Shown: in pieces, positions 1-64,000 of the stretch
Layout of the letters: each line of letters opens with the position of its first letter
How positions within the stretch are numbered: position 1 is the first letter of the stretch
Origin: Bacteroidia bacterium
GTDB taxonomy: Bacteria > Bacteroidota > Bacteroidia > UBA4408
Direction: 5' to 3'
Assembly: GCA_023262495.1 (NCBI GenBank)
Contig: JALRAS010000001.1
Location: 4,486-68,485, forward strand
Length of the DNA stretch: 64,000 nucleotides
Notes under the pieces: model-generated
What the model was told of the DNA's origin: nothing
Databases searched by the model: none
What the model saw: the letters and a program-made list of their open reading frames with translations, nothing else
Position numbers and translations under genes: made by a program

Positions 1-440
1 AAGCAGTTGGTGGCGGGGTTGGTATTGCAGCTGCAGCTGATTATACTTTTGCGGTAAAAGACGCTTCGGTAAAATTAAGTGAACTTGCAGTTGGGATTGG
101 TCCTTTTGTTGTTGGGCCTGCCGTAGAGCGTAAACTTGGCACCTCAGCATTTACAGCCCTTTCAATTAATGCTACGGAATGGCGTAGTGCTCAGTGGGCC
201 TATGAAAAAGGTTTGTATGCCGAGCTATTTGATGATGAAGCAGCAATGGATGAATCTATCCAAAAACTTGCACAAAAGCTTGGAAAAAGCAATCCCGAGG
301 CCATGATGATGCTTAAAAAAGTATTTTGGGAAGGTACCGATCATTGGGATACACTTTTAACCGAAAGAGCCGGCATGAGTGGTAAGCTTGTATTGAGCGA
401 GTTTACCGTGAATGCAATCAATTCTTTTAAAAGCAAGTAG
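1..440 (+). CDS. Enoyl-CoA hydratase/isomerase (crotonase) family protein, C-terminal part; the 5' end lies outside the window
   Basis: The reading frame is open from base 3 (AVGGGVGIAAAADYTF...GPAVERKLG...), which is the crotonase-fold C-terminal region. The ORF track shows only the last 75 aa from an internal Met. Confidence 0.55.
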   Translation, partial: AVGGGVGIAAAADYTFAVKDASVKLSELAVGIGPFVVGPAVERKLGTSAFTALSINATEWRSAQWAYEKGLYAELFDDEAAMDESIQKLAQKLGKSNPEAMMMLKKVFWEGTDHWDTLLTERAGMSGKLVLSEFTVNAINSFKSK

Positions 441-443
441 TTG

Positions 444-1517
444 ATGAATGAAAAACTGATTGATATCAGAAGTTTACAGCTTGATGAACTGATTGCCTAT
501 TTTGAGCAGGCGGGTGAGAAAGCATATCGCGCCAAGCAAGTGTATGAATGGCTTTGGAAAAAGCAAGCGATTTCGTTTGATGAAATGACCAACCTATCCA
601 TCTCACTAAGAGAGATGCTGCAGAAAAATTTTATCATCAGGGCTGTTGTTGTTTCCGATCATCAAATAAGCAGCGATAGAACCATTAAAAATGCTTTTAA
701 ATTATATGATGGCAGTATTGTTGAAGGAGTATTAATCCCTACTTCAACCGGAAGAATGACGGCTTGTATCTCATCGCAAGTGGGCTGCTCACTTACTTGC
801 AAATTTTGTGGCACAGGCCGATTAAAGTTGATGCGCAATATTAATGCTGATGAAATTTTTGATCAGGTAAAACTGATTAGAGATCAAAGTATACAGCACT
901 ATGGACAACCGCTGTCTAATGTTGTTTATATGGGAATGGGTGAGCCTTTGCTCAATTATAAGAATGTGCTCAAATCGGTTGAGATGCTGACCTCTCATCA
1001 AGGTCTTGGATTGGCTCCAAGGCGTATTACCGTATCAACTGCCGGTATTGCCAAGATGATTAAAAAATTAGGTGACGACCAGGTAAAGTTTCATTTGGCA
1101 CTATCACTACACGCAGCCAACGATGAGAAACGGAATAAGATAATGCCTATCAACGAACAAAACTCTTTGGAGTCGTTGATTGATGCGCTCAATTATTTTT
1201 ATGAAAAAACCGGAGAAAGAGTTACGTTGGAGTATATTGTTTTCAAGGACTTCAACGATTCTTTGAAAGATGCGAAAGAGCTTGCAGATTTTTGCTACAG
1301 AGTTAAAAGCAAGGTTAACATCATTGAATACAATCCTATTGAGGCGGGTGCGTTTGAACAAACCACACCTGAGCGACTAGAGGCCTTTGCTGCCTATTTG
1401 CAAAGCAGAAAAGTAATTGTAAACATACGTAGAAGCAGAGGCAAAGATATTGATGCTGCTTGCGGACAGCTTGCCAATAAAAACGGAGCTGTAGTTGAGC
1501 GCGTAATGAAGCAATAA
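444..1517 (+). CDS. rlmN: 23S rRNA/tRNA adenine-C2 methyltransferase RlmN (radical SAM)
   Basis: 358 aa with a CxxxCxxC radical-SAM cluster motif (GCSLTCKFCGTG), a conserved N-terminal LIDIRSLQLDEL...RAKQVYEWLW segment, and typical length. Confidence 0.9.
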   Translation: MNEKLIDIRSLQLDELIAYFEQAGEKAYRAKQVYEWLWKKQAISFDEMTNLSISLREMLQKNFIIRAVVVSDHQISSDRTIKNAFKLYDGSIVEGVLIPTSTGRMTACISSQVGCSLTCKFCGTGRLKLMRNINADEIFDQVKLIRDQSIQHYGQPLSNVVYMGMGEPLLNYKNVLKSVEMLTSHQGLGLAPRRITVSTAGIAKMIKKLGDDQVKFHLALSLHAANDEKRNKIMPINEQNSLESLIDALNYFYEKTGERVTLEYIVFKDFNDSLKDAKELADFCYRVKSKVNIIEYNPIEAGAFEQTTPERLEAFAAYLQSRKVIVNIRRSRGKDIDAACGQLANKNGAVVERVMKQ

Positions 1518-1533
1518 AATTTTTAGAGGTAAT

Positions 1534-4500
1534 TTACGTACTCAAATGACAATGCTTTGCCACTTTGTTGAAGAGTTCGGTAGGGTTAAATGGTTTGGCA
1601 ATATAATCGTTCATACCTGCAGCTTCCACTTGTTGTCTTACCTCTTGCATAGCTGCTGCTGTCAATGCTAAAATAGGCAATTTTTGATAATACTCTCCGG
1701 GTATACTTCTAATGGCTCTTGTGGCCTGAAAACCATCCATCTCGGGCATTTGTAAATCCATCAGTACAATATCAAATTTTTGCTGCTTCACCTTTTCAAC
1801 CCCTATTAAACCATTTTCAGCGAAGGTGATAGCAGCGCCCCATTTATTTAAAAATTTAGACGCTACAAGCTGATTAATGGCATTGTCTTCGACCACTAAA
1901 ATGTTTAGCCCTTTAAAGATTTGTTCCTTGTTTTGTACCTTATCCGCTTCATTAGTTTTAGATAACTTGCTAATTCCAAAAGCATAGTCGAAATAAAAAT
2001 GCGATCCCACACCGGGCTCACTTTCTAAATGTATGCGGCTATTTCTTAACTCTAGCAAACGTTTGGTAATGGTAAGTCCTAATCCTGTACCACCATATTT
2101 TCTGGTTGTGTCGTTACTTGCTTGTTCAAAGCTCTCGAAAATAATTGTTTGTTTATCCTTACGGATACCAATTCCTGTATCTTTTACCGAGAAGGTTAGC
2201 AACACTTTATTATCGCGCGATTCCTTTAAGATGACAGAAGTATAGATTCCCCCAATTTTAGTAAACTTAATGGCATTAATAATTAAATTGCTTAGTATTT
2301 GATTGATTCGAACAGGGTCTCCAACTAAAACAGCCGGAATTTGCTCATCAATCATAAACTCAAAAGAGAGATTTTTTTCAGCTGCTTGTAACGACAATGA
2401 ATGCTCGATACCATTTAGCAACTCTCTAATATTGAAATCAACATCTTCGAACTCCACCTTGCCTGCATCTATCTTACTAAAATCTAAAATATCGTTGATG
2501 ATGACCATTAAATTATCGGCACTAAACTTGAGTGTTTTGAGGTTATTTTCTTGCTCTGTATTTTTATTTTCATCAATCAATAAATGCGTAAGTCCAATAA
2601 TGGCGTTCATTGGTGTGCGTATCTCATGACTCATGGTGCTTAAAAAATTCTCTTTGGCTTTGGCTGATTTTTCTGCTTGCTCCTTGGCGGCTGTTAATTC
2701 ATAAGTACGTTGAAATACTTGTTTTTCGAGCAACTCTTTGTCCAATTTAAGTTTACGCTCGCGTAAGAATATCAGCAGGCGAATTAACAATAGCACCGAT
2801 AGTCCGGCAACAACATAAAACCAAGTTTGCTGCCAAATAGGTGGCATGATGATTATTTTTACGGACACATTATCATCGGTCCAAACACCATTGTTATTGC
2901 TTACTTTAACCCTGAAGATATATTCACCTGGTTCAATATTGGTATAACTTGCGAAACGTCTTTTTGGTGAATCAATCCAATCGTTATCAAAACCTTCAAG
3001 CTTGTAGCTGTATCTAATTTTTTGTGGATTTAAAAAGTTGAGTGCAATAAAGTCGAAAGAAAAATAATTCTGATCGTAGTTCAACGTGATTACTTTTTTG
3101 AATGCCACAGAGGTGTCGAGTTCGAACTCATTATCAAATACTTTAAATGAAGTTAAATAAAGCGGAGGGTTAAAAATATTGTCTTCCACACTATCGGGGT
3201 GAAAGGCCACTAATCCGGAAATACCGCCAAAATAGAAATAACCTTTGCTGTCGGTAAAACAGGCGTTACTGTTAAATTCGTTGGTGCAAATACCCTCGCT
3301 TTCATCATAACTTCTTAATGTATTTTGAATGATCAAAAGAGCTTTGTCGGGTTGCTGTGCAATGAGTTGCGGTTGTGGAATTGTAAATCTACAAATTCCT
3401 TTATTGGTACTGAACCAAAGGCGCTTGTGCTTATCTTCCATGATGGCATAAATAACCCCGTTGGGTAGTCCTTTTGCCTCATCAATAACAAAAAACTTTT
3501 TTGCCGAAGGAACATAAGCATTTAATCCTGAACTTGTGCCTATCCAAATGGTATGGTATGAATCTTCGAATACACATATGGCATCATTGCTACTAAGTGA
3601 ATTGGGATTATTTTTAATACGGGTAAAGTGAGTGAACTCGTTCTTTGTTTTATCGTAAAAATCTACACCCTTTTGTTCGAGAGCAAGCCAAATATTTTTG
3701 TTATGGTCTTCCATCATGTTTACCACATCATTGCTTCCCAAGCTAGTTTTATCATTAGGTTGATGCTTATATTTTTTGATCTCCTTGGTTTTCGCATTGT
3801 AGATACTCAAACCCTTGTCGATATTGGCAATCCAGAATAGTCCGTCACTGTCAAGCATCATGGTATATATGGCATCACTACTGAGTGAGTTAGGATTTTC
3901 GGCATCATGCTTTAGGTTGACAAAAGATTTTTTAGCCGGATTAAACACAGTGATGCCACCTGACCTTGTTGCCAACCAGTAATTTCCTTCAGCATCTGGT
4001 ACTATGGAAGAGATGAAATTATCGGCAATTGAGTTTGGATTTTTAGGGTCGTGTTGCCATACCGTTGCTTTGCCGTTAAACGGATTTATTATGTTTAATC
4101 CGCCAGATGAAGTGCCGAGCAACAGATTATTGTTGTATTCATTTACCGCCCAAACATCGTGGTCGTTGAGTGCATCAGAGACAAACGGATTGCTTTGAAA
4201 GTTTTTAAATTTTACCGAACGCTCATTAAAAATTTGAAGACCACCACCATCGGTACCAATATAAAAGATACCATTTTGACCCCTGCAAATGGTTCTAATA
4301 AAATTGGTGCTTAATGAATTATTGATTTTAGGGCTTTGAGACTGATGTCCCATTTCGCCAGTGATGAGATTGATGATAAAAATACCTTGGTTGGAGGATG
4401 CAAGCCAAAGGTTGTTATGCTTGTCAACGATGGCATTGCTGATTTCCGAAGATAGGTTTTTTATCCTTTGCGATGACTCAATAAATAGCTGTTGCGAATT

Positions 4501-5295
4501 AAAACTTTTGGTATGAAGTTGATAAATTGCACCGCTTTTGGTAATGATTAAAATAACATCTGACTGTTGATTGGACCTAAGGATTGCTCTGATATCATTG
4601 GTTTCACTTGTTTCATTATCACAGCTAATTGCTTTTTTGAATGATTCGGTATTTTTATCGAAACTACTGATACCGCCACCTTCGGTGCCAATCCACAACC
4701 TATTGGCATTGTCTTCATATATACAATTGATGTTGTTTGATGGGATAGAATTAACATCATTGAATTTGTTTTTGAATGACCTGAATGTTTGTTTCAGTTT
4801 ATCAAATTCATTAATACCGGCATCTTTTGTTCCAATCCACATAAGCCCATCATTTGTTTGATAGATACAGGTGATGTAGGCGCTACTAGGCCCTCTGAAA
4901 TTATCATGATCTTTTAAATATCGGGTAAACTGTCTTGTTTTTCGATTGAATAAATTGAGCCCTCCATCTTTGGTTCCTACCCAAATGTTGCCTTCCTTAT
5001 CTTCAAACAAACAAGTGATATAGTTTGAAGAAATGCTATGTTTATTGAGTGGATCATGTTTATAAATCACAAACTCATAGCCATCATACATGTTTAAACC
5101 ATCACTGGTACCTAACCAAACAAATCCAAATCTGTCTTGTATGATGGTAAAAACTGAACTCTGCGATAAGCCCTTATCAATGCTGACCTGTTTAAAACGA
5201 AGGAGATTATCAACAGTAATTTTTCCTGCCAACAGCGCATCACAAAAAGCGCAAAGCAGCAACATAACAAGGCTAATTTTTTTCAAATTATTCAT
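1534..5295 (-). CDS. Hybrid sensor histidine kinase/response regulator with periplasmic two-component-regulator propeller repeats and a Y_Y_Y domain; no AraC-type HTH
   Basis: About 1250 aa. Order of parts: signal peptide (MNNLKKISLVMLLLCAF), many beta-propeller repeats, a TM segment, HisKA (MSHEIRTPMNAIIG), HATPase (DTGIGI...GGTGLGL), then a receiver domain (ILVVEDN...DIVLMDLQMPEMDG). The protein ends right after the receiver. The ORF track extends to 5352; the Met at 5295 precedes the signal peptide. Confidence 0.85.
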   Translation of the reverse strand: MNNLKKISLVMLLLCAFCDALLAGKITVDNLLRFKQVSIDKGLSQSSVFTIIQDRFGFVWLGTSDGLNMYDGYEFVIYKHDPLNKHSISSNYITCLFEDKEGNIWVGTKDGGLNLFNRKTRQFTRYLKDHDNFRGPSSAYITCIYQTNDGLMWIGTKDAGINEFDKLKQTFRSFKNKFNDVNSIPSNNINCIYEDNANRLWIGTEGGGISSFDKNTESFKKAISCDNETSETNDIRAILRSNQQSDVILIITKSGAIYQLHTKSFNSQQLFIESSQRIKNLSSEISNAIVDKHNNLWLASSNQGIFIINLITGEMGHQSQSPKINNSLSTNFIRTICRGQNGIFYIGTDGGGLQIFNERSVKFKNFQSNPFVSDALNDHDVWAVNEYNNNLLLGTSSGGLNIINPFNGKATVWQHDPKNPNSIADNFISSIVPDAEGNYWLATRSGGITVFNPAKKSFVNLKHDAENPNSLSSDAIYTMMLDSDGLFWIANIDKGLSIYNAKTKEIKKYKHQPNDKTSLGSNDVVNMMEDHNKNIWLALEQKGVDFYDKTKNEFTHFTRIKNNPNSLSSNDAICVFEDSYHTIWIGTSSGLNAYVPSAKKFFVIDEAKGLPNGVIYAIMEDKHKRLWFSTNKGICRFTIPQPQLIAQQPDKALLIIQNTLRSYDESEGICTNEFNSNACFTDSKGYFYFGGISGLVAFHPDSVEDNIFNPPLYLTSFKVFDNEFELDTSVAFKKVITLNYDQNYFSFDFIALNFLNPQKIRYSYKLEGFDNDWIDSPKRRFASYTNIEPGEYIFRVKVSNNNGVWTDDNVSVKIIIMPPIWQQTWFYVVAGLSVLLLIRLLIFLRERKLKLDKELLEKQVFQRTYELTAAKEQAEKSAKAKENFLSTMSHEIRTPMNAIIGLTHLLIDENKNTEQENNLKTLKFSADNLMVIINDILDFSKIDAGKVEFEDVDFNIRELLNGIEHSLSLQAAEKNLSFEFMIDEQIPAVLVGDPVRINQILSNLIINAIKFTKIGGIYTSVILKESRDNKVLLTFSVKDTGIGIRKDKQTIIFESFEQASNDTTRKYGGTGLGLTITKRLLELRNSRIHLESEPGVGSHFYFDYAFGISKLSKTNEADKVQNKEQIFKGLNILVVEDNAINQLVASKFLNKWGAAITFAENGLIGVEKVKQQKFDIVLMDLQMPEMDGFQATRAIRSIPGEYYQKLPILALTAAAMQEVRQQVEAAGMNDYIAKPFNPTELFNKVAKHCHLST

Positions 5296-5487
5296 TGATA
5301 GGTTTTGATGCATTAAAATCTTCATGCTCATCATACTGTTGAAATTAAGCATTCAATACTGGAATTTAATTTCAAGGGAAGGCACATGAATGAGATTAAA
5401 CTAGCTTATGTATAAAGTAATTATCATTCAAATATAACAAAGAAAAAATCAAACACAAATCTAGTTATGCCACTGTGATTTGCAACA

Positions 5488-5562
5488 CCGATTACACTTT
5501 CAAAATAGTCCAATTTCGGCATTGCCTCATTGTACTATTTTCAAGTAGTATCAGCATTAACC
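5488..5562 (+). repeat. Intergenic repeat family X, copy 1
   Basis: ccgattacactttcaaaatagtccaatttcggcattgcctcattgtactattttcaagtagtatcagcattaacc is about 85% identical to 36079-36150. A shared 3' module aaataaatgcaattggtat follows at 5598-5616, and also occurs at 36307-36326. Confidence 0.8.
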
Positions 5563-5711
5563 ATTGCATATTTATTTTTTAGTTGGACTAAAAAATAAAT
5601 GCAATTGGTATAAATTGTAGCAAAAATTTACCTTGGTAAGAACAAATTTGGGCCATTGCTTATTACACATGAGCATGATTACAACAAGACTATGCCTGCA
5701 TTTGACTAAGT

Positions 5712-5745
5712 TGAACCCAAATTCCGCATTAGAAAATGCGGTTAA
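5712..5745 (-). repeat. Isolated Z 3' hairpin module in reverse orientation; candidate terminator for the FAD-oxidoreductase gene
   Basis: The reverse complement reads ccgcattttctaatgcggaatttgggttcaa, identical to the Z 3' module at 57104-57135. It is a stem-loop (ccgcatt/aatgcgg) that overlaps the stop codon of the 5742..6800 gene. Confidence 0.6.
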
Positions 5746-6800
5746 ATTCTTCTGATATCCGCTTCAGGATGAATCCCCTTTTGGTGATATAAATGTTCGA
5801 AGAGTTGCTTTGCAAAATAAGGTGCCAGCAATACAGCTTTTGTTCCCATACCATTTAAAATAGCTAATTGAGGGAGGTTAGGGTGTTTTCCTAGCACTGG
5901 CCTACGATCTTTTGTGCTTGGTCTGATGCCTGCCTGCTGGTCAATGATTTCGATATTTGATTTAACCAGTTTATGCAACTTTTGCATAATTTCGTTGAGC
6001 CCTTCCGATGTGGTTTCCTCATTTATTTTATCCCAAACATACGTGGCACCAACCCTGTATGCACCTTCGTGTAAAGGCAAAACAAATACACCTTTATTCA
6101 ACACTTGATTACCTGTATTTAAGTGCTCGATTTTTACAGTTAATAACTCCCCTTTTGCCGGAACAAAAGGTAAATTATTAAAAAAAGGATTGTTGATTGC
6201 CCTGTACCCTTCACAAAATATAAGGTATTTGGCTTTATAGTTTTGCCATTTCACACCCCCATTCATGAGCTCTATATCATTATACGAAAATGCTTCATTT
6301 ACATAGCTCTCTTTTGTTTTAAGATAATCTGCCCAAGCTGTTAACATACTTTTTACATCCACATTTCCTGCTTTATTTACTGTTGCCAATCCATGATGCA
6401 GATTAATACAATCGTTAAATGTATCATCTGAAATATACTGATTAAGGTAGTCGGAAAAAGCGGGCTGTTGGGCCTTTTGGAGCCACTGTAGTTTTTCATC
6501 TTCGCCAACAAAAACTTTTACAATGGTGCGTGGCCTGTGAAATTTGGCATTACAACATTGTTCGATGTATTCGTAACTTTGATTAAGCACCGGCAACAGC
6601 TCGTCAATCAACCAGCTTTTTACTACTCTTTTAAACACAATTGGGTTATACAAACCTGCTGCCACCTTTGATGATGTAACTGATTTTTCATCATCAATTA
6701 CCAATACCTTTTTATTGTTTTTTAGAAACTCGGCACTCATCAATGTACCGCTAATTCCCTGCCCAACAATAATGGCATCAACATTTTTCATCATGTGCAT
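5742..6800 (-). CDS. FAD-dependent oxidoreductase (DAO/glycine-oxidase-like family)
   Basis: N-terminal dinucleotide-binding motif AIIVGQGISG, about 350 aa, C-terminal GMGTKAVLLAPYFAKQL typical of the DAO fold. Confidence 0.6.
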   Translation of the reverse strand: MHMMKNVDAIIVGQGISGTLMSAEFLKNNKKVLVIDDEKSVTSSKVAAGLYNPIVFKRVVKSWLIDELLPVLNQSYEYIEQCCNAKFHRPRTIVKVFVGEDEKLQWLQKAQQPAFSDYLNQYISDDTFNDCINLHHGLATVNKAGNVDVKSMLTAWADYLKTKESYVNEAFSYNDIELMNGGVKWQNYKAKYLIFCEGYRAINNPFFNNLPFVPAKGELLTVKIEHLNTGNQVLNKGVFVLPLHEGAYRVGATYVWDKINEETTSEGLNEIMQKLHKLVKSNIEIIDQQAGIRPSTKDRRPVLGKHPNLPQLAILNGMGTKAVLLAPYFAKQLFEHLYHQKGIHPEADIRRI

Positions 6801-6857
6801 AAAATAAAAAAGCTGCCTGAAAAATCATCCAGGCAGCTGAGAATAAAAATTTAGCTA

Positions 6858-9122
6858 TTAAGCAACACTTGCTCTGATAATGTTTAGTGCACCTCCGGCT
6901 TTAAACCATTCAATTTGACCTTCGTTGTAGCTGTGATTTACTGTAATTTCATCAACGCTGCCATCTTTATGATTCAACACGAGTGTAAGCGGCTTTCCTT
7001 GTGCAAATGAAGTAAGTCCAAGGATGTCGATACTGTCATCTTCTTGTATTTTGTTGTAATCTTCCTTGTTTGCAAAAGTAAGTGCAAGCATTCCTTGTTT
7101 CTTAAGATTTGTTTCGTGTATACGTGCAAACGACTTTACCAAAACAGCTCTGACACCTAAATGACGAGGCTCCATTGCAGCATGCTCGCGAGAAGAACCT
7201 TCTCCATAATTTTCATCACCTACTACCAACGAGCCAATGTTAGCCGCCTTATAAGCCCTTTGAACCGCAGGCACTGCACCATATTCACCTGTTAGTTGAT
7301 TTTTAACAGAATCGGTTTTATCATTAAATGCATTTACTGCACCAATAAGCATGTTATTACTGATATTATCGAGATGTCCTCTGTATTTGAGCCATGGACC
7401 TGCCATAGAGATATGATCGGTTGTACATTTTCCTTTGGCCTTGATGAGTAGTTTAAGGCCTTTCAAGTCAACACCTTCCCATGCTTTGAATGGCTCGAGA
7501 AGTTGTAATCTGTCACTCTCCGGAGAAACCAATACTTTAACTTTACTTCCATCTTCGGCCGGAGCTTGATAACCTGCATCTTCCACCGCAAAACCTTTGG
7601 GAGGCATTTCCATACCTGTTGGCTCATCAAGTTTCACTTGCTCGCCTTTATCATTGGTAAGAAAATCGGTAGCAGGGTTAAATGTTAAATCTCCCGCGAT
7701 AGCTAAGGCAGTTACTATTTCAGGGGAAGCCACAAACGAGTGTGTATTAGGATTTCCATCAGCACGCTTACTGAAATTTCTATTGAAGGAGGTGATGATT
7801 GAATTCTTCTCTTGCTTTTCGGCACCATGACGGGCCCATTGTCCAATACAAGGACCGCAGGCATTGGCCAACACCACACCACCCATTTTATCAAAGGTGC
7901 TTAAGAATCCATCACGCTCTACCGTAAATCGCACCTGCTCTGAACCCGGTGTAATGGTAAATTCAGATTTTGCTTTCAGGCCTTTGTCAACCGCCTGTTT
8001 GGCTAGAGAGGCGGAACGGGAAATATCTTCGTAAGAAGAGTTGGTGCAAGAACCGATTAATCCAACTGACAGTTTTTGAGGCCATCCGTTTTCTTTTACT
8101 GCTGCTGCAAACTTACTCAAAGGCCAAGCTAAATCAGGAGTAAAAGGACCATTGATGTGTGGTTCTAGTTCTGAAAGGTTAATTTCAATCACCTCATCAA
8201 AATATTGTGAAGGATTTGCATACACTTCATCATCCCCTCTCAAATGCGCAGCCACGCCATCGGCAAGGGCAGCAACATCGGCACGACCTGTTCCTTTTAG
8301 ATAAGTACTCATTTTATCATCATAGCAGAAGATTGAAGTTGTTGCACCAATTTCGGCACCCATGTTACAAATTGTACCTTTTCCTGTGCAGCTTAGCGAG
8401 TTTGCACCTTCTCCAAAATACTCTACAATTTTATCGGTACCACCTTTCACGGTTAAAATACCAGCAACTTTTAAAATAACGTCCTTTGCAGAAGCCCAAC
8501 CGCTTAATTTACCGGTTAATTTTACACCTATCAATTTAGGGAACTTAAGCTCCCAAGGTAAACCTGCCATCACATCACAAGCATCGGCACCACCCACACC
8601 AATAGCAATCATACCAAGGCCGCCTGCATTTACAGTATGACTATCGGTGCCAATCATCATTCCTCCCGGGAAAGCATAATTCTCGAGCACCACTTGATGA
8701 ATAATTCCTGCACCCGGCTTCCAAAAGCCAATTCCGTATTTGTTAGATACAGAAGCTAAAAAATCATATACTTCCTTATTTTTATCATTGGCAGTTGCTA
8801 AGTCGGCAGCTGCTCCTTCTTTAGCTTGTATTAAGTGATCGCAATGCACAGTACTAGGCACAGCAACCTGAGGACGCCCCGCTTGCATGAATTGCAATAA
8901 AGCCATTTGAGCAGTTGCATCTTGCATTGCTACTCTATCTGGATTAAAGTCAACATATGAGTTCCCTCTTGTGTATGGAGCATTTGGCAATGCCTCATTG
9001 AGGTGAGCATACAATATTTTTTCGGTTAAGGTAAGCGGTTTACCGGTCATTTTTCGTGCCGCTTCAACCCTTGAAGGAAGGGAAGCATACACCTTTTTAA
9101 TCATTTCAATATCAAAGGCCAT
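6858..9122 (-). CDS. acn: Aconitate hydratase (mitochondrial-type, 754 aa)
   Basis: Collinear with aconitase over the full length, including the Fe-S cluster ligand regions (…IGSCTNSS…, …[11 protein letters not shown]…) and the SR substrate-binding motifs. Confidence 0.95.
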
Positions 9123-9182
9123 AAATATTTTTTTTAATGGATTTTAGATTTGCAAAATTATAAAAATATGTGGAATGAAAAA

Positions 9183-10211
9183 TCATGCGGCTGTGATTTC
9201 GCCACGTAAATTTTTAGAGAGATTAGTTTTTATTTCGTCAATATTGGAAAAATTACCAAACAGATACATCAACTTAGTAACAGCAGCCTCAAAGGTAATG
9301 TCGGAACCACCAATAACACCGGCTTTAAGCAGCCCTTTGCTTGTGGCGTAACGGCCTTGGTTAACAGCTCCTTGATTGCACTGAGTAACATTTAATACAA
9401 CCAAATTTCTTTGTGACACCGCATTTTCAATTTCATTTAAAAACCATTCCTGTGTTGTTACATTTCCCGAACCAAATGTTTCTATAATAAGTGCTTTAAG
9501 ACCATTGCTATGCAGCACACTTGATACTACGGCAGGTGTAATACCGGGAAAAAGTTTAAGCACACCAATATTGCCATCCATATCTAGTCTTAATTTAAGT
9601 TCACCCGATGGTTTGGGCATTAAACAAGGATAATTGTATTCTATATTAATTCCTGCCTCGGCCAATATAGGATAGTTAGGCGATTTAAACGCATCAAAAT
9701 GCTCGGCATTATATTTATGTGTGCGATTACCTCGGTAAAGTTTATATTCGAAATAAATGGCAACTTCATTAATCACAGGGGTACCATGATTTTTTGCAGC
9801 AGCAATTTCAATAGCTGTGATGAGGTTTTCTTTACCATCAGTGCGTATCATTCCAATAGGTAGTTGGGAACCGGTAAGAATAACCGGCTTGCCTAGATTT
9901 TCGAGCATAAAACTTAGGGCAGCGGCAGTATATGCCATCGTATCGGTGCCGTGTAATATTACAAAACCATCATACAGTTGATAATTATCATCAATTATTG
10001 CCGCTAATTTTTGCCAAGCGTCAATGGTCATATCAGATGAGTCAATTGGCTTATCAAATGACTTTACCGAGAGCTCCAAATCGAATTTTTCTACCTCGGG
10101 CACCTGTTTGTAGAGATGCTCAAAATCAAATGGAACAAGCGTATTTGTTTTATTATCAAGCACCATGCCTATTGTTCCACCGGTGTATATGATTAGAATT
10201 TTTGTTTTCAC
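9183..10211 (-). CDS. ansA: L-asparaginase, type I (cytoplasmic)
   Basis: The N-terminus ILIIYTGGTIGM carries the catalytic Thr motif, HGTDTMAYTAAALSF is present, and the length is 342 aa. Confidence 0.9.
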   Translation of the reverse strand: MKTKILIIYTGGTIGMVLDNKTNTLVPFDFEHLYKQVPEVEKFDLELSVKSFDKPIDSSDMTIDAWQKLAAIIDDNYQLYDGFVILHGTDTMAYTAAALSFMLENLGKPVILTGSQLPIGMIRTDGKENLITAIEIAAAKNHGTPVINEVAIYFEYKLYRGNRTHKYNAEHFDAFKSPNYPILAEAGINIEYNYPCLMPKPSGELKLRLDMDGNIGVLKLFPGITPAVVSSVLHSNGLKALIIETFGSGNVTTQEWFLNEIENAVSQRNLVVLNVTQCNQGAVNQGRYATSKGLLKAGVIGGSDITFEAAVTKLMYLFGNFSNIDEIKTNLSKNLRGEITAA

Positions 10212-10996
10212 ACGCCAAATATTTGTATTGAATTTTTAGTGGTAATTTCAGCTACTTCAAACAAGCTACACTGCTTTATCTCTGCTAATTTTTCGGCAAC
10301 ATGACGTAAAAAAGCACTTTCATTTCTTTTCCCTCTGTGAGGCACAGGAGCGAGATAAGGTGCATCTGTTTCAAGCACCAAATGATCCAATGAAATGTTC
10401 TCGAGTGCCTTATCGAGGCCGGAATTTTTATAAGTAAGTACACCGCCAATACCCAAATAAAAACCAAAATCAATTAACCTGTTTGCTTCTTCTTCATTTC
10501 CTGAAAAGCAATGAAATATTCCTTTGAATGGGGTATGCTTATAAGCAGATGTTTCTTTTAGTTCGTTAAGCAATGCTGTAATTTCCGACATCGCATTTCT
10601 GCAATGTACTACAATTGGAAGCTTTCGTTCGAGTGCCCATATGCACTGAATTTTAAATGCTTTTTGTTGTTGTTTGAAGAAGGTTTTATCCCAATATAAG
10701 TCAATACCAATTTCTCCCACAGCCACAAATTGATGTTGGTTGAGTGTGTTTTCGATCAACTTTAACTGCTCTTCAATAAGATCATTTACCGAGCAGGGAT
10801 GTAAGCCCATCATGCCATAACATTGCCCTTGAAAATCATGCATCATTTGAAGCATGGGTGCAATACTATCTTCATCAATATTAGGCAGAAAAAAACGCTT
10901 GATACCCGCTTGAACAGCACGTTTAATCATTTGATTTCTATCGGCATCAAATTCATTTAAGTAAAGGTGGGCGTGTGTATCGGTGAGTGTAATCAC
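10208..10996 (-). CDS. tatD: TatD-family metal-dependent hydrolase (DNase)
   Basis: MITLTDTHAHLYLNEFDAD... contains the HxH motif, with conserved GEIGLD and LETDAPYL motifs. It overlaps ansA by 4 nt, which suggests an operon. Confidence 0.9.
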   Translation of the reverse strand: MITLTDTHAHLYLNEFDADRNQMIKRAVQAGIKRFFLPNIDEDSIAPMLQMMHDFQGQCYGMMGLHPCSVNDLIEEQLKLIENTLNQHQFVAVGEIGIDLYWDKTFFKQQQKAFKIQCIWALERKLPIVVHCRNAMSEITALLNELKETSAYKHTPFKGIFHCFSGNEEEANRLIDFGFYLGIGGVLTYKNSGLDKALENISLDHLVLETDAPYLAPVPHRGKRNESAFLRHVAEKLAEIKQCSLFEVAEITTKNSIQIFGV

Positions 10997-11063
10997 ATTA
11001 AAATATTTGCGCGAAAGTAATAAATATTAACGAGGTGAAATAGGTAATTCCCAAAACGCAATT

Positions 11064-11236
11064 AAACCCGAAAAAATCAGTAGAAGTAACGAATGTAACG
11101 CACTAGTGATTTTATGAGGACAATCCCGCTTAGCAGGTATTTTCAATCCATTGAACCAATGGATTGAATTACATCTGTTTTAGCGATTCCGCAATTTCTA
11201 ATGCGGAATATGGGATAAAACAAATTTAATTTCGAG
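11064..11236 (+). repeat. Intergenic repeat family Z, copy 1 (conserved 5' module, variable hairpin core, 3' hairpin module)
   Basis: It is near-identical over about 75 bp (…agaagtWacgMatgtaacgcactagtgattttaKRaggRcaatcccgcttagcaggt…) and over about 40 bp of 3' module (cgattccgcaWtttctaatgcggaatWtggg…ttaattttcgag) to 57003-57143. The central part is an unrelated perfect palindrome, tcaatccattgaaccaatggattga. Confidence 0.8.
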
Positions 11237-11375
11237 AATTATAGTTTACCCCATGTTAATCAATAGAATTTATCCCTTTGTTTATTACAATTTAGCCAAT
11301 GATTTCCCGAAATAATGCCGATAAAGTGTCTGCTACAGTTCAATCAATTGGACTGTTACAAAAAACCGTATCGGT

Positions 11376-11480
11376 ATTACGAATATGACGCACTAGTAAT
11401 TTTAGGCAAATTACACTTTCATTTTAGTTCCATTTTGGCATTTCCTTATTTTACTAATTTCAAGTAGTATCGGCATTAAC
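11376..11480 (+). repeat. Composite repeat: partial Z 5' module joined to family X, copy 2
   Basis: acgaatatgacgcactagtaatttta resembles the Z 5' module. It is followed by …ttacactttcattttagttccattttggcatttccttattttactaatttcaagtagtatcggcattaac, which matches family X at 5488-5562 and 36079-36150. Confidence 0.7.
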
Positions 11481-11616
11481 TAATACTGAATTGGGGTTTT
11501 AAGAATGAATCAGCAGTAAATTTCTTTGTGCACTACATTTACGTTATTACGATAATCAATGGATTATAATATAATAGGACATTAGTAGTTTTTTTTAAAA
11601 AACCTACAATATTTAT

Positions 11617-14600
11617 TTATTGCGGTTTCACTAAATTGTCATTCCCGTCCTTATCAATCAACTGATTCAAAGGATCTATACCAACCTTATAAGGCATTGT
11701 ATTCATCACAAATTGATAGTTCAATTTATTTTTCGTCACCTTAATTCTTTTACTGAAAAGTAAACTGTCATTTTCATCTACAGCGCCCACATCAATCCAA
11801 TCATTGAGCGGCACCGACTTTTCATTTCCTAAACTATCGGCATAGTATTTATTTAAATCAAGTTCCAAATTAACCAAGTATTTTTTATCCGCTGTAGGTA
11901 CATACTTTGCACTTTTACAAGCATTATTATACACGGTAATTCGTTTGAATAAATCATCGAGCATGGTGTGCAAAGAGTCAGGGGTTTCTGTTTTGATAAA
12001 ACTATAAAAATCGAGTGCATTGGGATATGGCGCACCTTTAAACTGATACTTTTTAATGAAGTTAGCAGCAGCACGATTAACGTTTTCCTCTCCAATATAT
12101 TCCTGCAAGGCATACATCACCATGCAACCTTTACTATAATGAATATAAGATTGATTTTGATTAAACAATAAAGGTTGTTCCTTCTCTCTTTCAGCTCCGC
12201 GTCTTCCCAAATAATTATCTAGTGCATACGACAAGAATTTTTTCATTTGTGCTCTTCCGTACCTTTTCTTCATCACCATCATGGCACTGTACTCAGCCAT
12301 CGATTCGCTAAATACGGTCATTCCATCAACAGGGCAACCAACTACCTGATGTGCCCACCACTGATGTGCAATTTCATGCGCAGTCACATAATAGGAGGCA
12401 TCAATCGTTTTAGGATCAGTGATATCAAGTATAAACCCTATCCTTTCACTATAAGGAATGGTGTTGGGGAATGACTGTGCAAATGTACTATAACCCGGAA
12501 ACTCTATAATACGCGCTTGTTTGTGTTGATAAGGACTAAAATTAGACGAAAAATAAGCCAACGACTCCTTAATTGAATTGGTCATTCTATCGATGTTATA
12601 CTCATGCCCTTTGTGATAATATATTTCAATGTTTACATCATTCCAGCGGTCTCTCTTCACTTCGTATGTTGCGCTTAAATAAGAATAGAAATTGAGTATA
12701 GGAGCATCCATCTTGTAGTGGAAATATCTGCGACCATCTTTTTTCCATTCCTTTTGCAGATATCCGGGTGCAATTGCTATTTGATCTTCAACCGTACTTA
12801 CAGTAGTTTCAAACCTGATCCAATCTGCATCATTACTGATATAATTGTTATTGTATTTTGACGAATCAGTGATGGCATAGCTTAATTTGCGCTTGGGTAG
12901 TTTTTCCTTTTTACGATCTTCATTACTTGAAATTTCTAAATCGGCATTGTAACCAATGATAGGAAAAATACTATTGTTGAGGAAAGTTCCGTTATCAACA
13001 ATTGAAGTGTTGTCGAAACTATTTGATAAAGCAGGATAGTAAATACTGTAGCTAAAGTTCATCAACATGCTATCACCGGGCAGCAAGGGCTTTTGTAATT
13101 TGTATAAATATACTCCTGCCGAATCGTTACCAAGCACTAATTGCGCAGGAATGCCCAAATCAACTTTTTTGTCTTTGATGTAAAAGCTCTCATTCAAATT
13201 AAGCACCACAGTATCGATATGCTTCTGATGTATATTTTTCAACCACCACTGCCCTTTCATAGCAACCCCTCTTTCATGAGGAAAAATATCAACCTCATTG
13301 TTGACGCTCACCACACGCGGCTGCAATAACTTCTCATATTTTTTAAATTGCCTTTCCATGCGTGCTGAAAATTGTCGACTCTCGTTCTTTTGTAGAAATA
13401 GATTTTTGTGAGCAATCTGATGATAGGTATAGGCTCCACATGTAATAGCACAAATAACAAGCAGTGTTACAACAGCAGCTGTACTTTTATTAAACCGTTG
13501 AGCGCATAACTTCAAACGAATGGCAAGACTGGTATCGGTTCCTCTCATCCAAAACAATCCTGTAAAAACAATCAGCAAAAGCCCAATCAATAGCCAATAC
13601 AAATTAAACCATTGAGCAGCTGCAAGAAAATGTCCAAATCCATTCAAATCGCTTAGCGTAAGATATGGTGAGCTCCCTAAGCGATATAAATTATTTTCAA
13701 AACCATTGCTTTCAAGCGCTATGTTGATGATATACGTGAGTATAACCACAGCATGCCCGAAAAACTTATTATTGATTAAGGCATGCACAAAAAAAGCAAA
13801 CATAACCATGAAAATTTGTGTAGGTAAAATGTATAAGTAAATGTACTTAAATGATACCGAAAACTCATATATTGAGTACCCCGAGAAAAACTGAATCAAT
13901 GCACATACGATAATGATCATTAGGTTGATGCCCGCCAATAACCCTATCATCCCAAACAGCTTAGCCCATAATAAAGTTTGATTGGAAACAGGCAATGAAT
14001 CGGCAATTTGATTAATTTTATTGGATCGTTCGCGCCATACCAATTCGGCTGTATAAAAGGTAATAATGATGATGAAAAACAATTGAAAAGAATCAGTAGC
14101 GTACTGAATTATTTTTCCCGTAACCGGAAAGGTTGATATATCATACATCTCGGTATCAAGTGCAATATTGGAAACCGCGTTGATGATACCCAATGAAACC
14201 AACACCGTAAAAATGGGAGTTCGATACATCATTTTAGCCTCGAAAATGAATATTTTCCAAAACTGTTTAAGTGCACTGTTGGTATCGAAGCGCTTTTGAA
14301 CAGGTGGCAAGTTAAGTTTATGCAAAGGTTCCTCAGCAACAACCTGCGGCTTTTTCTTTGATGAAAAAAGAGGAAGGGTGTTAAACTTAAAAAATTTGTA
14401 TCCGGCCCAATAAATAATACTGCCAATGGCAATCCACAGCAAGCGGTTGTATAAAAGCGCTCCTTGAAGCGGAATGATAAATTGATTGCGCTGTGCCGGG
14501 GTCCAAAATTTGGTAATTTCTGATGAAGCATTGATGCCCATAGGGTCGAGCAAGGCAGCAAGCAGTTTATCATCTAAATTACCGGTGAGCGTATTCGATA

Positions 14601-15171
14601 TCAAATACAAAATGAGGAACATCACTCCTTGCACATAAATGGCAAAAATATTTCTGGTTAAACTTCCCACCATAAAGAAAATAGCTCCCATAAAAAATGT
14701 ATTGGGCAGCACTATGGTTAAAAATGGCTGTGTGTATGCACTTAAATTAAATGGTGAAAGTTGCTCGGGGTCAATCCATGGCATTAGCGAACCAATCATG
14801 ATGCCTAAAGGCATAGCCGACATCACCAATAAGGTAATGATTAATGACCCTAAAAATCGGCCAATTAAATAAGCATTTTTAGTTAATGGACTTGTGAATA
14901 GTATTTCATGAAAGCGGTTATCAAAATCGCGGTATACAGGCACACCCATAATGGCAGAACATATCATTGCCGCAAATAAATTCAATATAACTATGGCCTG
15001 ATTGATGGTGTACGGAGAGTTTATTGTTACATTTCCTTGCCCCCCTCCTATCGAAACCACATCGGTAGCTATGAATAGAAAAGCGATAAAAAATAACAAC
15101 CCAAAATAGATATAAGTAGCCGGTCGATTGAGCCTATATCTGAGCTCAAATAAAAGTACTTTTATTAACAT
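11617..15171 (-). CDS. Fusion protein: N-terminal ABC-2 family multi-pass permease plus C-terminal M1 (aminopeptidase N-like) zinc metallopeptidase
   Basis: 1184 aa. The first ~560 aa have at least 10 predicted TM helices. The C-terminal half has an HExxH motif (VTAHEIAHQWW) and the downstream Glu of the gluzincin/M1 fold. It lies immediately downstream of an ABC ATPase gene. Confidence 0.8.
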   Translation of the reverse strand: MLIKVLLFELRYRLNRPATYIYFGLLFFIAFLFIATDVVSIGGGQGNVTINSPYTINQAIVILNLFAAMICSAIMGVPVYRDFDNRFHEILFTSPLTKNAYLIGRFLGSLIITLLVMSAMPLGIMIGSLMPWIDPEQLSPFNLSAYTQPFLTIVLPNTFFMGAIFFMVGSLTRNIFAIYVQGVMFLILYLISNTLTGNLDDKLLAALLDPMGINASSEITKFWTPAQRNQFIIPLQGALLYNRLLWIAIGSIIYWAGYKFFKFNTLPLFSSKKKPQVVAEEPLHKLNLPPVQKRFDTNSALKQFWKIFIFEAKMMYRTPIFTVLVSLGIINAVSNIALDTEMYDISTFPVTGKIIQYATDSFQLFFIIIITFYTAELVWRERSNKINQIADSLPVSNQTLLWAKLFGMIGLLAGINLMIIIVCALIQFFSGYSIYEFSVSFKYIYLYILPTQIFMVMFAFFVHALINNKFFGHAVVILTYIINIALESNGFENNLYRLGSSPYLTLSDLNGFGHFLAAAQWFNLYWLLIGLLLIVFTGLFWMRGTDTSLAIRLKLCAQRFNKSTAAVVTLLVICAITCGAYTYHQIAHKNLFLQKNESRQFSARMERQFKKYEKLLQPRVVSVNNEVDIFPHERGVAMKGQWWLKNIHQKHIDTVVLNLNESFYIKDKKVDLGIPAQLVLGNDSAGVYLYKLQKPLLPGDSMLMNFSYSIYYPALSNSFDNTSIVDNGTFLNNSIFPIIGYNADLEISSNEDRKKEKLPKRKLSYAITDSSKYNNNYISNDADWIRFETTVSTVEDQIAIAPGYLQKEWKKDGRRYFHYKMDAPILNFYSYLSATYEVKRDRWNDVNIEIYYHKGHEYNIDRMTNSIKESLAYFSSNFSPYQHKQARIIEFPGYSTFAQSFPNTIPYSERIGFILDITDPKTIDASYYVTAHEIAHQWWAHQVVGCPVDGMTVFSESMAEYSAMMVMKKRYGRAQMKKFLSYALDNYLGRRGAEREKEQPLLFNQNQSYIHYSKGCMVMYALQEYIGEENVNRAAANFIKKYQFKGAPYPNALDFYSFIKTETPDSLHTMLDDLFKRITVYNNACKSAKYVPTADKKYLVNLELDLNKYYADSLGNEKSVPLNDWIDVGAVDENDSLLFSKRIKVTKNKLNYQFVMNTMPYKVGIDPLNQLIDKDGNDNLVKPQ

Positions 15172-15189
15172 CGTAAAGGTGAGTTTAGG

Positions 15190-16059
15190 TTAAGAAACAA
15201 TTTTATCGAAATAAACATCTTCTAAAGCAGGGGCAACAGGTTCAAAACCTAAAGTCGAATGAGCATCTTCGCCTGTAATATGAATTTCTGTTTTGCCTGC
15301 AATTAAGCGCGTAGAAATTACACGATAGTTTTGCTGATGCTGAGCAAGCTCATGCTTATCAATAATTTTACGATATACTCTACCTTTCAAAACCTCGATT
15401 AAATCAAGCGGATTCCCTTTTGCAACAACTTCTCCCTTATTGATTACCGCCATATTGGTACAAAGTTCTTTTACATCCTCTACAATATGAGTCGAAAAAA
15501 TGATAATGACCTTCTCAGAAATCTCACTAAGTAAATTTAAAAAACGGTTTCGCTCTGCAGGATCCAGACCTGCTGTTGGTTCATCAACAATAATTACTTG
15601 CGGACTACCAATTAAGGCCTGTGCAATACCAAACCTTTGCTTCATACCCCCGCTATATCCACCAACATTTTTTTTGCGTACATCATACAAATTGGTTTGG
15701 CTCAATAGCGCCTTCACCAGTTCCTTTCTCTCACTTTTATTCACAATGCCTTTTAAAACACATAAGTGATCAAGTAAATCTTCGGCCGAAATATTGGGAT
15801 ATACCCCAAATTCCTGTGGCAAATAACCTAACTGCTTACGCATTTCCTGCTTGTTCTTCATGATGTCTAAATCGTCAAGCATGATTGAACCGGTATCGGC
15901 ATCTTGCAGTGTTGCAATGGTTCGCATCAAGGATGATTTACCGGCACCATTGGGACCTAATAACCCAAACAATCCTGTAGGAATTTCAAGGTTAATATTA
16001 TGCAAAGCCCTTGTACCGTTGGCATAAGTCTTGGAAAGGTTTTGAATTGTTAGTTTCAT
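15190..16059 (-). CDS. ABC transporter ATP-binding protein
   Basis: Walker A GPNGAGKSS, ABC signature YSGGMKQR, Walker B IIIVDEPTAGLD. Confidence 0.92.
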   Translation of the reverse strand: MKLTIQNLSKTYANGTRALHNINLEIPTGLFGLLGPNGAGKSSLMRTIATLQDADTGSIMLDDLDIMKNKQEMRKQLGYLPQEFGVYPNISAEDLLDHLCVLKGIVNKSERKELVKALLSQTNLYDVRKKNVGGYSGGMKQRFGIAQALIGSPQVIIVDEPTAGLDPAERNRFLNLLSEISEKVIIIFSTHIVEDVKELCTNMAVINKGEVVAKGNPLDLIEVLKGRVYRKIIDKHELAQHQQNYRVISTRLIAGKTEIHITGEDAHSTLGFEPVAPALEDVYFDKIVS

Positions 16060-16122
16060 GGCATTAAGGTTTAATTTGACACTATGACGAACGAAATAAA
16101 AATAAGTTACAGCAACTTAAAA

Positions 16123-17373
16123 TTAATCTTGCTTGATAATAGCAGCAAGCCCTTCTTCCTCAATTCTGGAAATATTTTTTGAAGCTATTAAAGAAGCAAG
16201 CAAGCCAATGATCATGACCACAAGCAATACATAGAGCATATCAAGCAACTCTACTTTTACAGGATAGGCATCAATCACAAAAGTACCTTCGGCCCCCAAC
16301 CCAATGATACCAAACTGCTGTTGTATCAAGCAAATCAATAATCCAGTGATGATGCCCGCTGCTGCTCCTCTGAATGATATCAGCATACCTTGCAACAAAA
16401 AAATGTTTTTAATCGATTGCATAGAGGCACCCATACTTTTGAGTATGGCTATATCTTTTTTCTTATCGATAATCAACATGGTTAGTGAACCTATCACATT
16501 GAAAGAGGCAACAATGAGAATAAACACAAGAATGAAAAATACCGCCCATTTTTCTGATTTCATAATTTTAAAAAGCAGTTCATGTTGCTCTACTTTATTC
16601 TTAACGATAAACTTTTCGCCTATCAATCGCCTTATTTTGGGCTGCATATCTGCCTCAGCAAACTCAGGCCTCAGAAACACTTCCAATGAAGTAACCTCAT
16701 TGGTGTAACTCAATAAATCTCGGGTAAACGAAACAGGCACCAAAAAATACTTTGCATCTACATCTTGCTGTACACTAAAAACCGAGTGCACATTGATGCT
16801 TCTGATATTGAATGCATCGGCTGTATTAATTAAATCGGGTTTAACCATACGATTGGGCACATAAACACTAAGCGGATATACACTACCGCCCGATGACAAG
16901 CTCAATCCAATGGCCACCCCTTGCCCTAAACTGGCAAAGGGAATGCTGTCTCTGATGAGTTCAAATGAACCGTCAACCACTAAATTTTTAAGCCGATCGA
17001 TGCGTTCCACCTCGGGCGAAACACCCTTGATGGTAGCAAAAATTTGCTTGTCGCCATTTTTTAGCAGCACGTTTTCTTCGAGTACCTCACTCACTAAATT
17101 AACTTCTTGCATTTGCGCCAACTTACTCATTAAAGCAGCATCAGGAACAAATGTTTTTCCTGTTTTAGTAGTGATTACATAATCGGCATCAAAAGAGTTG
17201 TAAAGCCCGGTTACAAGAGATTCAAAACCATTGAATACCGAAAGCACCACAACCAAAGCGGCTGCGCCAACAAACACTCCTGCAGTGGCAATCCCCGACA
17301 TGATGTTGATGGCGTTTTGAGATTTCTTTGCCCTGATATAGCGGCCGGCAATATAAAGTGCAAATGATCTCAA
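16123..17373 (-). CDS. ABC transporter permease, FtsX/LolE-like (MacB-type fold)
   Basis: 416 aa with an N-terminal TM, a large periplasmic domain and three C-terminal TMs. The N-terminus YIAGRYIRAKK is typical of the LolC/E family. Confidence 0.75.
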   Translation of the reverse strand: MRSFALYIAGRYIRAKKSQNAINIMSGIATAGVFVGAAALVVVLSVFNGFESLVTGLYNSFDADYVITTKTGKTFVPDAALMSKLAQMQEVNLVSEVLEENVLLKNGDKQIFATIKGVSPEVERIDRLKNLVVDGSFELIRDSIPFASLGQGVAIGLSLSSGGSVYPLSVYVPNRMVKPDLINTADAFNIRSINVHSVFSVQQDVDAKYFLVPVSFTRDLLSYTNEVTSLEVFLRPEFAEADMQPKIRRLIGEKFIVKNKVEQHELLFKIMKSEKWAVFFILVFILIVASFNVIGSLTMLIIDKKKDIAILKSMGASMQSIKNIFLLQGMLISFRGAAAGIITGLLICLIQQQFGIIGLGAEGTFVIDAYPVKVELLDMLYVLLVVMIIGLLASLIASKNISRIEEEGLAAIIKQD

Positions 17374-17395
17374 GTTGGTATACTTTTGAAAAAGA

Positions 17396-18202
17396 TTATT
17401 TCCACGCTTTCACAATCAAACCCGTTCCTGTTGGGTGATTTGAGTGCGCATCAAGGTAATTAAGTATAAATGCAATAGGATATACCAATAAAAAATAAAT
17501 GGGTAGTATAATGAAAAACAGTTTAGAAACACCTAGCATCAAAATTGGGTACTTCATACTTAAGCGCCATGCAATTTTTCCGGGAGCACCATATGAGTAA
17601 CGTGCCTCTACTTTTGAAAAACCGGATTCAAGAAGTTTGTTTTCTATTTCTTTGATGTTATATCCATCACGCACATGTTCTTCTATAAATGAGGTTTCAC
17701 CATCATCGTGCACATCGCTTCCGCCCTGATCGGAGGGAGTTGATATGAGTAGCATACCACCTTTATTCATGGCAGCAACGTAATTTTTAAACACCGTTAC
17801 ATCTTCCAAAATATGCTCCATTACATCAACACATAGCACCAAATCAAATTGCGGAGCCATTTTTAACTTAGTTAAATCGGCAATCTCAAAATTAACATGC
17901 TTATAATTAATCTGCTTAAAGAAATTACTACAATCGGCAATCTGCTCTTCTTTAACATCTACAGCAAGTATTTGCGCGTTTTTAAGATGTTTAGCCATGT
18001 AGTAGGTATACTGACCAAAGCCCATACCGGCATCAAGTATTTTTGGGCTATTAGGAGCGTTTTGCATCCATTTACGCAATTCAAGATGTATGTGCCATGC
18101 GCGCAATAAAAGTAAATCGAGCAAGCGATAAAATAGTTTCCGTAAAAAAGGCGATTGATTAAAAAAATTTCCTAAAGTGCGCTTGATAGGGTCGTATTGC
18201 AT
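17396..18202 (-). CDS. Class I SAM-dependent methyltransferase
   Basis: Motif I ILDAGMGFGQYTYYMA and an acidic motif II (LAVDV); 268 aa. Confidence 0.7.
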   Translation of the reverse strand: MQYDPIKRTLGNFFNQSPFLRKLFYRLLDLLLLRAWHIHLELRKWMQNAPNSPKILDAGMGFGQYTYYMAKHLKNAQILAVDVKEEQIADCSNFFKQINYKHVNFEIADLTKLKMAPQFDLVLCVDVMEHILEDVTVFKNYVAAMNKGGMLLISTPSDQGGSDVHDDGETSFIEEHVRDGYNIKEIENKLLESGFSKVEARYSYGAPGKIAWRLSMKYPILMLGVSKLFFIILPIYFLLVYPIAFILNYLDAHSNHPTGTGLIVKAWK

Positions 18203-18241
18203 GGTTTAAAAATAGCTTGCGAAGTTAATGAATGGCAGCGG

Positions 18242-18736
18242 TTAGTTAAAAGTAATTTTACCGTTGGCAGTTTTAAATTTAATTTTATCGGCTTTATAGT
18301 TTACGACACGGCCCTCGTTTTTCGCAGGGGAAAAGTCGGGAAGCGTACTGATAGCTTGATTAATGGCATTAATAAGCGCAATCTCTGCGGGATTCTCTTT
18401 GTCGCTATACTTCAACAATTTTAAGCTACCCGCCACCCCTTTACAATTCACAATTATTTCAGCTACAATTGAGGCGTTACCATCGATGGCAGGCGTTGCA
18501 TCCAATTTTTGCTGAAGCAATTCTTTAAAAGGAACTTTTTTTGAGCCATCCTTATAAAATGGAGGTTGATCAGCATCGGTATAGTAACTCTCATCGCCAC
18601 ACAAAACCGTTTGTTTGCCGCGAGCTGCCGCATAATCAAGGGAGTCGGTCCAGCGTGTTCTTTTTTGGGCAGATGCATTGTTAGCGTTGAGCATAACAAA
18701 TCCACAGATTAAAATGAGCAGGTGAACAATTTTCAT
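18242..18736 (-). CDS. Secreted hypothetical protein. The ORF-track extension to 18991 is an artefact that reads through upstream repeat DNA
   Basis: The internal Met (MKIVHLLILICGFVMLNANNASAQ) starts a clean signal peptide. The extra 85 codons upstream are the translation of repeat Y copy A and are low-complexity. Confidence 0.5.
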   Translation of the reverse strand: MKIVHLLILICGFVMLNANNASAQKRTRWTDSLDYAAARGKQTVLCGDESYYTDADQPPFYKDGSKKVPFKELLQQKLDATPAIDGNASIVAEIIVNCKGVAGSLKLLKYSDKENPAEIALINAINQAISTLPDFSPAKNEGRVVNYKADKIKFKTANGKITFN

Positions 18737-18855
18737 AGGCCAATCAGTTTCAAGGATACAAAGTTTTAAAAAATATTGATATAAAGGCATACTCAGAAAT
18801 AATAAATGTTGAATATGAGCTTGCCGATAGCGAAAGTTTGCTTTAAACCCACATT

Positions 18856-18970
18856 TTAGCGCGCACAATAAAGGAAAGTACTTGATGCGCTGCAAACGTA
18901 TGTATTGTGCGTCCTCGTTGCAAACGAGGACGAGGGGAGGGCGTCCTCGTTGCAAACAAGGGAAGGGAAA
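18856..18970 (+). repeat. Intergenic repeat family Y, copy A (double hairpin with TTGCAAA loops; the second hairpin is duplicated)
   Basis: ttagcgcgca…aaaggaaagtacttgatgcgctgcaaacgta…gcgtcctcgttgcaaacgaggacgaggggagggcgtcctcgttgcaaacaagg. The stems gtcctcg/cgaggac flank the loop ttgcaaa. Confidence 0.8.
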
Positions 18971-19055
18971 TAAATAATGAACAAGAAACAAGGAATATTG
19001 AATTTGAATGATGAAGTTTTTTTTAGAAGGAATAATATTAATAAAACCTTGTAAT

Positions 19056-19078
19056 CATCCTCGTTTGCAACGAGGATG
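19056..19078 (-). repeat. Solo Y-type hairpin in inverted orientation
   Basis: catcctcgtttgcaacgaggatg is a perfect 8-bp stem with a tttgcaa loop, which is the reverse complement of the Y loop. Confidence 0.6.
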
Positions 19079-19128
19079 CTGTAAGTTTGCGTTTGGAATT
19101 CGTAGTTGGTAATTTTAATTGGCTCTAA

Positions 19129-19260
19129 TTAGCGCGCATAAAAAGGAAAGTGCTTGATGCGTTGCAAACGCATATATTGCCCGTCCTCGTTGCAAACAAG
19201 GACGAGGGGGTGATGAGGGGAAGAGCAATTGTATTATTTCAGGTAGTATCAGTATTACAC
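19129..19260 (+). repeat. Repeat family Y copy B followed by a partial X module
   Basis: ttagcgcgcataaaaaggaaagtgcttgatgcgttgcaaacgcatatattgcccgtcctcgttgcaaacaaggacgaggggg is about 90% identical to 36215-36290. It is followed by tattatttcaggtagtatcagtattacac, which is the X 3' end. Confidence 0.8.
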
Positions 19261-19261
19261 T

Positions 19262-19305
19262 ACAATCCAAAAATAAAAACGCCCCAACAATACTATGTTG
19301 AGGCG
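19262..19305 (-). terminator. Rho-independent terminator of the atpDC unit
   Basis: On the minus strand the sequence is aaacgcctcaacatagtattgttggggcgttt (7-bp GC-containing stem) followed by ttatttttgg, directly downstream of the atpC stop. Confidence 0.7.
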
Positions 19306-19327
19306 TTTAATTAAGTTGCGTGTGTGA

Positions 19328-19561
19328 TTACTCGGCTAGCACAATTACTTTGTTTTTAAGCACTTCTACAACGCCTCCTTTAATGGTAAAGCTTTGTGTG
19401 CCTGCATTATCGGTAATTTTCACTTTGCCTGCTTTTAAAGCGCTGATCATAGGAGCATGATTATTTAAGATTCCTAACGAACCATCGCTGCCCGGTAATG
19501 AAACCGATTTGATTTCGCCTTCAAACAATTTTTTATCAGGACTTATAATTTCTAAAAACAT
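19328..19561 (-). CDS. atpC: F0F1 ATP synthase subunit epsilon
   Basis: 77 aa. MFLEIISPDKKLFEGEIKSVSLPGSDGSLGIL…HAPMIS matches the epsilon N-terminal beta-sandwich. It lies directly downstream of atpD. Confidence 0.9.
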   Translation of the reverse strand: MFLEIISPDKKLFEGEIKSVSLPGSDGSLGILNNHAPMISALKAGKVKITDNAGTQSFTIKGGVVEVLKNKVIVLAE

Positions 19562-19591
19562 GCTGTTTTAATTTATTTTGTTGTGCTGATA

Positions 19592-21100
<1,509 letters not shown>

Positions 21101-21293
21101 TTATTGTGATTTTAATTCTGTTTAAAAGTTCAGCGTGAAAAATTATGGGCGCAAAACTATACTTTTTTTGACAGATTACCTCGGTCTTTTTAAGAATAAT
21201 TTATTGATAAAAACTTGCTGATTATCAGAACAATAACTGAGAACGTGCTAAATTTAACCCTAATTACTTGACCTTGAACCCACAAACTACCTA

Positions 21294-23780
21294 TCATTTT
21301 GACCGCTTCCGCCACTTGACCAACTCGTACCAAAAAACCGATATCAAAGCGATGCTGGTAATCTGTAAAAGTGCAAGCGGAGCAACTGCCACAAATCCAA
21401 AAAAGGCGCTGAAAGGTTCAATATAAATGAGCACCCCACTCAATAAAACAGTGATGGCAATCATCACAATTACCAATTTATTGGGATAGTGTATTGTTTT
21501 AAGCACCGAGAATTGCAAAGACCTGTTTTCAAGTGTTAGAAAAATATTAGACAACACCAATGTTGCGAATACCATAGTGCGTGTGTACGCCTCACCTCCC
21601 TGCTGATTTACTGATAAACGATAGGCAAATAAAACACCTGCGGTAATCATGAGTCCTTTCACCATACTAATGCTTAGCTCCTTCATGTTAAAAAAGGATT
21701 TTGACATCAAGCGAGGTGGCTGTATCATGGCATTACTCTCCATAGGTTCATTTTCATAAATAATTGAGCAGGTTGGTCCCATAATCAATTCAAGAAAAAT
21801 AACGTGAACAGGAGAAAAAATGTTAGGGTAAATCCATCCTAATACCAAGGGTATCAATACGGTTAAAATAATTGGAATATGAATGGCTATTATATACTGT
21901 ACTGCTTTTTTAAGATTGGTGTATATTTTTCTTCCTACACCAATAGCATGAATCATTTTCGACAAATCATCGTCTACCAATATTAAAGAAGCAGCATCAC
22001 GTGCAATAGCTGTTCCTTTTTTACCCATAGCAATTCCGATATGTGCTGCTTTAAGTGCAGGGCCATCATTAACACCATCTCCTGTCATGGCAACAATTTT
22101 ATTTGATGCTTTAAGCGCATTGATCACGCGTAATTTTGCTTCAGGAAACATACGTGTAAAAATATTAGTTTGCATGGTAGCAACCTTTAACTGCTCATCG
22201 GTGAGTTGCATGGCATCTTCTCCCGACAGCGCATGTTGAGTTCCGTGAAAGTTTATTTTTTTAGCAATTGCCGCGGTTGTAATTGCATTATCACCGGTGA
22301 TAATTTTTACATTAATTCCGGCATTATAAAATCCTTGCAATACCTCATTAATATTGGCTTTGGGCGGATCGTAAAATGCAACCAATCCAATAAATTTAAA
22401 TGCAAACTCTTCCTGATTTTTTGGAAAGTTTTGATCCATATGCTTGGCTTGCCCTACGCCTAAAACTCTGTATCCCTCTCCTGCAAATTGATCTATTGCT
22501 GCATGTACTTTTGCTGCCTCCTGATCTGATAATTGGCAAACCTTGATCAGTGCTTCGGGAGCACCTTTACAAGCCACAATCATTTCGCCATTGGGCTGCC
22601 TAAAAATATGTGTCATCATAGGCGGTTTGCCTGAAAGAGGGTATTCGTGTACAAACTCATAGTTCACTCTTTCATCAATATCAACCATGTTGGCATACGC
22701 CTTATGCAAAGCAATTTCCATTGGATCAAAGGGCTCGGGTTCACTACTCCACATGGCCATCGAGATAATTTCATGCGACTGACTTTTCGACACATCATGT
22801 ATGTCTGCACAGGTATTGCTGCCATGTAAATATATTTTTACGAGCTCCATCCTATTCTCTGTGATGGTACCTGTTTTATCTATACAAATAACCGAAGCAC
22901 TTCCCAATGTTTCAACAGTTTTCATTTGCTTTACGATGATGCCCATTTTCATCAGTCGCCAGGCACCAAGCGCCATAAAGGTGGCAAACGCAACAGGAAT
23001 TTCCTCAGGTAAAATACTCATTGCTATTGTAAGTGCTTTGAGCAAGCTTTGAACGAATTCCTGAGTATGAAAATAATTAAAAGCCCATACGAGAAAGAAC
23101 ACAACACCTCCAACAAATACCATTTTTTTGACAAACCGATTGATTTGTAATTCGAGTGGTGTTTTTTCCTCGGGTATGTTGTGTAAGCTGAGTCCTATTT
23201 TACCCATTTGTGTGTTTGCACCGATAGCAGTAACTTGAATAATGGCTGAACCACTCACAACATTACTGCCCTGCATCGCAAGATTATTCATTGTTTTAAA
23301 AACAGGCATCGATTCACCGGTAAGCAAGGCTTCATTGACAGAAAAATCGTGCGATTCTACCACGATACCATCTGCAGCCACATAGTCGCCTTCCTCGGCA
23401 AGTAAACAATCATCAATTACCAATTCGTGTACAGGCAACTCCATTTTTTTACCATCGCGAATTACCTTGCAGTTGGGCCTTGTGTATTGCTTCAATAATT
23501 CAATGGCATTTCTGCTTCTTCTTTCTTGATAAACAGAAATAGCTGACACGAATAATATGGCCACACATAAAAAAATACCATCATCAATTTTACCGCTTAT
23601 GAAGTAAATGAATGAAGAAATCAATAGCAATATTACCATTGGCTCTGACACCAAACTGAGTAATAGTTTAAGAAAGTGATACTCACTTTTTTTCTCGCTT
23701 GTATTTGTCCCGTGTAGCAGAGCAGATTGCTTTACTTCATCACTTGTAAGTCCCGATATTTTCCATGAATTTTGGCTCAT
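21294..23780 (-). CDS. Cation-transporting P-type ATPase (type II, Ca2+/Mg2+-like)
   Basis: Phosphorylation motif DKTGTITEN, TGDNAITTA, hinge GDGVNDGPALKAA, and 8-10 TM helices; 828 aa. Confidence 0.9.
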   Translation of the reverse strand: MSQNSWKISGLTSDEVKQSALLHGTNTSEKKSEYHFLKLLLSLVSEPMVILLLISSFIYFISGKIDDGIFLCVAILFVSAISVYQERRSRNAIELLKQYTRPNCKVIRDGKKMELPVHELVIDDCLLAEEGDYVAADGIVVESHDFSVNEALLTGESMPVFKTMNNLAMQGSNVVSGSAIIQVTAIGANTQMGKIGLSLHNIPEEKTPLELQINRFVKKMVFVGGVVFFLVWAFNYFHTQEFVQSLLKALTIAMSILPEEIPVAFATFMALGAWRLMKMGIIVKQMKTVETLGSASVICIDKTGTITENRMELVKIYLHGSNTCADIHDVSKSQSHEIISMAMWSSEPEPFDPMEIALHKAYANMVDIDERVNYEFVHEYPLSGKPPMMTHIFRQPNGEMIVACKGAPEALIKVCQLSDQEAAKVHAAIDQFAGEGYRVLGVGQAKHMDQNFPKNQEEFAFKFIGLVAFYDPPKANINEVLQGFYNAGINVKIITGDNAITTAAIAKKINFHGTQHALSGEDAMQLTDEQLKVATMQTNIFTRMFPEAKLRVINALKASNKIVAMTGDGVNDGPALKAAHIGIAMGKKGTAIARDAASLILVDDDLSKMIHAIGVGRKIYTNLKKAVQYIIAIHIPIILTVLIPLVLGWIYPNIFSPVHVIFLELIMGPTCSIIYENEPMESNAMIQPPRLMSKSFFNMKELSISMVKGLMITAGVLFAYRLSVNQQGGEAYTRTMVFATLVLSNIFLTLENRSLQFSVLKTIHYPNKLVIVMIAITVLLSGVLIYIEPFSAFFGFVAVAPLALLQITSIALISVFWYELVKWRKRSK

Positions 23781-23945
23781 AATTAATGAAGATGTGCACA
23801 GTTATACCATAAACTCATGGGCTAATTTATAAGAAGTAAAGGCATAAGATGATGCCAAATCAACACAACAAAGATATTAAGTTAGCGCAGGGGTGCGCAT
23901 TTATTTTTAAAATAAAAACACTATTTTGGTTCAAAATATTTTGAT

Positions 23946-24650
23946 ATGGATTACAACCTTTTATTACTAGCGCTTGCTCCGGGTCTTGCTATCATGATTT
24001 TTGTTTATTGGAAAGATAAACTCGATAGAGAACCCAGAAGGTTATTGATATTAGCATTCTTATTGGGTTGTTTCAGCATCTTGCCTGCCATCATTTTCAA
24101 TTTGTTTCTATCGTTGGTATTGAATGTTGAGGTTAGCCATTCTATGTCTGTAACCTTTGCCTATGCTTTTTTTGTGGTTGCCCTCTCAGAGGAATTCAGC
24201 AAGTTTATACTTTTAAGTGGCGTATTATTCCCAAGGCCACAGTTTGACGAGCCCTACGATGGCATTACCTACTCTGTGATGATTGGGATGGGATTTGCCA
24301 CCCTTGAGAACGTGATGTATGTTTTTGAGGCTGAAGATGGTTACAGGATAGGTTGGCTGCGCGCTTTTACTGCTGTTCCTGCACATGCTACGTTTGCTGT
24401 GGCCATGGGTTACTTTGCCGGGTTGGCAAAATTTAATGCCGAAAAGAAATTTCTTTATTTGTTATCGGGCCTATTGTTGGCTATATTTTTGCATGGCTTT
24501 TATGATTTTTTATTGATGCAGAAAAACTATCCAATCATTGCCTTTGGTGCATTTGTTTCGGTTGGGATATCCATCTATTTTTCAATAAAAGCCATCAAAC
24601 TACACCAAAATATTTCTCCTCATCGAGAGAAGGAAAATTTTTTGAATTGA
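23946..24650 (+). CDS. PrsW-family intramembrane glutamic/metallo-protease
   Basis: Multi-pass membrane protein with the PrsW signature motifs EEFSKF, FATLENVMYV and HATFAVAMGYFAGL. Confidence 0.75.
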   Translation: MDYNLLLLALAPGLAIMIFVYWKDKLDREPRRLLILAFLLGCFSILPAIIFNLFLSLVLNVEVSHSMSVTFAYAFFVVALSEEFSKFILLSGVLFPRPQFDEPYDGITYSVMIGMGFATLENVMYVFEAEDGYRIGWLRAFTAVPAHATFAVAMGYFAGLAKFNAEKKFLYLLSGLLLAIFLHGFYDFLLMQKNYPIIAFGAFVSVGISIYFSIKAIKLHQNISPHREKENFLN

Positions 24651-24667
24651 TGAGAAATGGCGTACTA

Positions 24668-25228
24668 TTATATTTTTTTCCAGATTGATGCAAGTCTCTC
24701 ATTCTTCGGATAATTGTTATACTTATTCCGATACTCATTTTCGATATACTTAATTCGTTCATCAAGCAAAGGGTGCGAACTTAAAAATTCGGGTACATCT
24801 ATCGAACCTGCGTTTTTTTCTTTTAAATGTTTAAAGAGATTTACCATACCACTAGGATTCACACCTGATGCAATCAATAATTTTAATCCGTTTCGATCTG
24901 CTTCTTCCTCAAGCGCTCTTGTATAGCTTAGCGATTTTATTGTATGCGCATTTTCAAGAAGTACCCCCATGATTCCATTGATATCTGAAAGCACAATGGA
25001 AAGTATCACATAGGTTCCTAAGTTTCTGAACAAAGAACGAGTGGTGTGCTTAAAGGAAATGTGCGAGTATTCATGACATAGTAAGGCCGCAAATTCTTCC
25101 TCTGAATTCATTTGTTGTAATATTTCATCATACACTACAATGTTGCCACCGGGCAGTGCAAAGGCATTTTTTATAGGAGCGTTTACAACTGTGATGTGAA
25201 TGGGATAGTTGCTTTTGTATTTTAATGC
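24668..25228 (-). pseudogene. M48-family (Ste24/HtpX/BepA-like) zinc metallopeptidase, N-terminally truncated remnant
   Basis: The frame is open from a stop at 25229-25231. It contains NAFALPGGNIVVYDEIL, HEYSH (HExxH), the EEEAD third-ligand region and SHPLLDERI. There is no ATG for the first ~60 codons; the track's M at 25135 is a GTG. All three minus frames contain stops in 25229-25300, so the usual ~80-100 aa N-terminal part is absent. Confidence 0.5.
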
Positions 25229-25269
25229 TTAGCGCCCTAATGCAAATGCGCGATTAAAATTCTGGTTAC

Positions 25270-25569
25270 ATGAGGAATAAAAAATTTACACAATTATTGC
25301 TTAATATTGCAGTCCTATTAAGCAAATACATGAAAGACAAGGCAGTTTTTATTGCAAACATAACAAGTGGTATCACAGTTGGTGTTGCCAACTTGTTTGA
25401 CTTGTTGGGCTTCGCTAATTTGCTTGATAGCACCTATAAAAACGGTTCAGAAACTACTGCACAAGCTGATGCAATAGGCATATCATACTTCAAATTTAAA
25501 ACAGTAAAACTTGAGCATGATGTAAGAGGCAGGTTAAGAGAAATAAATTTTAATGGCATCAATAGTTAA
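25270..25569 (+). CDS. Hypothetical small ORF (99 aa) immediately upstream of tatC; coding status uncertain
   Basis: An ORF with a hydrophobic N-terminus (MRNKKFTQLLLNIAVLLS). It is not TatA-like. It occupies the position where the missing M48 N-terminus would be expected on the other strand. Confidence 0.25.
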   Translation: MRNKKFTQLLLNIAVLLSKYMKDKAVFIANITSGITVGVANLFDLLGFANLLDSTYKNGSETTAQADAIGISYFKFKTVKLEHDVRGRLREINFNGINS

Positions 25570-25612
25570 ATAGCAAGTGGGACTATTCAATAAAGGAAAA
25601 GATAATTCAGAA

Positions 25613-26413
25613 ATGTCATTTTTAGAGCACCTAGAGGCACTCAGGTGGCATTTGATGCGTTCGGTAATTGCGGTACTCCTTATTGCAATATGCTTGTTTT
25701 TTTATCGCGAATTGGTATTCGATTATTTTTTGTTTGCCCCCAAACACCCCGATTTTTGGACATATCGCATGCTTTGTTTGCTCAGCGATTATTTAAACAT
25801 GGGCGATGCATTGTGTATCAAAGAGCTCCCTTTCGATTTGATTAATACCGAGCTATCGGGACAGTTTACCATGCATATATGGGTTTCTTTTGTAGCCGGA
25901 TTCATTCTTGCTGCGCCTTATGTATTATGGGAAATTTGGCAATTTGTAAAACCTGCTTTGCATGATAAAGAGAGAAAATATTCTAAGGGTGTGGTCATAT
26001 ACAGTTCGCTGCTTTTCTTTGCCGGTGTGCTTTTCGGCTACTATGTAATTGTGCCGCTGTCGATTAATTTTTTAGGCAGCTATCAGGTAAGTGCCGATGT
26101 AAAGAACATGATTGCCATGGACTCCTTTGTATCTACAGTAACCACCATCACGTTTGCATCGGGGCTTGTTTTTGAACTGCCCATTGTCATTTATTTTTTA
26201 ACTCAAATAGGATTAATGACGCCACAGTTTATGCGCACCTATCGCAAGCATGCTACAGTGATTATTTTAATTGTAGCGGCCATCATTACGCCATCGCCTG
26301 ATGTAACATCGCAATTGCTTGTTGCATTCCCACTTTATTTGCTTTACGAATTGAGTATTTACGTGAGTATGTACGTAGTAAAGAAAGCAGAAAAAGAGAG
26401 GTCATCTTCCTAA
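25613..26413 (+). CDS. tatC: Twin-arginine translocase subunit TatC
   Basis: MSFLEHLEALRWHLMRS matches the conserved TatC N-terminus, and there are six TM helices. The ORF track begins 12 codons earlier, at 25577. Confidence 0.9.
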   Translation: MSFLEHLEALRWHLMRSVIAVLLIAICLFFYRELVFDYFLFAPKHPDFWTYRMLCLLSDYLNMGDALCIKELPFDLINTELSGQFTMHIWVSFVAGFILAAPYVLWEIWQFVKPALHDKERKYSKGVVIYSSLLFFAGVLFGYYVIVPLSINFLGSYQVSADVKNMIAMDSFVSTVTTITFASGLVFELPIVIYFLTQIGLMTPQFMRTYRKHATVIILIVAAIITPSPDVTSQLLVAFPLYLLYELSIYVSMYVVKKAEKERSSS

Positions 26414-26426
26414 ACTATTCACAGTT

Positions 26427-26777
26427 ATGAGTCAAACACCCGAAGAATTCAATGCCTACAGAAGTAAAATGAATGAACGCATTTTAGGGCAAAATCATAA
26501 ACTAATCAATCGATTTTTTAATCTTGACACCAACACTTATGCCCCAGGTGCTTTACCTGTAAAAACCAAAGAAATGCTAGGGCTTGTGGCAAGCATGGTA
26601 TTACGTTGTGATGATTGCATCAGATACCATGTAGAAAAATGTTTCGAGGAAGGTGTGACGGAGGAGGAAATATTTGAAATTTTTGCCATTGCCAATTTGG
26701 TTGGTGGAAGTATTGTAATTCCTCATTTTAGAAGAGCTGTAGAGTTTTGGGACATGCTAAAAGAATCAAAAAAATAA
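26427..26777 (+). CDS. Carboxymuconolactone decarboxylase (AhpD-like) family protein
   Basis: 116 aa with a CxxC…H core (RCDDCIRYHVEKCFEEG) typical of the CMD/AhpD fold. Confidence 0.75.
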   Translation: MSQTPEEFNAYRSKMNERILGQNHKLINRFFNLDTNTYAPGALPVKTKEMLGLVASMVLRCDDCIRYHVEKCFEEGVTEEEIFEIFAIANLVGGSIVIPHFRRAVEFWDMLKESKK

Positions 26778-26781
26778 TACC

Positions 26782-27111
26782 ATGAAAACATTTCAACCAC
26801 CATACGAGAAACACATTTTTATTTGCACCAATCAGCGTGGTGAAGGACAGCGGATGTGCTGCGGAGAAAAGCACGGTACCGATTTGATTGCTGCATTCAA
26901 GCAAGCGGTGAAGGAGAAAAAAATCCCTGTTCAAATTCGTGTGCAAAGAGCAGGTTGTTTTGATATTTGCGAAGTGGGGCCCAATGTTATTGTGTACCCC
27001 GAGGGCGTATACTATGGTAAAGTGTCGTTAGGTGATGTAGCTGAAATTGTTGAGGAACATTTACTCAACAACCGACCGGTAGAAAGACTGCGCTTGAACT
27101 TTGCAAGGTAG
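26782..27111 (+). CDS. Thioredoxin-like [2Fe-2S] ferredoxin domain protein
   Basis: Four Cys in NuoE-like spacing (CTNQRGEGQRMCC … AGCFDICEVGPNVIVYPEGVYYG); 109 aa. Confidence 0.75.
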   Translation: MKTFQPPYEKHIFICTNQRGEGQRMCCGEKHGTDLIAAFKQAVKEKKIPVQIRVQRAGCFDICEVGPNVIVYPEGVYYGKVSLGDVAEIVEEHLLNNRPVERLRLNFAR

Positions 27112-27390
27112 GTGCTATCAAAAATAAGCTGTTTACACATCCTAACTTTTTTGCAGGAAGCATGAGTACTTAAAGGGCTATGCTCAATTGCGATTACTCA
27201 ATCGAAATAAAAGTGTTATGAGCTCTCGTAATTCATAAGATCTTTTAAAGGTGTATTAAATCATTCATTGTAAATGAATGATTTTAGTATAAATTGCTCA
27301 TGAGGAATGCATGTTTCTTAAACCTGAATAATCAGTTGAAGTTATATCTTTCCTCATTATAGATTGGTCCATGCGTTTGTGGTATAACCT

Positions 27391-27900
27391 CTATTCCTTA
27401 CAATTAACCTTATCGGCAAACAGGTTGTGATTTTTATAAAAAATGGCAATCGTTGAGGAGTCATTACCAAGGTAATCAAACAAAATCATGTTCTTTACTT
27501 GAGTTTCATTATAAGCAATACGATTGATATAGTAATTTTCCTTTTTAAAGAAATAAGAGGTATAACTTTTTCCTGCTTCATCAAATTTCTTTGTGTTAAA
27601 TATCTTGATACTGCTATCGGTTTGCATGAGTTGATCAATTAATTCGGGCGTATCAGCAGTGCTCATCGAGATGTAGGTATATCGTTCTCCGGCCGTAATT
27701 ACCCTATTTAAAATTAAATTACCGCTGTCAATAGCCAAGTGTTTTTTATAAAATTCTAATTGAACTTTGGTGATTGAAATTTGCTTTTCATTTTTCCCGG
27801 GTTTCAAACATTCGAAGTATCCAAATGAGATGGTATTCTTCTTATTTGTGCAACTGTTAAAGCAAGCTGTAACTATTAATGCGAAGATGATTTTTTTCAT
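27391..27900 (-). CDS. Hypothetical lipoprotein
   Basis: Signal peptide with a lipobox-like MKKIIFALIVTACFNSC; no recognisable domain. Confidence 0.5.
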   Translation of the reverse strand: MKKIIFALIVTACFNSCTNKKNTISFGYFECLKPGKNEKQISITKVQLEFYKKHLAIDSGNLILNRVITAGERYTYISMSTADTPELIDQLMQTDSSIKIFNTKKFDEAGKSYTSYFFKKENYYINRIAYNETQVKNMILFDYLGNDSSTIAIFYKNHNLFADKVNCKE

Positions 27901-27924
27901 AATGAGGTTGTAAATATCTGCTAA

Positions 27925-27962
27925 AAAAAATGAGCATCGTTTTTAAAAAGATGCTCATTTTT
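27925..27962 (-). terminator. Rho-independent terminator (bidirectional hairpin) after the 27978..28262 gene
   Basis: aaaaaaaatgagcatc gtttttaaaaa gatgctcatttttt forms a perfect 9-bp stem flanked by A-run and T-run. Confidence 0.65.
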
Positions 27963-27977
27963 TGCGTTTTTTTCTAA

Positions 27978-28262
27978 TTATTCTCTGTTTGTGATGGTCT
28001 CGTAAGTCCAAAAAATACGGAGTATGTTTGTAACTTTGGTATCTATCGTAGCAATTTGGGTGATAAAATCATTTATAGCTGCTGCTTGTAACCTACAGTC
28101 GGCATCAAAGGCAAAAATGTTAAAGTAAACTATACCAGCAGCGCATCCTGCTTTGGTACCTGCAGGATTTTGGTTTAATATTGAAGGGGCTTTATAAGTA
28201 CAAGATGCGTATATCAAGGCTAGAGCAGCGATAACGAATAAGGACTTTAATTTTTTCATCAT
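27978..28262 (-). CDS. Small secreted hypothetical protein
   Basis: Signal peptide MMKKLKSLFVIAALALIYASC. The ORF track extends 8 codons further upstream. Confidence 0.45.
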   Translation of the reverse strand: MMKKLKSLFVIAALALIYASCTYKAPSILNQNPAGTKAGCAAGIVYFNIFAFDADCRLQAAAINDFITQIATIDTKVTNILRIFWTYETITNRE

Positions 28263-28328
28263 ACTTAACAAGTAAATTTTAATCAAACTTAGAAATTAGA
28301 AGAGAGCACAGATGAGGGACAAGCAAAA

Positions 28329-28811
28329 TTATTTCAACACATATCTAATGGTAAGTGCCCCATCAAACCAAATTAAATTGTCGGCAGTAAAATTTAACTC
28401 GGGCTTGATATTGATTCCAAGGTTGAGCGGCACGTCCTTGAGTGTGTATTCTAATCCCAAAATAGCGTCTATTCCAATGTTGATGTGCGTGCCTAAATCA
28501 TTATAAAAAACATTTGCCCTGCGCCCATTGATAAACTTCACGTGTGCACCTGCACCATAATACCAATCGAGCTCATCAATATCAAATGGATGTCGGTTGT
28601 TAAATTCATAAAGCACTGTAATGCCCGGTCCGTAATTGAAATTGGCAATTCCCTCTACCATATTTTTATCGGTAAGATAATGCTTGAGTGTTATCCCGTA
28701 ATTATAACCGGCATTTAATCCAATTGCGGTACGATAAAGTTGGGGCTGCGCCACTGCGCAAGTAATAGTTAAAATCAGGACCATTACTCCTGCAAATAAT
28801 TTTTTATTCAT
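28329..28811 (-). CDS. Outer-membrane beta-barrel protein (small porin/OmpW-like)
   Basis: Signal peptide MNKKLFAGVMVLILTITCAVAQ, alternating amphipathic strands, and a C-terminal aromatic-rich strand. Confidence 0.5.
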   Translation of the reverse strand: MNKKLFAGVMVLILTITCAVAQPQLYRTAIGLNAGYNYGITLKHYLTDKNMVEGIANFNYGPGITVLYEFNNRHPFDIDELDWYYGAGAHVKFINGRRANVFYNDLGTHINIGIDAILGLEYTLKDVPLNLGINIKPELNFTADNLIWFDGALTIRYVLK

Positions 28812-28815
28812 TGAT

Positions 28816-30474
28816 TTAACATTTATAATTGGCTACAATAGGCATGCGTCTGCCCATTCCAAAGGCCTTAGGGGATACTCTGATAACGGGAGCGGCCTGC
28901 TTTCTTTTGTACTCGTTCTTATTTACCATATTGATGATTTTCTTCACCAACTCAAGCTCAAAACCTTGCGCAGCTATTTCATCTGCCGACTTTTTATTTT
29001 CGATATACTGAAATAAAATTTGATCCAACAAATTGTATTCGGGTAAGGAGTCGGAATCTTTTTGATTAGGTCGCAATTCGGCAGATGGCGGTTTGATGAT
29101 GGTATGATGTGGAATAATTTCTTGCTCACGATTGATGAAATGACATAGGTCATACACCTCTGTTTTATATACATCACCAATTACCGAAAGCCCTCCGCAC
29201 ATATCGCCATAAAGCGTTCCATAGCCAACAGACATTTCACTTTTATTACTTGTGTTCAATAAAATGTGGCCAAACTTATTACTCATTGCCATCAGGATCA
29301 CACCTCTTAATCGCGCTTGAATATTTTCTTCTGCTAAATTGAAAGTTGTATTTGAAAACTGCGGTGATAATGTTTTTAGCAATGACTGAAAGCTATCCTC
29401 AATTGGCACTATTTCATAGTTACAACCAAGGTTGTGGGCAAGCTGTTTGGCATCATCAATACTGTGATCGCTGCTAAATCCAGAGGGCAGCAACACCGGC
29501 AATACATTTTCTTTACCTAATGCTGCAACTGCAATAACAAGTGTGAGTGCTGAATCGATTCCACCACTTAAACCCAGTATGGCTTTTTTAAATTGTTGTT
29601 TCTTGAAATAATCGCTGACTCCGCAAACCAACGCATCAAAAATCAATTCACTTTTTGAAGGCAAAGTAATGTTTATTGACGCTTTAAGTGTGCTATCGAG
29701 AAGATTGATCACACGCAAATCCTCTTTAAAAAAAGGAGCGTTATGTAGCATCTCACCCTTACTGTTGAAAGCGCATGAGCCCCCATCAAATACCAATTCG
29801 GTTTGCGCTCCGCAATGATTTACATAAAGTAAGGGCAGCGCGTATTTTTTTGCATTACGCTGCAGCACTTTTAATCTTGTTTGATGCTGCACATAGCTAA
29901 AAGGTGATGCTGCTATATTAATCATACAATCAGGATGAAACGCCATTAAAGCAGACATAGGGCTCATGGTGTACATCTTTGAATGATTGAGCGGGGTAAA
30001 TGTTTCATCCTGCTCGTCCCAAAGATCTTCACAAATAGTCAAGGCAATTTTGTGTCCTTTGTATTCAATAATTTCAAACGTCTTGTTGGGCTCAAAGTAG
30101 CGATATTCATCAAATACATCGTAGTTGGGCAACAATGTTTTTTTGATGATTTGACTTACCTTTTTATTGGATAAAAAATAGGCCGCATTGAATAATTTCT
30201 TCCCTGTATCGGAATCGTTGATGGCAGGCGCACCTACAATGGCTGCAATACCATCGCAATGAGCCGCAATTTTGTGCATGTAAGATAAATTATCCTGAAT
30301 AAACTGATTAGATTCTAAAAAGTCGAGCGGAGGATAACCGCAAAGCGCAAGCTCGGGAAACACAATGAGATCGGCTGCTTGCCGTTTTGCTTCCTGAATG
30401 TGGGTAATAATTTTTTCTGCATTTGCATCAAAATTCCCAATATGAAAATTTAATTGAGCCCAGGCTATCTTCAT
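28816..30474 (-). CDS. nadE: Glutamine-dependent NAD+ synthetase (nitrilase-like domain plus NAD synthetase domain)
   Basis: An N-terminal CN-hydrolase domain (…ALTICEDLW…) and a C-terminal PP-loop GLSGGIDSAL; 552 aa. Confidence 0.9.
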   Translation of the reverse strand: MKIAWAQLNFHIGNFDANAEKIITHIQEAKRQAADLIVFPELALCGYPPLDFLESNQFIQDNLSYMHKIAAHCDGIAAIVGAPAINDSDTGKKLFNAAYFLSNKKVSQIIKKTLLPNYDVFDEYRYFEPNKTFEIIEYKGHKIALTICEDLWDEQDETFTPLNHSKMYTMSPMSALMAFHPDCMINIAASPFSYVQHQTRLKVLQRNAKKYALPLLYVNHCGAQTELVFDGGSCAFNSKGEMLHNAPFFKEDLRVINLLDSTLKASINITLPSKSELIFDALVCGVSDYFKKQQFKKAILGLSGGIDSALTLVIAVAALGKENVLPVLLPSGFSSDHSIDDAKQLAHNLGCNYEIVPIEDSFQSLLKTLSPQFSNTTFNLAEENIQARLRGVILMAMSNKFGHILLNTSNKSEMSVGYGTLYGDMCGGLSVIGDVYKTEVYDLCHFINREQEIIPHHTIIKPPSAELRPNQKDSDSLPEYNLLDQILFQYIENKKSADEIAAQGFELELVKKIINMVNKNEYKRKQAAPVIRVSPKAFGMGRRMPIVANYKC

Positions 30475-30524
30475 TTCAATACATTAGTTCACGCGTGAGG
30501 CCACAGGTAATAGGAAAAATCTGT

Positions 30525-31331
30525 TTAAAACAATACACCAATATTTATCTGAAAGAAATTAGTTTTTGCATTTTGAACAAATGATTGTCTCTTTGTTTTA
30601 GAAATCATATTTTCAGATTCTTTCTTTAACACATTGGTGAAACCGTTTTGAAAGTTTAAGCTTACAAATACTGATGTGGAGCCGGCTATGCGGTATTCGG
30701 CACCGGCACCTACATTGAGGCCGGCCCTAAAAAAGTTCATATCCTTGGTTACAATTAAATCAGGAATTTCATAGGCATTGGTAACTGCAATTTGTCTGCT
30801 TGTCCCCGAAGTTGAGTCTTTATAAGTAACAAGTGTACCAATATCATTGGCCTTCACCTTGGCTCTGATAGAGAGGTTGATTCCAAATAATCCAAAGTAG
30901 GTAAACCCTCCTACTTCAGGTGTTTTCATTTTCAACAACACAGGAAGATCCACATAGGTGATGCTGTAGGTGCGTCTTGTTAGAAAAAACTTATCTGAGG
31001 TATTTGCCAGCGGTATGGTGTATTCAGATGGGTCGTAGTATACAGAGTCGGCCGGATTAGTAAAATTGAGCTTACCGCCCGAGTAGTTTACTTCTACTCC
31101 CGTACAAAAACTTGCCACGGAAGTAAGTCTGAATTCGGAAGTAAGTCCGTAAGCAAATTTGAGTGCTGCACCATCACTGTCAAGTTTTTTGGTATCATCA
31201 GATTTCATCCATGCAATAGAAGGAGCCATTTTTAGACCAAATCGGAACTTTGAGTCGGCAGGGCCATCACCGGCAAAAATTTTACTCACCAACACAAAAA
31301 AACTTATAGCAATTAAGAAAACCTTTTTCAT
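30525..31331 (-). CDS. Outer-membrane beta-barrel protein (porin family), hypothetical
   Basis: Signal peptide MKKVFLIAISFFVLVSKIFA and a C-terminal …FFQINIGVLF beta-signal. Confidence 0.5.
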   Translation of the reverse strand: MKKVFLIAISFFVLVSKIFAGDGPADSKFRFGLKMAPSIAWMKSDDTKKLDSDGAALKFAYGLTSEFRLTSVASFCTGVEVNYSGGKLNFTNPADSVYYDPSEYTIPLANTSDKFFLTRRTYSITYVDLPVLLKMKTPEVGGFTYFGLFGINLSIRAKVKANDIGTLVTYKDSTSGTSRQIAVTNAYEIPDLIVTKDMNFFRAGLNVGAGAEYRIAGSTSVFVSLNFQNGFTNVLKKESENMISKTKRQSFVQNAKTNFFQINIGVLF

Positions 31332-31377
31332 ACTTTTGGCTGTTTTTAGTTTAGTACAATATTAAGTATTAATTTGA

Positions 31378-32400
31378 ATGAAACAGGTTGCCAATGTTTT
31401 TTTGTTTTTAACACTGCTTTGTTACTTCGCGTGCAATAATCCCACTGCGCACAAGGTTCCTGAATCAGTGGCTGAACAGGCATTTGACCTTAAAGTAAAC
31501 AGGTTTGATAAAGATTTGTTTGCCTTAAAGACCGATAGTCAATCGATTCCACAATTCAAGAAATTGGCAAGCGCATACCCCGACTTTTTTTATTTGTTTA
31601 CCAAAAGAATCATCAATATTGGCGATTCGTTCAATCCTCAAATGCCGGGTTTACTCCACGGATTTTTACATGACCGATATATTAATGAAATGTACCAAGA
31701 GGTGAGCAAGCAATATGCTGATTTAAGTGAATACAACCGCGATTTAACTGCCGCTTTTAAAGCATATCATTATTTTTTTCCTGAGGCCAAAATTCCTGAA
31801 ATCACCTACTTTGTTTCGGGATATAACTATGCATCAATTACCACTGCTACCACACTTGGCATAGGACTCGAAATGTATTTAGGGAATCGCTACGAACCCT
31901 ATACACTGTTGGAAATACCAGCTTACAAGCAACAAATGATGTGTAAAGAATATATCGTGAATGATGCCCTGCAATCATGGATCAGCACTGAATTTGAAAA
32001 AGAAGAAGACTACAAAAGTTTGTTGCATCAAATGTTGTTTAGAGGAAAGGTGATGTATACCATTGAAAAATTATTACCCGATATGCCCGACAGTATCAGG
32101 ATGGGCTATACGGCAGCGCAGCTGAAGTGGTGTAATGAATTTGAACCCAAAATTTGGTCGCATTTTGTGGAGAAAAAATTGTTGTTTGCTGCATTCAGGG
32201 GTGATAGCTTTAAATACATCAATGAAGGCCCATTTACTGCCGGTTTACCTCGCGAGTCACCCGGAAAAATTGGTGTTTGGGTAGGTTATCAAATCATAAA
32301 AAAATATGCCGAGCAGCATCCGGAAGTTTCGCTCAAGCAACTTTTTGCCAATTACAATGCACAACAGCTATTAACACAATCAAAATACAAACCTAAATAA
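31378..32400 (+). CDS. gldB: Gliding-motility lipoprotein GldB (probable)
   Basis: A 340-aa lipoprotein with a lipobox (…YFACNN). The C-terminal region ESPGKIGVWVGYQI…SKYKPK resembles the GldB family. It is followed 3 bp later by a ~110-aa GldC-sized gene, the same order as in Flavobacterium johnsoniae. Confidence 0.6.
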   Translation: MKQVANVFLFLTLLCYFACNNPTAHKVPESVAEQAFDLKVNRFDKDLFALKTDSQSIPQFKKLASAYPDFFYLFTKRIINIGDSFNPQMPGLLHGFLHDRYINEMYQEVSKQYADLSEYNRDLTAAFKAYHYFFPEAKIPEITYFVSGYNYASITTATTLGIGLEMYLGNRYEPYTLLEIPAYKQQMMCKEYIVNDALQSWISTEFEKEEDYKSLLHQMLFRGKVMYTIEKLLPDMPDSIRMGYTAAQLKWCNEFEPKIWSHFVEKKLLFAAFRGDSFKYINEGPFTAGLPRESPGKIGVWVGYQIIKKYAEQHPEVSLKQLFANYNAQQLLTQSKYKPK

Positions 32401-32403
32401 GTT

Positions 32404-32748
32404 ATGAAAACCTCATCAATAAACATCAAAGTAGTAACCGATATTAATCATATGGCAGAGCATATCAGCTGGGAAGCCACCGACTCGGGCGTTGAAGGAG
32501 AAAATGATTCAAAAGGCATGATGCTTGCATTTTGGGATGCGGAGCAACAAAACACCTTAAAAATTGATTTGTGGACCAAAGATATGATGGTTGAGGAAAT
32601 GAAATTATTTATTTACCAAACCATGATCAGCATGTCGGCAACACTGGAACGCGCTACAGGAGATGCATCTGCAGCAACAGATATCAGGGAGTTTTGCAAA
32701 CACTTGGCACAAAAAATGGAGATTGAAACTACTCCACCAAAAAGTTGA
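32404..32748 (+). CDS. gldC: Gliding-motility protein GldC (probable)
   Basis: A 114-aa soluble protein immediately downstream of the gldB candidate. The size and synteny match gldC. Confidence 0.55.
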   Translation: MKTSSINIKVVTDINHMAEHISWEATDSGVEGENDSKGMMLAFWDAEQQNTLKIDLWTKDMMVEEMKLFIYQTMISMSATLERATGDASAATDIREFCKHLAQKMEIETTPPKS

Positions 32749-32789
32749 TAAAACCCTTATAAATTGGTTCTACTGAGTATGTCAATCAA

Positions 32790-34709
32790 CTATACCGATT
32801 GCCAATATGCCAACTCTTTTACGCTTACCTTTTGAATGAGCCCCTGATGATTTAATTTTTCTAACTCTGCATCTGCGGCAGGTTGGTCAATACTCAATAA
32901 AAATGCAAATTCCTTCTCGGTCATATTGTTGTATAGCTTAAATAAGTCTGCAGGAGTAGGCAAATTGATGTTTTTCTTGGCATCGGGAACGTATTTCAAG
33001 ATTGTTTGCTCAATAATTTCATAGGTTTTAAGACCTTTTAAAATTTCTGACTCCATGCCCTTTCTTTCAAAGATTAATGTTGGGAAAACACGAATATTCA
33101 GCTCGTTTGCCTTTGCTAAATCTTTTTTAAAATCATCGATTCCTTCTTTCTTCATGTTTTTTTGCAAGAGTGCTGCATCTAATCCGCAAAACAGGGCAGC
33201 CCTCTCTAAATTCTCCCAGTTATTGATGTTCTTTTTCTCCATAAACAGCATTTCTTTCAATCTTCTTAGAAAGAATATGGCCTTATCTTTATCTTGTAAT
33301 TGCGCAGCTTTAAAAGCAATACAAGGCGGGTAAGATGACATTAAAGGATCTTCAAGCCATATATCACCATCTATTGGAATTTTTTCTTTCCCTCTAATCT
33401 CTTCCCATAGTTGGGCTGCATCAGTAGGTTTTGTAATGCGCTTATCATCAAAATTCTCCCAACTTGGCAGTAGCCCCCCCATGTGATAATCAATCTTAAT
33501 GTAATCATCGTATTCCAACAATAGTTTTCTGAGCAATGGCTGCAGCACCCAACAACTTGAGCAAATAGGGTCAGTAAAGTAAGTGATGGTAAGCGGCTTT
33601 TCTATTGCTTTTTTCTTGGCTTTGTATTTATCGGAAATGAGTGGTAAAATAAAACCTCTTTCACTGTATTTATCAGGCTCGAGAAATATTTGTTTTAAAT
33701 CTCTACCTTGTTGAATATGGTTAACAAGTTCATTACTGCGCTGATCATAATACATTGCAAAAGCCATTTGAATACTTTGTGTACTTGCCAAACATTCAGT
33801 TAATACGGCAGCATCTTTAATGGCATTGGTAGTTCCCGAACTGGTAAAGGGAAGCGCCAAATGTGCCGCATCGCCAATCAATACCACATTTTCTTTATGA
33901 AAAGTTGGAAGCAAATCAAAATCGTGGGTATTCCAAATGTATGAAGTATCAAAATTATTCCCATCCAACACATTTTTAACTTCCTCAGGAAATTCTTTCA
34001 GCATAGCATGACAAAATTCTTTTAGCTGCTCCGGTGATTGAACATTGTAGTCCTTTTCGAATCTACTATCGTACTGCATAAACCAAACACATTCATTATC
34101 AGTTGCTGGAATAAAACCACAGGACAAGCCCATCTGAGCGCTCTGAAATTTTTGAAAGATGTTATACTCTGAAGATTTGGAATAGGCAGATATGCCAACA
34201 ACTTCTTTCACTTCAACGGGTGTATAGGTCGTTGGTCCAAACAGCGCTTTTCTTGTGGCTGAGTTACTGCCATCGGCTCCAATAAAAATATCACTTTCAG
34301 CGCTGATGCCATTTTTAAAAACCACGGCCTTTACTTTTTCTCCCTCGTATTCAAAATGCGAAAAATCACATCCAAACTTAAGCGTATCGCTATTATAAAA
34401 TGATACTAAATAATTGATTAAATCAACTCTTTTAATGCAATACCAATCATCAAGCCCAATTTTTATGAGTTGCTCGTTGTTGGGGCGCTTAAAACTGAAC
34501 AAATCAACCTTTTTTGCAGGAATATCTTTACTGTTTTTATCTGTAAACGATTTCAAATGATTTAAACCATCTCCATTCATTAAAAATGCATGACCTCTGG
34601 TTTGCACCTCACTTGTGCGCTCGAACACTGTTACTTCATGGCCATTTTTTTTCAAGAAAATTCCTTGTGCCAAACCTGCGATTCCGCCCCCTATAATTGT
34701 TACTTTCAT
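32790..34709 (-). CDS. Fusion protein: FAD-dependent aromatic-ring-hydroxylase-type monooxygenase (N-terminal) joined to a DsbA-like thioredoxin-fold domain with a CxxC motif (C-terminal)
   Basis: The N-terminal part has VTIIGGGIAGL, GADGSNSATR and GDAAH flavin-monooxygenase motifs. From about residue 375, TYFTDPICSSCW…IDGDIWLEDPL…SYPPCIAFKAAQLQD is about 50% identical to the stand-alone DsbA-like protein at 48447..49433. Confidence 0.7.
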   Translation of the reverse strand: MKVTIIGGGIAGLAQGIFLKKNGHEVTVFERTSEVQTRGHAFLMNGDGLNHLKSFTDKNSKDIPAKKVDLFSFKRPNNEQLIKIGLDDWYCIKRVDLINYLVSFYNSDTLKFGCDFSHFEYEGEKVKAVVFKNGISAESDIFIGADGSNSATRKALFGPTTYTPVEVKEVVGISAYSKSSEYNIFQKFQSAQMGLSCGFIPATDNECVWFMQYDSRFEKDYNVQSPEQLKEFCHAMLKEFPEEVKNVLDGNNFDTSYIWNTHDFDLLPTFHKENVVLIGDAAHLALPFTSSGTTNAIKDAAVLTECLASTQSIQMAFAMYYDQRSNELVNHIQQGRDLKQIFLEPDKYSERGFILPLISDKYKAKKKAIEKPLTITYFTDPICSSCWVLQPLLRKLLLEYDDYIKIDYHMGGLLPSWENFDDKRITKPTDAAQLWEEIRGKEKIPIDGDIWLEDPLMSSYPPCIAFKAAQLQDKDKAIFFLRRLKEMLFMEKKNINNWENLERAALFCGLDAALLQKNMKKEGIDDFKKDLAKANELNIRVFPTLIFERKGMESEILKGLKTYEIIEQTILKYVPDAKKNINLPTPADLFKLYNNMTEKEFAFLLSIDQPAADAELEKLNHQGLIQKVSVKELAYWQSV

Positions 34710-35869
34710 AAATTTCTTTCGATTCGATTGATAGACTCTGTTAATAATTCTGCTGATGTCGCAAAGCTGATTCTGATATAACCCTCAGCTCCGCGTCCAA
34801 ACCATTTGCTTAATCCCGGCACTACAGCCACCTTTGCCTGTTCCAACATTTTTAAATGAAATTGTTCAGCACTCATGCCTGTTTGAGTGATATCAATAAA
34901 ACTCACATAGCAACCCTCGGGTGGAAGTGTTTTTAATCCCGGAATTGTATTGATGCGCGCAGTAATTAAATCACGCATTTGTTGTAGATGATCAACAAAC
35001 TCTGCTAACCAATCTTGCGCCTCATTTAAAGCTGCTGCTGCAGCAATTTGACCCAAAGAATTGGCTCCGTGAATAGTTGATTGATGTAGTGAGTGCGCAA
35101 ATATACTTTCAAATAAAGCTTTATTGCTTGTGGCAATAAATCCAATTCTTAATCCTGCTAAACCATATGATTTACTAAATCCGCTTACTGTTACAACCTG
35201 ATTAGAAATTGAATCGGACAAACTGCCTATGCTCGTAAAAACATGTGGCTTAAAAACAATATCGCTCCAAATTTCATCAGATAAAATAATGATATTATGC
35301 TTCAACGCAATCTTGCCCAATTGCTCCAATTCGCTTCGTTTGAAAACTTTTCCTGTTGGATTAAGCGGATTGCATAGGCAAATCAGTTTTGTTTTTGGTG
35401 TAATCAATTGTTCCAACAACGAAAAATCAACTGTTTGTGTACTAGGTGGAATAGGAAAACGTATAGGCTTTGCACCAATATTTTCGATGGCATATTGAAA
35501 CAGAAAATCAACCGGATCGAAGATGATTGCTTCATCATTTGGGTTGAGCATTGTTTTGCAAACTAAATAAATTCCAAAAGCAGCACTGTCAACTGGCAAT
35601 ATGTGAGCAGGATCAACTAAATAATTTCTTTTTGACTTAAGAAACTGATGTACCGCTTCTTTGAACTGTGGTAATCCTTCGGCAGGTGCGTATGAAAAAT
35701 ATCCTCCTTTGGTATAATTTTCTATGGCAGCCTGCACCATTGGAGGGCATTTAAAATCGGGGTCTGCGGCAGTTAGCGGAATAACATCTTTGGGAACAGC
35801 AGCCCATCTTAGATTATAGGCCCGCTGTTGCAAAAGTTGTATATCAATTTGTGTATGTTGAAAGGTCAT
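34706..35869 (-). CDS. PLP-dependent aminotransferase, class I/II fold
   Basis: 387 aa; the PLP-lysine lies in GFSKSYGLAGLRIGF. The stop overlaps the start of the monooxygenase fusion by 4 nt. Confidence 0.85.
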   Translation of the reverse strand: MTFQHTQIDIQLLQQRAYNLRWAAVPKDVIPLTAADPDFKCPPMVQAAIENYTKGGYFSYAPAEGLPQFKEAVHQFLKSKRNYLVDPAHILPVDSAAFGIYLVCKTMLNPNDEAIIFDPVDFLFQYAIENIGAKPIRFPIPPSTQTVDFSLLEQLITPKTKLICLCNPLNPTGKVFKRSELEQLGKIALKHNIIILSDEIWSDIVFKPHVFTSIGSLSDSISNQVVTVSGFSKSYGLAGLRIGFIATSNKALFESIFAHSLHQSTIHGANSLGQIAAAAALNEAQDWLAEFVDHLQQMRDLITARINTIPGLKTLPPEGCYVSFIDITQTGMSAEQFHLKMLEQAKVAVVPGLSKWFGRGAEGYIRISFATSAELLTESINRIERNL

Positions 35870-36078
35870 ATAAACATCATCAGTGTGAGTGTGCCGTTAT
35901 ACGCAAAACTTTTAAAAAGGTTGAGCTAAAAGTATTTAGAATGCAATTCAACGATAATTTAAAGATGTTTATCTAATTCCATTGGGTATCTCATAAATTA
36001 CATCAGCTAAAGTTCTTATTTCATCTATCAACTAGAGTTTTAGTACTTTTTTTTTGCAACAGCAATCATAAGCTAATA

Positions 36079-36150
36079 CCGATTACACTTTCAATATAGT
36101 CCCATTCCGGCATTGCCTCATTATACTATTTTCAGGTAGTATCGGTGTCT
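36079..36150 (+). repeat. Intergenic repeat family X, copy 3
   Basis: ccgattacactttcaatatagtcccattccggcattgcctcattatactattttcaggtagtatcggtg matches 5488-5562. Confidence 0.8.
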
Positions 36151-36214
36151 AATAATTCGAAATCATACTGTTTGATGTGGTACTTAGTAATTTTGTTTTC
36201 GCTAAAGGGCGCAT

Positions 36215-36326
36215 GAAAAAAGGAAAGTATTTGATGCGTTGCAAACGCATATATTGCCCATCCTCGTTGCAAACGAGGACGAGTGGTGGGAAATTAAATG
36301 TGCCCCAAAATAAATGCAATTGGTAT
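36215..36326 (+). repeat. Repeat family Y copy C plus the shared 3' module
   Basis: aaaaaaggaaagtatttgatgcgttgcaaacgcatatattgcccatcctcgttgcaaacgaggacgagtggtggg is followed by aaaataaatgcaattggtat, which also occurs at 5598-5616. Confidence 0.8.
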
Positions 36327-36443
36327 TATATGGTGGCCCGCTTTAAAATTACTCGCAGTATGCTCGATGGTAAAATAATTGATTCCGTTAGATAAGTGTT
36401 AAACGCTTACTGCATTATTTGGTGTAATCCTAAATCTTGCGCA

Positions 36444-37352
36444 CTAATGCAAGATGAATTGGTTTAATGCCTCAATTACAATATTGGCATACTTAACTAT
36501 ATGCTGCCCAGGAATGTTTTCCCAGTACTTATTTTTTAAAATTAATGATTTTGACGCATTGGCAGCGCCCGAAATATGCGGAATACTAATCACATTCAAC
36601 ATCTCTTCCTTTTCAATTGATGGCTGTATAGTATTAATTTGAAGCCCCCCGAATGATGTGTTTTCCGACCAAATGTTTAATTTCTTATCATACAAATTAA
36701 GCAATGCATTTCCTGCATTATTTCCTAAAGTCAAGATAACAGACGGGCTAATAATTTTGATTTCCTTTTGTAAGATTTCGGCATGAGCGGGAAGACCTCT
36801 ATATGTTTTTAAAGCATTACTTTTAGAGAAAACTGTGTTGCCTTTTTTATCCTTTTTATTTTTTTCGATGTAAAAAAATAATTTAAAGATATCGGTCACG
36901 TAAATATTGAAGTGCTTAAGAATTTCACTAAAAAACTCAGCATTGGCATCGGTATTATTGTCAATTAAACTAAAGGGAGCCCAAAATCCAACCTGTTTCA
37001 ACAAACTTCCTTTGTTTCTATTTTTATACGCGATATGCTTACCTAAATTCTCTTCATTGGGGACAGGCGGTAATGCATCCATAGCACAGACCATAACCGT
37101 AGGTGCATTTTTTTTTGATGAACACTCCAAGTAAATTGGCAAATCGGTTGCAAATGACAGCGCTGTATGCCTCTCATTTACTTGATTAACAATAGCTAAA
37201 TAATTTGGATTTAAGGCTGAAAGTTCTGCAAAACTCAGTGTGTTTCGGAGTTCCTTTTTTTGTATTTCATTCAATACTTTGGAGTACTCCAATAACTCAT
37301 TGTAAATTAAGGACAATCTCCCATTACCGCAATTAACAAAACTGCTCTCCAA
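36444..37352 (-). CDS. Hypothetical protein with uracil-DNA-glycosylase-superfamily-like motifs (divergent)
   Basis: The order …NIYVTDIFK… (UDG vY.TN..KC-like), …PSVILTLGNNAGNALL… (UDG P.vivaLG..A-like) and …IPHISGAAN… (HPSP-like) matches the UDG fold, but the N-terminal active-site motif (GE.PG) is not conserved (CAMDALPP). Confidence 0.35.
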   Translation of the reverse strand: MESSFVNCGNGRLSLIYNELLEYSKVLNEIQKKELRNTLSFAELSALNPNYLAIVNQVNERHTALSFATDLPIYLECSSKKNAPTVMVCAMDALPPVPNEENLGKHIAYKNRNKGSLLKQVGFWAPFSLIDNNTDANAEFFSEILKHFNIYVTDIFKLFFYIEKNKKDKKGNTVFSKSNALKTYRGLPAHAEILQKEIKIISPSVILTLGNNAGNALLNLYDKKLNIWSENTSFGGLQINTIQPSIEKEEMLNVISIPHISGAANASKSLILKNKYWENIPGQHIVKYANIVIEALNQFILH

Positions 37353-37416
37353 CAGTTCTAACAGTTCATGTTGCTTGTTATGTAATGTAATTTCTATGGC
37401 CTTAAGGAATGATGTG

Positions 37417-38139
37417 TTATGAAAATGCTTTTACATAGGACATTGGGCAAATATAATCTTGCCTAAATTCAGAAATAACATCCTTATAATTTTCAATGTT
37501 AATAGGGTCACGATAATTGGTATAAAAATCTTTGAGGCATTCAACATCATTTTGAACAGGCATTTCATTATGCCATAAAAAAGTTAAATCACATGTGTTT
37601 ATTTTGACAACTCTTAATGCATATGCTGTATCATTCTCCATTAAAAATGAATCTGCCTTGCCAATATAATCACAACAAAATTCCAACACATTTTTGTCCA
37701 TTATAATATTGTGATAATCATCAACAATAATTCTGTCATCAGCAACACCAAAACTCAAATTTTCAAATGCGTTACTAAAAGTAAGTTCAACCTTACCTCC
37801 ATTTTCCTGCACCACCTCAAAAAATATTATCATTTTACCGGAATTAAATGGGGTTAATGATTGCTGATTACCATCCCACTTACCGCGCATTGTTCCTTTT
37901 TCGAGGCCGCTCTTATATTTTCCAATAAAACGATCATTTGAAAGGAAAGTCCATTCAAAAAGTCCATGATCTTTTTTATTTTTCCATATGCCCTCTACCT
38001 TATTTCCGATTAATTTACCACTACACACACCATCATCTTGATAGGTAGCGGTAACGTTATCGCCATTTTGAGCAATAGTTAATTCACCATGTTGTGTTTT
38101 GTACGTGCCTGATAAATTCACCTTTTTATATTTATCCAT
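37417..38139 (-). CDS. Hypothetical protein, paralogue B (shared N-terminal ~100-aa module plus unique C-terminus)
   Basis: The N-terminus SGTYKTQHGELTIAQNGDNVTATYQDDGVCSGKLIGNKVEGIWKNKKDHGLFEWTF…GKYKSGLEKGTMRGKWDG is about 85% identical to the N-terminus of the upstream gene. Its start overlaps the upstream stop (ATGGATAA). Confidence 0.5.
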   Translation of the reverse strand: MDKYKKVNLSGTYKTQHGELTIAQNGDNVTATYQDDGVCSGKLIGNKVEGIWKNKKDHGLFEWTFLSNDRFIGKYKSGLEKGTMRGKWDGNQQSLTPFNSGKMIIFFEVVQENGGKVELTFSNAFENLSFGVADDRIIVDDYHNIIMDKNVLEFCCDYIGKADSFLMENDTAYALRVVKINTCDLTFLWHNEMPVQNDVECLKDFYTNYRDPINIENYKDVISEFRQDYICPMSYVKAFS

Positions 38140-39328
38140 TTAATAAGAAATCTAAATTAATGTCCCTTGACTCATATTCCAACTCAATCCCTTTATCTCT
38201 ATGCCAGCTTTCATCAGGAAGCACTAGTTCATTATCATAGAACATATAGTTTGCGATTGTCGTCAATGAGTTTCCTCTGAAATCACCATAATTGGCGTGT
38301 GAAAGGAAAAGTAATTTAGACAGATTAAAATTTTCTACTTCAAGGTAGTAGGAATAATCAATAATATCATCATGCATTATTGTTATGCTAAAATCTCGAT
38401 CGCTGATTTCTTCAAATGCTTGGGGAGAAAACCACGCCTCGCAGAACATAACCCCTTCCTTATTGATTCCAACTCCAAGATCATCGGGCAGACCAAATTC
38501 TCCTGAATTTTTTCGAATAAATGCTTTAAGGGTATCAAAGATTTTATTTTCAAATTCATCAACCGGAGTATCTTCAGTATGATAACCTTTTACTACTTTT
38601 GAAAAATCTCCAAAACTGCTACTTTTATGGATTTCCTTACCGTTCACTAATATTTGAATACTGCAATCGTCCTCAAAAAAAGTAATAAATCCTGTACCCC
38701 CAGCCCAATAGTCGGCAGTATCAAAAAGTGCATCATACAAACCAAAATGATCTAAATCATATTCCAATATTTCTTGATATAGTGCATAAAAATTGGGACA
38801 TTTATCCTCTAGTTCAGATAGAGCAATAAGGTTAGTAAAATTTTCTCTTTCTGTATCTTTATCTTCAAGGGTGGTGCTTAATAAAAGTCTTAAAAAATCC
38901 TGCTCCGTTTCAATTGACTCATCAGCTATTGATAACACATCTTGCAATTCCTCTTGGAATGACTCTTTAACCTTACCAAAATAATATTTGGGTATTCTAC
39001 CGCTCAAAATAATTTCAACTTTATCTTTTTCGCGCACTTCGGCATCACTCTCATGAAGTATGGAATCAATTGCCTTTCCATCCCACTTACCTCTCATAGG
39101 GCCCTTTTCTATTCCGCTTTTATATTTGCCTGAAAAGTTTCCTTTATCATCAAATATCCATTCAAAGAGTCCCTGATCTTTCTTGTTTTTCCAGATACCT
39201 TCAACTTTATTTCCAATTAGTTTACCACTGCATACGCCATTTTCTTGATAGGTAGCAGTGATATTGTCGCCATTTTGAGCAATACTTAACTCGCCATGCT
39301 GTGTTTTATATGTGCCGTTAATATTCAT
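38132..39328 (-). CDS. Hypothetical protein, paralogue A (shared N-terminal module plus a ~300-aa acidic C-terminal region)
   Basis: It starts MNINGTYKTQHGELSIAQNGDNITATYQENGVCSGKLIGNKVEGIWKNKKDQGLFEWIF…. The ORF track begins at a GTG (39370), 14 codons upstream, inside the preceding small ORF. Confidence 0.5.
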   Translation of the reverse strand: MNINGTYKTQHGELSIAQNGDNITATYQENGVCSGKLIGNKVEGIWKNKKDQGLFEWIFDDKGNFSGKYKSGIEKGPMRGKWDGKAIDSILHESDAEVREKDKVEIILSGRIPKYYFGKVKESFQEELQDVLSIADESIETEQDFLRLLLSTTLEDKDTERENFTNLIALSELEDKCPNFYALYQEILEYDLDHFGLYDALFDTADYWAGGTGFITFFEDDCSIQILVNGKEIHKSSSFGDFSKVVKGYHTEDTPVDEFENKIFDTLKAFIRKNSGEFGLPDDLGVGINKEGVMFCEAWFSPQAFEEISDRDFSITIMHDDIIDYSYYLEVENFNLSKLLFLSHANYGDFRGNSLTTIANYMFYDNELVLPDESWHRDKGIELEYESRDINLDFLLNG

Positions 39329-39329
39329 C

Positions 39330-39530
39330 TTACAGCTTTTGGATATCAAAATATGAGGAAGAGATAGCACTGCTCGAAACCTCCAAGCCGAAAGCTGATT
39401 TTATTGTTTTTGCCACATTGCTCATTTGCGGAGCTGTTGAACTTTGCTCGATATGCTGAAAGCTAGCGCCTTTAGGAATTTTTCCACCTGCAATTGGTTG
39501 TTTTGTTGTTAATTTAAATGCGTATGCCAT
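39330..39530 (-). CDS. Small ORF (66 aa), possibly a genuine small protein translationally coupled to paralogue A
   Basis: Its stop TAA is separated by one nt from the ATG of the next gene (TAAgATG). The product has GG at residues 15-16 (MAYAFKLTTKQPIAGG|KIPKG…) and is Ser/Ala-rich. Confidence 0.35.
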   Translation of the reverse strand: MAYAFKLTTKQPIAGGKIPKGASFQHIEQSSTAPQMSNVAKTIKSAFGLEVSSSAISSSYFDIQKL

Positions 39531-39853
39531 TTGAAATAATTTTAATTCCTACTCGTTTGGCTTTTCGGATTCGCCCCTCGATTATCCCATCGGGGAAGGC
39601 CGTTTTTTAATGGTTTCTGGTCTCCAACATTATTTGATACAAATTTGTATTTTGTAAAATCAAAGTGAAAGTTCAAGTTGGATTAAGTTAGGCTTAAGTA
39701 GCGATAACCGAATTACGCAACATAATAACAGGAGTTGCTAAAACAGCCGTAACTCAATTCATTGGTTAAATAAATTGAAAGCACATCCTAAGCAAGGTTG
39801 CCCTCGTCAAATCAACGGTACGCTTCATTCGCAATTTCTACTGAATAATTAAG

Positions 39854-40732
39854 TCAAAACATCTGGCTTAAAAAAATTGAAAGCAGAATCAATACTATTC
39901 CAACAAGCTGTTTTATAGAGAGCTTTTCTTGATATATAATTATGCTTGCCAACAGCGCAACAATCAGCTGAAAATTAGCTATTAAATCAAGATTTAAAAT
40001 AGTTACATGTTGAATGGCTAAATTAAAAAATAGGGTTCCACCAATAAGCAGTAAAGCCAATATAAAATATGTGATTAAATTTGATTTTTGAAGTAAAATA
40101 ATCGTATTAAATTCCTTCCTTTCTAACCTTGCCCAAATAAAAGCGGAAACAGTTACACAAATTTCAAGCATACAAGCAAGTGGAATAGCGCCTAATGTTG
40201 TTGATAAGAACTTAAATAAAGGATAAGTTATGCCCCAAAAAAATGCTGCCATCAGGGCGTATGTTGCTCCTTTATTCCATTGTAATAAATTGCATTTAAA
40301 TGAAATATCTTGGGTAAATAAAACACCTATTCCGGCCAAGGAAAAACAAATCCAATAAACACTGCGAAACGCTTCACCAACAACTAATACGGCAGTTAAA
40401 AGATTGAAAATATTAATCGAGGCCAATGAGACAGTTAAACTAACTGTTTGATATCTTAATGAGGCAAGAAAAAAGCATATCCCCAAAGAGCAAATAAAAC
40501 AAATGCAGATTGCTATTAGGTAAAATTGAGGATTAGTACTAGGTTGAATGAGTTGAACATTTTCATCATCACACACAAATAAAAAAAACCATAACAAAGT
40601 AAAAAAAGTGGATGCAATAAGCCCTCTAAAGACTATCAAATAAGGATAATCAATTCGCTTAGATGCATGTTTCCAATAAACGTTGCTAATGCCAAAAAAT
40701 AAGGCACTCAGTATTCCATATAAATATGCCAT
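39854..40732 (-). CDS. DMT-superfamily (EamA-like) membrane transporter
   Basis: 292 aa with about 10 TM helices in two 5-TM halves; WKHASKRIDY… is an EamA-like N-terminus. Confidence 0.6.
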   Translation of the reverse strand: MAYLYGILSALFFGISNVYWKHASKRIDYPYLIVFRGLIASTFFTLLWFFLFVCDDENVQLIQPSTNPQFYLIAICICFICSLGICFFLASLRYQTVSLTVSLASINIFNLLTAVLVVGEAFRSVYWICFSLAGIGVLFTQDISFKCNLLQWNKGATYALMAAFFWGITYPLFKFLSTTLGAIPLACMLEICVTVSAFIWARLERKEFNTIILLQKSNLITYFILALLLIGGTLFFNLAIQHVTILNLDLIANFQLIVALLASIIIYQEKLSIKQLVGIVLILLSIFLSQMF

Positions 40733-40738
40733 TTTGTA

Positions 40739-41827
40739 TTAAGGACGATGGTAAATTATTCCATTGGGTTCGAAATAATTTAAACTACACTCCAATTTTT
40801 TATGAAATATATGAGCCGGAATTTGAGCGAACTGTTTTTCAAAAATAATTTTAAGTTTTGAATGAAATACCTCACTGATACTACTGTATATGAAGGTTTC
40901 AGCAATCGTATGAAATAAAATATTTTGTTCGTATAAAGATACTTTGGGCTTTAATTTCTGACATAACTGCAACAAATAATATGCGTAGTCTTCCTGTGAC
41001 TTTTGAGATGTATTCATCAACTTCAAATACCATAACTTGTATGCCATAAAACGTATGAACGGAAAAATATAAATTTCATTTATTTGTGATTCTATTAATT
41101 CAAATTCCGCATAAAGTGACTTTCCAATAGTTTGGGCTTTTTTGTAATTTTTAGTAACCAAATAATAACGAAATATTACACAATTTCCAAAAATATAATC
41201 TTGAAAGGAGGAAATACTTTGATATTTATTCACCCCTTTTAAATATGATGAATAGTTTAAATCAAAATATTTAATACGAAATTTGGGATCATAACCTTGC
41301 TCCATAAGGTATTCACGAACAAATTTTTGATTTGCAAAATAATTTATAAAAGTATTAGGATTGGGGATCATTTGAAGATTATCAAAGAGCGCAAGGGTTA
41401 CACTTGTTTTATAATCATGTGATTCACTGCTCAGTGCATCAAAAAAATCATTAAGAGGTTTAAAGGAATTGTTCCATAGGCAATGAAATATTAAATGCTT
41501 GTCCATAAGATAACCAGAATTTGAAGTATCTGATGGTACATAAAATTGTTCCAAATTAAGACGATTTAAAAAATCAGATATATCTGCGTATCCTAAAAAA
41601 CGACATAAAATATTTAATGTGCTTTTATAAGGATTATGCTTATCCGGTTGAAAATAAATTCTATAGATTGTTGTCACTGATAAATACCCAGCACCACTTT
41701 CTGAAATCAATTCTGAAAGCTTCATACAATCGGATTTACCGGAAACTGTAAACCTTACTTTTATTGCAAGTTCCTTTTTTAATCGTTCAATAACTAAAGG
41801 ATTAACTATTGCATTTACTTGATTCAT
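40739..41827 (-). CDS. Hypothetical protein with a predicted N-terminal helix-turn-helix
   Basis: 362 aa, very AT-rich codon usage. Residues ~35-57 (MKLSELISESGAGYLSVTTIYRIY) look like an HTH. The rest has no recognisable motif. It ends 6 bp upstream of the DMT gene. Confidence 0.45.
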   Translation of the reverse strand: MNQVNAIVNPLVIERLKKELAIKVRFTVSGKSDCMKLSELISESGAGYLSVTTIYRIYFQPDKHNPYKSTLNILCRFLGYADISDFLNRLNLEQFYVPSDTSNSGYLMDKHLIFHCLWNNSFKPLNDFFDALSSESHDYKTSVTLALFDNLQMIPNPNTFINYFANQKFVREYLMEQGYDPKFRIKYFDLNYSSYLKGVNKYQSISSFQDYIFGNCVIFRYYLVTKNYKKAQTIGKSLYAEFELIESQINEIYIFPFIRFMAYKLWYLKLMNTSQKSQEDYAYYLLQLCQKLKPKVSLYEQNILFHTIAETFIYSSISEVFHSKLKIIFEKQFAQIPAHIFHKKLECSLNYFEPNGIIYHRP

Positions 41828-41857
41828 ACTTTCGTAACGAGGAATTTTAAATTATAA

Positions 41858-42826
41858 TCAATAACACGCTAGCACCTCATCTGCCAAAACCTGTGCTAAT
41901 TTTACATTGGACTGATGAGACCAACCGGCAATATGCGGTGTAAGTATTACCTTATCGGAGTTAAATAGTGCTTTAATGGTTTCATTTTGATGTTGTTCAT
42001 TCAAATGCTCAAAGGATGTGTCTTCGTACTCTAACACATCAAGACACATTCCTAAAATTATATTTTGATTGAGTAGCGCTAACGCATCAGCAGTGCGCAG
42101 TATTTTACCACGCGCAGTATTGATTAAATAAAATGGTTTTTTAAATGCGCCAAGCCACTCCCCATTTATCATCCCATTTGTTTCGGGTGTTAAGGGTATA
42201 TGCAGAGAAACCACATCAGCTTCTTGTTGTATGCGTTGCAATGAACTCTCTTCTGCCCAAGAATGATTACTCAAGAAATTTTGCTTGTATTTATCATATA
42301 CCAACACCCTTACATTAAACCCTTGTAAGCGCTGTACAAAAGCACTACCCATATTGCCATAACCAATAACAGCCACTGTTTTTCCTGCAAGTTCCTCTCC
42401 CCTGTTGGCTTCACGCAGCCATTGGTATTGCCTTACCTGCTTATCGGCTCTATTAAGATGATTGAATAATGCCAGTAACATTCCTATAGCATGTTCTGCC
42501 ACTGCATCCTTATTTCCGGCTGCTGCGTGCAAGCATTTGATATTTTTTTGTTTGGCATAAGCTACATCTATATTTTCCATTCCCGCACCAAAACGAGCAA
42601 TAAACTTGAGTGCTTTGCCTGCATCAATCATTTCCTTGTCTATTTTAATTCTGCTTCTGATGACAATTCCATTAAATGAAGGAAGCTGATCAATTATTTT
42701 TGCTTTATCCCAATCGTATGCTTCGGTGATTATAAAATTATTTTCCAATAGAATTTGATGCAAAAGCGGATGCACAGTATCAATCACCAACACTGCTTTA
42801 TCATTCATGGCCTGTTGATTTTTCAT
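41858..42826 (-). CDS. D-isomer-specific 2-hydroxyacid dehydrogenase (PGDH-like)
   Basis: NAD-binding motif GYGNMGSAFVQRLQGFNVRVLVYD, and a catalytic His in HIAGWS. Confidence 0.85.
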   Translation of the reverse strand: MKNQQAMNDKAVLVIDTVHPLLHQILLENNFIITEAYDWDKAKIIDQLPSFNGIVIRSRIKIDKEMIDAGKALKFIARFGAGMENIDVAYAKQKNIKCLHAAAGNKDAVAEHAIGMLLALFNHLNRADKQVRQYQWLREANRGEELAGKTVAVIGYGNMGSAFVQRLQGFNVRVLVYDKYKQNFLSNHSWAEESSLQRIQQEADVVSLHIPLTPETNGMINGEWLGAFKKPFYLINTARGKILRTADALALLNQNIILGMCLDVLEYEDTSFEHLNEQHQNETIKALFNSDKVILTPHIAGWSHQSNVKLAQVLADEVLACY

Positions 42827-43295
42827 AGATTACAAACGTAAAGTCATAAGCATGTTTATCATCTTTTTGATGCCTTTCGTGAAATACCGGCTTCCATATA
42901 TTTTGATCTATAATTGGGAAAAAAGTATCTGCTTGGCAAGTGTGATGTACATGCGTGATATAAAGCTTATCGGCCATGATGAGTGCTTGCTGATAAATAC
43001 TTGCACCACCAACAATAAATACTTCTTCTGACTCGGCCTTTGCAATGCCATCCTGTAAATTATTAACGAGTATACAGCCCGGTGCTTCAATATGAGGATT
43101 GCTGCTTATAACAATATTTTGCCTTTTAGGCAGCGCCTTTCCAATACTTTGAAAGGTTTTTCGCCCCATGATAATGCTACTGTTGAGCGTAGTTTTTTTA
43201 AAGAATTGTAAATCATCGGGCAGGTGCCAAAGTAGTTGATTATTGAGACCTATGCCATTATTCTCGGCTATTGCAGCTATGACAGATATTTTCAA
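42801..43295 (-). CDS. folA: Dihydrofolate reductase
   Basis: MKISVIAAIAENNGIGLNNQLLWHLPDDLQFFKKTT…IMGRKTF, typical DHFR; 164 aa. Confidence 0.92.
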   Translation of the reverse strand: MKISVIAAIAENNGIGLNNQLLWHLPDDLQFFKKTTLNSSIIMGRKTFQSIGKALPKRQNIVISSNPHIEAPGCILVNNLQDGIAKAESEEVFIVGGASIYQQALIMADKLYITHVHHTCQADTFFPIIDQNIWKPVFHERHQKDDKHAYDFTFVIYEKSTGHE

Positions 43296-43359
43296 GGAGT
43301 TTATTTTTTAACAAAGGTAAAAGCAATTTCAGAAATGCAAAACAAACAGTAGATGATTG

Positions 43360-44067
43360 TTAACGATAGTCGGCATTGCCTGTATAGTCATCAAAACAGC
43401 GGCTTACCTTGTAGTATAAATCATAGTCATTGGCATAGTAAATCATCTCCTCCGATAATTTACAAAACATAATAAATGCACGTTGGTCAAACTTGGATAA
43501 ATCTATTTTTTTTACACTAAAGAAATAAGCGAGTCTTCTTTCTGCTCTCTCAAAAAACAATTCCTTTTTGTAAATTTCAATCAACTTCTGTCGCTCCCTT
43601 CCTTCTTTACTGTATTCGTAATACAATGCGCTTACAGGGCTTGTAAGTGCAGGTCGTGGGACATTGATGAAACGTTCGTAGAAGCTTTTCTGATTTTGTG
43701 TAAGCTCCCGTGGCCGCACCATCACAGTATTTAAATTATATGTTTTAGCAAACAAAATTACCTTTACATCATGCTTGCCTTCTTGCCTATCAATAAGCAA
43801 ACGTGCTTCAATTTTTCTTGCAATATAACCTATGCAACTGATCAATAGCGTGTCGCTGGGTTGTGCTTTAATTTCAAAATATCCCTTATCTGAGGTCACA
43901 GTTCCTACGCCATTTTTTTTATTCACCACATAGGCAAAAGGAATTGTGGTGGTGCTGTCTTTCTCGGTTACATAACCTTTTAATACCAGCGATTGTGCAT
44001 ACAAACCGGAAGATAAAGTAGTAAGCAACCAAAAAAAAATGATGATATAAATACCTGTGCCTCTCAA
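43360..44067 (-). CDS. Carboxypeptidase-regulatory-domain-like secreted protein, hypothetical
   Basis: A signal peptide followed by a KGYVTEKDSTTTIPFAYVVNKKNGVGTVTSDKGYFEI CarbopepD_reg-like beta-sandwich. Confidence 0.5.
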   Translation of the reverse strand: MRGTGIYIIIFFWLLTTLSSGLYAQSLVLKGYVTEKDSTTTIPFAYVVNKKNGVGTVTSDKGYFEIKAQPSDTLLISCIGYIARKIEARLLIDRQEGKHDVKVILFAKTYNLNTVMVRPRELTQNQKSFYERFINVPRPALTSPVSALYYEYSKEGRERQKLIEIYKKELFFERAERRLAYFFSVKKIDLSKFDQRAFIMFCKLSEEMIYYANDYDLYYKVSRCFDDYTGNADYR

Positions 44068-44421
44068 AAAATAGTAATATTTGGTGCAATTTAGGTAATT
44101 GTTTTCATTGCCTGTCTTCGTTAAACAATTTTCACAATTGGCAAATCAATTAGCCATAAATCAAATCTATAAGCATTCAATCCTTCAATGTAAGATAATT
44201 GCTTTTTATACGAATGTGATTGGTATTACCGCTAGGTTTCTTAAATGGCTGAAGAGTATACGACATAACAGAAATCTATGTCCCAAGTTATTTTTGGTTC
44301 AGGTTTAATTTGATGTAAAAATTGTTGTTTCATTACAATTGAAAAGATAAATTTGTGTTTAGAATCGGTTAATGTTGCACAAGATTCTTGCAACGAAAAA
44401 TAAATATATTCATTAAAAGTT

Positions 44422-45216
44422 ATGTGCGGACGTTACGTTGTTGTTCAAAAATGGGAAGAGCTTGAGAAGGCCTTTCATACTATTCCAACTGCTGTGACAA
44501 CTCCATATGTGGCTAATTATAACATTGGCCCTGGCAGTTATGCCCCAGTTGTCATTCTCGAGAATGGAGTACCAAAAATGATCAACATGCAGTTTGGACT
44601 TACTCCGTTTTGGGCATCAAAAAAAATGTACTTGTTTAACGCACGTAGCGAGGGAGACGGTAATGAGCATGATGATGTGCACTATACCGGAGGCAAGGGC
44701 ATTATCTCCAAACCGGCATTTCGAAAACCTATCAGAGAGCAGCGATGCTTGGTCATTGCCAACGCTTTTATGGAAGGGCCTAAAACAGAAAAGTTATCAA
44801 AACCCTACTTGTGTTATTTGCGTGATCGGGAGTTATTTTGCATGGCCGGCATTTACGACAGCTACATCGATAAAGCTACAGGAGAGGTTACACAATCATT
44901 TGCTATTATCACAACTGTAGCCAATGAACTGATGCAGAAAATTGGACATCACAGAAGTCCAGTAATTCTTGATCAACAAGATGAAATGCTTTGGCTTACA
45001 GGTACTGATTTATCAGCAATTACCCAGTTGCTCAAGCCCTATCCGGCAGCGGCAATGAATGCATATCCGATTGATGCGGCCATTAAAAATCAAAAAAACA
45101 ACGCTCCCGAATTTTTAAAACCCATAGGAAAGCCGCTCATGATCGAAACAGAGCAAGTAATGGTATCGGAGGAATACCTTTGGAATAAAAACAAACGTAT
45201 TCTTAGGAAAGAGTAA
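44422..45216 (+). CDS. SOS-response-associated peptidase (SRAP/YedK/HMCES family; abasic-site DNA-protein crosslink protein)
   Basis: It begins MCGRY, with the invariant Cys2 nucleophile after Met removal; 264 aa. Confidence 0.9.
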   Translation: MCGRYVVVQKWEELEKAFHTIPTAVTTPYVANYNIGPGSYAPVVILENGVPKMINMQFGLTPFWASKKMYLFNARSEGDGNEHDDVHYTGGKGIISKPAFRKPIREQRCLVIANAFMEGPKTEKLSKPYLCYLRDRELFCMAGIYDSYIDKATGEVTQSFAIITTVANELMQKIGHHRSPVILDQQDEMLWLTGTDLSAITQLLKPYPAAAMNAYPIDAAIKNQKNNAPEFLKPIGKPLMIETEQVMVSEEYLWNKNKRILRKE

Positions 45217-45238
45217 TCATTAATTTTAATCTCAAGAA

Positions 45239-46348
45239 TTACTCGTGAAAGCTCAGCACAGAGTGACCGCCATCGAGTAAGTATTTGTCACGCTGAAACA
45301 ACTTCACATCTGAAGCCACCATCTCGGTAATTAATTGTTCAACTGTAAGCTTAGGTTCCCAACCCAATTCTTTGCGAGCTTTCGAGGCATCCCCAACCAA
45401 TAAATCAACCTCACTCGGACGGAAATATTTGGGGTCTATTTCTACAATTACTTTTCCATTAGCTTTATTGATGCCCTTTTCGTCAACGCCTGAACCACTC
45501 CATTCAATTTCAATATTTACCTCTTTAAAAGCCAGTTCTATAAATTTTCTTACACTAATCTTTTTGCCTGTAGCTAGCACGTAGTCATCAGGTTTCTCCT
45601 GCTGCATCATTAACCACATTCCCTCCACATAATCTCGCGCATGACCCCAATCGCGCTCGGAATCAATATTACCCATGTATAATTTTTCTTGCAATCCCAA
45701 GCTTATTTTTGCTACTGCACGCGTTACTTTTCGGGTCACAAATGTTTCACCCCGCACAGGACTTTCATGATTGAATAAGATGCCGTTGCAAGCATAAAAG
45801 TTATATGCCTCACGGTAGTTTTTGGTAATCCAAAAGGCATACAATTTGGCAACTCCATATGGACTTCTGGGATAAAAAGGAGTAGTTTCTTTTTGAGGTA
45901 TTTCCTGCACCTCGCCATAAAGCTCAGATGTTGAGGCCTGATAAAATCGTGTTTTGTTGCCCAAGTTTAAAATGCGCAATGCCTCAAGTATTCGCAAAGT
46001 ACCAATACCATCAGCATTGGCGGTATATTCTGGAGTTTCGAATGAAACCTTCACGTGACTCTGTGCTGCTAAATTATAAATTTCATCGGGCTGCACTTCT
46101 TGAATGATCCGAATCAAGTTGGTACTATCGGTAAGGTCACCATAATGTAGGAAGAAATTTACTTTTTGCTCGTGCGTATCTTTGTACAAGTGATCAATCC
46201 TGTCGGTATTGAACATTGAGCTTCTTCTTTTTACCCCATGAACAATGTATCCCTTTTCTAATAAAAACTCTGCAAGGTAAGAACCATCTTGTCCTGTTAC
46301 ACCTGTTATAAGCGCTACTTTTGGCATGATTGACATATTAGATGGCAA
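45239..46348 (-). CDS. gmd: GDP-mannose 4,6-dehydratase
   Basis: [23 protein letters not shown]…, a catalytic YxxxK, and full-length SDR-extended GMD collinearity. Confidence 0.95.
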
Positions 46349-46510
46349 AGATATACATTTTTTTAATTTTACATATTGTTGAAATGTGCCACAGCTATGG
46401 CATTGAGTGATATGTGGTTCGGTTTTTGCTGTGCATTAACAAATTTTTCAGAAACAATCGTAAAAAGTAACGTTTAAATCTTTCTAAATTTGTAAATCAA
46501 TAAACTCAAT

Positions 46511-47941
46511 ATGACGTGCAGATATATTTTATTGCTTGGCCTTTTTTTTAGCAGTTTGATTACGGGTTTTTCCAAAGAAAAGGACGCCTATAATATCAAA
46601 ATTAAAATCAACAACTTGAGTAACACAGCGTGTTACATGGGTTATCATTTTGCCGAGAAACAATATGTTTCCGATACCATAAAAGTAGATGCAAAAGGCA
46701 ATATGGTATTTAGTGGAACAAAGCCGCTCGATGGCGGAATTTATTTAGTAGTTACGCCAAGCAAGAAGTACTTTGAGGTAATTATTGCAGGAGAAACTGA
46801 ATTCTCGATGGAAACCGACACCCTCGATTTTATTAAAAACATGAAGGTTAAAGGATCAAAAGAAAACGAGTGGTTTTATGCTTATCTCAATTTTATGGGC
46901 GAAAAAAGCAAAATGCTTGAACCGCTCAACAAAAAAATGGAGCAATATAAATCTAACAAAGACTCGGCAGATGCAATCAGAAAGCGCATGTCGAAAATTG
47001 ATAGTGAGGTTAAGGAGTACAAGATTAACTTTATGAAGGCACAACCCAACTCGTTTTTAGCAAAAATATTCAGGACCTCACAAGACCCTGAAGTGCCCGA
47101 AGCTCCCAAATTACCAAATGGTAGGACCGACTCTACCTTTGCATACAAATATTTTAAGGCGCACTTTTTTGATGGTGTAGATTTCAGCGATGCACGATTA
47201 TTGAGAACGCCATTGCTGTATAATAAATATAAGCAATACCTCGAAAAACTCACTTATCAGATTCCCGATTCTATTGCTGAAGCATGTGTGTATTTATGTG
47301 AGAAAGCAAAGGCCAATAAAGAGGTATTTAAGTACACCGTTGTATATACTACAAGTACCTATGAAAGTTCAAAAATTATGGGCATGGATGCAGTTTTTGT
47401 ACGTTTGGTTGAAGACTATTACAATACAGGTCAGGCTTTTTGGGCAGACTCTACATTGATGTTTAAAATTTCTGACAGGGCGCGTATTTTAAAGCCCCTG
47501 CTGCTTGGTAAAAAAGCACCCAATTTGTTGTTATATGATAACAAAAAACAAATCCAACAACTTTGGGCAGTAAAATCAAAATATACGATTCTTTGTTTTT
47601 GGGACCCTGATTGTAGTCATTGTAAGAAAGCAGTTCCACAGTTAGCAGATACTTACCACAAAAGTTTGAAAGCAAAAGGATTTGAGGTATTTGCTGTGTG
47701 CACCGAAACCGAGGAAGCCAAATGGTTAAAATTTATTGAAGACAATAAACTCGATTGGATAAATGTGGCAGATTTAGAATTACACAATCACTTTAGGTCA
47801 ATATATGATATTAGCAGCACACCGGTGATATACATTTTGAATGAGAAAAAAGAAATTATAGCTAAAAAGTTGGGTGTAGAGCAAGTAGAAGATTTTATGG
47901 ACAACTACATCAAAGCTGAGCAAAAAAGAAAAATGAACTAA
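46511..47941 (+). CDS. TlpA-like thiol-disulfide oxidoreductase (thioredoxin fold) with a large N-terminal domain
   Basis: A signal peptide and a C-terminal thioredoxin domain with WDPDCSHCKK (CxxC). Confidence 0.75.
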   Translation: MTCRYILLLGLFFSSLITGFSKEKDAYNIKIKINNLSNTACYMGYHFAEKQYVSDTIKVDAKGNMVFSGTKPLDGGIYLVVTPSKKYFEVIIAGETEFSMETDTLDFIKNMKVKGSKENEWFYAYLNFMGEKSKMLEPLNKKMEQYKSNKDSADAIRKRMSKIDSEVKEYKINFMKAQPNSFLAKIFRTSQDPEVPEAPKLPNGRTDSTFAYKYFKAHFFDGVDFSDARLLRTPLLYNKYKQYLEKLTYQIPDSIAEACVYLCEKAKANKEVFKYTVVYTTSTYESSKIMGMDAVFVRLVEDYYNTGQAFWADSTLMFKISDRARILKPLLLGKKAPNLLLYDNKKQIQQLWAVKSKYTILCFWDPDCSHCKKAVPQLADTYHKSLKAKGFEVFAVCTETEEAKWLKFIEDNKLDWINVADLELHNHFRSIYDISSTPVIYILNEKKEIIAKKLGVEQVEDFMDNYIKAEQKRKMN

Positions 47942-47969
47942 TTACGGGCTTGCCTGTATCCTTAAAGAT

Positions 47970-48320
47970 ATGCACCAAATACAACTCGATACCATTAGGC
48001 TATATGCCTACCACGGCTGCCTGAAGGAAGAATCGCTCATTGGCAGTAACTATGAGGTAGATGTAATGATTAAAACTAATTTTACTGAAGCTGCGATTAC
48101 CGATGATTTATCGAAAACGGTTGATTATTGTGAAGTATTTGATATCGTAAAAGAAGAAATGAATATAAGGGCTAATTTGCTCGAAAATGTTGCGCTTCGC
48201 ATTGTTAAACGCATGAAGAATACCATTGCCAACATTGAACAAGTAAGCGTAAAAATAACCAAACTCAATCCGCCAATGAATGGCAATGTGAAAGGCGTTT
48301 CAATTATTATTGAGGAGTAG
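47970..48320 (+). CDS. folB: 7,8-Dihydroneopterin aldolase
   Basis: 116 aa; IRLYAYHGCLKEESLIGSNYEVDV matches the FolB family. Confidence 0.85.
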   Translation: MHQIQLDTIRLYAYHGCLKEESLIGSNYEVDVMIKTNFTEAAITDDLSKTVDYCEVFDIVKEEMNIRANLLENVALRIVKRMKNTIANIEQVSVKITKLNPPMNGNVKGVSIIIEE

Positions 48321-48446
48321 CAGAAACTTATTGTAGTAGAAATTTAGTCCCAAACCATTGAAATTTATATTATTTTGAGGGGCAACCCGGAAAGTAAAAT
48401 ACAATCTGTATCTATTATTTTGATTGCCATTTGATTATCAATGGCA

Positions 48447-49433
48447 TTACTTTTTCATCATCCAAATTGCGCCATGCTTTGTCGTGAATTTTTGTAGTTT
48501 CCCTTTAGATACCAATTCGTTTAATTGTGTTTCACTGTTTGATCTGCCAATACCTGAAAGTTCGGCAAATTCTTTGGCAGTTAATGAATAATAGTTTTCA
48601 AACAGGGCCTCCCAATTTTTACTGTAAATCTGTTTCTCTGCCGTAGGATTGAGTTTTAAAATGGCGGTTTCAAAAAAAGGGTATGGCTTTGTACCGTAAA
48701 TAATTTCTTTATTTCCCGATTGATTTGTGAAGAAGAGCGTTGGAAATCCTCTCACTCCGTATGTTTTGGCTGCTTTTAAATCTTCTTCGAAAAGCACCTT
48801 GCCCCTGCCCTCGAAATCTTTTTTCAATTGCACTGTATCTATACCAACCTTTGTGGCAGCTGTTGCAATATTGTCCCATTTGGCAATGTTCTTCTTATAG
48901 AGAAATACCATTTCGCGCATCTCTCTTAAAAATAAAAGTGCCTTTTCTTGATCCTGTAATTGAGCTGCTTTGAAAGCAATAGATGGTGGATAAGATGAGC
49001 TCAAAGGGTCTTCGAGCCAAATATCGCCATCAATTGGCATATCATAATAAGCACTTACCTCATCCCAATGATGTGCCACATCTGAAGGCTTACTGATGCC
49101 CCCAACATTATAATTCCAATCGGGCAGTAAGCCACCCATACGGTATTCAATTTCTATTTGGTTTCCATATTCTAACTTCAGCTTTCGCAGTTGTGGCTCA
49201 ATCCCCCAACAAGCAGAACAAATGGGGTCGGTAAAATAAATGACCTTTACAGATTTTTCTGAATGCTGATTGGCTATATTTTTTTCAGCTGTGCTATCGG
49301 CTGTACCACATATTCCTTGAACAGGATTACACAACAACGGATTATTTTTTTCTGTCATTTTTGTTTGGTTTTGAGCCCTGCACGCCACCGAAGCAAACAA
49401 GACTATTTGAATTGCTAATATTACTTTTTTCAC
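48447..49433 (-). CDS. Secreted DsbA-family thioredoxin-fold oxidoreductase; paralogue of the C-terminal domain of the 32790..34709 fusion
   Basis: Signal peptide, then IYFTDPICSACW (CxxC) and IDGDIWLEDPLSSSYPPSIAFKAAQLQD. The C-terminal ~60 aa (TAKEFAELSGIGRSNSETQLNELVSKGKL) look winged-helix-like. Confidence 0.7.
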   Translation of the reverse strand: MKKVILAIQIVLFASVACRAQNQTKMTEKNNPLLCNPVQGICGTADSTAEKNIANQHSEKSVKVIYFTDPICSACWGIEPQLRKLKLEYGNQIEIEYRMGGLLPDWNYNVGGISKPSDVAHHWDEVSAYYDMPIDGDIWLEDPLSSSYPPSIAFKAAQLQDQEKALLFLREMREMVFLYKKNIAKWDNIATAATKVGIDTVQLKKDFEGRGKVLFEEDLKAAKTYGVRGFPTLFFTNQSGNKEIIYGTKPYPFFETAILKLNPTAEKQIYSKNWEALFENYYSLTAKEFAELSGIGRSNSETQLNELVSKGKLQKFTTKHGAIWMMKK

Positions 49434-49489
49434 TTTATGCGAGTTCGAAATTTTATCAGTGCTTTACAAAAATCATAATTGTTTATATA

Positions 49490-50566
49490 TCATTGATTAC
49501 AGTTTTTACTTGAACCCTCTGCGGCAACGCGCTCATAAAGACTCAAATAAGCCGCTGCTGATTTTTCCCAAGTAAACTGTGCGGCATGCGCTTTAATACG
49601 AGCTACTTTCAACTGATCGTTTTGATAAGTTTTCATACCCCTTTCAAAAACTTGCAGCATGTCTTCTGCATTAAAATTTTTCCAGTAGAAAGCTTCGCTG
49701 CCACCGATTTCGGGCAAACAAGTATTGTTACTCAAAAAAACCGGCTTCCCAAAGAGCATTGCCTCGATAACAGGTAATCCAAAACCTTCGGAAAGTGAAG
49801 GAAAAACAAAGGCATAACAGTGTTGATACAAGGTAAATTTGAGGGCATCACTCACTATGCCTAGCATATGCACCTGGGAAGAAACGCCCATTTTGCTGGC
49901 TAAATCTTTAATTTCTTGCACGTAGTGATGATTGTTGTTTCCCGCTATGACCAATTTTAAATCTTTCCTGGCACTTAGTAATGGCAACAAAACATGAAAG
50001 TTTTTCTTCGGATTAATAATCCCAATGGTGAAAAGATATGCCTGATTTTTAAGCATGTCGGGCAATGCAGCAGTATCATCTGTTTTTACACTTACACCAT
50101 TGTAAATCACATACAACTTTTTTTCATCAATGCGAAGGTGACGCTTAATTTCTTCGGCAGTGAATTTTGAAATTGCTGTAACAGCCACTGCGCTGTTTAC
50201 TTTACGCTGCAAGGCATACAACTTCCATTGCTTTTTCAGTCCTTTGTATTTGTATAAAAAATTCAAATCATGAATGGTCAGTATCAATTTACCTTTTCGG
50301 GGTAAAAATTTTGATTCTTGATGCGTGCAATGCCATACCTCATAATTTTTTGGCCTGTTGAAGAGGAATGAAAGATGACTTTTAAGTTTGAGGTATCGTG
50401 CATGAATACCAAAAATTCCCTCACGATTTTTGGGTACCAAGAAATATAAATCAAACTTCTTTTGCTGCTCACATAAGGCATGGCCTAATCCCAAACAAAA
50501 CTGACCTAACCCACTGTTTAGGTTACGCAGCTTTTCCATTTCTATGAGAATTTTTGGCTTATTCAT
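49490..50566 (-). CDS. Glycosyltransferase family 4 (GT-B, group 1)
   Basis: EGFGLPVIEAMLFGKPV matches the GT4 E-x7-E region. Confidence 0.8.
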   Translation of the reverse strand: MNKPKILIEMEKLRNLNSGLGQFCLGLGHALCEQQKKFDLYFLVPKNREGIFGIHARYLKLKSHLSFLFNRPKNYEVWHCTHQESKFLPRKGKLILTIHDLNFLYKYKGLKKQWKLYALQRKVNSAVAVTAISKFTAEEIKRHLRIDEKKLYVIYNGVSVKTDDTAALPDMLKNQAYLFTIGIINPKKNFHVLLPLLSARKDLKLVIAGNNNHHYVQEIKDLASKMGVSSQVHMLGIVSDALKFTLYQHCYAFVFPSLSEGFGLPVIEAMLFGKPVFLSNNTCLPEIGGSEAFYWKNFNAEDMLQVFERGMKTYQNDQLKVARIKAHAAQFTWEKSAAAYLSLYERVAAEGSSKNCNQ

Positions 50567-51321
50567 TTAGCCTTGTATAGCTTTCTTAATCCGGCATATT
50601 TTTGATAGGTGGCTTGAGCCGATATTTTACACACCATAAACCCATGAAAGCCATCCAAAAAACCAAGTTTAAAAAAATACATTTGTATGAACTTAAACAA
50701 GGGCGCAAAACAAACTTTTACTATGCTTGCGTGTTCGCCTTTTTCAAATAAATGCATGGCAGAAAGTTTACTGAATTTCTCTGTTTGCTTGATATGCTCG
50801 GCAACGCTATAGTAACTGTAATGCAGACAATCTCCTTGTAGAATATAAGGCATTGTTTGATGCCCGTCAATTGCCTTCAACTCTTCATGAATAAGACCTT
50901 CCCATTGCATTTCATTTCGGTTAAATAAACGCAGCTTCATATCGGGATACCAACCTGCATGTTTAATCCATGTGCCACAATAATAGGTCAATCGCTTGAA
51001 TGAAGCCGTTTTCAGTCCTGATGATTTAAGCTTTAACAAATCATCTTGCAAAGGTTTACTTAAAACCTCATCGGCATCAAGAGATAATATCCAATCGTAT
51101 TGTGCTTTTTTATTGGCTTCATTTTTAGTTGATGAATAGCCTTTCCATTGATCTTGAAATACCTTTGCACCATACTTTTTAGCAATTTCACAGGTAGCAT
51201 CAGTTGAGTACGAATCATACACCACAATATCATCTGCGACAGGAGCAGCAGCCTGTAAACATTTCTCAATGTTTCTTTCTTCGTTTAAAGTAATGATGAC
51301 AATCGATAGCTTATTCATCAA
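50563..51321 (-). CDS. Glycosyltransferase family 2
   Basis: N-terminus LSIVIITLNEERNI and a DxD motif (LSLDADE). It overlaps the GT4 gene by 4 nt. Confidence 0.85.
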   Translation of the reverse strand: MMNKLSIVIITLNEERNIEKCLQAAAPVADDIVVYDSYSTDATCEIAKKYGAKVFQDQWKGYSSTKNEANKKAQYDWILSLDADEVLSKPLQDDLLKLKSSGLKTASFKRLTYYCGTWIKHAGWYPDMKLRLFNRNEMQWEGLIHEELKAIDGHQTMPYILQGDCLHYSYYSVAEHIKQTEKFSKLSAMHLFEKGEHASIVKVCFAPLFKFIQMYFFKLGFLDGFHGFMVCKISAQATYQKYAGLRKLYKAK

Positions 51322-51430
51322 TAGGTAACATGCTAATTAAAAGTTCAAAATTACTAAATTGTGAATAGCCGTATTGAAAAGTTATTTGCAATCATGAGAA
51401 AAAAATACGGTTGTGAAGTAATTTTATGCC

Positions 51431-53140
51431 ATGAAAAATAGCTTAAGAATTTCATTATTGATTATTGCTCTGTGCATTACATCTGCTGTTATCGCTCAAC
51501 CACGTATTGAGAAATACCCTAATGGCAATCTAAAATCAGAAGAGAATTACGATAAAAACGGATTACAACATGGGAAACAAACATATTATTACGAAAACGG
51601 GAAGTTGGCCAAAGATGTTACTTATCGCGAAGGCAAAGAGTTTGGCAAACTAATGCGATACTATGATGATGGAAAAGTAAAAGCTGAAGAAAATTATTTT
51701 GCAGGCCAAAGAGCAGGTAAATCAATCTTCTATTACAAAAATGGGAAACCCGCACTATCGGCATTTTACAAAAAAGATTTGCCTGATAGTGTTTGGCAAG
51801 AATATTATGAAAATGGCAAACCGAAAAGTGAAGGACAATATCTTTTGAATAAAAAAACAGGCATGTGGAAATATTGGTATGAAAACGGAAGTCTACAAAG
51901 TGAAGGTACCTTTAATCAAGATTTACAGACTGGTAGCTTTAAATCATATCATGAAAATGGGAAACCTGCTATGACAGGTTTTTACGAGGCAGGAAAAGAA
52001 ACGGGAAAATGGACCAAATATTATGCTGATGGATCGTTAAAGGAAACCGGAGTTTATAAAGATGGCATTTACCAAGTGTTGACTTTCAACAACCCTCAAG
52101 GGAAAGTGCTTGTGAAGGATGGCAATGGATATTGTACGCACACCTTTCCTGATGGGTCAAAAAAATCTGCAGGAAAATATCTTAACGGATATCAGGACAG
52201 TGTTTGGCAATACTATACCTCAACTGGCATTAACGAGTTTGAAGTAACCTACAAAATAGGCATCAAAAACGGTCCTGCAAAATTCAGGTATCCCGATGGA
52301 AAGATTGAAAAGGAAGGCAACTTATGTGATGGTAAAAAATGTGGAACATGGCGTTTTTACCGAAAAAATGGGAGCATTGAAATGGAGGGCAATTTTGAAA
52401 ATGATTTGCAGCAAGGCGGTTGGACAAACTACTTTGAGAACGGGAAGTCAGAGTCTACCGGATTTTATAAGAACGGTCAAAGCGACAGCACTTGGACATT
52501 TTATTATCCCAAAGGACAATTATGGCGAAAAGGAAACTTTAAAAACGAGCTTAAAACAGGCAAATGGCAGGCTTTCTACGAAACGGGTCAACTCTTTTAT
52601 GAAGGTATTTTTGAAGCAGGCATGGAGGAGGGAGTTTGGGTTTCTTATCATCAGAATGGGAATAAAAAAGATGAAGGCACATACAGCAAAGGTATTATGG
52701 ATAAGCAGTGGCAAGGCTGGCACGATAATGGAACGCTGAAATATAGTGGCAATTACATTGCGGGAAAAAAAGATAAACTTTGGTTATACCAGTTTAGCAG
52801 CGGTAAAAAAGAAAAGGAAATAACCTATTTTAAAGGTGAAGAAGATGGACTTTCGAGAAGTTACTTCAACAACGGTAATTTAAAGGAGGAAGGCACCTTT
52901 AAAAAAGGAAAACGCAATGGAAAATGGATATTCTATTATGAAAAGGGAGGGAAGTTTGAGGAGATTGAATACAAGGAAGGCAAGGCAAATGGCAGCATTA
53001 TGAGCTATTATGATGTTGGCACCATCATGGATAAGGGTAGTTTTAAAGATGGAAAAAAAGATGGGAAATGGGAAAGTTACGACCGTAAAGGGAAAATATA
53101 CAAGGTGCTATTTTATAAGGATGGCGTGTTGCAAAAATGA
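51431..53140 (+). CDS. Secreted protein made of tandem MORN-variant repeats (YwqK-antitoxin-like repeats)
   Basis: A signal peptide, then at least 20 repeats of the form YYENGKL…G.Y..GK..G.W; 569 aa. Confidence 0.7.
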   Translation: MKNSLRISLLIIALCITSAVIAQPRIEKYPNGNLKSEENYDKNGLQHGKQTYYYENGKLAKDVTYREGKEFGKLMRYYDDGKVKAEENYFAGQRAGKSIFYYKNGKPALSAFYKKDLPDSVWQEYYENGKPKSEGQYLLNKKTGMWKYWYENGSLQSEGTFNQDLQTGSFKSYHENGKPAMTGFYEAGKETGKWTKYYADGSLKETGVYKDGIYQVLTFNNPQGKVLVKDGNGYCTHTFPDGSKKSAGKYLNGYQDSVWQYYTSTGINEFEVTYKIGIKNGPAKFRYPDGKIEKEGNLCDGKKCGTWRFYRKNGSIEMEGNFENDLQQGGWTNYFENGKSESTGFYKNGQSDSTWTFYYPKGQLWRKGNFKNELKTGKWQAFYETGQLFYEGIFEAGMEEGVWVSYHQNGNKKDEGTYSKGIMDKQWQGWHDNGTLKYSGNYIAGKKDKLWLYQFSSGKKEKEITYFKGEEDGLSRSYFNNGNLKEEGTFKKGKRNGKWIFYYEKGGKFEEIEYKEGKANGSIMSYYDVGTIMDKGSFKDGKKDGKWESYDRKGKIYKVLFYKDGVLQK

Positions 53141-53165
53141 TTAAGAGATAAACTTTTCTTGCGAG

Positions 53166-54296
53166 TTATAATTTTTTATATAGTTGCATGATTCCATCAA
53201 TCATGGCACTCCATGTAAAATTATTTTTTTCCTGCTTCACATTTTTCACCATTTCTTCTTCTCTGCTCTCCAGATAAAAATCTTTGATATAAGCAGCAAT
53301 TTGTTTAGGATCCTTTTCGGCAACATAACCACATTGTTGATGAGGCACCATTTCGGCCAGGCCGCCAACATTGGTTACCAGCATAGGTCGTTCAAAATGA
53401 TAAGCAATTTGTGTAACACCACTTTGCGTGGCAGTGTGATAAGGTTGAACAATTAAATCGGCAGCACAAAAGTAATACTTGACCAAATCGCTATTGATAT
53501 AGTGCGTGTTTAGAATAATGTTGTTTTCGATTGCCCCCTCTTGGATAAGTTGTAAGTATGGTTCAGGGCTTTCATAAAATTCTCCGGCCACCACAAGCAT
53601 GATGTTCAGCTTTTTCAACTGCACATCTGCCATTGCTTGTAGCAATAAATCGAGTCCTTTATATTGTCGGATAAATCCAAAAAAAAGTATATAATGTTTG
53701 TTGGGACTCAGCTTTAATTTTTGCCTGGCTTCCAGCTTACTAACCTTTTCGCCAAAGGTGTCGTAAATTGGATGAGGAATAAAAGATTTGTAAGGATTAT
53801 CGGTAAATATGTTTAAATCATTGAGCACCGCTTTTGACATGGCAATGAAAGCATGACATGATTTTACAAAGTATCGTGTAAAAAATGCATCACCAAATCG
53901 CTTTTCGTGTGGTATTACATTATCGGTAATGGCAATAATTTTGATATTAGAATTGAATTTTAGGATACGCATCATCGTTCCCAAACACGGCCCCATAAAC
54001 GGGATCCAATATCTTACAATTACCAAATCGGGCTTTTCCTTTTTAATCTTCAAAGCACTTGTTATCCAATTGAATGGATTGACAGAATTGATGATAGTTT
54101 TTATTTGTAAATCTTTAGGTGGGGCTCCCGTATCGAATTGAGAGGTTCCAGGAAAAAGAAAGGAAGGATATTGCAAAGAAAATGAATAAATCTTTGTATC
54201 ATAACCTTTCTTAGAAAACTCTCTGCAAAGCGACTCATTGAAGTTTGCGATGCCGCCACGAAGAGGAAATGCGGGACCTACAATAATAACTTTCAA
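53166..54296 (-). CDS. Glycosyltransferase family 4
   Basis: GT-B fold. The N-terminus MKVIIVGPAFPLRGGIANF is typical of GT4 and PimA-like enzymes. Confidence 0.7.
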   Translation of the reverse strand: MKVIIVGPAFPLRGGIANFNESLCREFSKKGYDTKIYSFSLQYPSFLFPGTSQFDTGAPPKDLQIKTIINSVNPFNWITSALKIKKEKPDLVIVRYWIPFMGPCLGTMMRILKFNSNIKIIAITDNVIPHEKRFGDAFFTRYFVKSCHAFIAMSKAVLNDLNIFTDNPYKSFIPHPIYDTFGEKVSKLEARQKLKLSPNKHYILFFGFIRQYKGLDLLLQAMADVQLKKLNIMLVVAGEFYESPEPYLQLIQEGAIENNIILNTHYINSDLVKYYFCAADLIVQPYHTATQSGVTQIAYHFERPMLVTNVGGLAEMVPHQQCGYVAEKDPKQIAAYIKDFYLESREEEMVKNVKQEKNNFTWSAMIDGIMQLYKKL

Positions 54297-54310
54297 AACT
54301 ATCGGTAATA

Positions 54311-55117
54311 TTACTTGTTAAAGTCTCGTAGTTTAAGCGCAGTAAGCACTTTTTTTGTGTATAACGGAAAATCTCCGTTAATCATCCAAGCGTAATACGA
54401 GGGTTCGTTTTTAAGCACTTCGCTAACTGCTTTGCCCGCATGTTTACCAAAATTAAACACCTCTATACCTTTGTCGTTGTATATAATTCGGCCGGCTAGG
54501 TCAACATTGCGATTGATATTGGTAAAATCATGCAACATTTTAACGTCATTTTGTACCGGTTTTGATTTTACACCATTCTTATCCTCAAACTCGGCATCTT
54601 TGTATTTTTCAAGCTGTGCCATTAGCACCTCGTAAGTGGCACTCACATCGGCCTCAGCAGAGTGGGCGTTGATGATTTCCTTGTTGCAATAAAATTTATA
54701 TGCCGCCTTTAATGTTCGTTGTTCCATTAAATGAAAAATATTCTGCACATCTATTGTTTTTCTATTTTCAATATCAAAATCAATTTCGGCACGTAAAAAC
54801 TCTTCTACTAAAATTGGAATGTCGAACTTGTTTGAATTGTATCCTGCCAAATCACTATTGCCAATAAAATTAGCTATTGTTTTTCCAATTTTTTTAAATG
54901 TTGGCATGTTGGCCACATCATGATCATAAATGCCATGAACCATTGATGATGCAGCAGGGATAGGAATTTCAGGATTAACGCGCTGCTCTAGTTTTTCTTT
55001 TGTTCCATCAGGCATCACTTTGATAATGCAAATTTCAATTATTCTATCAGAAGCCACATTTACACCCGTGGTTTCCAAATCAAAAAAAGCGAGGGGTTTA
55101 GTTAGTTTAAGTTGCAT
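54311..55117 (-). CDS. 3'-5' exonuclease, DnaQ/DEDDh family
   Basis: Exo I motif FFDLETTG and Exo III motif HSAEADV. The start is moved to the internal Met (MQLKLTKP…) because the 325-aa track ORF would overlap the neighbouring gene by 146 bp. Confidence 0.8.
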   Translation of the reverse strand: MQLKLTKPLAFFDLETTGVNVASDRIIEICIIKVMPDGTKEKLEQRVNPEIPIPAASSMVHGIYDHDVANMPTFKKIGKTIANFIGNSDLAGYNSNKFDIPILVEEFLRAEIDFDIENRKTIDVQNIFHLMEQRTLKAAYKFYCNKEIINAHSAEADVSATYEVLMAQLEKYKDAEFEDKNGVKSKPVQNDVKMLHDFTNINRNVDLAGRIIYNDKGIEVFNFGKHAGKAVSEVLKNEPSYYAWMINGDFPLYTKKVLTALKLRDFNK

Positions 55118-55142
55118 TAAAAAGTATTTTCTAGTAAATAAG

Positions 55143-56852
55143 TTATTTAGGCTTTGAGGCAGGAGTTGCTTTCTTTTGATTGGTTCCATCGGATTTTGCC
55201 GGAGTTCCATTTTTATCGGTTGTCTTTCCTTTTGCTGTGTTTTTTCCATCCTTTCCTTTCTCTCCTGATTTGGCAGGAGGTGCAGCAAAGAGAGGTTCTA
55301 ACTCGAAGGTCATTGGAATAATCTCTGTGTATTTTTTTCTGTTATCAACAGTAATTTCCTTCGAGAATTTTTTGTGTCCTGGGCAATTCACCACAATTTC
55401 GTATTTGCCTGCATCGAGTGCGATTGCTACCTTGCCGTTACGATAGGTTTTATATTCACCTTGTTTGTTGTTGGTTGGTAAATAATTCACAATTACTTCT
55501 GCATTAACACCAGCTTTTCCGGTATCTGCACTAGCAATTATTTTTGCAGAAATTACAGAAAGCTTTGGTGGCACATCTTCAAACACCACTCGATACAAAT
55601 CAAAGTCGCCATTGCTATCCTCTCTAACAGCCGATATATAGGCACTTCGACCACTCTCCATGTAGCATACAGTCATATTATTGTCAGGCGTATTAATGGG
55701 ATAACCAATGTTTACAGGCTCTTTATATTTTTGATTTACGCTGTCCCATTCTGCTTTGAACACATCAAAACCACCCATGCTGTTGAAACCTTCAGAAGCA
55801 AACAAGATGGCCTTTCCATCATCAACTATGATTGGAAAATCTTCTCCATGAGGAGTGTTAAGCTCCTCAATATTAACAGGCTTTCCCCATGTTCCATCGG
55901 GTAGTTTTTTTGAAATCCACAAGTCGGATTTACCTTTTCCCTCGGTTCTGAAACTAGCGTATACCAGTGTGTTTCCATCCGGACTGATAGAAGCTGCAGA
56001 CTCAACCTTGCTGGTATTAATTACCTCCCCTAAATCAACACCTAAACCAAAACCGCTTTTCTCATATTGCGAAAGATAAATATCACCGTAGGTATCTTCG
56101 TGGTCAATGTAAACTAACATTTGTTTGCCATCGGCACTTAAGCCCACCACTTCCTCATCGTACTCGGTGTTTAGTTTGGCATTTACACCCTTTGCTTTGG
56201 TCCAAGCAGAATTTTTCCATTCAGAGATATACATCTCCGAGGTATAATAACCATCGGGATCAATTACACCACCTGTATTGCCCGGTCTTCTTGTTGTAAA
56301 CACTATAAATGATTCATTGGTAGGTAAAAAAGGATAATAATCAGCATATTCTGAATTTACACGTTTACCAAGGTTTTCGAATGATACATTGAGCGGCTTC
56401 TTCACCAATTGTTTTGCATTATTACACTGTGCAATGAAAAGGTTTGCTTGCTCGATATCTAATTTCTTTTTAGGATTCAATTCAATGAATTTATTGAATG
56501 CCCCTATGGCCTCATCAAACATCATTGCTTGATGGTATGCTTGCCCCAAATCAAAATAATACTCATTTGATGTTTTTTCTGAACGAAAATACTTTTCGAG
56601 ATAGGTGTATGCTTTGGTTTTTACTACATTGGTTTTGAGCATGCATATGCCAACACGAAGATTATATTCAGGATTGTTTTCATCTTTTTGTATCAATAAC
56701 TGGTAAGCACGCAATGCGGATTTATAGTTTTTTGCAGCGTATTGTTTTGCAGCATTTTCTTTTGGGTCAATATCTTCTTGGGCAGAAAGGTTGTCAATAC
56801 CAAATGTAGAGAAAAAGCATGTAAATAAAATGAGTAGTTTTCTAATCATCAT
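55143..56852 (-). CDS. Secreted TPR plus TolB-like (PD40) beta-propeller plus carboxypeptidase-regulatory-like domain protein
   Basis: A signal peptide, TPR-like helices (aa 30-150), repeated PD40-like blades (…DGKQMLVY…, …DGNTLVYAS…), and a C-terminal low-complexity K/G/T-rich tail. Confidence 0.55.
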   Translation of the reverse strand: MMIRKLLILFTCFFSTFGIDNLSAQEDIDPKENAAKQYAAKNYKSALRAYQLLIQKDENNPEYNLRVGICMLKTNVVKTKAYTYLEKYFRSEKTSNEYYFDLGQAYHQAMMFDEAIGAFNKFIELNPKKKLDIEQANLFIAQCNNAKQLVKKPLNVSFENLGKRVNSEYADYYPFLPTNESFIVFTTRRPGNTGGVIDPDGYYTSEMYISEWKNSAWTKAKGVNAKLNTEYDEEVVGLSADGKQMLVYIDHEDTYGDIYLSQYEKSGFGLGVDLGEVINTSKVESAASISPDGNTLVYASFRTEGKGKSDLWISKKLPDGTWGKPVNIEELNTPHGEDFPIIVDDGKAILFASEGFNSMGGFDVFKAEWDSVNQKYKEPVNIGYPINTPDNNMTVCYMESGRSAYISAVREDSNGDFDLYRVVFEDVPPKLSVISAKIIASADTGKAGVNAEVIVNYLPTNNKQGEYKTYRNGKVAIALDAGKYEIVVNCPGHKKFSKEITVDNRKKYTEIIPMTFELEPLFAAPPAKSGEKGKDGKNTAKGKTTDKNGTPAKSDGTNQKKATPASKPK

Positions 56853-57002
56853 GTAAAAAAATTAATTCGAGTATGTTACAAATATATTGTTTACATTTTA
56901 ATTCCGATTAAATTATTGATTAAATTTCTACCCCTATTTTGAGTACTAAAAAACATTCTCAATTCTTGTTTTTAATCTCCAATTTGACTGGCTCAACTTC
57001 AT

Positions 57003-57143
57003 TTAACCCGAATTAATCAATAGAAGTTACGCATGTAACGCACTAGTGATTTTAGAGGGCAATCCCGCTTAGCAGGTGTAATAATTACAGCTGTTTCATC
57101 GATTCCGCATTTTCTAATGCGGAATTTGGGTTTAATTTTCGAG
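57003..57143 (+). repeat. Intergenic repeat family Z, copy 2
   Basis: See 11064-11236. It has the same 5' module and the same 3' hairpin module (attccgcattttctaatgcggaat at 57102-57125) with a different short core. Confidence 0.8.
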
Positions 57144-57185
57144 TAAAAGTATTTTCAAGATAAATAACATAATTGATTAAAAATT

Positions 57186-58229
57186 TTAATCTGTAAATGT
57201 ATCTTTAAAATTACTGTAGTTGCGCCATTTTTCGAGCACCTTTTGAATGTCCTCGGGTAGGTCTGAATCGAAGAAAAGATGCTCACCAGTTACAGGGTGT
57301 GTGAAACCCAATGATTTGGCATGTAAGGCTTGACGGTTGAGTATTTCAAAACTATTTTCGATAAACTGTTTGTATTTACTGAAGGTGGTGCCTTTGAGTA
57401 TTTTTTTACCCCCATACAGTTCATCGCAAAATAAAGGATGCGCAATATGTTTAAAATGCACCCTGATTTGATGTGTTCTTCCTGTTTCGAGCTTGCATTC
57501 AACCAGTGAAACATAGCCAAAACGCTCAAGCACCTTGTAGTGTGTGACAGCAAATTTTCCCATTTCCTCATTGTCGAATACATCCATTTGTTTTCTATCT
57601 CTGATATTTCTACCTATGTATCCTTCAATCCTTCCGGAATCATCGCTGAAATCACCCCAAACAAGTGCGTTATAACTCCTTTGTGTAGTTCTATCAAAAA
57701 ATTGCTTGGCTAATTTTGCCATAGCCATTTCGTTTTTTGCAATGACCATGATACCGCTTGTATCTTTATCCAACCTATGAACCAATCCGGGCCTTGGGCT
57801 ATTATCATTAAACAAAGGCAGATCTTTAAAATGATACATAAGTGCGTTCACCAATGTTCCGGAATAGTTGCCAAATCCGGGATGCACCACGAGTCCGGGT
57901 TGCTTATTGATAACTATCAAATGTTCATCTTCATACACCACCTTTAAAGGAATATTTTCAGGCATTAATTCACTCTCCCGCGGGGGATGCGCCATCACAA
58001 TACTGATTACATCAAAAGGTTTTACCTTGTAATTTGATTTAACAGGTTTATTATTTACCAGAATATTACCGGCCTCTGCTGCTTGTTGAATTTTTGTGCG
58101 AGTGGCATTTTCAATTCTTGTCATTAGGAATTTATCAATCCTTAGCAGTTGCTGTCCCTTGGTTGTAACAAGTCTGTAATGCTCATATAAATCCTGTTCT
58201 TCAAACTCTATCTCTTCATTCATACTCAT
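57186..58229 (-). CDS. rluD: RluA-family 23S rRNA pseudouridine synthase (RluD-like, with an S4 domain)
   Basis: An N-terminal S4-like domain and the catalytic motif HRLDKDTSG. Confidence 0.9.
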   Translation of the reverse strand: MSMNEEIEFEEQDLYEHYRLVTTKGQQLLRIDKFLMTRIENATRTKIQQAAEAGNILVNNKPVKSNYKVKPFDVISIVMAHPPRESELMPENIPLKVVYEDEHLIVINKQPGLVVHPGFGNYSGTLVNALMYHFKDLPLFNDNSPRPGLVHRLDKDTSGIMVIAKNEMAMAKLAKQFFDRTTQRSYNALVWGDFSDDSGRIEGYIGRNIRDRKQMDVFDNEEMGKFAVTHYKVLERFGYVSLVECKLETGRTHQIRVHFKHIAHPLFCDELYGGKKILKGTTFSKYKQFIENSFEILNRQALHAKSLGFTHPVTGEHLFFDSDLPEDIQKVLEKWRNYSNFKDTFTD

Positions 58230-58836
58230 TCGTTTTCAAATTTTGAAAGGCCGATGATTGACTAACAATCTGCTTGTAAGTATCAAACTCGCCTGCTCTG
58301 ATTTTTATCTTGTATGTAATTTTTTCTTCAAATAGTTTTTCTTCATATTCAATATCAAACTGCTTTAATATTTGATCCACATCAGCTTGAATAGAATAGC
58401 TAAATGTAAGACAAATATTTCTTCTAATGACAAATTGGATTGGTTTCGCTACAGTCAAACATTCCTGAGCAGCTTGCTTGTAGGCTTTTATAAGACCAGA
58501 TGTACCCAACAACGTACCACCAAAAAATCTGATTACAACGATTAATACATCGGTTAAATCAAATAATTCTATTTGATTGAGTATTGGCTTACCTGCAGTG
58601 CCAGCGGGTTCACCATCATCGCTACTTCTGCAGTAAGGATTAAGGGCACCCAATTTATAGGCAAAGCAGAAATGACATGCTCCTTTAAATCTTGAATCCT
58701 TTTTATATGTTGAAAGAATTTGTTTTACTTCCTCGGTTGATTTAATTGGATGTGCAAATGATAAAAATTTACTGCCTTTATCTTTATAAATGGCTTCATA
58801 AATTGTATCAATAGATAGATAATCATCTTTAGCCAT
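58216..58836 (-). CDS. yigZ: YigZ/IMPACT-family protein (UPF0029)
   Basis: …KGSKFLSFAHP… …DDGEPAGTAGKPIL… …VIRFFGGTLLGTSGLIKAY… are the hallmark motifs. Confidence 0.85.
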   Translation of the reverse strand: MAKDDYLSIDTIYEAIYKDKGSKFLSFAHPIKSTEEVKQILSTYKKDSRFKGACHFCFAYKLGALNPYCRSSDDGEPAGTAGKPILNQIELFDLTDVLIVVIRFFGGTLLGTSGLIKAYKQAAQECLTVAKPIQFVIRRNICLTFSYSIQADVDQILKQFDIEYEEKLFEEKITYKIKIRAGEFDTYKQIVSQSSAFQNLKTNEYE

Positions 58837-58838
58837 GA

Positions 58839-59714
58839 CTACATGAATGCAATTAAAACGATGGCTATAACACTTAAGATAATTCCAAACGTATTTAATT
58901 TGTTGAGTGTTTCCTTAAAAACCAATACACTGATTAAAGTTCCTAAAACTACGATTGACATGTTATTTACAGGAAAAAATGTGGAGGAGGTTAATATTCC
59001 TGATTCGAGCGACTTCATCACCAAATACATGGAAAAAAAATTTGGAATACCCAGGAGCAATCCAACCAAAATACTTTTGGGTTTTGCTTGAATTTTTTTG
59101 AGCGCGAGCATTATTAGGAATGACAAGGTTCCCGTAACGGCAGCAAATAAAAAAGCGGTGGATAAGATATATTCATTACTCACGGTGGAAGTATATTTTT
59201 TTTGTAAGAAGCCTATTAGCGTATCAATACTACCACAGCCAAAAAATAGCACAATGGGAAGTAGATAATGCCACTGCTTGATGGGAATGGAAGCATGGTC
59301 AAATGATTTTTTAAAACTAACCATAACTACTGCTGCAATAGCCAAAATGACACCCACCAATTGCATTTTGGTAAGAGAATCGCCATAAACCATTACAGCA
59401 AACATTACTGGTATAACAATTGACATTTTATTGGCAACAGAGGAAACGGATACTCCAAAAACAATAGTTGTAACCGATATGAGATAGAACAAACTAACAA
59501 AAAGTAACCCTAGTATAATTACATGGATAAGCCAAGGTTGATGCGAAATATAGTGCACATCAAATGTTTCATTAGACAATTGAAAACCGAGAAATGAAGC
59601 AACATAATAATTAGCAGCTATGGCCTGAAAACTGTCAATATTAAACTTAGGGAAGAATCGGAATGCTAAAATAATAGCAGTATTTACAAGAATACAAAGT
59701 AAAATATATATCAT
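58839..59714 (-). CDS. Multi-pass membrane protein (DMT-like), hypothetical
   Basis: 291 aa with about 10 TM helices. It is tightly packed between ribD and yigZ. Confidence 0.5.
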   Translation of the reverse strand: MIYILLCILVNTAIILAFRFFPKFNIDSFQAIAANYYVASFLGFQLSNETFDVHYISHQPWLIHVIILGLLFVSLFYLISVTTIVFGVSVSSVANKMSIVIPVMFAVMVYGDSLTKMQLVGVILAIAAVVMVSFKKSFDHASIPIKQWHYLLPIVLFFGCGSIDTLIGFLQKKYTSTVSNEYILSTAFLFAAVTGTLSFLIMLALKKIQAKPKSILVGLLLGIPNFFSMYLVMKSLESGILTSSTFFPVNNMSIVVLGTLISVLVFKETLNKLNTFGIILSVIAIVLIAFM

Positions 59715-59716
59715 CT

Positions 59717-60754
59717 CTAAAAACGGGGTTTTAACACTTGGTAATAATCATTCTGCAACTTCTCATTAAATACTTCAACACTACTATTGATAACAGGTGC
59801 TTTAACTCCCTTGCCCCAACCAGTATTTGAAGTAAATATGTGTGCCTCATCCCATAAATTATTTTCGATAAATAATTTTAGCGTTGCCGGTCCGCCTTCG
59901 ACTAAAAGCGAGTGAATATTTCTTTTGTACAATTCATCTAAAATTTGATTGAGAAAATAATCCTTATTGAGTTTTACATAGCTCACATTATTCGTGCTTT
60001 GCTTGGGATTAAAAGTAAAGTCAATTGTTTGAAAACCGTCATTAAAAATGTTGAGATGCTTAGGTAAGGAATTTTCTTTATCGATAATGATCCTAATTGG
60101 ATTTTGCCCCCGCCAATGACGCACAGTCAATGAAGGATTATCTATCATTGCCGTGTTGTAACCAATTAAAATGGCTTGTTCGGTGCTTCTTAATTTGTGT
60201 ACCAACCTGTCACTATATGAATCGGTTATCTTAGATGACAAGCCGCTATCCGCCAATCTGCCTGCATACCCATCAGATGTTTGCGCCCACTTTAATGTTA
60301 CGAAAGGTCTCTTTTGCTGGTGATAGGTGATAAATCTTTTATTTAATTCCACTGCTTCCTTTTCGAGAACACCTATAATCACATTTACCCCTGCACTTTT
60401 AAGCAATTCTATACCCTTTCCCGACACAAGCGGGTTAGGGTCGAGACAAGCAACAACTACTGTTGCCACTTGGTGTTCAATAAGCAAATTTGCACAAGGA
60501 GGAGTTTTACCAAAATGAGCACAAGGCTCAAGACTAACATAAACAGTAGCCCCTTTGATGAGACCCTTGTTTAAAACTTGATTGACTGCCTCTACCTCTG
60601 CATGCGGACCACCAAAAGCACGATGATAGCCCTCCCCAATGATTATCCCTTGATTTACGATTAAAGCACCAACCATAGGATTTGGAGCAACGCTAGATTG
60701 GCCTTTTGCGGCAAGTTGCAAACAGCGCTGCATGTATTCTTGGTGTTCTATCAT
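59717..60754 (-). CDS. ribD: Bifunctional riboflavin biosynthesis deaminase/reductase RibD
   Basis: CMP/dCMP deaminase zinc motifs HAEVEA and PCAHFGKTPPC, followed by a reductase domain. The start is set at the internal Met (MIEHQEYMQRCLQLA); the 47-codon track extension has no homology. Confidence 0.9.
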   Translation of the reverse strand: MIEHQEYMQRCLQLAAKGQSSVAPNPMVGALIVNQGIIIGEGYHRAFGGPHAEVEAVNQVLNKGLIKGATVYVSLEPCAHFGKTPPCANLLIEHQVATVVVACLDPNPLVSGKGIELLKSAGVNVIIGVLEKEAVELNKRFITYHQQKRPFVTLKWAQTSDGYAGRLADSGLSSKITDSYSDRLVHKLRSTEQAILIGYNTAMIDNPSLTVRHWRGQNPIRIIIDKENSLPKHLNIFNDGFQTIDFTFNPKQSTNNVSYVKLNKDYFLNQILDELYKRNIHSLLVEGGPATLKLFIENNLWDEAHIFTSNTGWGKGVKAPVINSSVEVFNEKLQNDYYQVLKPRF

Positions 60755-60824
60755 GCTGCAAAAGTAAGAAGCCACAGTTAAAATGCTAACTGTGGCTTCA
60801 AATAAATTAACTAGATGTAAGCAA

Positions 60825-63800
60825 CTATTTACTAATGACCATTTTCTTATAGTATTTAATGTTGTTGTCTGTAACTTGTATGAGATACACACCATTGATT
60901 AAATCAGGCAAATCCAAACTTAAAGTTTGCCTATCGCTTGAAAATTTTCCCTGCCATACATGAGTTCCTGTTATTGAAAGAATATTGATCTCTACATTTT
61001 TTCCAAAATCTGAGCCAAAAAGTAATTTAAAATTACCTCTGTTCGGGTTAGGAATAATGCTGAATGATTTATTTGGCGCTTTCATTATTGACTTAATACC
61101 AACATCACCAAAAACATCTCTTCTCACAGTATTAGAATTACTTTTAATACTTGCTGCTCGCACCGTATCGCATGCTCCTGTCAATGGCACGGTTACCCAA
61201 TATGCCAAGGCGGTGTCTTGCCCTGCAGTTGTATCCGGATAACTGAATGAGTTACTCGAGACAATGGCAAAAATACTATCAGGATTGGTGGTTGTTTCCT
61301 TGTGTAATTCAAAAACTCCGAATGGTAGACCCCCATAGGCATTCCAAGATAAATCGTTGATTGCACCGTTGTTGGCTGTAGTCACCTGTAAATTGATAGT
61401 GGTATGAAAAAGATTGGGGATGCTAGTTCCACCGCAAACATCCTTAAGTGCAAGTCCGTAAGTGTAGTAGTGGGCAGCAGTATTTACGGTATCTCCTAAT
61501 GCTCCCCATGTTGGAATACTAATATCATCAATATCCTCAAATTGATAGTAAACCGCATTGGCATCATACGCTATTGAAGCAATGGTATCAAAACCGAATA
61601 CAATATCAGACTTTCTCAAAATTAAAAAACTATCAATTTGGGTTGTGGTTGAAGGGTTTGCCCAATAAATAAAATTTCTTTGAGAAGGCAAGTCTACACT
61701 TACAAAGCAAATTGAACTTGGATCTGGACCAAAATTAGCTATAGGCACAGAGGTAGCGCTTGTACAACCATTATTGTCGGTAACTATTACATTATAAATC
61801 CCTGTTTGATTGATGGTAATTGTTTGCTGATTACCAATGATATTTGGACTGATGAGGCGTTGCCATGCATAATCTACGTAGCCTGCAGTGGCTTGCAAGG
61901 TAGCGGTATTATTTGGCGTGCATGGATCAAATGGATCAATAATCGTAATCACAGGAGGTGGCGGTGGCTGATTAAATAATACCTGTACCACGTTAGACAT
62001 ATTGATACAGTTATTTAAAGTATCGTTTACCAAAACACTATAAAAACCTGAGTAGCTCTGTTGTGTACCATATGAGCAATTATAGGTAGAATCATTTGCA
62101 CCACCTATTACTGTGCCATTATAGTACCATTGATAAATAGCATTAGGAACCGAATTTGTGGAGAGCACCACCGGCAATCCATTGCATCCATAAATTGGAC
62201 CAGACTCATTAATGAATGGTTGATTGGTGCATGTATTTCCCGATATATCTATTGAGAAACCTGCAACTATTGTATCGATACAACCAGTTAAAATATCTTG
62301 TGCTATTAGAGTAACAACATAGGAGCCATTGTTGAAGTATGTATATGAGAAATTTTGGTTGTTATTGAATTGTGTAAATCCGTCACCAAAATCCCAAGTG
62401 AAATTATACTGCCCCAAAGATGCATATGGATTTGTGAAATTAACTATGTATGGAGGGGCCTGATTAAAAGTTAAAGGACTTGCAGTAAAACTGATACCAA
62501 ATGAAACCGGAGCATAGTTAACCTGTACCGTGTCAGAATCAGTACACACACCATCACTCACATTTACCACGTAGGTAGTGCTGACACCGGGAGCAGCAAC
62601 AGGACTAGCAATATTGGTATTGCTTAATCCAATAGTGGGAGTCCATATATAGTTAACAAATCCACTCCCGTTATAATTAAGTGTTGTATTCAAAGGAGCA
62701 GTTAATCCACAGGTGATATTCTGATCAGAGCCCGCATCAATATTTATGTCAACAACCGCAAGCGACTGAACAGCACTACCCACACAGTTATTACTATCTG
62801 TGTAGGTGTAGGTAATATTAAAACTGCCCGGACCCGAAACAGCAGGATTAAATAAATTTCCACCAGTTACTCCGACTCCCGAATATGCACCACCTTGAGG
62901 ATTACCTCCGGTAAGATTGAATGCAGCAAGGCCGTTGCAAACATTGTTCAATGTACTGAAGGTTACATTTGGCAGTGTATTTACAGTGAATACCGAGGTG
63001 TCAGAATTGACACACCCGTTGATATCAGTATAGGTATAGTTTATAATATGTGTGCCGACTCCAGCCAATTGCGGTGAAAAATTATTGCCACTTACACCAT
63101 TTCCACTGAATGTTCCCCCTAAGGGATTGACTGTATTTATGGCGACAGATGAAGCGTTAATGCAAATATTAGTTGGAGAAGCCGTAAAATCAACCACGGG
63201 CAAATCATTCACAACAATATTTATTGTGTCGGCAGCAATACATCCGTTAGGATATGTGACCGTATAAATTACTTCATGGGTTCCAGGTCCAGCGAGTGAA
63301 GGATTGAAAGTATTTCCTACAACGCCTAACCCTGTAAAAGTACCACCTAAAGGTGAATAGGTAAAAGATACTGATGAAGCATTAACACAGAGGGGAGCAA
63401 TTGGCTGTAAGATAGGTGGAGCAACAGCAACAACTGTTATATTTTGCGTTTGCACTGAACTGCAGTTATTGCCATCAGTATAATTGTAGGTAATGACAAA
63501 AGTTCCAAGTCCTGTCAATGCAGGGTCAAAAGTATTTCCTACCACACCCGCACCTGAAAATGTTCCACCGGCAGGACTGGCAGAAAGGTTTATAATTCCA
63601 CCAGCAACACAGACACTTGTAGGCACATTTAGTGTAATGATTGGCGAGGGGGTCAACGTGATATTTTGTGATGCAGTTCCTGAGCAACCATTTGGATCAA
63701 CAAACGTGTAAAGAACATCTGTTGAAGTGCCGTTGATAAATGACGGATAAAAAATTGAATCGTTAAAGACTCCAATACCTGAGTAGAATCCACCTGTGGG

Positions 63801-64000
63801 GATACCACCAGTTAAAACAATATTCCCTGCATCAGCGCAGATTATATCAGTTGGAGGTATTGTTACTGTTGGATTGGCATTGACAAGTAAGGAAAGGTTT
63901 GTAATACTTGAACAACCTGTTAAGGGGTCGTTATAGGTATAATCCACCGGATAAGTCCCAGGGTTCTGTGCATTATAGGTCCCCAGATTAGCTATCCCAT
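60825..64000 (-). CDS. Giant secreted cell-surface protein with tandem Ig-like/SprB-type repeats and a T9SS C-terminal sorting domain; the N-terminus lies outside the window
   Basis: At least 1040 aa are visible. There are at least six repeats of the form GG.FSG.GV.GN.F.P…G.G…I.Y.YTD.NGC. The C-terminal ~80 aa (…FSIIPNPNRGNFKLLF…INGVYLIQV…) look like a type-A Por-secretion CTD. Confidence 0.8.
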   Translation of the reverse strand, partial: GIANLGTYNAQNPGTYPVDYTYNDPLTGCSSITNLSLLVNANPTVTIPPTDIICADAGNIVLTGGIPTGGFYSGIGVFNDSIFYPSFINGTSTDVLYTFVDPNGCSGTASQNITLTPSPIITLNVPTSVCVAGGIINLSASPAGGTFSGAGVVGNTFDPALTGLGTFVITYNYTDGNNCSSVQTQNITVVAVAPPILQPIAPLCVNASSVSFTYSPLGGTFTGLGVVGNTFNPSLAGPGTHEVIYTVTYPNGCIAADTINIVVNDLPVVDFTASPTNICINASSVAINTVNPLGGTFSGNGVSGNNFSPQLAGVGTHIINYTYTDINGCVNSDTSVFTVNTLPNVTFSTLNNVCNGLAAFNLTGGNPQGGAYSGVGVTGGNLFNPAVSGPGSFNITYTYTDSNNCVGSAVQSLAVVDINIDAGSDQNITCGLTAPLNTTLNYNGSGFVNYIWTPTIGLSNTNIASPVAAPGVSTTYVVNVSDGVCTDSDTVQVNYAPVSFGISFTASPLTFNQAPPYIVNFTNPYASLGQYNFTWDFGDGFTQFNNNQNFSYTYFNNGSYVVTLIAQDILTGCIDTIVAGFSIDISGNTCTNQPFINESGPIYGCNGLPVVLSTNSVPNAIYQWYYNGTVIGGANDSTYNCSYGTQQSYSGFYSVLVNDTLNNCINMSNVVQVLFNQPPPPPVITIIDPFDPCTPNNTATLQATAGYVDYAWQRLISPNIIGNQQTITINQTGIYNVIVTDNNGCTSATSVPIANFGPDPSSICFVSVDLPSQRNFIYWANPSTTTQIDSFLILRKSDIVFGFDTIASIAYDANAVYYQFEDIDDISIPTWGALGDTVNTAAHYYTYGLALKDVCGGTSIPNLFHTTINLQVTTANNGAINDLSWNAYGGLPFGVFELHKETTTNPDSIFAIVSSNSFSYPDTTAGQDTALAYWVTVPLTGACDTVRAASIKSNSNTVRRDVFGDVGIKSIMKAPNKSFSIIPNPNRGNFKLLFGSDFGKNVEINILSITGTHVWQGKFSSDRQTLSLDLPDLINGVYLIQVTDNNIKYYKKMVISK

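Follow-up and report, generated by a model that had tools for sequence, protein, structure and literature searches.

The double-hairpin repeats that we call Family Y are very probably REP-type elements of the Bacteroidota and the cognate DNA of a Bacteroidetes-specific REP-associated tyrosine transposase (RAYT, or TnpA-REP) of the subclass 2.6 type. We found them in the window, i.e., the whole 64-kb stretch of DNA analysed, and homology points to a RAYT reading single-stranded DNA hairpins as the likely partner of the window copies. This kind of repeat (REP/RAYT) is already known, and it agrees with the "atypical secondary structures" that Quentin et al. (2018, PMC6006769) described around subclass 2.6 genes; what the earlier note held to be unusual for REP-type elements belongs, according to the same study, to an atypical Bacteroidetes kind of REP element. 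Such an identity would explain the conspicuous intergenic repeats of an uncultured freshwater Bacteroidia genome.

As summarized in Table 1, the window carries three full double hairpins of about 63 to 80 nt, all on the + strand, as well as one extra second hairpin and one inverted, truncated copy. All pieces described in the earlier note were found at their coordinates, including the tandem duplicate of the second hairpin of copy A, which is partly degenerate, the third copy near 36215-36290, and the atpDC terminator. The motif CGTTGCAAACG, with at most one mismatch, matched 10 times in the window against 0.75 expected, the maximum in shuffles being 3. The window copies were scored with a covariance model, R1, which had been trained on copies from other genomes, and a scan of the whole 64 kb with R1 gave no further significant match beyond the five listed in Table 1. 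A repeat finder returned a three-copy family of 96 nt (18842-18937, 19114-19209, and 36191-36286) with 72 to 82% identity and spacings of 272 and 17077. Altogether, the 64 kb visible of the source genome hold two loci and about 4.5 copies.

Table 1. Family Y copies and neighbouring features in the window, with R1 scores
Feature	Position	Strand	Sequence elements	Evidence and remarks
Copy A	18859-18941	+	lineage-specific leader GCGCGCACAATAAAGGAAAGTACTTG	sequence; R1 (18879-18941), 61.8 bits, E 3e-17
Copy A, hairpin 1	18885-18889, 18897-18901	+	ATGCG, CTGCAAA, CGTAT	followed by linker
Copy A, hairpin 2	18910-18917, 18925-18932	+	CGTCCTCG, TTGCAAA, CGAGGACG	tail AGGGG
Extra second hairpin, partly degenerate	18942-18964	+	CGTCCTCG TTGCAAA CAAGGGAA	sequence; R1 (18945-18961), 13.4 bits, partial match to model positions 35-51
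AT-rich spacer S2, + copy to inverted copy	18965-19046	.		strain comparison of intergenic spacer
Inverted copy	19047-19111	-		R1 (19047-19111), 38.3 bits, E 5e-10
Inverted copy, hairpin 2	19057-19063, 19071-19077	-	ATCCTCG, TTTGCAA, CGAGGAT	intact
Inverted copy, hairpin 1	19087-19095	-	TTGCGTTTG	truncated after this sequence
Rest of spacer S1, inverted copy to copy B	19112-19130	.		strain comparison
Copy B	19131-19213	+	leader GCGCGCATAAAAAGGAAAGTGCTTG	sequence; R1 (19151-19213), 59.8 bits, E 1e-16
Copy B, hairpin 1	19157-19161, 19169-19173	+	ATGCG, TTGCAAA, CGCAT	
Copy B, hairpin 2	19182-19189, 19197-19204	+	CGTCCTCG, TTGCAAA, CAAGGACG	one mismatch
Intrinsic terminator of atpDC	19277-19308	-	13-bp stem, then TTATTTTT	neighbour, outside the repeat
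Copy C, singleton	36209-36290	+	leader GCGCATGAAAAAAGGAAAGTATTTG	sequence; R1 (36228-36290), 71.0 bits, E 4e-20
Copy C, hairpin 1	36234-36238, 36246-36250	+	ATGCG, TTGCAAA, CGCAT	
Copy C, hairpin 2	36259-36266, 36274-36281	+	CATCCTCG, TTGCAAA, CGAGGACG	common A.C mismatch at base; tail AGTGG

The inverted hairpin at 19056-19078 had been taken for a solo element. The hairpin is present but not solo: it belongs to a full inverted copy, whose hairpin 1 is truncated in the window and intact in the related strains L007 and L008, and the intact form (...TGCGTTTGTAACGCAACC...) was found in L009 as well. That the copies lie upstream of minus-strand gene starts is likewise true but incidental, as both window loci sit equally just downstream of minus-strand gene ends (atpC at 19328 and a 302-aa open reading frame [ORF] at 36444), and spacers between divergent genes are the rarest context (7/80 among the copies listed). 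No database record was found for the 302-aa neighbour of copy C, and a look-up by the aminotransferase for an empty site of copy C in other strains yielded one 1.6-kb contig, which stops just before the copy.

Comparison of strains that are ~96 to 99% identical in the flanks revealed that copy A occupies the same position in all of them and that the atpDC terminator is kept in all strains compared, while the distance from atpC to the next gene ranges from 309 to 1310 nt. The spacer downstream of atpC contains from one to at least four copies, depending on the strain, in alternating orientation like BIMEs, and spacer S2 belongs to a unit of ~272 nt, of which strains L007 and L008 have repeats. 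Because these differences sit within an array, unequal recombination suffices to explain them, and the copy numbers can be accounted for without any transposase. In the strain contigs, several gene calls start within the repeat.

The Family Y unit consists of two direct-order hairpins; hairpin 1 has a short stem and hairpin 2 a stem of ~8 bp, both share the apex CGTT-GCA-AACG, and the 3' end of the unit reads ..GACGAGTGG. In the source lineage, the conserved unit includes a further ~20 to 30 nt 5' of hairpin 1 (GCGCAT..AAAGGAAAG..), and its last letters are GACGAG(T/G)GG. DNA folds of the window copies gave z-scores of -2.9 to -4.8, and by these folds the TTGCAAA described earlier as a loop is better read as two T-A pairs that close a GCA triloop; the conserved element is the hairpin apex. 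A leader-linker pairing seen in copy A was dropped, since inspection showed it at best partially in L005 and not at all in the other copies checked.

Covariation was evaluated on alignment A1, which comprises 73 non-identical copies from many genomes. In A1, 86.4% of the cells were paired versus 69.3% in shuffles, and the covariation score was 0.370 versus 0.112 for shuffled alignments (0/500 reaching the observed value) and at most 0.124 for slid partners. Changes on both sides were found in 8 of 13 pairs, with compensatory changes in both helices. These results indicated that the hairpin structure is under selection, and since compensatory stem variation was found, they speak against the simple decaying MITE considered in the earlier note. 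The picture of a conserved tip on changing stems holds as well, with the apex kept and the stems substituting in a compensatory manner. The search pattern fixed the apex CGTT-GCA-AACG and left the basal stems free, so the invariance of the apex within A1 is by construction; at RAYT loci picked by protein similarity alone, the apex was TTnnAAA with a variable centre and a sometimes expanded loop.

Mismatches in helix 2 were strand-asymmetric (51 A.C versus 3 G.T), suggesting that one strand is the folding one. For the three full copies at two loci, the better-folding bottom strand fits the lagging-strand template, provided that the negative GC skew identifies the + strand as the lagging one. 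The flank following helix 2 is conserved in A1, with an A at column 55 (67/73) and then a G (50/73), both within the 3'-terminal sequence given above. GT[AG]G was found at the foot of neither hairpin in A1, i.e., the canonical 5' REP foot is lacking, and helix 2 begins differently across the family (CGTC, CATC, CCCC, GCAC, and CACC).

A genome pattern, GTTGCAAACG-N12-24-CGTTGCAAAC, matched at least 119 genome stretches, nearly all of them from Bacteroidota of many orders, and ~15 matches elsewhere look like chance. The span was exactly 37 nt in 106 of 167 cases among the matches listed. Of the copies listed, 110/119 were extragenic and 9/119 fell within ORFs of 100 aa or more, whereas 70% of random positions fell inside such ORFs, and the neighbour genes were unrelated from genome to genome. 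In Sphingobacterium sp. MYb382, copies were dispersed over no fewer than 10 distinct 8-kb blocks, and none of the fetched copy-bearing blocks contained a RAYT; in Chitinophagales SGMAG-61, they were dispersed over at least five such blocks. A full-text literature search for the motif returned unrelated PCR primers only.

A homologous protein of 182 aa was encoded in 12 of the 119 8-kb stretches (among the matches listed). It scored 94.3 and 99.9 bits with the NCBIfam model NF047646, "REP-associated tyrosine transposase" (cut-off 80), matched Pfam Y1_Tnp, and reached 17 to 27 bits with the IS200 model, below the cut-off of 55. Invariant residues in these RAYTs are H61, the Y145-x-H-x-N-P motif (Y145, H147, N149, and P150), and S165-S166; the HuH motif is (N/S)H-x-H, YIH[ENQ]NP is the prevailing form of the Tyr motif, located 84 aa from HuH, and the residue after a W is K, T, R, or Q. 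Comparing the RAYT sequence with the PDB told little (4ER8, E 0.69), and a fold search was needed: the AlphaFold model (pLDDT 89.8) gave as its best PDB match 4ER8, the E. coli TnpA-REP bound to a REP hairpin (E 3.4e-8; TM 0.61/0.67), and IS200/IS605 transposases came next.

In 10 of the 12 cases, the RAYT gene had copies on either side within ~100 nt, those to the left in minus and those to the right in plus orientation, and one locus (L011) possessed five to six copies per side. Inverted flanks were also present at all RAYT loci chosen by the protein and having both flanks (L146-L150, L141/L142, and L134). Whole units arrayed in inverted orientation make up the flanks, which lack distinct left and right ends, and a TnpB-like second gene was called at none of the loci with genes listed. 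On contig L132, the RAYT lies among copies that match, in both hairpins and in the 8-nt spacing, a motif derived from the window copies, ATGCGTTGCAAACGCATAT-N8-TCCTCGTTGCAAAC. Moreover, RAYT-flanking and dispersed copies of one genome have common lineage-specific stems (e.g., L116/L070 and L034/L045). The hpf/S30AE gene adjoins the RAYT in L011 and its close relative L134 only, and because it is limited to these two, this synteny is uninformative.

In the 64-kb window itself, tblastn detected no RAYT gene, and the best profile-HMM match had an E value of 0.057. Look-ups of the homologues P0003, P0005, P0015, and P0016 for the RAYT of the source species led to contigs of other samples or species. 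A lineage-specific DNA pattern retrieved, from the JGI metagenome collection, only four contigs, all from another organism whose repeat is very similar, and a RAYT lies on one of the four.

We infer from homology that Family Y is mobilised by the RAYT. As in the homologous systems of E. coli TnpA-REP and of IS200/IS605 TnpA, hairpins would form on single-stranded DNA, e.g., the lagging-strand template, where the HUH/Tyr enzyme would recognise them, here probably via the invariant apex, and cut and rejoin beside them, by which new copies could be seeded. Arrays such as that at atpC may then lengthen or shorten through recombination between copies, and any effects on neighbouring transcripts would be secondary. 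The earlier proposal of a protein-binding site is probably correct, with single-stranded hairpins bound by a RAYT, as homology suggests, in place of a palindromic operator on duplex DNA.

Recognition by classical RAYTs and by IS200/IS605 transposases relies on a foot or guide tetranucleotide. A tentative idea, which we consider possible though doubtful, is that subclass-2.6-type RAYTs read instead the hairpin apex (CGTT-GCA-AACG), twice and at a fixed distance; the candidate reader would be a 21-aa insertion by the REP-binding surface, noted by Quentin et al. (PMC6006769). If true, one recognition code would be kept over most Bacteroidota orders while the stems drift freely, the REP architecture would be a distinct one, with a two-hairpin unit whose strand is marked by a conserved G.T (A.C) mismatch, and enzyme and hairpins would make up a compact, portable protein/single-strand-DNA recognition pair.

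Other explanations were weighed against the REP/RAYT assignment. Stem covariation fits RNA equally well, and the copies favour sites by at least one gene 3' end, as the scarcity of copies between divergent genes attests; a structured small RNA or cis-regulatory RNA (a site for an RNA-binding protein, an mRNA 3'-end stabiliser, or a terminator) is nevertheless improbable. No Rfam 15 family matched in the window at gathering thresholds, the best score within 18700-19350 being 24.3 versus 65.3 bits, orientation relative to co-directional flanking genes showed no preference (24 versus 28 among the copies listed), both orientations occur inside one array, and an RNA function would leave unexplained why inverted copies closely flank a transposase gene. 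The small RNA suggested in the earlier note was accordingly not borne out. E. coli REPs stabilise upstream mRNA, and by this analogy a secondary mRNA-stabilising role is possible. Terminator function was rejected, with a T-run following neither hairpin and a terminator scan finding the atpC terminator alone. A double-stranded operator, at which a dimeric transcription factor would bind the self-complementary TTGCAA and regulate the downstream minus-strand genes, has very little probability: the sequence is indeed palindromic and the copies lie 120 to 350 nt upstream of the gene starts at 18736 and 35869, but the flanking bases covary as stems, which operators do not require, the neighbour genes differ across genomes, divergent promoter-only spacers are the rarest site, and near-identical strains carry from one to at least four copies in one spacer. 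A Bacteroidota promoter on the bottom strand (-33 TTTG/-7 TAnnTTTG) was also considered and, by inspection, rejected; the TTTGs are ~28 nt apart with no rightly placed TA, and the motif is missing in other lineages.

An ATG opens the same frame in all three window copies, an AGGA-like motif lies ~8 nt upstream, and by inspection three of the five differences between copies A and B in the shared frame are synonymous, as if each copy were a tiny gene for a Cys-rich peptide (MRCKRIYCPSSLQTRTRG...; MRCKRIYC...) preceded by AGGAAAG. We rejected this reading, whose probability is practically negligible, because the cross-genome alignment confines ATG and frame to this lineage: the ATG is the 5' arm of hairpin 1, which elsewhere reads GGGCG, AAGCG, AATCG, etc., without a start codon. 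Furthermore, the three frames diverge past the repeat, stopping at 18, 30, and 53 aa, and inverted and truncated copies exist. It is also improbable that the repeats are a true IS200/IS605 relic or non-autonomous ends (PATE/MITE), or that this genome has no active enzyme and recombination is now their sole means of spreading. The associated protein belongs to the Y1 HUH transposases and is a relative of IS200 TnpA, no RAYT was found in the window, and changes in array length need recombination alone; on the other side, the protein passes the RAYT equivalog model and fails the IS200 model, its best structural match is TnpA-REP, the flanks are whole-unit inverted arrays with no TnpB-like neighbour where genes are listed, and the gene is far outnumbered by dispersed copies, as the RAYT-less blocks of Sphingobacterium sp. 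MYb382 illustrate.

The assignment of Family Y to REP-type elements would explain assembly breaks at these repeats, as three strain contigs end within the atpC-downstream array and most RAYT contigs are only 1 to 2 kb long. The "atypical secondary structures" of subclass 2.6 are sharpened to a defined two-hairpin unit, whose DNA-recognition rule is testable in vitro. The consensus and the covariance model can be used for annotating Family Y elements across Bacteroidota; without such annotation, the elements could be mistaken for small RNAs, small ORFs, or regulatory sites.

The E. coli REP/BIME and TnpA-REP system, reportedly the subject of work by Ton-Hoang et al. and Messing et al. in 2012, is resembled by Family Y in its extragenic imperfect palindromes, its alternating-orientation clusters with specific spacers, the location of the gene between inverted copies (REPtron), and the HUH/Tyr fold with 4ER8 as the best structural match. 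In contrast to E. coli REPs, Family Y has no GTAG guide tetranucleotide, it combines two different hairpins in direct order, and the apex rather than the foot is conserved, while the protein has negligible sequence similarity to 4ER8. With the REPINs of Pseudomonas, which are said to go with RAYT groups 2 and 3 (Bertels and Rainey in 2011), it shares inverted doublets, such as the one formed in the window by copy A and, ~105 nt away, the inverted copy, or the head-to-head pairs of L130-L132 with a conserved ~105-nt spacer, and a RAYT that appears rare rather than multicopy; unlike REPINs, the spacers are far longer than the classical ones, and singletons such as copy C exist. Single-strand hairpins acting with a Y1 HUH enzyme, imperfect palindromes, and a strand-asymmetric mismatch also recall IS200/IS605 subterminal hairpins and PATEs, whereas distinct left and right ends, TnpB, and a match to the IS200 model are lacking here.

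CGTC-tagged REPs are described by Di Nocera et al. (2013, PMC3733652) as occurring in Bacteroidetes among other phyla, with a terminal CGTC, an 8- to 9-bp stem with A-T pairs first (AT), a loop of 4 to 5 nt, a CCA tail, and no transposase. CGTC is, coincidentally, also the start of hairpin 2 in the window copies, but by that description Family Y differs in its variable helix 2 start, its AGTGG tail, and its association with a transposase. The closest description is that of subclass 2.6 by Quentin et al. (2018, PMC6006769), where these TnpA-REPs, equated with RAYT group 5 of Bertels et al., are mostly from Bacteroidetes, have 179 aa, NH[LIV]H, YIH[QN]NP, W-Q, and SS motifs, and a median HuH-to-Tyr distance of 82 aa, and are encoded by genes "flanked by atypical secondary structures" with copies elsewhere in the genome. 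Our RAYTs agree in their Bacteroidota hosts, length (182 versus 179 aa), (N/S)H-x-H, HuH-to-Tyr distance (84 versus 82 aa), YIHxNP, C-terminal SS, and a gene flanked by GT[AG]G-less hairpins with copies elsewhere, a likeness judged by the published description (length, motifs, and hosts); they differ in allowing E in YIH[ENQ]NP and K, T, or R besides Q after the W. Table S1 of that study gives hairpins such as GCACGGATTGCAAATCCGCGC (F. johnsoniae), GCGCTCGTTTGTAACGAGTGC (Zobellia), and CGGATTTGCAATCCG (B. xylanisolvens), and several share with Family Y a TTGCAAA, TTTGTAA, or TTACAAA apex and a basal A.C mismatch. While the accessible text of Quentin et al. (PMC6006769) lists single, manually found hairpins, termed atypical, the element seen here is a two-hairpin unit with a 37-nt spacing, a phylum-wide apex, and a GACGAGTGG tail, features that go beyond that text.

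The spacer holding the Y array was bounded by the gene of a 164-aa protein (minus strand, start 18736) and by atpC (stop 19328), the latter forming a separate gene pair with atpD (77 and 502 aa, respectively). The two direct double hairpins reported in the earlier note were present in this spacer, 272 nt apart, and so was the third copy, which the repeat search of the window placed at 36191-36286. With at most one mismatch, CGTTGCAAACG occurred 10 times in the window (37% G+C, from a Bacteroidota genome), versus 0.75 expected. R1, a covariance model of the Y unit built from copies in other genomes, recovered the matches listed in the table and no further significant one in the 64-kb window. 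Its minus-strand match indicated that the hairpin described as solo and inverted is hairpin 2 of a full inverted copy; the hairpin 1 belonging to it has been truncated in the window strain and is intact in the strain contigs L007-L009. DNA folding of both hairpins yielded two T-A pairs closed under a GCA triloop; the conserved "loop" is really an apex, CGTT-GCA-AACG. The window ORF 18242-18991 runs through Y copy A, the signal peptide of the 164-aa secreted protein starting at ATG 18736; automatic calls of this protein begin inside a Y repeat in several of the strain contigs L001-L010, with products of 219, 226 or 258 aa.

Family Y matches and other repeats and blocks (window coordinates unless a contig is named)
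Feature	Position	Strand	Source
Y copy C	36228-36290	+	R1, 71 bits
Y copy A	18879-18941	+	R1, 61.8 bits
Y copy B	19151-19213	+	R1, 59.8 bits
Y copy, inverted, hairpin 1 truncated	19047-19111	-	R1, 38.3 bits
Additional hairpin 2	18945-18961		R1
Second repeat family	5491-5572, 11410-11491, 36082-36163; partial 19232-19262
Third repeat family, two modules	11061-11272, 57001-57140; partial 5714-5741; L010 431-473
Strain-variable block	24596-25608
M48 peptidase-like fragment	24671-25225	-

When one genome per species was scanned for the pattern GTTGCAAACG-N12-24-CGTTGCAAAC, which fixed the apex and left the stems free, at least 119 stretches matched. About 15 of the 119 listed were at chance level (other phyla, no hairpins, odd spacing), and the remainder came from many orders of Bacteroidota, including Flavipsychrobacter, Taibaiella, Mucilaginibacter, Sphingobacterium, Hymenobacter, Runella, Mariniphaga, Draconibacterium, Crocinitomicaceae and Flavobacteriales; among the matches listed, 106 of 167 spanned exactly 37 nt, the window value. 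The two-hairpin structure is under selection. In 73 distinct copies, 86.4% of cells were paired versus 69.3% in shuffles, and the covariation score was 0.370, a value that none of 500 shuffles reached (shuffles scored 0.112, and slid partners at most 0.124), the stem variants including TCCTCG/CGAGGA, TCCGCG/CGCGGA, CCCTCG/CGAGGG and CACGCG/CGCGCG. The compensatory changes proposed as a check in the earlier note were found; the conserved loop TTGCAA(A) that it describes is better read as an apex with two T-A pairs. An A.C mismatch occupied the base of helix 2 in 29 of the 73 copies (51 A.C versus 3 G.T in helix 2 overall); since A.C mismatches are G.T wobbles on the complement, the bottom strand is suggested to be the one that folds. 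A conserved A-G lies 3' of helix 2, inside ..GACGAGTGG. Dispersal is extragenic, with 9 of the 119 listed copies inside ORFs versus 70% of random positions, and divergent-gene spacers were the rarest location among the matches listed (7 of 80).

In loci of relatives, inverted Y copies flank a RAYT gene. At one such locus (L011), five to six minus-oriented copies on the left and five plus-oriented copies on the right enclosed an ORF of 182 aa with the motifs (N/S)H-x-H and YIHENP, whose product matched Pfam Y1_Tnp, scored 99.9 bits against the NCBIfam model NF047646 ('REP-associated tyrosine transposase'), above its cut-off of 80, and failed the IS200 model. RAYT homologues were found in 12 of the 119 listed stretches and none in the 64-kb window, nor was one recovered for the source genome. 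Around ten of the 12 genes, Y copies lay no more than ~100 nt away on either side, those to the left minus-oriented and those to the right plus-oriented. In a pattern-free test, homologues were selected purely on protein similarity, and some of their loci were inspected; the set comprised 1202 proteins at E<=1e-10, of which several bear the JGI name 'REP element-mobilizing transposase RayT'. The protein-chosen loci L146-L150, L141/L142 and L134 all carried the same inverted flanks, with apices TT[GACT][CTA]AAA, TTGCAAA dominating in hairpin 2, and in some lineages an expanded loop keeping TTAC...AAA (CGTTAC-CGCTTTCGCTC-AAACG in hairpin 2 of L148, L149 and L150). In L148-L150, left- and right-flank copies of one RAYT were of two subtypes, reminiscent of the E. 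coli Y and Z REPs. Homologues lay mostly on contigs of only ~1-2 kb, consistent with assemblies breaking in flanking repeat arrays. On L132, a 1.27-kb metagenome contig from a species other than that of the window, a RAYT was embedded among Y copies whose two hairpins and 8-nt spacing fit the window-derived motif, and a 25-nt piece of the third window repeat family lay beside a Y copy. The AlphaFold model of the RAYT family (pLDDT 89.8) had its best match in 4ER8, the structure of TnpA-REP bound to a REP hairpin (E 3.4e-8, TM 0.61/0.67), and then in IS200/IS605 transposases.

Ten metagenome or MAG contigs (L001-L010) shared an identical atpC, with flanks ~96-99% identical to the window. The spacer from atpC to the next gene measured 309, 310, 341, 591 (window), 1079 or 1310 nt, and three more strain contigs terminated within Y repeats. 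The shortest state held one Y copy, at the copy A/B position; longer spacers gained a ~272-nt unit of plus copy, AT-rich spacer, inverted copy and second spacer, an alternating orientation like that of E. coli BIMEs. In L002, L004 and L010, small repeats of other kinds were inserted beside or into Y copies. These spacer and copy-number differences indicated that the locus is dynamic, and because all changes lie within the array, recombination alone could have produced them. No empty site of a singleton Y copy turned up in other strains, the one 1.6-kb contig recovered for copy C ending just short of it. L002 and L004 had a further ~230-nt insert of two to three tandem units between two Y copies, beginning right inside an inverted hairpin 2 (..CATCCTC|CCCAAGTAGTCGCTAAGC..) and followed by a variant copy with apices TTATAAA and TTGAAAA. 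In L010 (~483-530, equivalent to window copy A/B), hairpin 2 of an otherwise plus-oriented copy had the loop TTTGCAA instead of TTGCAAA between perfectly palindromic arms; this flipped apex reflects a genuine inversion of the hairpin or an error of assembly.

The second repeat family (~82 nt; ATTACACTTTCA..CGGCATTGCCTCATT.TACTATTTTCA(A/G)GTAGTATC..) showed no obvious hairpin; one of its copies precedes Y copy C by 45 nt, and a partial tail (TATTATTTCAGGTAGTATCAGTATTACAC) separates copy B from the atpC terminator in all strains. One module of the third family contains the hairpin GATTCCGCATTTTCTAATGCGGAAT, and a 43-nt piece was inserted directly after a Y copy in L010. The strain-variable block was missing from L001; L002 and L004 carried a full DUF898 + M48 pair at its site, and such a pair directly adjoins the RAYT in L146, an unrelated genome.

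The earlier note had offered a structured small RNA or a protein-binding site. The former found no support in Rfam, and among the matches listed Y showed no orientation bias relative to co-directional neighbour genes (24 versus 28); the latter, read as a double-stranded operator, does not predict the stem covariation that is seen. A terminator reading failed for lack of a T-run, and a peptide reading because the ATG it needs is part of a stem arm specific to this lineage. The mRNAs of adjacent genes may be affected as a secondary matter. The observation in the earlier note was correct, and the element is of an ordinary type: Y is most probably a REP family whose cognate enzyme is a Bacteroidota RAYT.

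By analogy with E. coli TnpA-REP and IS200/IS605, the Y hairpins would form on single-stranded DNA, an HUH/Tyr enzyme would recognise them and cut and rejoin beside them, and the arrays would then change through recombination. As the apex is invariant and the stems drift freely, the enzyme is suggested to read the apex, and the strand-asymmetric mismatch suggests which strand is used. The putative folding strand of all three full window copies, which represent two loci only, lay on the lagging-strand template suggested by GC skew.

A full-text literature search for the Y motif returned primers only, and a two-hairpin unit with a phylum-wide apex is apparently not yet described. The CGTC-tagged REPs of Di Nocera et al. 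2013, which lack a transposase, form a class separate from Y. Group 5 RAYTs are flanked by moderately abundant 16-mers, with 31 occurrences (Bertels et al. 2017), and correspond to TnpA-REP subclass 2.6 of Quentin et al. 2018 (PMC6006769), mostly from Bacteroidetes, with 179 aa, NH[LIV]H, YIH[QN]NP, a C-terminal SS and ~82 aa from HuH to Tyr. The Y-linked RAYTs agree with that description (182 aa, 84 aa from HuH to Tyr, invariant SS), with small departures (YIH[ENQ]NP; W then K, T, R or Q). Among the Table S1 entries of PMC6006769, the hairpins of F. johnsoniae (GCACGGATTGCAAATCCGCGC), Zobellia (GCGCTCGTTTGTAACGAGTGC) and B. xylanisolvens (CGGATTTGCAATCCG) share the apex and the basal mismatch of Y.

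Follow-up and report, generated by a model that had tools for sequence, protein, structure and literature searches.

The gene pair and its junction

The window, meaning the whole stretch of 64,000 nucleotides that was analysed, carries a pair of overlapping genes on its reverse strand. The first encodes a class I/II PLP-dependent aminotransferase of 387 aa (34706..35869 (-); Pfam Aminotran_1_2), and the second a 639-aa protein (32790..34709 (-)) in which a predicted group A flavin monooxygenase is fused to a YjbH/SpxH-like module. The stop codon of the first and the start codon of the second overlap by 4 nt, ATGA, at 34706..34709 (-), as read from the sequence (...aaatttATGAaagta): the fusion ATG occupies 34709-34707 and the aminotransferase TGA 34708-34706. 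This overlap, pointed out in an earlier note on the same DNA, recurs at the same -4 spacing in 36 of the 68 related loci that could be scored, with a spacing of -1 to +5 in 12 more. Upstream of the cassette, a search for a riboswitch or other RNA found none, and no conserved operator-like motif emerged, the k-mers recovered being AT-rich only.

The fusion protein can be divided into four parts, (i) a monooxygenase domain, residues 1-350 (33660..34709 (-)), recognised by FAD_binding_3 and by the motifs GxGxxG (7-12), GADG (144-147) and GDAAH (279-283), (ii) an inter-domain linker, residues 351-370 (33600..33659 (-)), (iii) a Thioredoxin_5 (DsbA-like) domain with a helical insertion, residues 371-575 (32985..33599 (-)), placed by PF13743 and by alignment with YjbH (6GHB_B), and (iv) a C-terminal winged-helix-like domain, residues 576-639 (32793..32984 (-)), placed by alignment with and superposition on YjbH. 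The CxxC redox motif, C383-S-S-C386 within FTDPICSSCW, lies at 33552..33563 (-). The N-terminus, MKVTIIGGGIAGL, is the FAD-binding beta-alpha-beta unit (strand 2-6 and helix 10-21 in the AF2 model); the fusion protein has no export signal, since it begins with this Rossmann unit, and the cytoplasmic location proposed earlier stands.

In the AF2 model (pLDDT 90.2, pTM 0.84) both halves are confident, and the linker is the sole low-confidence stretch, with pLDDT below 50 at residues 352-354 and 358-365. For a 639-aa chain of two modules, a pTM of 0.84 suggests that the predicted domain interface is fixed. There is next to no chance that the two halves are separate genes run together through an undetected frameshift or the loss of a stop codon. 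The 639-aa reading frame is uninterrupted by stop or frameshift and holds both FAD_binding_3 and Thioredoxin_5, with the GADG, GDAAH and CxxC motifs in place; the query is covered to 97-100% by over 100 independent homologues, which measure 631-673 aa and come from many assemblies and orders; the linker itself holds conserved residues, P356 being invariant and L357 nearly so in window-type alignments (L/F/I/Y at 357 across the wider set); and a fusion of the same domains in the opposite order also exists. The assembly error that the earlier note had named as one thing that would undo its reading is thus ruled out, independent genomes having fusions of the same length and collinear with this one.

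The two enzymes

The monooxygenase half matches Pfam FAD_binding_3 (PF01494) over residues 2-309 (E 3e-19, 69.8 bits against a cutoff of 22), and its three motifs, GxGxxG (G7-G12), GADG (D146-G147) and GDAAH (G279-H283), are conserved or invariant in alignments of 24 and 99 sequences. The nearest structure found by Foldseek with the AF2 model is HpxO (3RP8; target-normalised TM 0.81, rmsd 2.6 Å, 20% identity). The modelled fold is of the single-component p-hydroxybenzoate-hydroxylase type, and the sequence assigns the enzyme to group A, with a predicted dependence on NAD(P)H and O2. None of the NCBIfam equivalog models passed for this half, all scores being far under cutoff (the top matches are PRK06753, 146.9 bits against 365, and HpxO, 127 against 500).

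The chemistry of the monooxygenase is not readable from homology, because identity to characterised enzymes is only ∼20-25% and the catalytic His47 of NicC is not conserved, Met44 standing in its place. An attempt to infer the substrate by comparing residues with those of NicC or HpxO was abandoned, partly because of this histidine. Several residues common to all variants (R94, the DG motif, R153 and W259) are also found in the NicC alignment and probably belong to the general framework of such enzymes. The idea that cysteines relay from the monooxygenase half to the CxxC was likewise rejected, the two candidate cysteines, C91 and C233, being conserved in the window-type subfamily only.

The aminotransferase matches Pfam Aminotran_1_2 (PF00155) with an E-value of 5e-59 (200.6 bits against a cutoff of 19.7). 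Its active-site motif, SGFSKSYGLAGLRIGF, contains the catalytic Lys and, at +8, the phosphate-binding Arg, as in 1GD9 and 1J32; SKSYGLAGLR of the window protein aligns with SKTFAMTGWR of 1GD9. A C-S lyase of the PatB/MalY type was considered and rejected: the PatB family model TIGR04350 scores 245.8 bits, below its cutoff of 340, and the window protein has Arg at Lys+8 where PatB-type enzymes have Gln (SKTFNIAGLQ; 6QP3, 4DGT). With this Lys and Arg in place, and with the FAD motifs and CxxC of the fusion conserved or invariant across 99 homologues, the gene products are predicted to be catalytically competent.

The SpxH-like half

Pfam Thioredoxin_5 (PF13743) matches residues 377-568 over its full profile, 1-186 of 186 (E 6e-42, 143.9 bits against a cutoff of 27). 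The likeness to YjbH/SpxH extends further: residues 370-637 align end-to-end with residues 24-291 of 298 of the Geobacillus protein (PDB 6GHB_B, E 1e-38), and structural superposition of the C-terminal half on YjbH, winged helix included, gives a TM of 0.90-0.91 and an rmsd of 2.3-2.4 Å at 28% identity over 273-275 alignment columns. By sequence and model, residues 366-639 make up a complete YjbH/SpxH-type module, Thioredoxin_5 plus winged helix. The earlier note had called this domain DsbA/FrnE-like and raised an isomerisation of the HCCA type. The domain assignment does not survive: Pfam DSBA (PF01323) scores 23.9 bits, below its gathering cutoff of 25.6, the YjbH match is better by ∼30 orders of magnitude than those to the PF13743 structures 3KZQ and 2IN3, and nothing specifically favours HCCA-type isomerisation.

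All 99 window-type homologues have both cysteines of the CxxC, which are invariant in the 24-sequence alignment too and retained in all 52 fused proteins compared, of both domain orders, as is P543 at the cis-Pro position of the thioredoxin fold. In the winged-helix region E600 and W636 are invariant in the 99-sequence alignment.

Distribution and neighbourhood

The fusion had been described as unique. Its architecture is indeed non-standard, yet the full-length form is present in over 120 protein clusters and in no fewer than 72 species-level genomes of Bacteroidota, the best species-level relative being encoded by a Crocinitomicaceae MAG (68% identity). A broader set of 599 matches does not count fusions, since part of its seeding used a pattern to which stand-alone SpxH-like genes conform as well. 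In 72 of the 80 related loci the gene just upstream, on the same strand, is an orthologue of the aminotransferase, with 52-75% identity (43% in one locus, L075). Of the other eight loci, six break off at the fusion gene, and L021 and L042 have no aminotransferase; the tight coupling claimed for the pair is borne out. Fusion and aminotransferase are a widespread, uncharacterised gene pair of the Bacteroidota. The earlier note had allowed for a fusion that was widespread and already assigned a function; the former is the case, the latter not, as a literature search returned no paper describing the fusion or the gene-pair module and no assigned function, and the public annotation of the fusion protein reads only "DsbA family protein".

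The same two domains also occur in reverse, Thioredoxin_5 then FAD_binding_3, in ∼16 of the best 150 cluster representatives at 50% identity. Such reversed fusions (e.g. P0192 and P0279) share with the window type both domain families, the CxxC motif, an orthologous aminotransferase and kinase/receiver neighbours; they differ from the window protein in sequence, being 26-33% identical in the monooxygenase half and 30-43% in the thioredoxin half. An aminotransferase adjoins the reversed fusion in 6/6 contexts, and gene and domain order are mirrored together, AT|FMO-Trx in the window type and Trx-FMO|AT in the reversed type. The thioredoxin halves of the separate fusion lineages have different nearest relatives, which implies that fusion has occurred repeatedly. 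A stand-alone relative of the monooxygenase, with no SpxH-like module, also overlaps such an aminotransferase, and the aminotransferases of the different architectures are mutually 41-58% identical. Aminotransferase and monooxygenase are thus adjacent in every architecture found, and the SpxH-type module, attached C-terminally in the window type and N-terminally in other lineages, is accessory and not essential to the chemistry, because stand-alone monooxygenases pair with the aminotransferase without it. The reversed-order fusion, the overlap of a stand-alone monooxygenase with the aminotransferase and the recurrence of PAS/GAF kinases and receivers beside both fusion types are new here.

A chain that holds both a flavoprotein and a CxxC thioredoxin fold, whose overall model is confident and whose CxxC and cis-Pro are invariant, could also be a built-in disulfide reductase or thiol oxidase in place of a hydroxylase, in which the flavin would exchange electrons with the CxxC on one side and NAD(P)H or O2 on the other so as to act on a small-molecule or protein dithiol in the manner of thioredoxin reductase or of QSOX/GliT. 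QSOX and AhpF are precedents for fusions of flavin and thioredoxin-fold domains. The flavin domain here, however, is of group A (GADG, GDAAH and an HpxO-like fold) and not of the pyridine-nucleotide disulfide oxidoreductase or Erv type, it has no conserved redox cysteine pair of its own, with C91 and C233 confined to the window type, and the monooxygenase is paired with the aminotransferase even where the module is missing, which makes this an improbable account.

No enzyme travels with the pair in the loci examined except a kinase and a receiver; an orthologous GAF-PAS kinase and receiver lie upstream in ∼17-19 of the 80 window-type loci; a PAS kinase adjoins 4 of the 6 reversed-type loci. 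One locus of each type (L010, window; L082, reversed) is flanked by a kinase and a receiver, the two GAF-PAS kinases being orthologous at 44% identity and the two receivers at 55%, and the receivers beside the cassettes are single-domain proteins with no output domain. These neighbours favour a signalling role of the 'trigger enzyme' kind, in which the pair would make or destroy a ligand sensed by the kinase, or the SpxH-like module would act as a protein-binding adaptor through which the receiver or a transcription factor is coupled to the monooxygenase and its redox or catalytic state. The retained and conserved winged helix points the same way, as does the adaptor nature of YjbH, which binds at least nine proteins in Listeria (PMC7253607). 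Most window-type loci, the window itself included, nevertheless have no kinase or receiver beside the cassette, no operator-like motif recurs upstream, and the catalytic motifs of both enzymes are strictly conserved, as for working enzymes. Signalling as the main function is therefore unlikely, if by no means far-fetched.

A proposed two-enzyme module

The reading preferred here, to which we give about an even chance, is a conserved, Bacteroidota-wide, cytoplasmic two-enzyme module acting on small molecules, whose monooxygenase has repeatedly recruited a redox-active, SpxH-like dithiol domain. The class I/II PLP aminotransferase and the group A monooxygenase, predicted from the junction to be translationally coupled, would act one after the other on a single small molecule derived from an amino acid, for which an aromatic or heteroaromatic compound is the most plausible choice. 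Because no enzyme accompanies the pair, kinase and receiver apart, such a two-step 'pathway' would need to link up with general metabolism, which speaks against this reading. The strict conservation of CxxC and cis-Pro is the ground for regarding the SpxH-like module as a putative dithiol/disulfide centre serving the O2-activating flavoenzyme, and the reversed order, the repeated fusion and the pTM of 0.84 argue for a functional link between the domains. The dithiol centre could reduce or trap a reactive product, such as a quinone, sulfenate or peroxide, or alternatively serve as a thiol switch gating the monooxygenase; the redox-sensing module that the earlier note offered as its alternative is a live possibility. 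Where a PAS/GAF histidine kinase and a single-domain receiver lie next to it, as in many genomes, they may regulate the module or react to what it produces. What is defined in this way is a conserved module of environmental Bacteroidota, comprising aminotransferase, flavin monooxygenase, SpxH-like dithiol domain and, often, PAS/GAF kinase and receiver.

Comparison with known systems

The characterised group A enzymes, namely the urate hydroxylase HpxO, the 6-hydroxynicotinate 3-monooxygenase NicC, salicylate and 3-hydroxybenzoate hydroxylases and Tet(X)-type destructases, share with the window monooxygenase the fold (target-normalised TM 0.68-0.83), the three FAD motifs and a single-component architecture. 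Unlike the window fusion, they have no thioredoxin-fold domain. DsbA, FrnE and HCCA isomerase have in common with the window module a thioredoxin fold with a helical insertion and, for DsbA and FrnE, the CxxC; the window module differs in its additional winged helix and the lack of a signal peptide. HCCA isomerase and the kappa-class GSTs rely not on a CxxC but on glutathione together with a catalytic Ser.

The nearest relatives of the fused module are stand-alone Bacteroidota proteins of ∼305 aa named 'SpxH family' or 'DsbA family', which are 43-56% identical to it over its whole length, winged helix included, and share the motif FTDPICSxCW. They differ in an additional N-terminal CxPxxGxC pair and, in some gene calls, a signal-peptide-like leader. 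One such paralogue is encoded in the window itself, at 48447-49433 (-), with 48% identity to the fused module. Two of three stand-alone genes examined directly follow DoxX, and neither of these two is preceded by a monooxygenase, an aminotransferase or spx.

Both this kinship and the full-length likeness in sequence and fold to YjbH in its complex with Spx would fit a canonical SpxH role, that of a ClpXP adaptor targeting an Spx/ArsC-like regulator or the attached monooxygenase, with oxidative inactivation or aggregation of the module relieving proteolysis. NCBI indeed names stand-alone relatives of 43-48% identity 'ClpXP adapter SpxH family protein'. That label is a homology transfer, however, and no SpxH model of NCBIfam 20.0 matches even the proteins so named; the gene contexts seen for the family here (DoxX, monooxygenase, aminotransferase) lend it no obvious support. 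The partners that are conserved are enzymes of metabolism and not regulators, both of the DoxX-linked genes follow DoxX and not spx, and no Spx/ArsC-like gene matched in the window or the 80 loci, a weak test with approximate query sequences. The CxxC, moreover, is kept in all fused proteins compared, whereas YjbH serves as an adaptor independently of it in B. subtilis and S. aureus, and S. aureus YjbH has none (PMC7253607). A canonical adaptor role is accordingly rather implausible for the fused module.

Firmicutes YjbH/SpxH (PDB 6GHB/6GHO), the ClpXP adaptor for Spx in Bacillus, Geobacillus, Staphylococcus and Listeria, has the N-terminal DPxCxxCW motif in common with the window module, and its C-terminal winged-helix domain is likewise joined by a linker (PMC7253607). 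It is free-standing, at ∼270-300 aa, whereas the window module, from the Bacteroidota, is joined to a 350-aa flavin monooxygenase and has no spx gene near its cassette. It counts against the preferred reading that no YjbH has ever been shown to act as a thioredoxin and that YjbH works without the cysteines in B. subtilis and S. aureus (PMC7253607). Both proteins have a genetic tie to an O2-reactive redox protein, the window module to its monooxygenase and Bacillus YjbH to YjbI, an O2- and peroxide-reactive truncated haemoglobin with whose gene yjbH is co-transcribed and to which YjbH has been suggested, inconclusively, to donate electrons (PMC9536834).

The partners observed for the SpxH/YjbH family are flavin monooxygenases (in fusions), the truncated haemoglobin YjbI (Bacilli) and DoxX (other Bacteroidota). 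It is conceivable, if on balance doubtful, that the family consists primarily of dithiol redox partners or sensors of oxygen- or quinone-reactive proteins, from which the ClpXP-adaptor role in Firmicutes is derived; the repeated fusions of both orders in Bacteroidota would then be a Rosetta stone for the long-unexplained CxxC of YjbH. YjbH/SpxH has been studied as an adaptor of stress proteolysis in Firmicutes, where the role of its CxxC is still unclear (PMC7253607), and its fusion in both orientations to an O2-activating enzyme offers a testable redox-partner hypothesis.

The aminotransferase–fusion gene pair

Two minus-strand genes form the cassette: an aminotransferase of 387 aa (34706-35869) and a fusion protein of 639 aa (32790-34709), joined at an ATGA sequence in which the ATG of the fusion shares 4 nt with the aminotransferase stop TGA. 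The aminotransferase matches Pfam Aminotran_1_2 (E 5e-59); the fusion carries FAD_binding_3 at residues 2-309 (E 3e-19) and Thioredoxin_5 (PF13743) at residues 377-568 (E 6e-42), bearing out the earlier note's description of an aminotransferase overlapping a fused monooxygenase and thioredoxin fold. There is no signal peptide on the fusion, because its N-terminus is directly the FAD-binding Rossmann unit. The flanking nadE, outer-membrane beta-barrel protein gene, gldB and gldC place the window in Bacteroidota.

The surroundings of the pair contain several further features. On its upstream side, the 574-nt intergenic region of the cassette is adjoined by a 302-aa open reading frame (ORF) with a TTG start (36444-37352, minus strand) and weak similarity (27.8 bits) to the uracil-DNA glycosylase superfamily. 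Two overlapping neighbour ORFs (37417-38139 and 38132-39370, both minus strand), neither with a Pfam match, share a near-identical N-terminal segment of about 55 aa, NGTYKTQHGEL..IAQNGDN.TATYQ..GVCSGKLIGNKVEGIWKNKKD. The DUF805 RNA motif is matched about 170 nt upstream of this ORF pair, on the same strand (39542-39632), at 42.9 bits (E 3e-5), below its gathering score of 51.1. Neither tRNA genes nor Rfam matches at the gathering threshold occur anywhere in the 64-kb window.

A widespread and conserved module

The earlier note had called the fusion unique, a claim refuted by its distribution. Searching 5.8 billion proteins returned 963 relatives, and the best 120 clusters all have both Pfam domains, nearly all of them being 631-673 aa long with 97-100% query coverage and 49-100% identity. 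Named carriers include Flavobacterium, Flavipsychrobacter and Bacteroidia MAGs, where the protein is annotated as "DsbA family protein" or "hypothetical protein". Flavobacterium algicola, F. faecale, F. gillisiae, Arcicella and Flectobacillus are examples of carriers that can be cultured. A genome scan with one genome per species gave 599 raw matches, which include stand-alone thioredoxin-type genes and are not a count of fusions; at least 72 of the 80 best loci hold full-length fusions. These 80 loci span Flavobacteriales, Chitinophagales, Cytophagales and Sphingobacteriales, the top match being a Crocinitomicaceae MAG (68% identity). Alignments of 24 and 99 homologues show the D380-P381-x-C383-S384-x-C386-W387 motif and several linker residues to be invariant, and the FAD motifs to be either invariant or conserved. 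The AlphaFold2 model (pLDDT 90.2, pTM 0.84) is disordered only in the linker, residues 352-365. The fusion is genuine and not an artefact.

Two gene calls depart from this picture. At L079 (6001-8305) the fusion gene looks broken: the forward strand encodes residues 1-403, and residues 367-636 follow 300 nt further downstream on the reverse strand, an arrangement that an inversion or a misassembly in the MAG concerned could explain. A metagenomic protein of 704 aa, P0126, combines a partial monooxygenase, Thioredoxin_5 and a RelA_SpoT fragment; a merged or truncated gene call probably accounts for it.

An aminotransferase homologue lies directly upstream of the fusion on the same strand in 72 of the 80 loci, sharing 52-75% identity, or 43% at the most divergent locus. 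Of the remaining eight loci, six are cut off at the fusion gene and two (L021 and L042) lack the aminotransferase; none of the other neighbour genes of the window is co-located in any of the 80. In 36 of 68 loci the aminotransferase stop and the fusion start are spaced at -4, and in another 12 at -1 to +5. Fusion and aminotransferase constitute a widespread, conserved module, for which a literature search found no paper describing either the fusion or the cassette.

The two enzymes

The active-site motif of the aminotransferase, SKSYGLAGLR, has Arg at Lys+8, like the genuine aminotransferases 1GD9 and 1J32, whereas PatB-type C-S lyases (6QP3, 4DGT) have Gln there. A PatB-type lyase was rejected on this residue and on a PatB family score under the cutoff.

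In fold and motifs, the monooxygenase half belongs with the group A flavoprotein monooxygenases. Its nearest structural relative is HpxO (TM 0.81); with solved enzymes it shares only about 20% identity, and it scores far below all NCBIfam equivalog cutoffs. The catalytic His47 of NicC aligns with Met44, and among 52 fused proteins compared, C91 and C233 are confined to the subfamily with the domain order of the window.

The thioredoxin-fold half resembles YjbH/SpxH

Pfam DSBA scores below threshold on the fusion (23.9 against 25.6 bits), and residues 370-637 match Geobacillus YjbH end-to-end (PDB 6GHB_B, residues 24-291 of 298; E 1e-38). Other PF13743 structures (3KZQ, 2IN3) are without the C-terminal domain and reach only E 1e-9 to 1e-6. 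The predicted structure superimposes on YjbH in the Spx-YjbH complex with TM 0.90-0.91 and rmsd 2.3-2.4 Å. YjbH is described as joining a thioredoxin domain, which carries a helical insertion, to a winged helix through a linker (PMC7253607), and by sequence and modelled structure the fused half reproduces this architecture in full. The likeness to FrnE and HCCA isomerase proposed earlier gives way to a precise YjbH/SpxH assignment. The protein represents a new fused form within a known family of adaptors and thiol oxidoreductases. In the NCBIfam library searched, no model matches even the Bacteroidota proteins that NCBI names SpxH.

All 52 fused proteins compared keep both CxxC cysteines and the Pro at the cis-Pro position. 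In Firmicutes YjbH, by contrast, Spx degradation does not require the cysteines, and the S. aureus protein lacks the motif (PMC7253607). Retention of the ClpXP-adaptor role, to which the family name points, is very unlikely for a module with so strictly conserved a CxxC.

Bacteroidota commonly encode stand-alone relatives of about 305 aa, to which NCBI gives the name "DsbA family protein" or "ClpXP adapter SpxH family protein". The window has a stand-alone paralogue (48447-49433, minus strand) that shares 48% identity with the fused module across 267 residues and 56% with an Adhaeribacter protein bearing the NCBI name 'ClpXP adapter SpxH family protein'. Read from its GTG start it gains a leader resembling a signal peptide, MKKVILAIQIVLFASVACRAQ; among homologous gene calls, about 10% have a similar leader, and most begin at an internal Met just ahead of a conserved CxPxxGxC pair. 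DoxX proteins (PF07681) are a quinone-linked membrane protein family. A DoxX gene lies directly upstream of both stand-alone Bacteroidota genes examined elsewhere (L086 366-1771 and L092 4466-5915), a neighbourhood for which the 'ClpXP adapter' label is no obvious fit; there is none beside the window's own paralogue.

Alternative architectures

When the C-terminal 273 residues were searched exhaustively with phmmer, 1.84 billion cluster representatives yielded only 1027 relatives, 107 of them at E <= 1e-30. The roughly full-length ones form three groups, with the module C-terminal as in the window (about 640 aa), free-standing (about 270-340 aa) or N-terminal (about 590-690 aa). By Pfam, the third group has Thioredoxin_5 and then FAD_binding_3, the same pair in reversed order, likewise in Bacteroidota. 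An aminotransferase gene follows the reversed fusion directly, overlapping or <=5 nt away, in six of six independent contexts, and a stand-alone 370-aa monooxygenase relative also overlaps a downstream aminotransferase gene. The order is mirrored, aminotransferase then monooxygenase-thioredoxin versus thioredoxin-monooxygenase then aminotransferase, so that the monooxygenase always adjoins the aminotransferase.

Aminotransferases of the differing architectures are 41-58% identical to one another and to that of the window, and the monooxygenase halves share 26-43% identity, against about 20% to solved enzymes. The nearest relatives of the thioredoxin half differ between fusion lineages: that of P0140, a reversed-type protein, is 43-51% identical to window-type and stand-alone proteins, and those of other reversed lineages reach only 30-40% with anything. 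Such differences in sequence affinity argue for repeated or very old fusion events.

The conserved core is a translationally coupled monooxygenase-aminotransferase pair, and the SpxH-like module is an accessory attached at either end of the monooxygenase. That the fusion acts by itself as a disulfide reductase or oxidase, as the invariant CxxC might suggest, is very unlikely.

One locus (L084 6001-12307) has a variant without the thioredoxin module: a monooxygenase gene overlaps the aminotransferase gene, and after them comes another monooxygenase paralogue (57% identical). The PALP and Cys_Met_Meta_PP genes behind it are suggestive of the metabolism of sulfur amino acids.

Kinase neighbours and possible function

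GAF-PAS or PAS histidine kinases and single-domain receivers adjoin both fusion orientations (L010 2345-4740, L082 9142-11546, L081 3778-5976, L087 652-2613, L090 8337-9929). A PAS histidine kinase adjoins four of six reversed-type loci, and kinases and receivers of this kind accompany about 17-19 of the 80 window-type loci. Between window-type L010 and reversed-type L082, the GAF-PAS kinases are 44% and the receivers 55% identical. A signalling role of the cassette tied to these kinases and receivers would fit their recurrence in both orientations; at that frequency among window-type loci it is rather unlikely. The window itself has a histidine-kinase gene (1543-2868, minus strand) some 30 kb away from the cassette. 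Over its C-terminal ~385 residues the encoded kinase shares 41-46% identity with the PAS kinases flanking the cassettes of L081 and L087, both reversed-type.

For the coupled pair with its accessory module, a metabolic function is preferred: aminotransferase and monooxygenase may carry out a two-step transformation of a small molecule, and the SpxH-like module could provide dithiol/disulfide chemistry or redox gating for a flavin-hydroperoxide-forming enzyme. The B. subtilis yjbH gene shares a transcript with yjbI, which encodes a truncated haemoglobin with peroxidase-like activity, and YjbH has been proposed, inconclusively, as the electron donor of YjbI (PMC9536834). This pairing is a suggestive parallel to an SpxH-like module joined to a monooxygenase.
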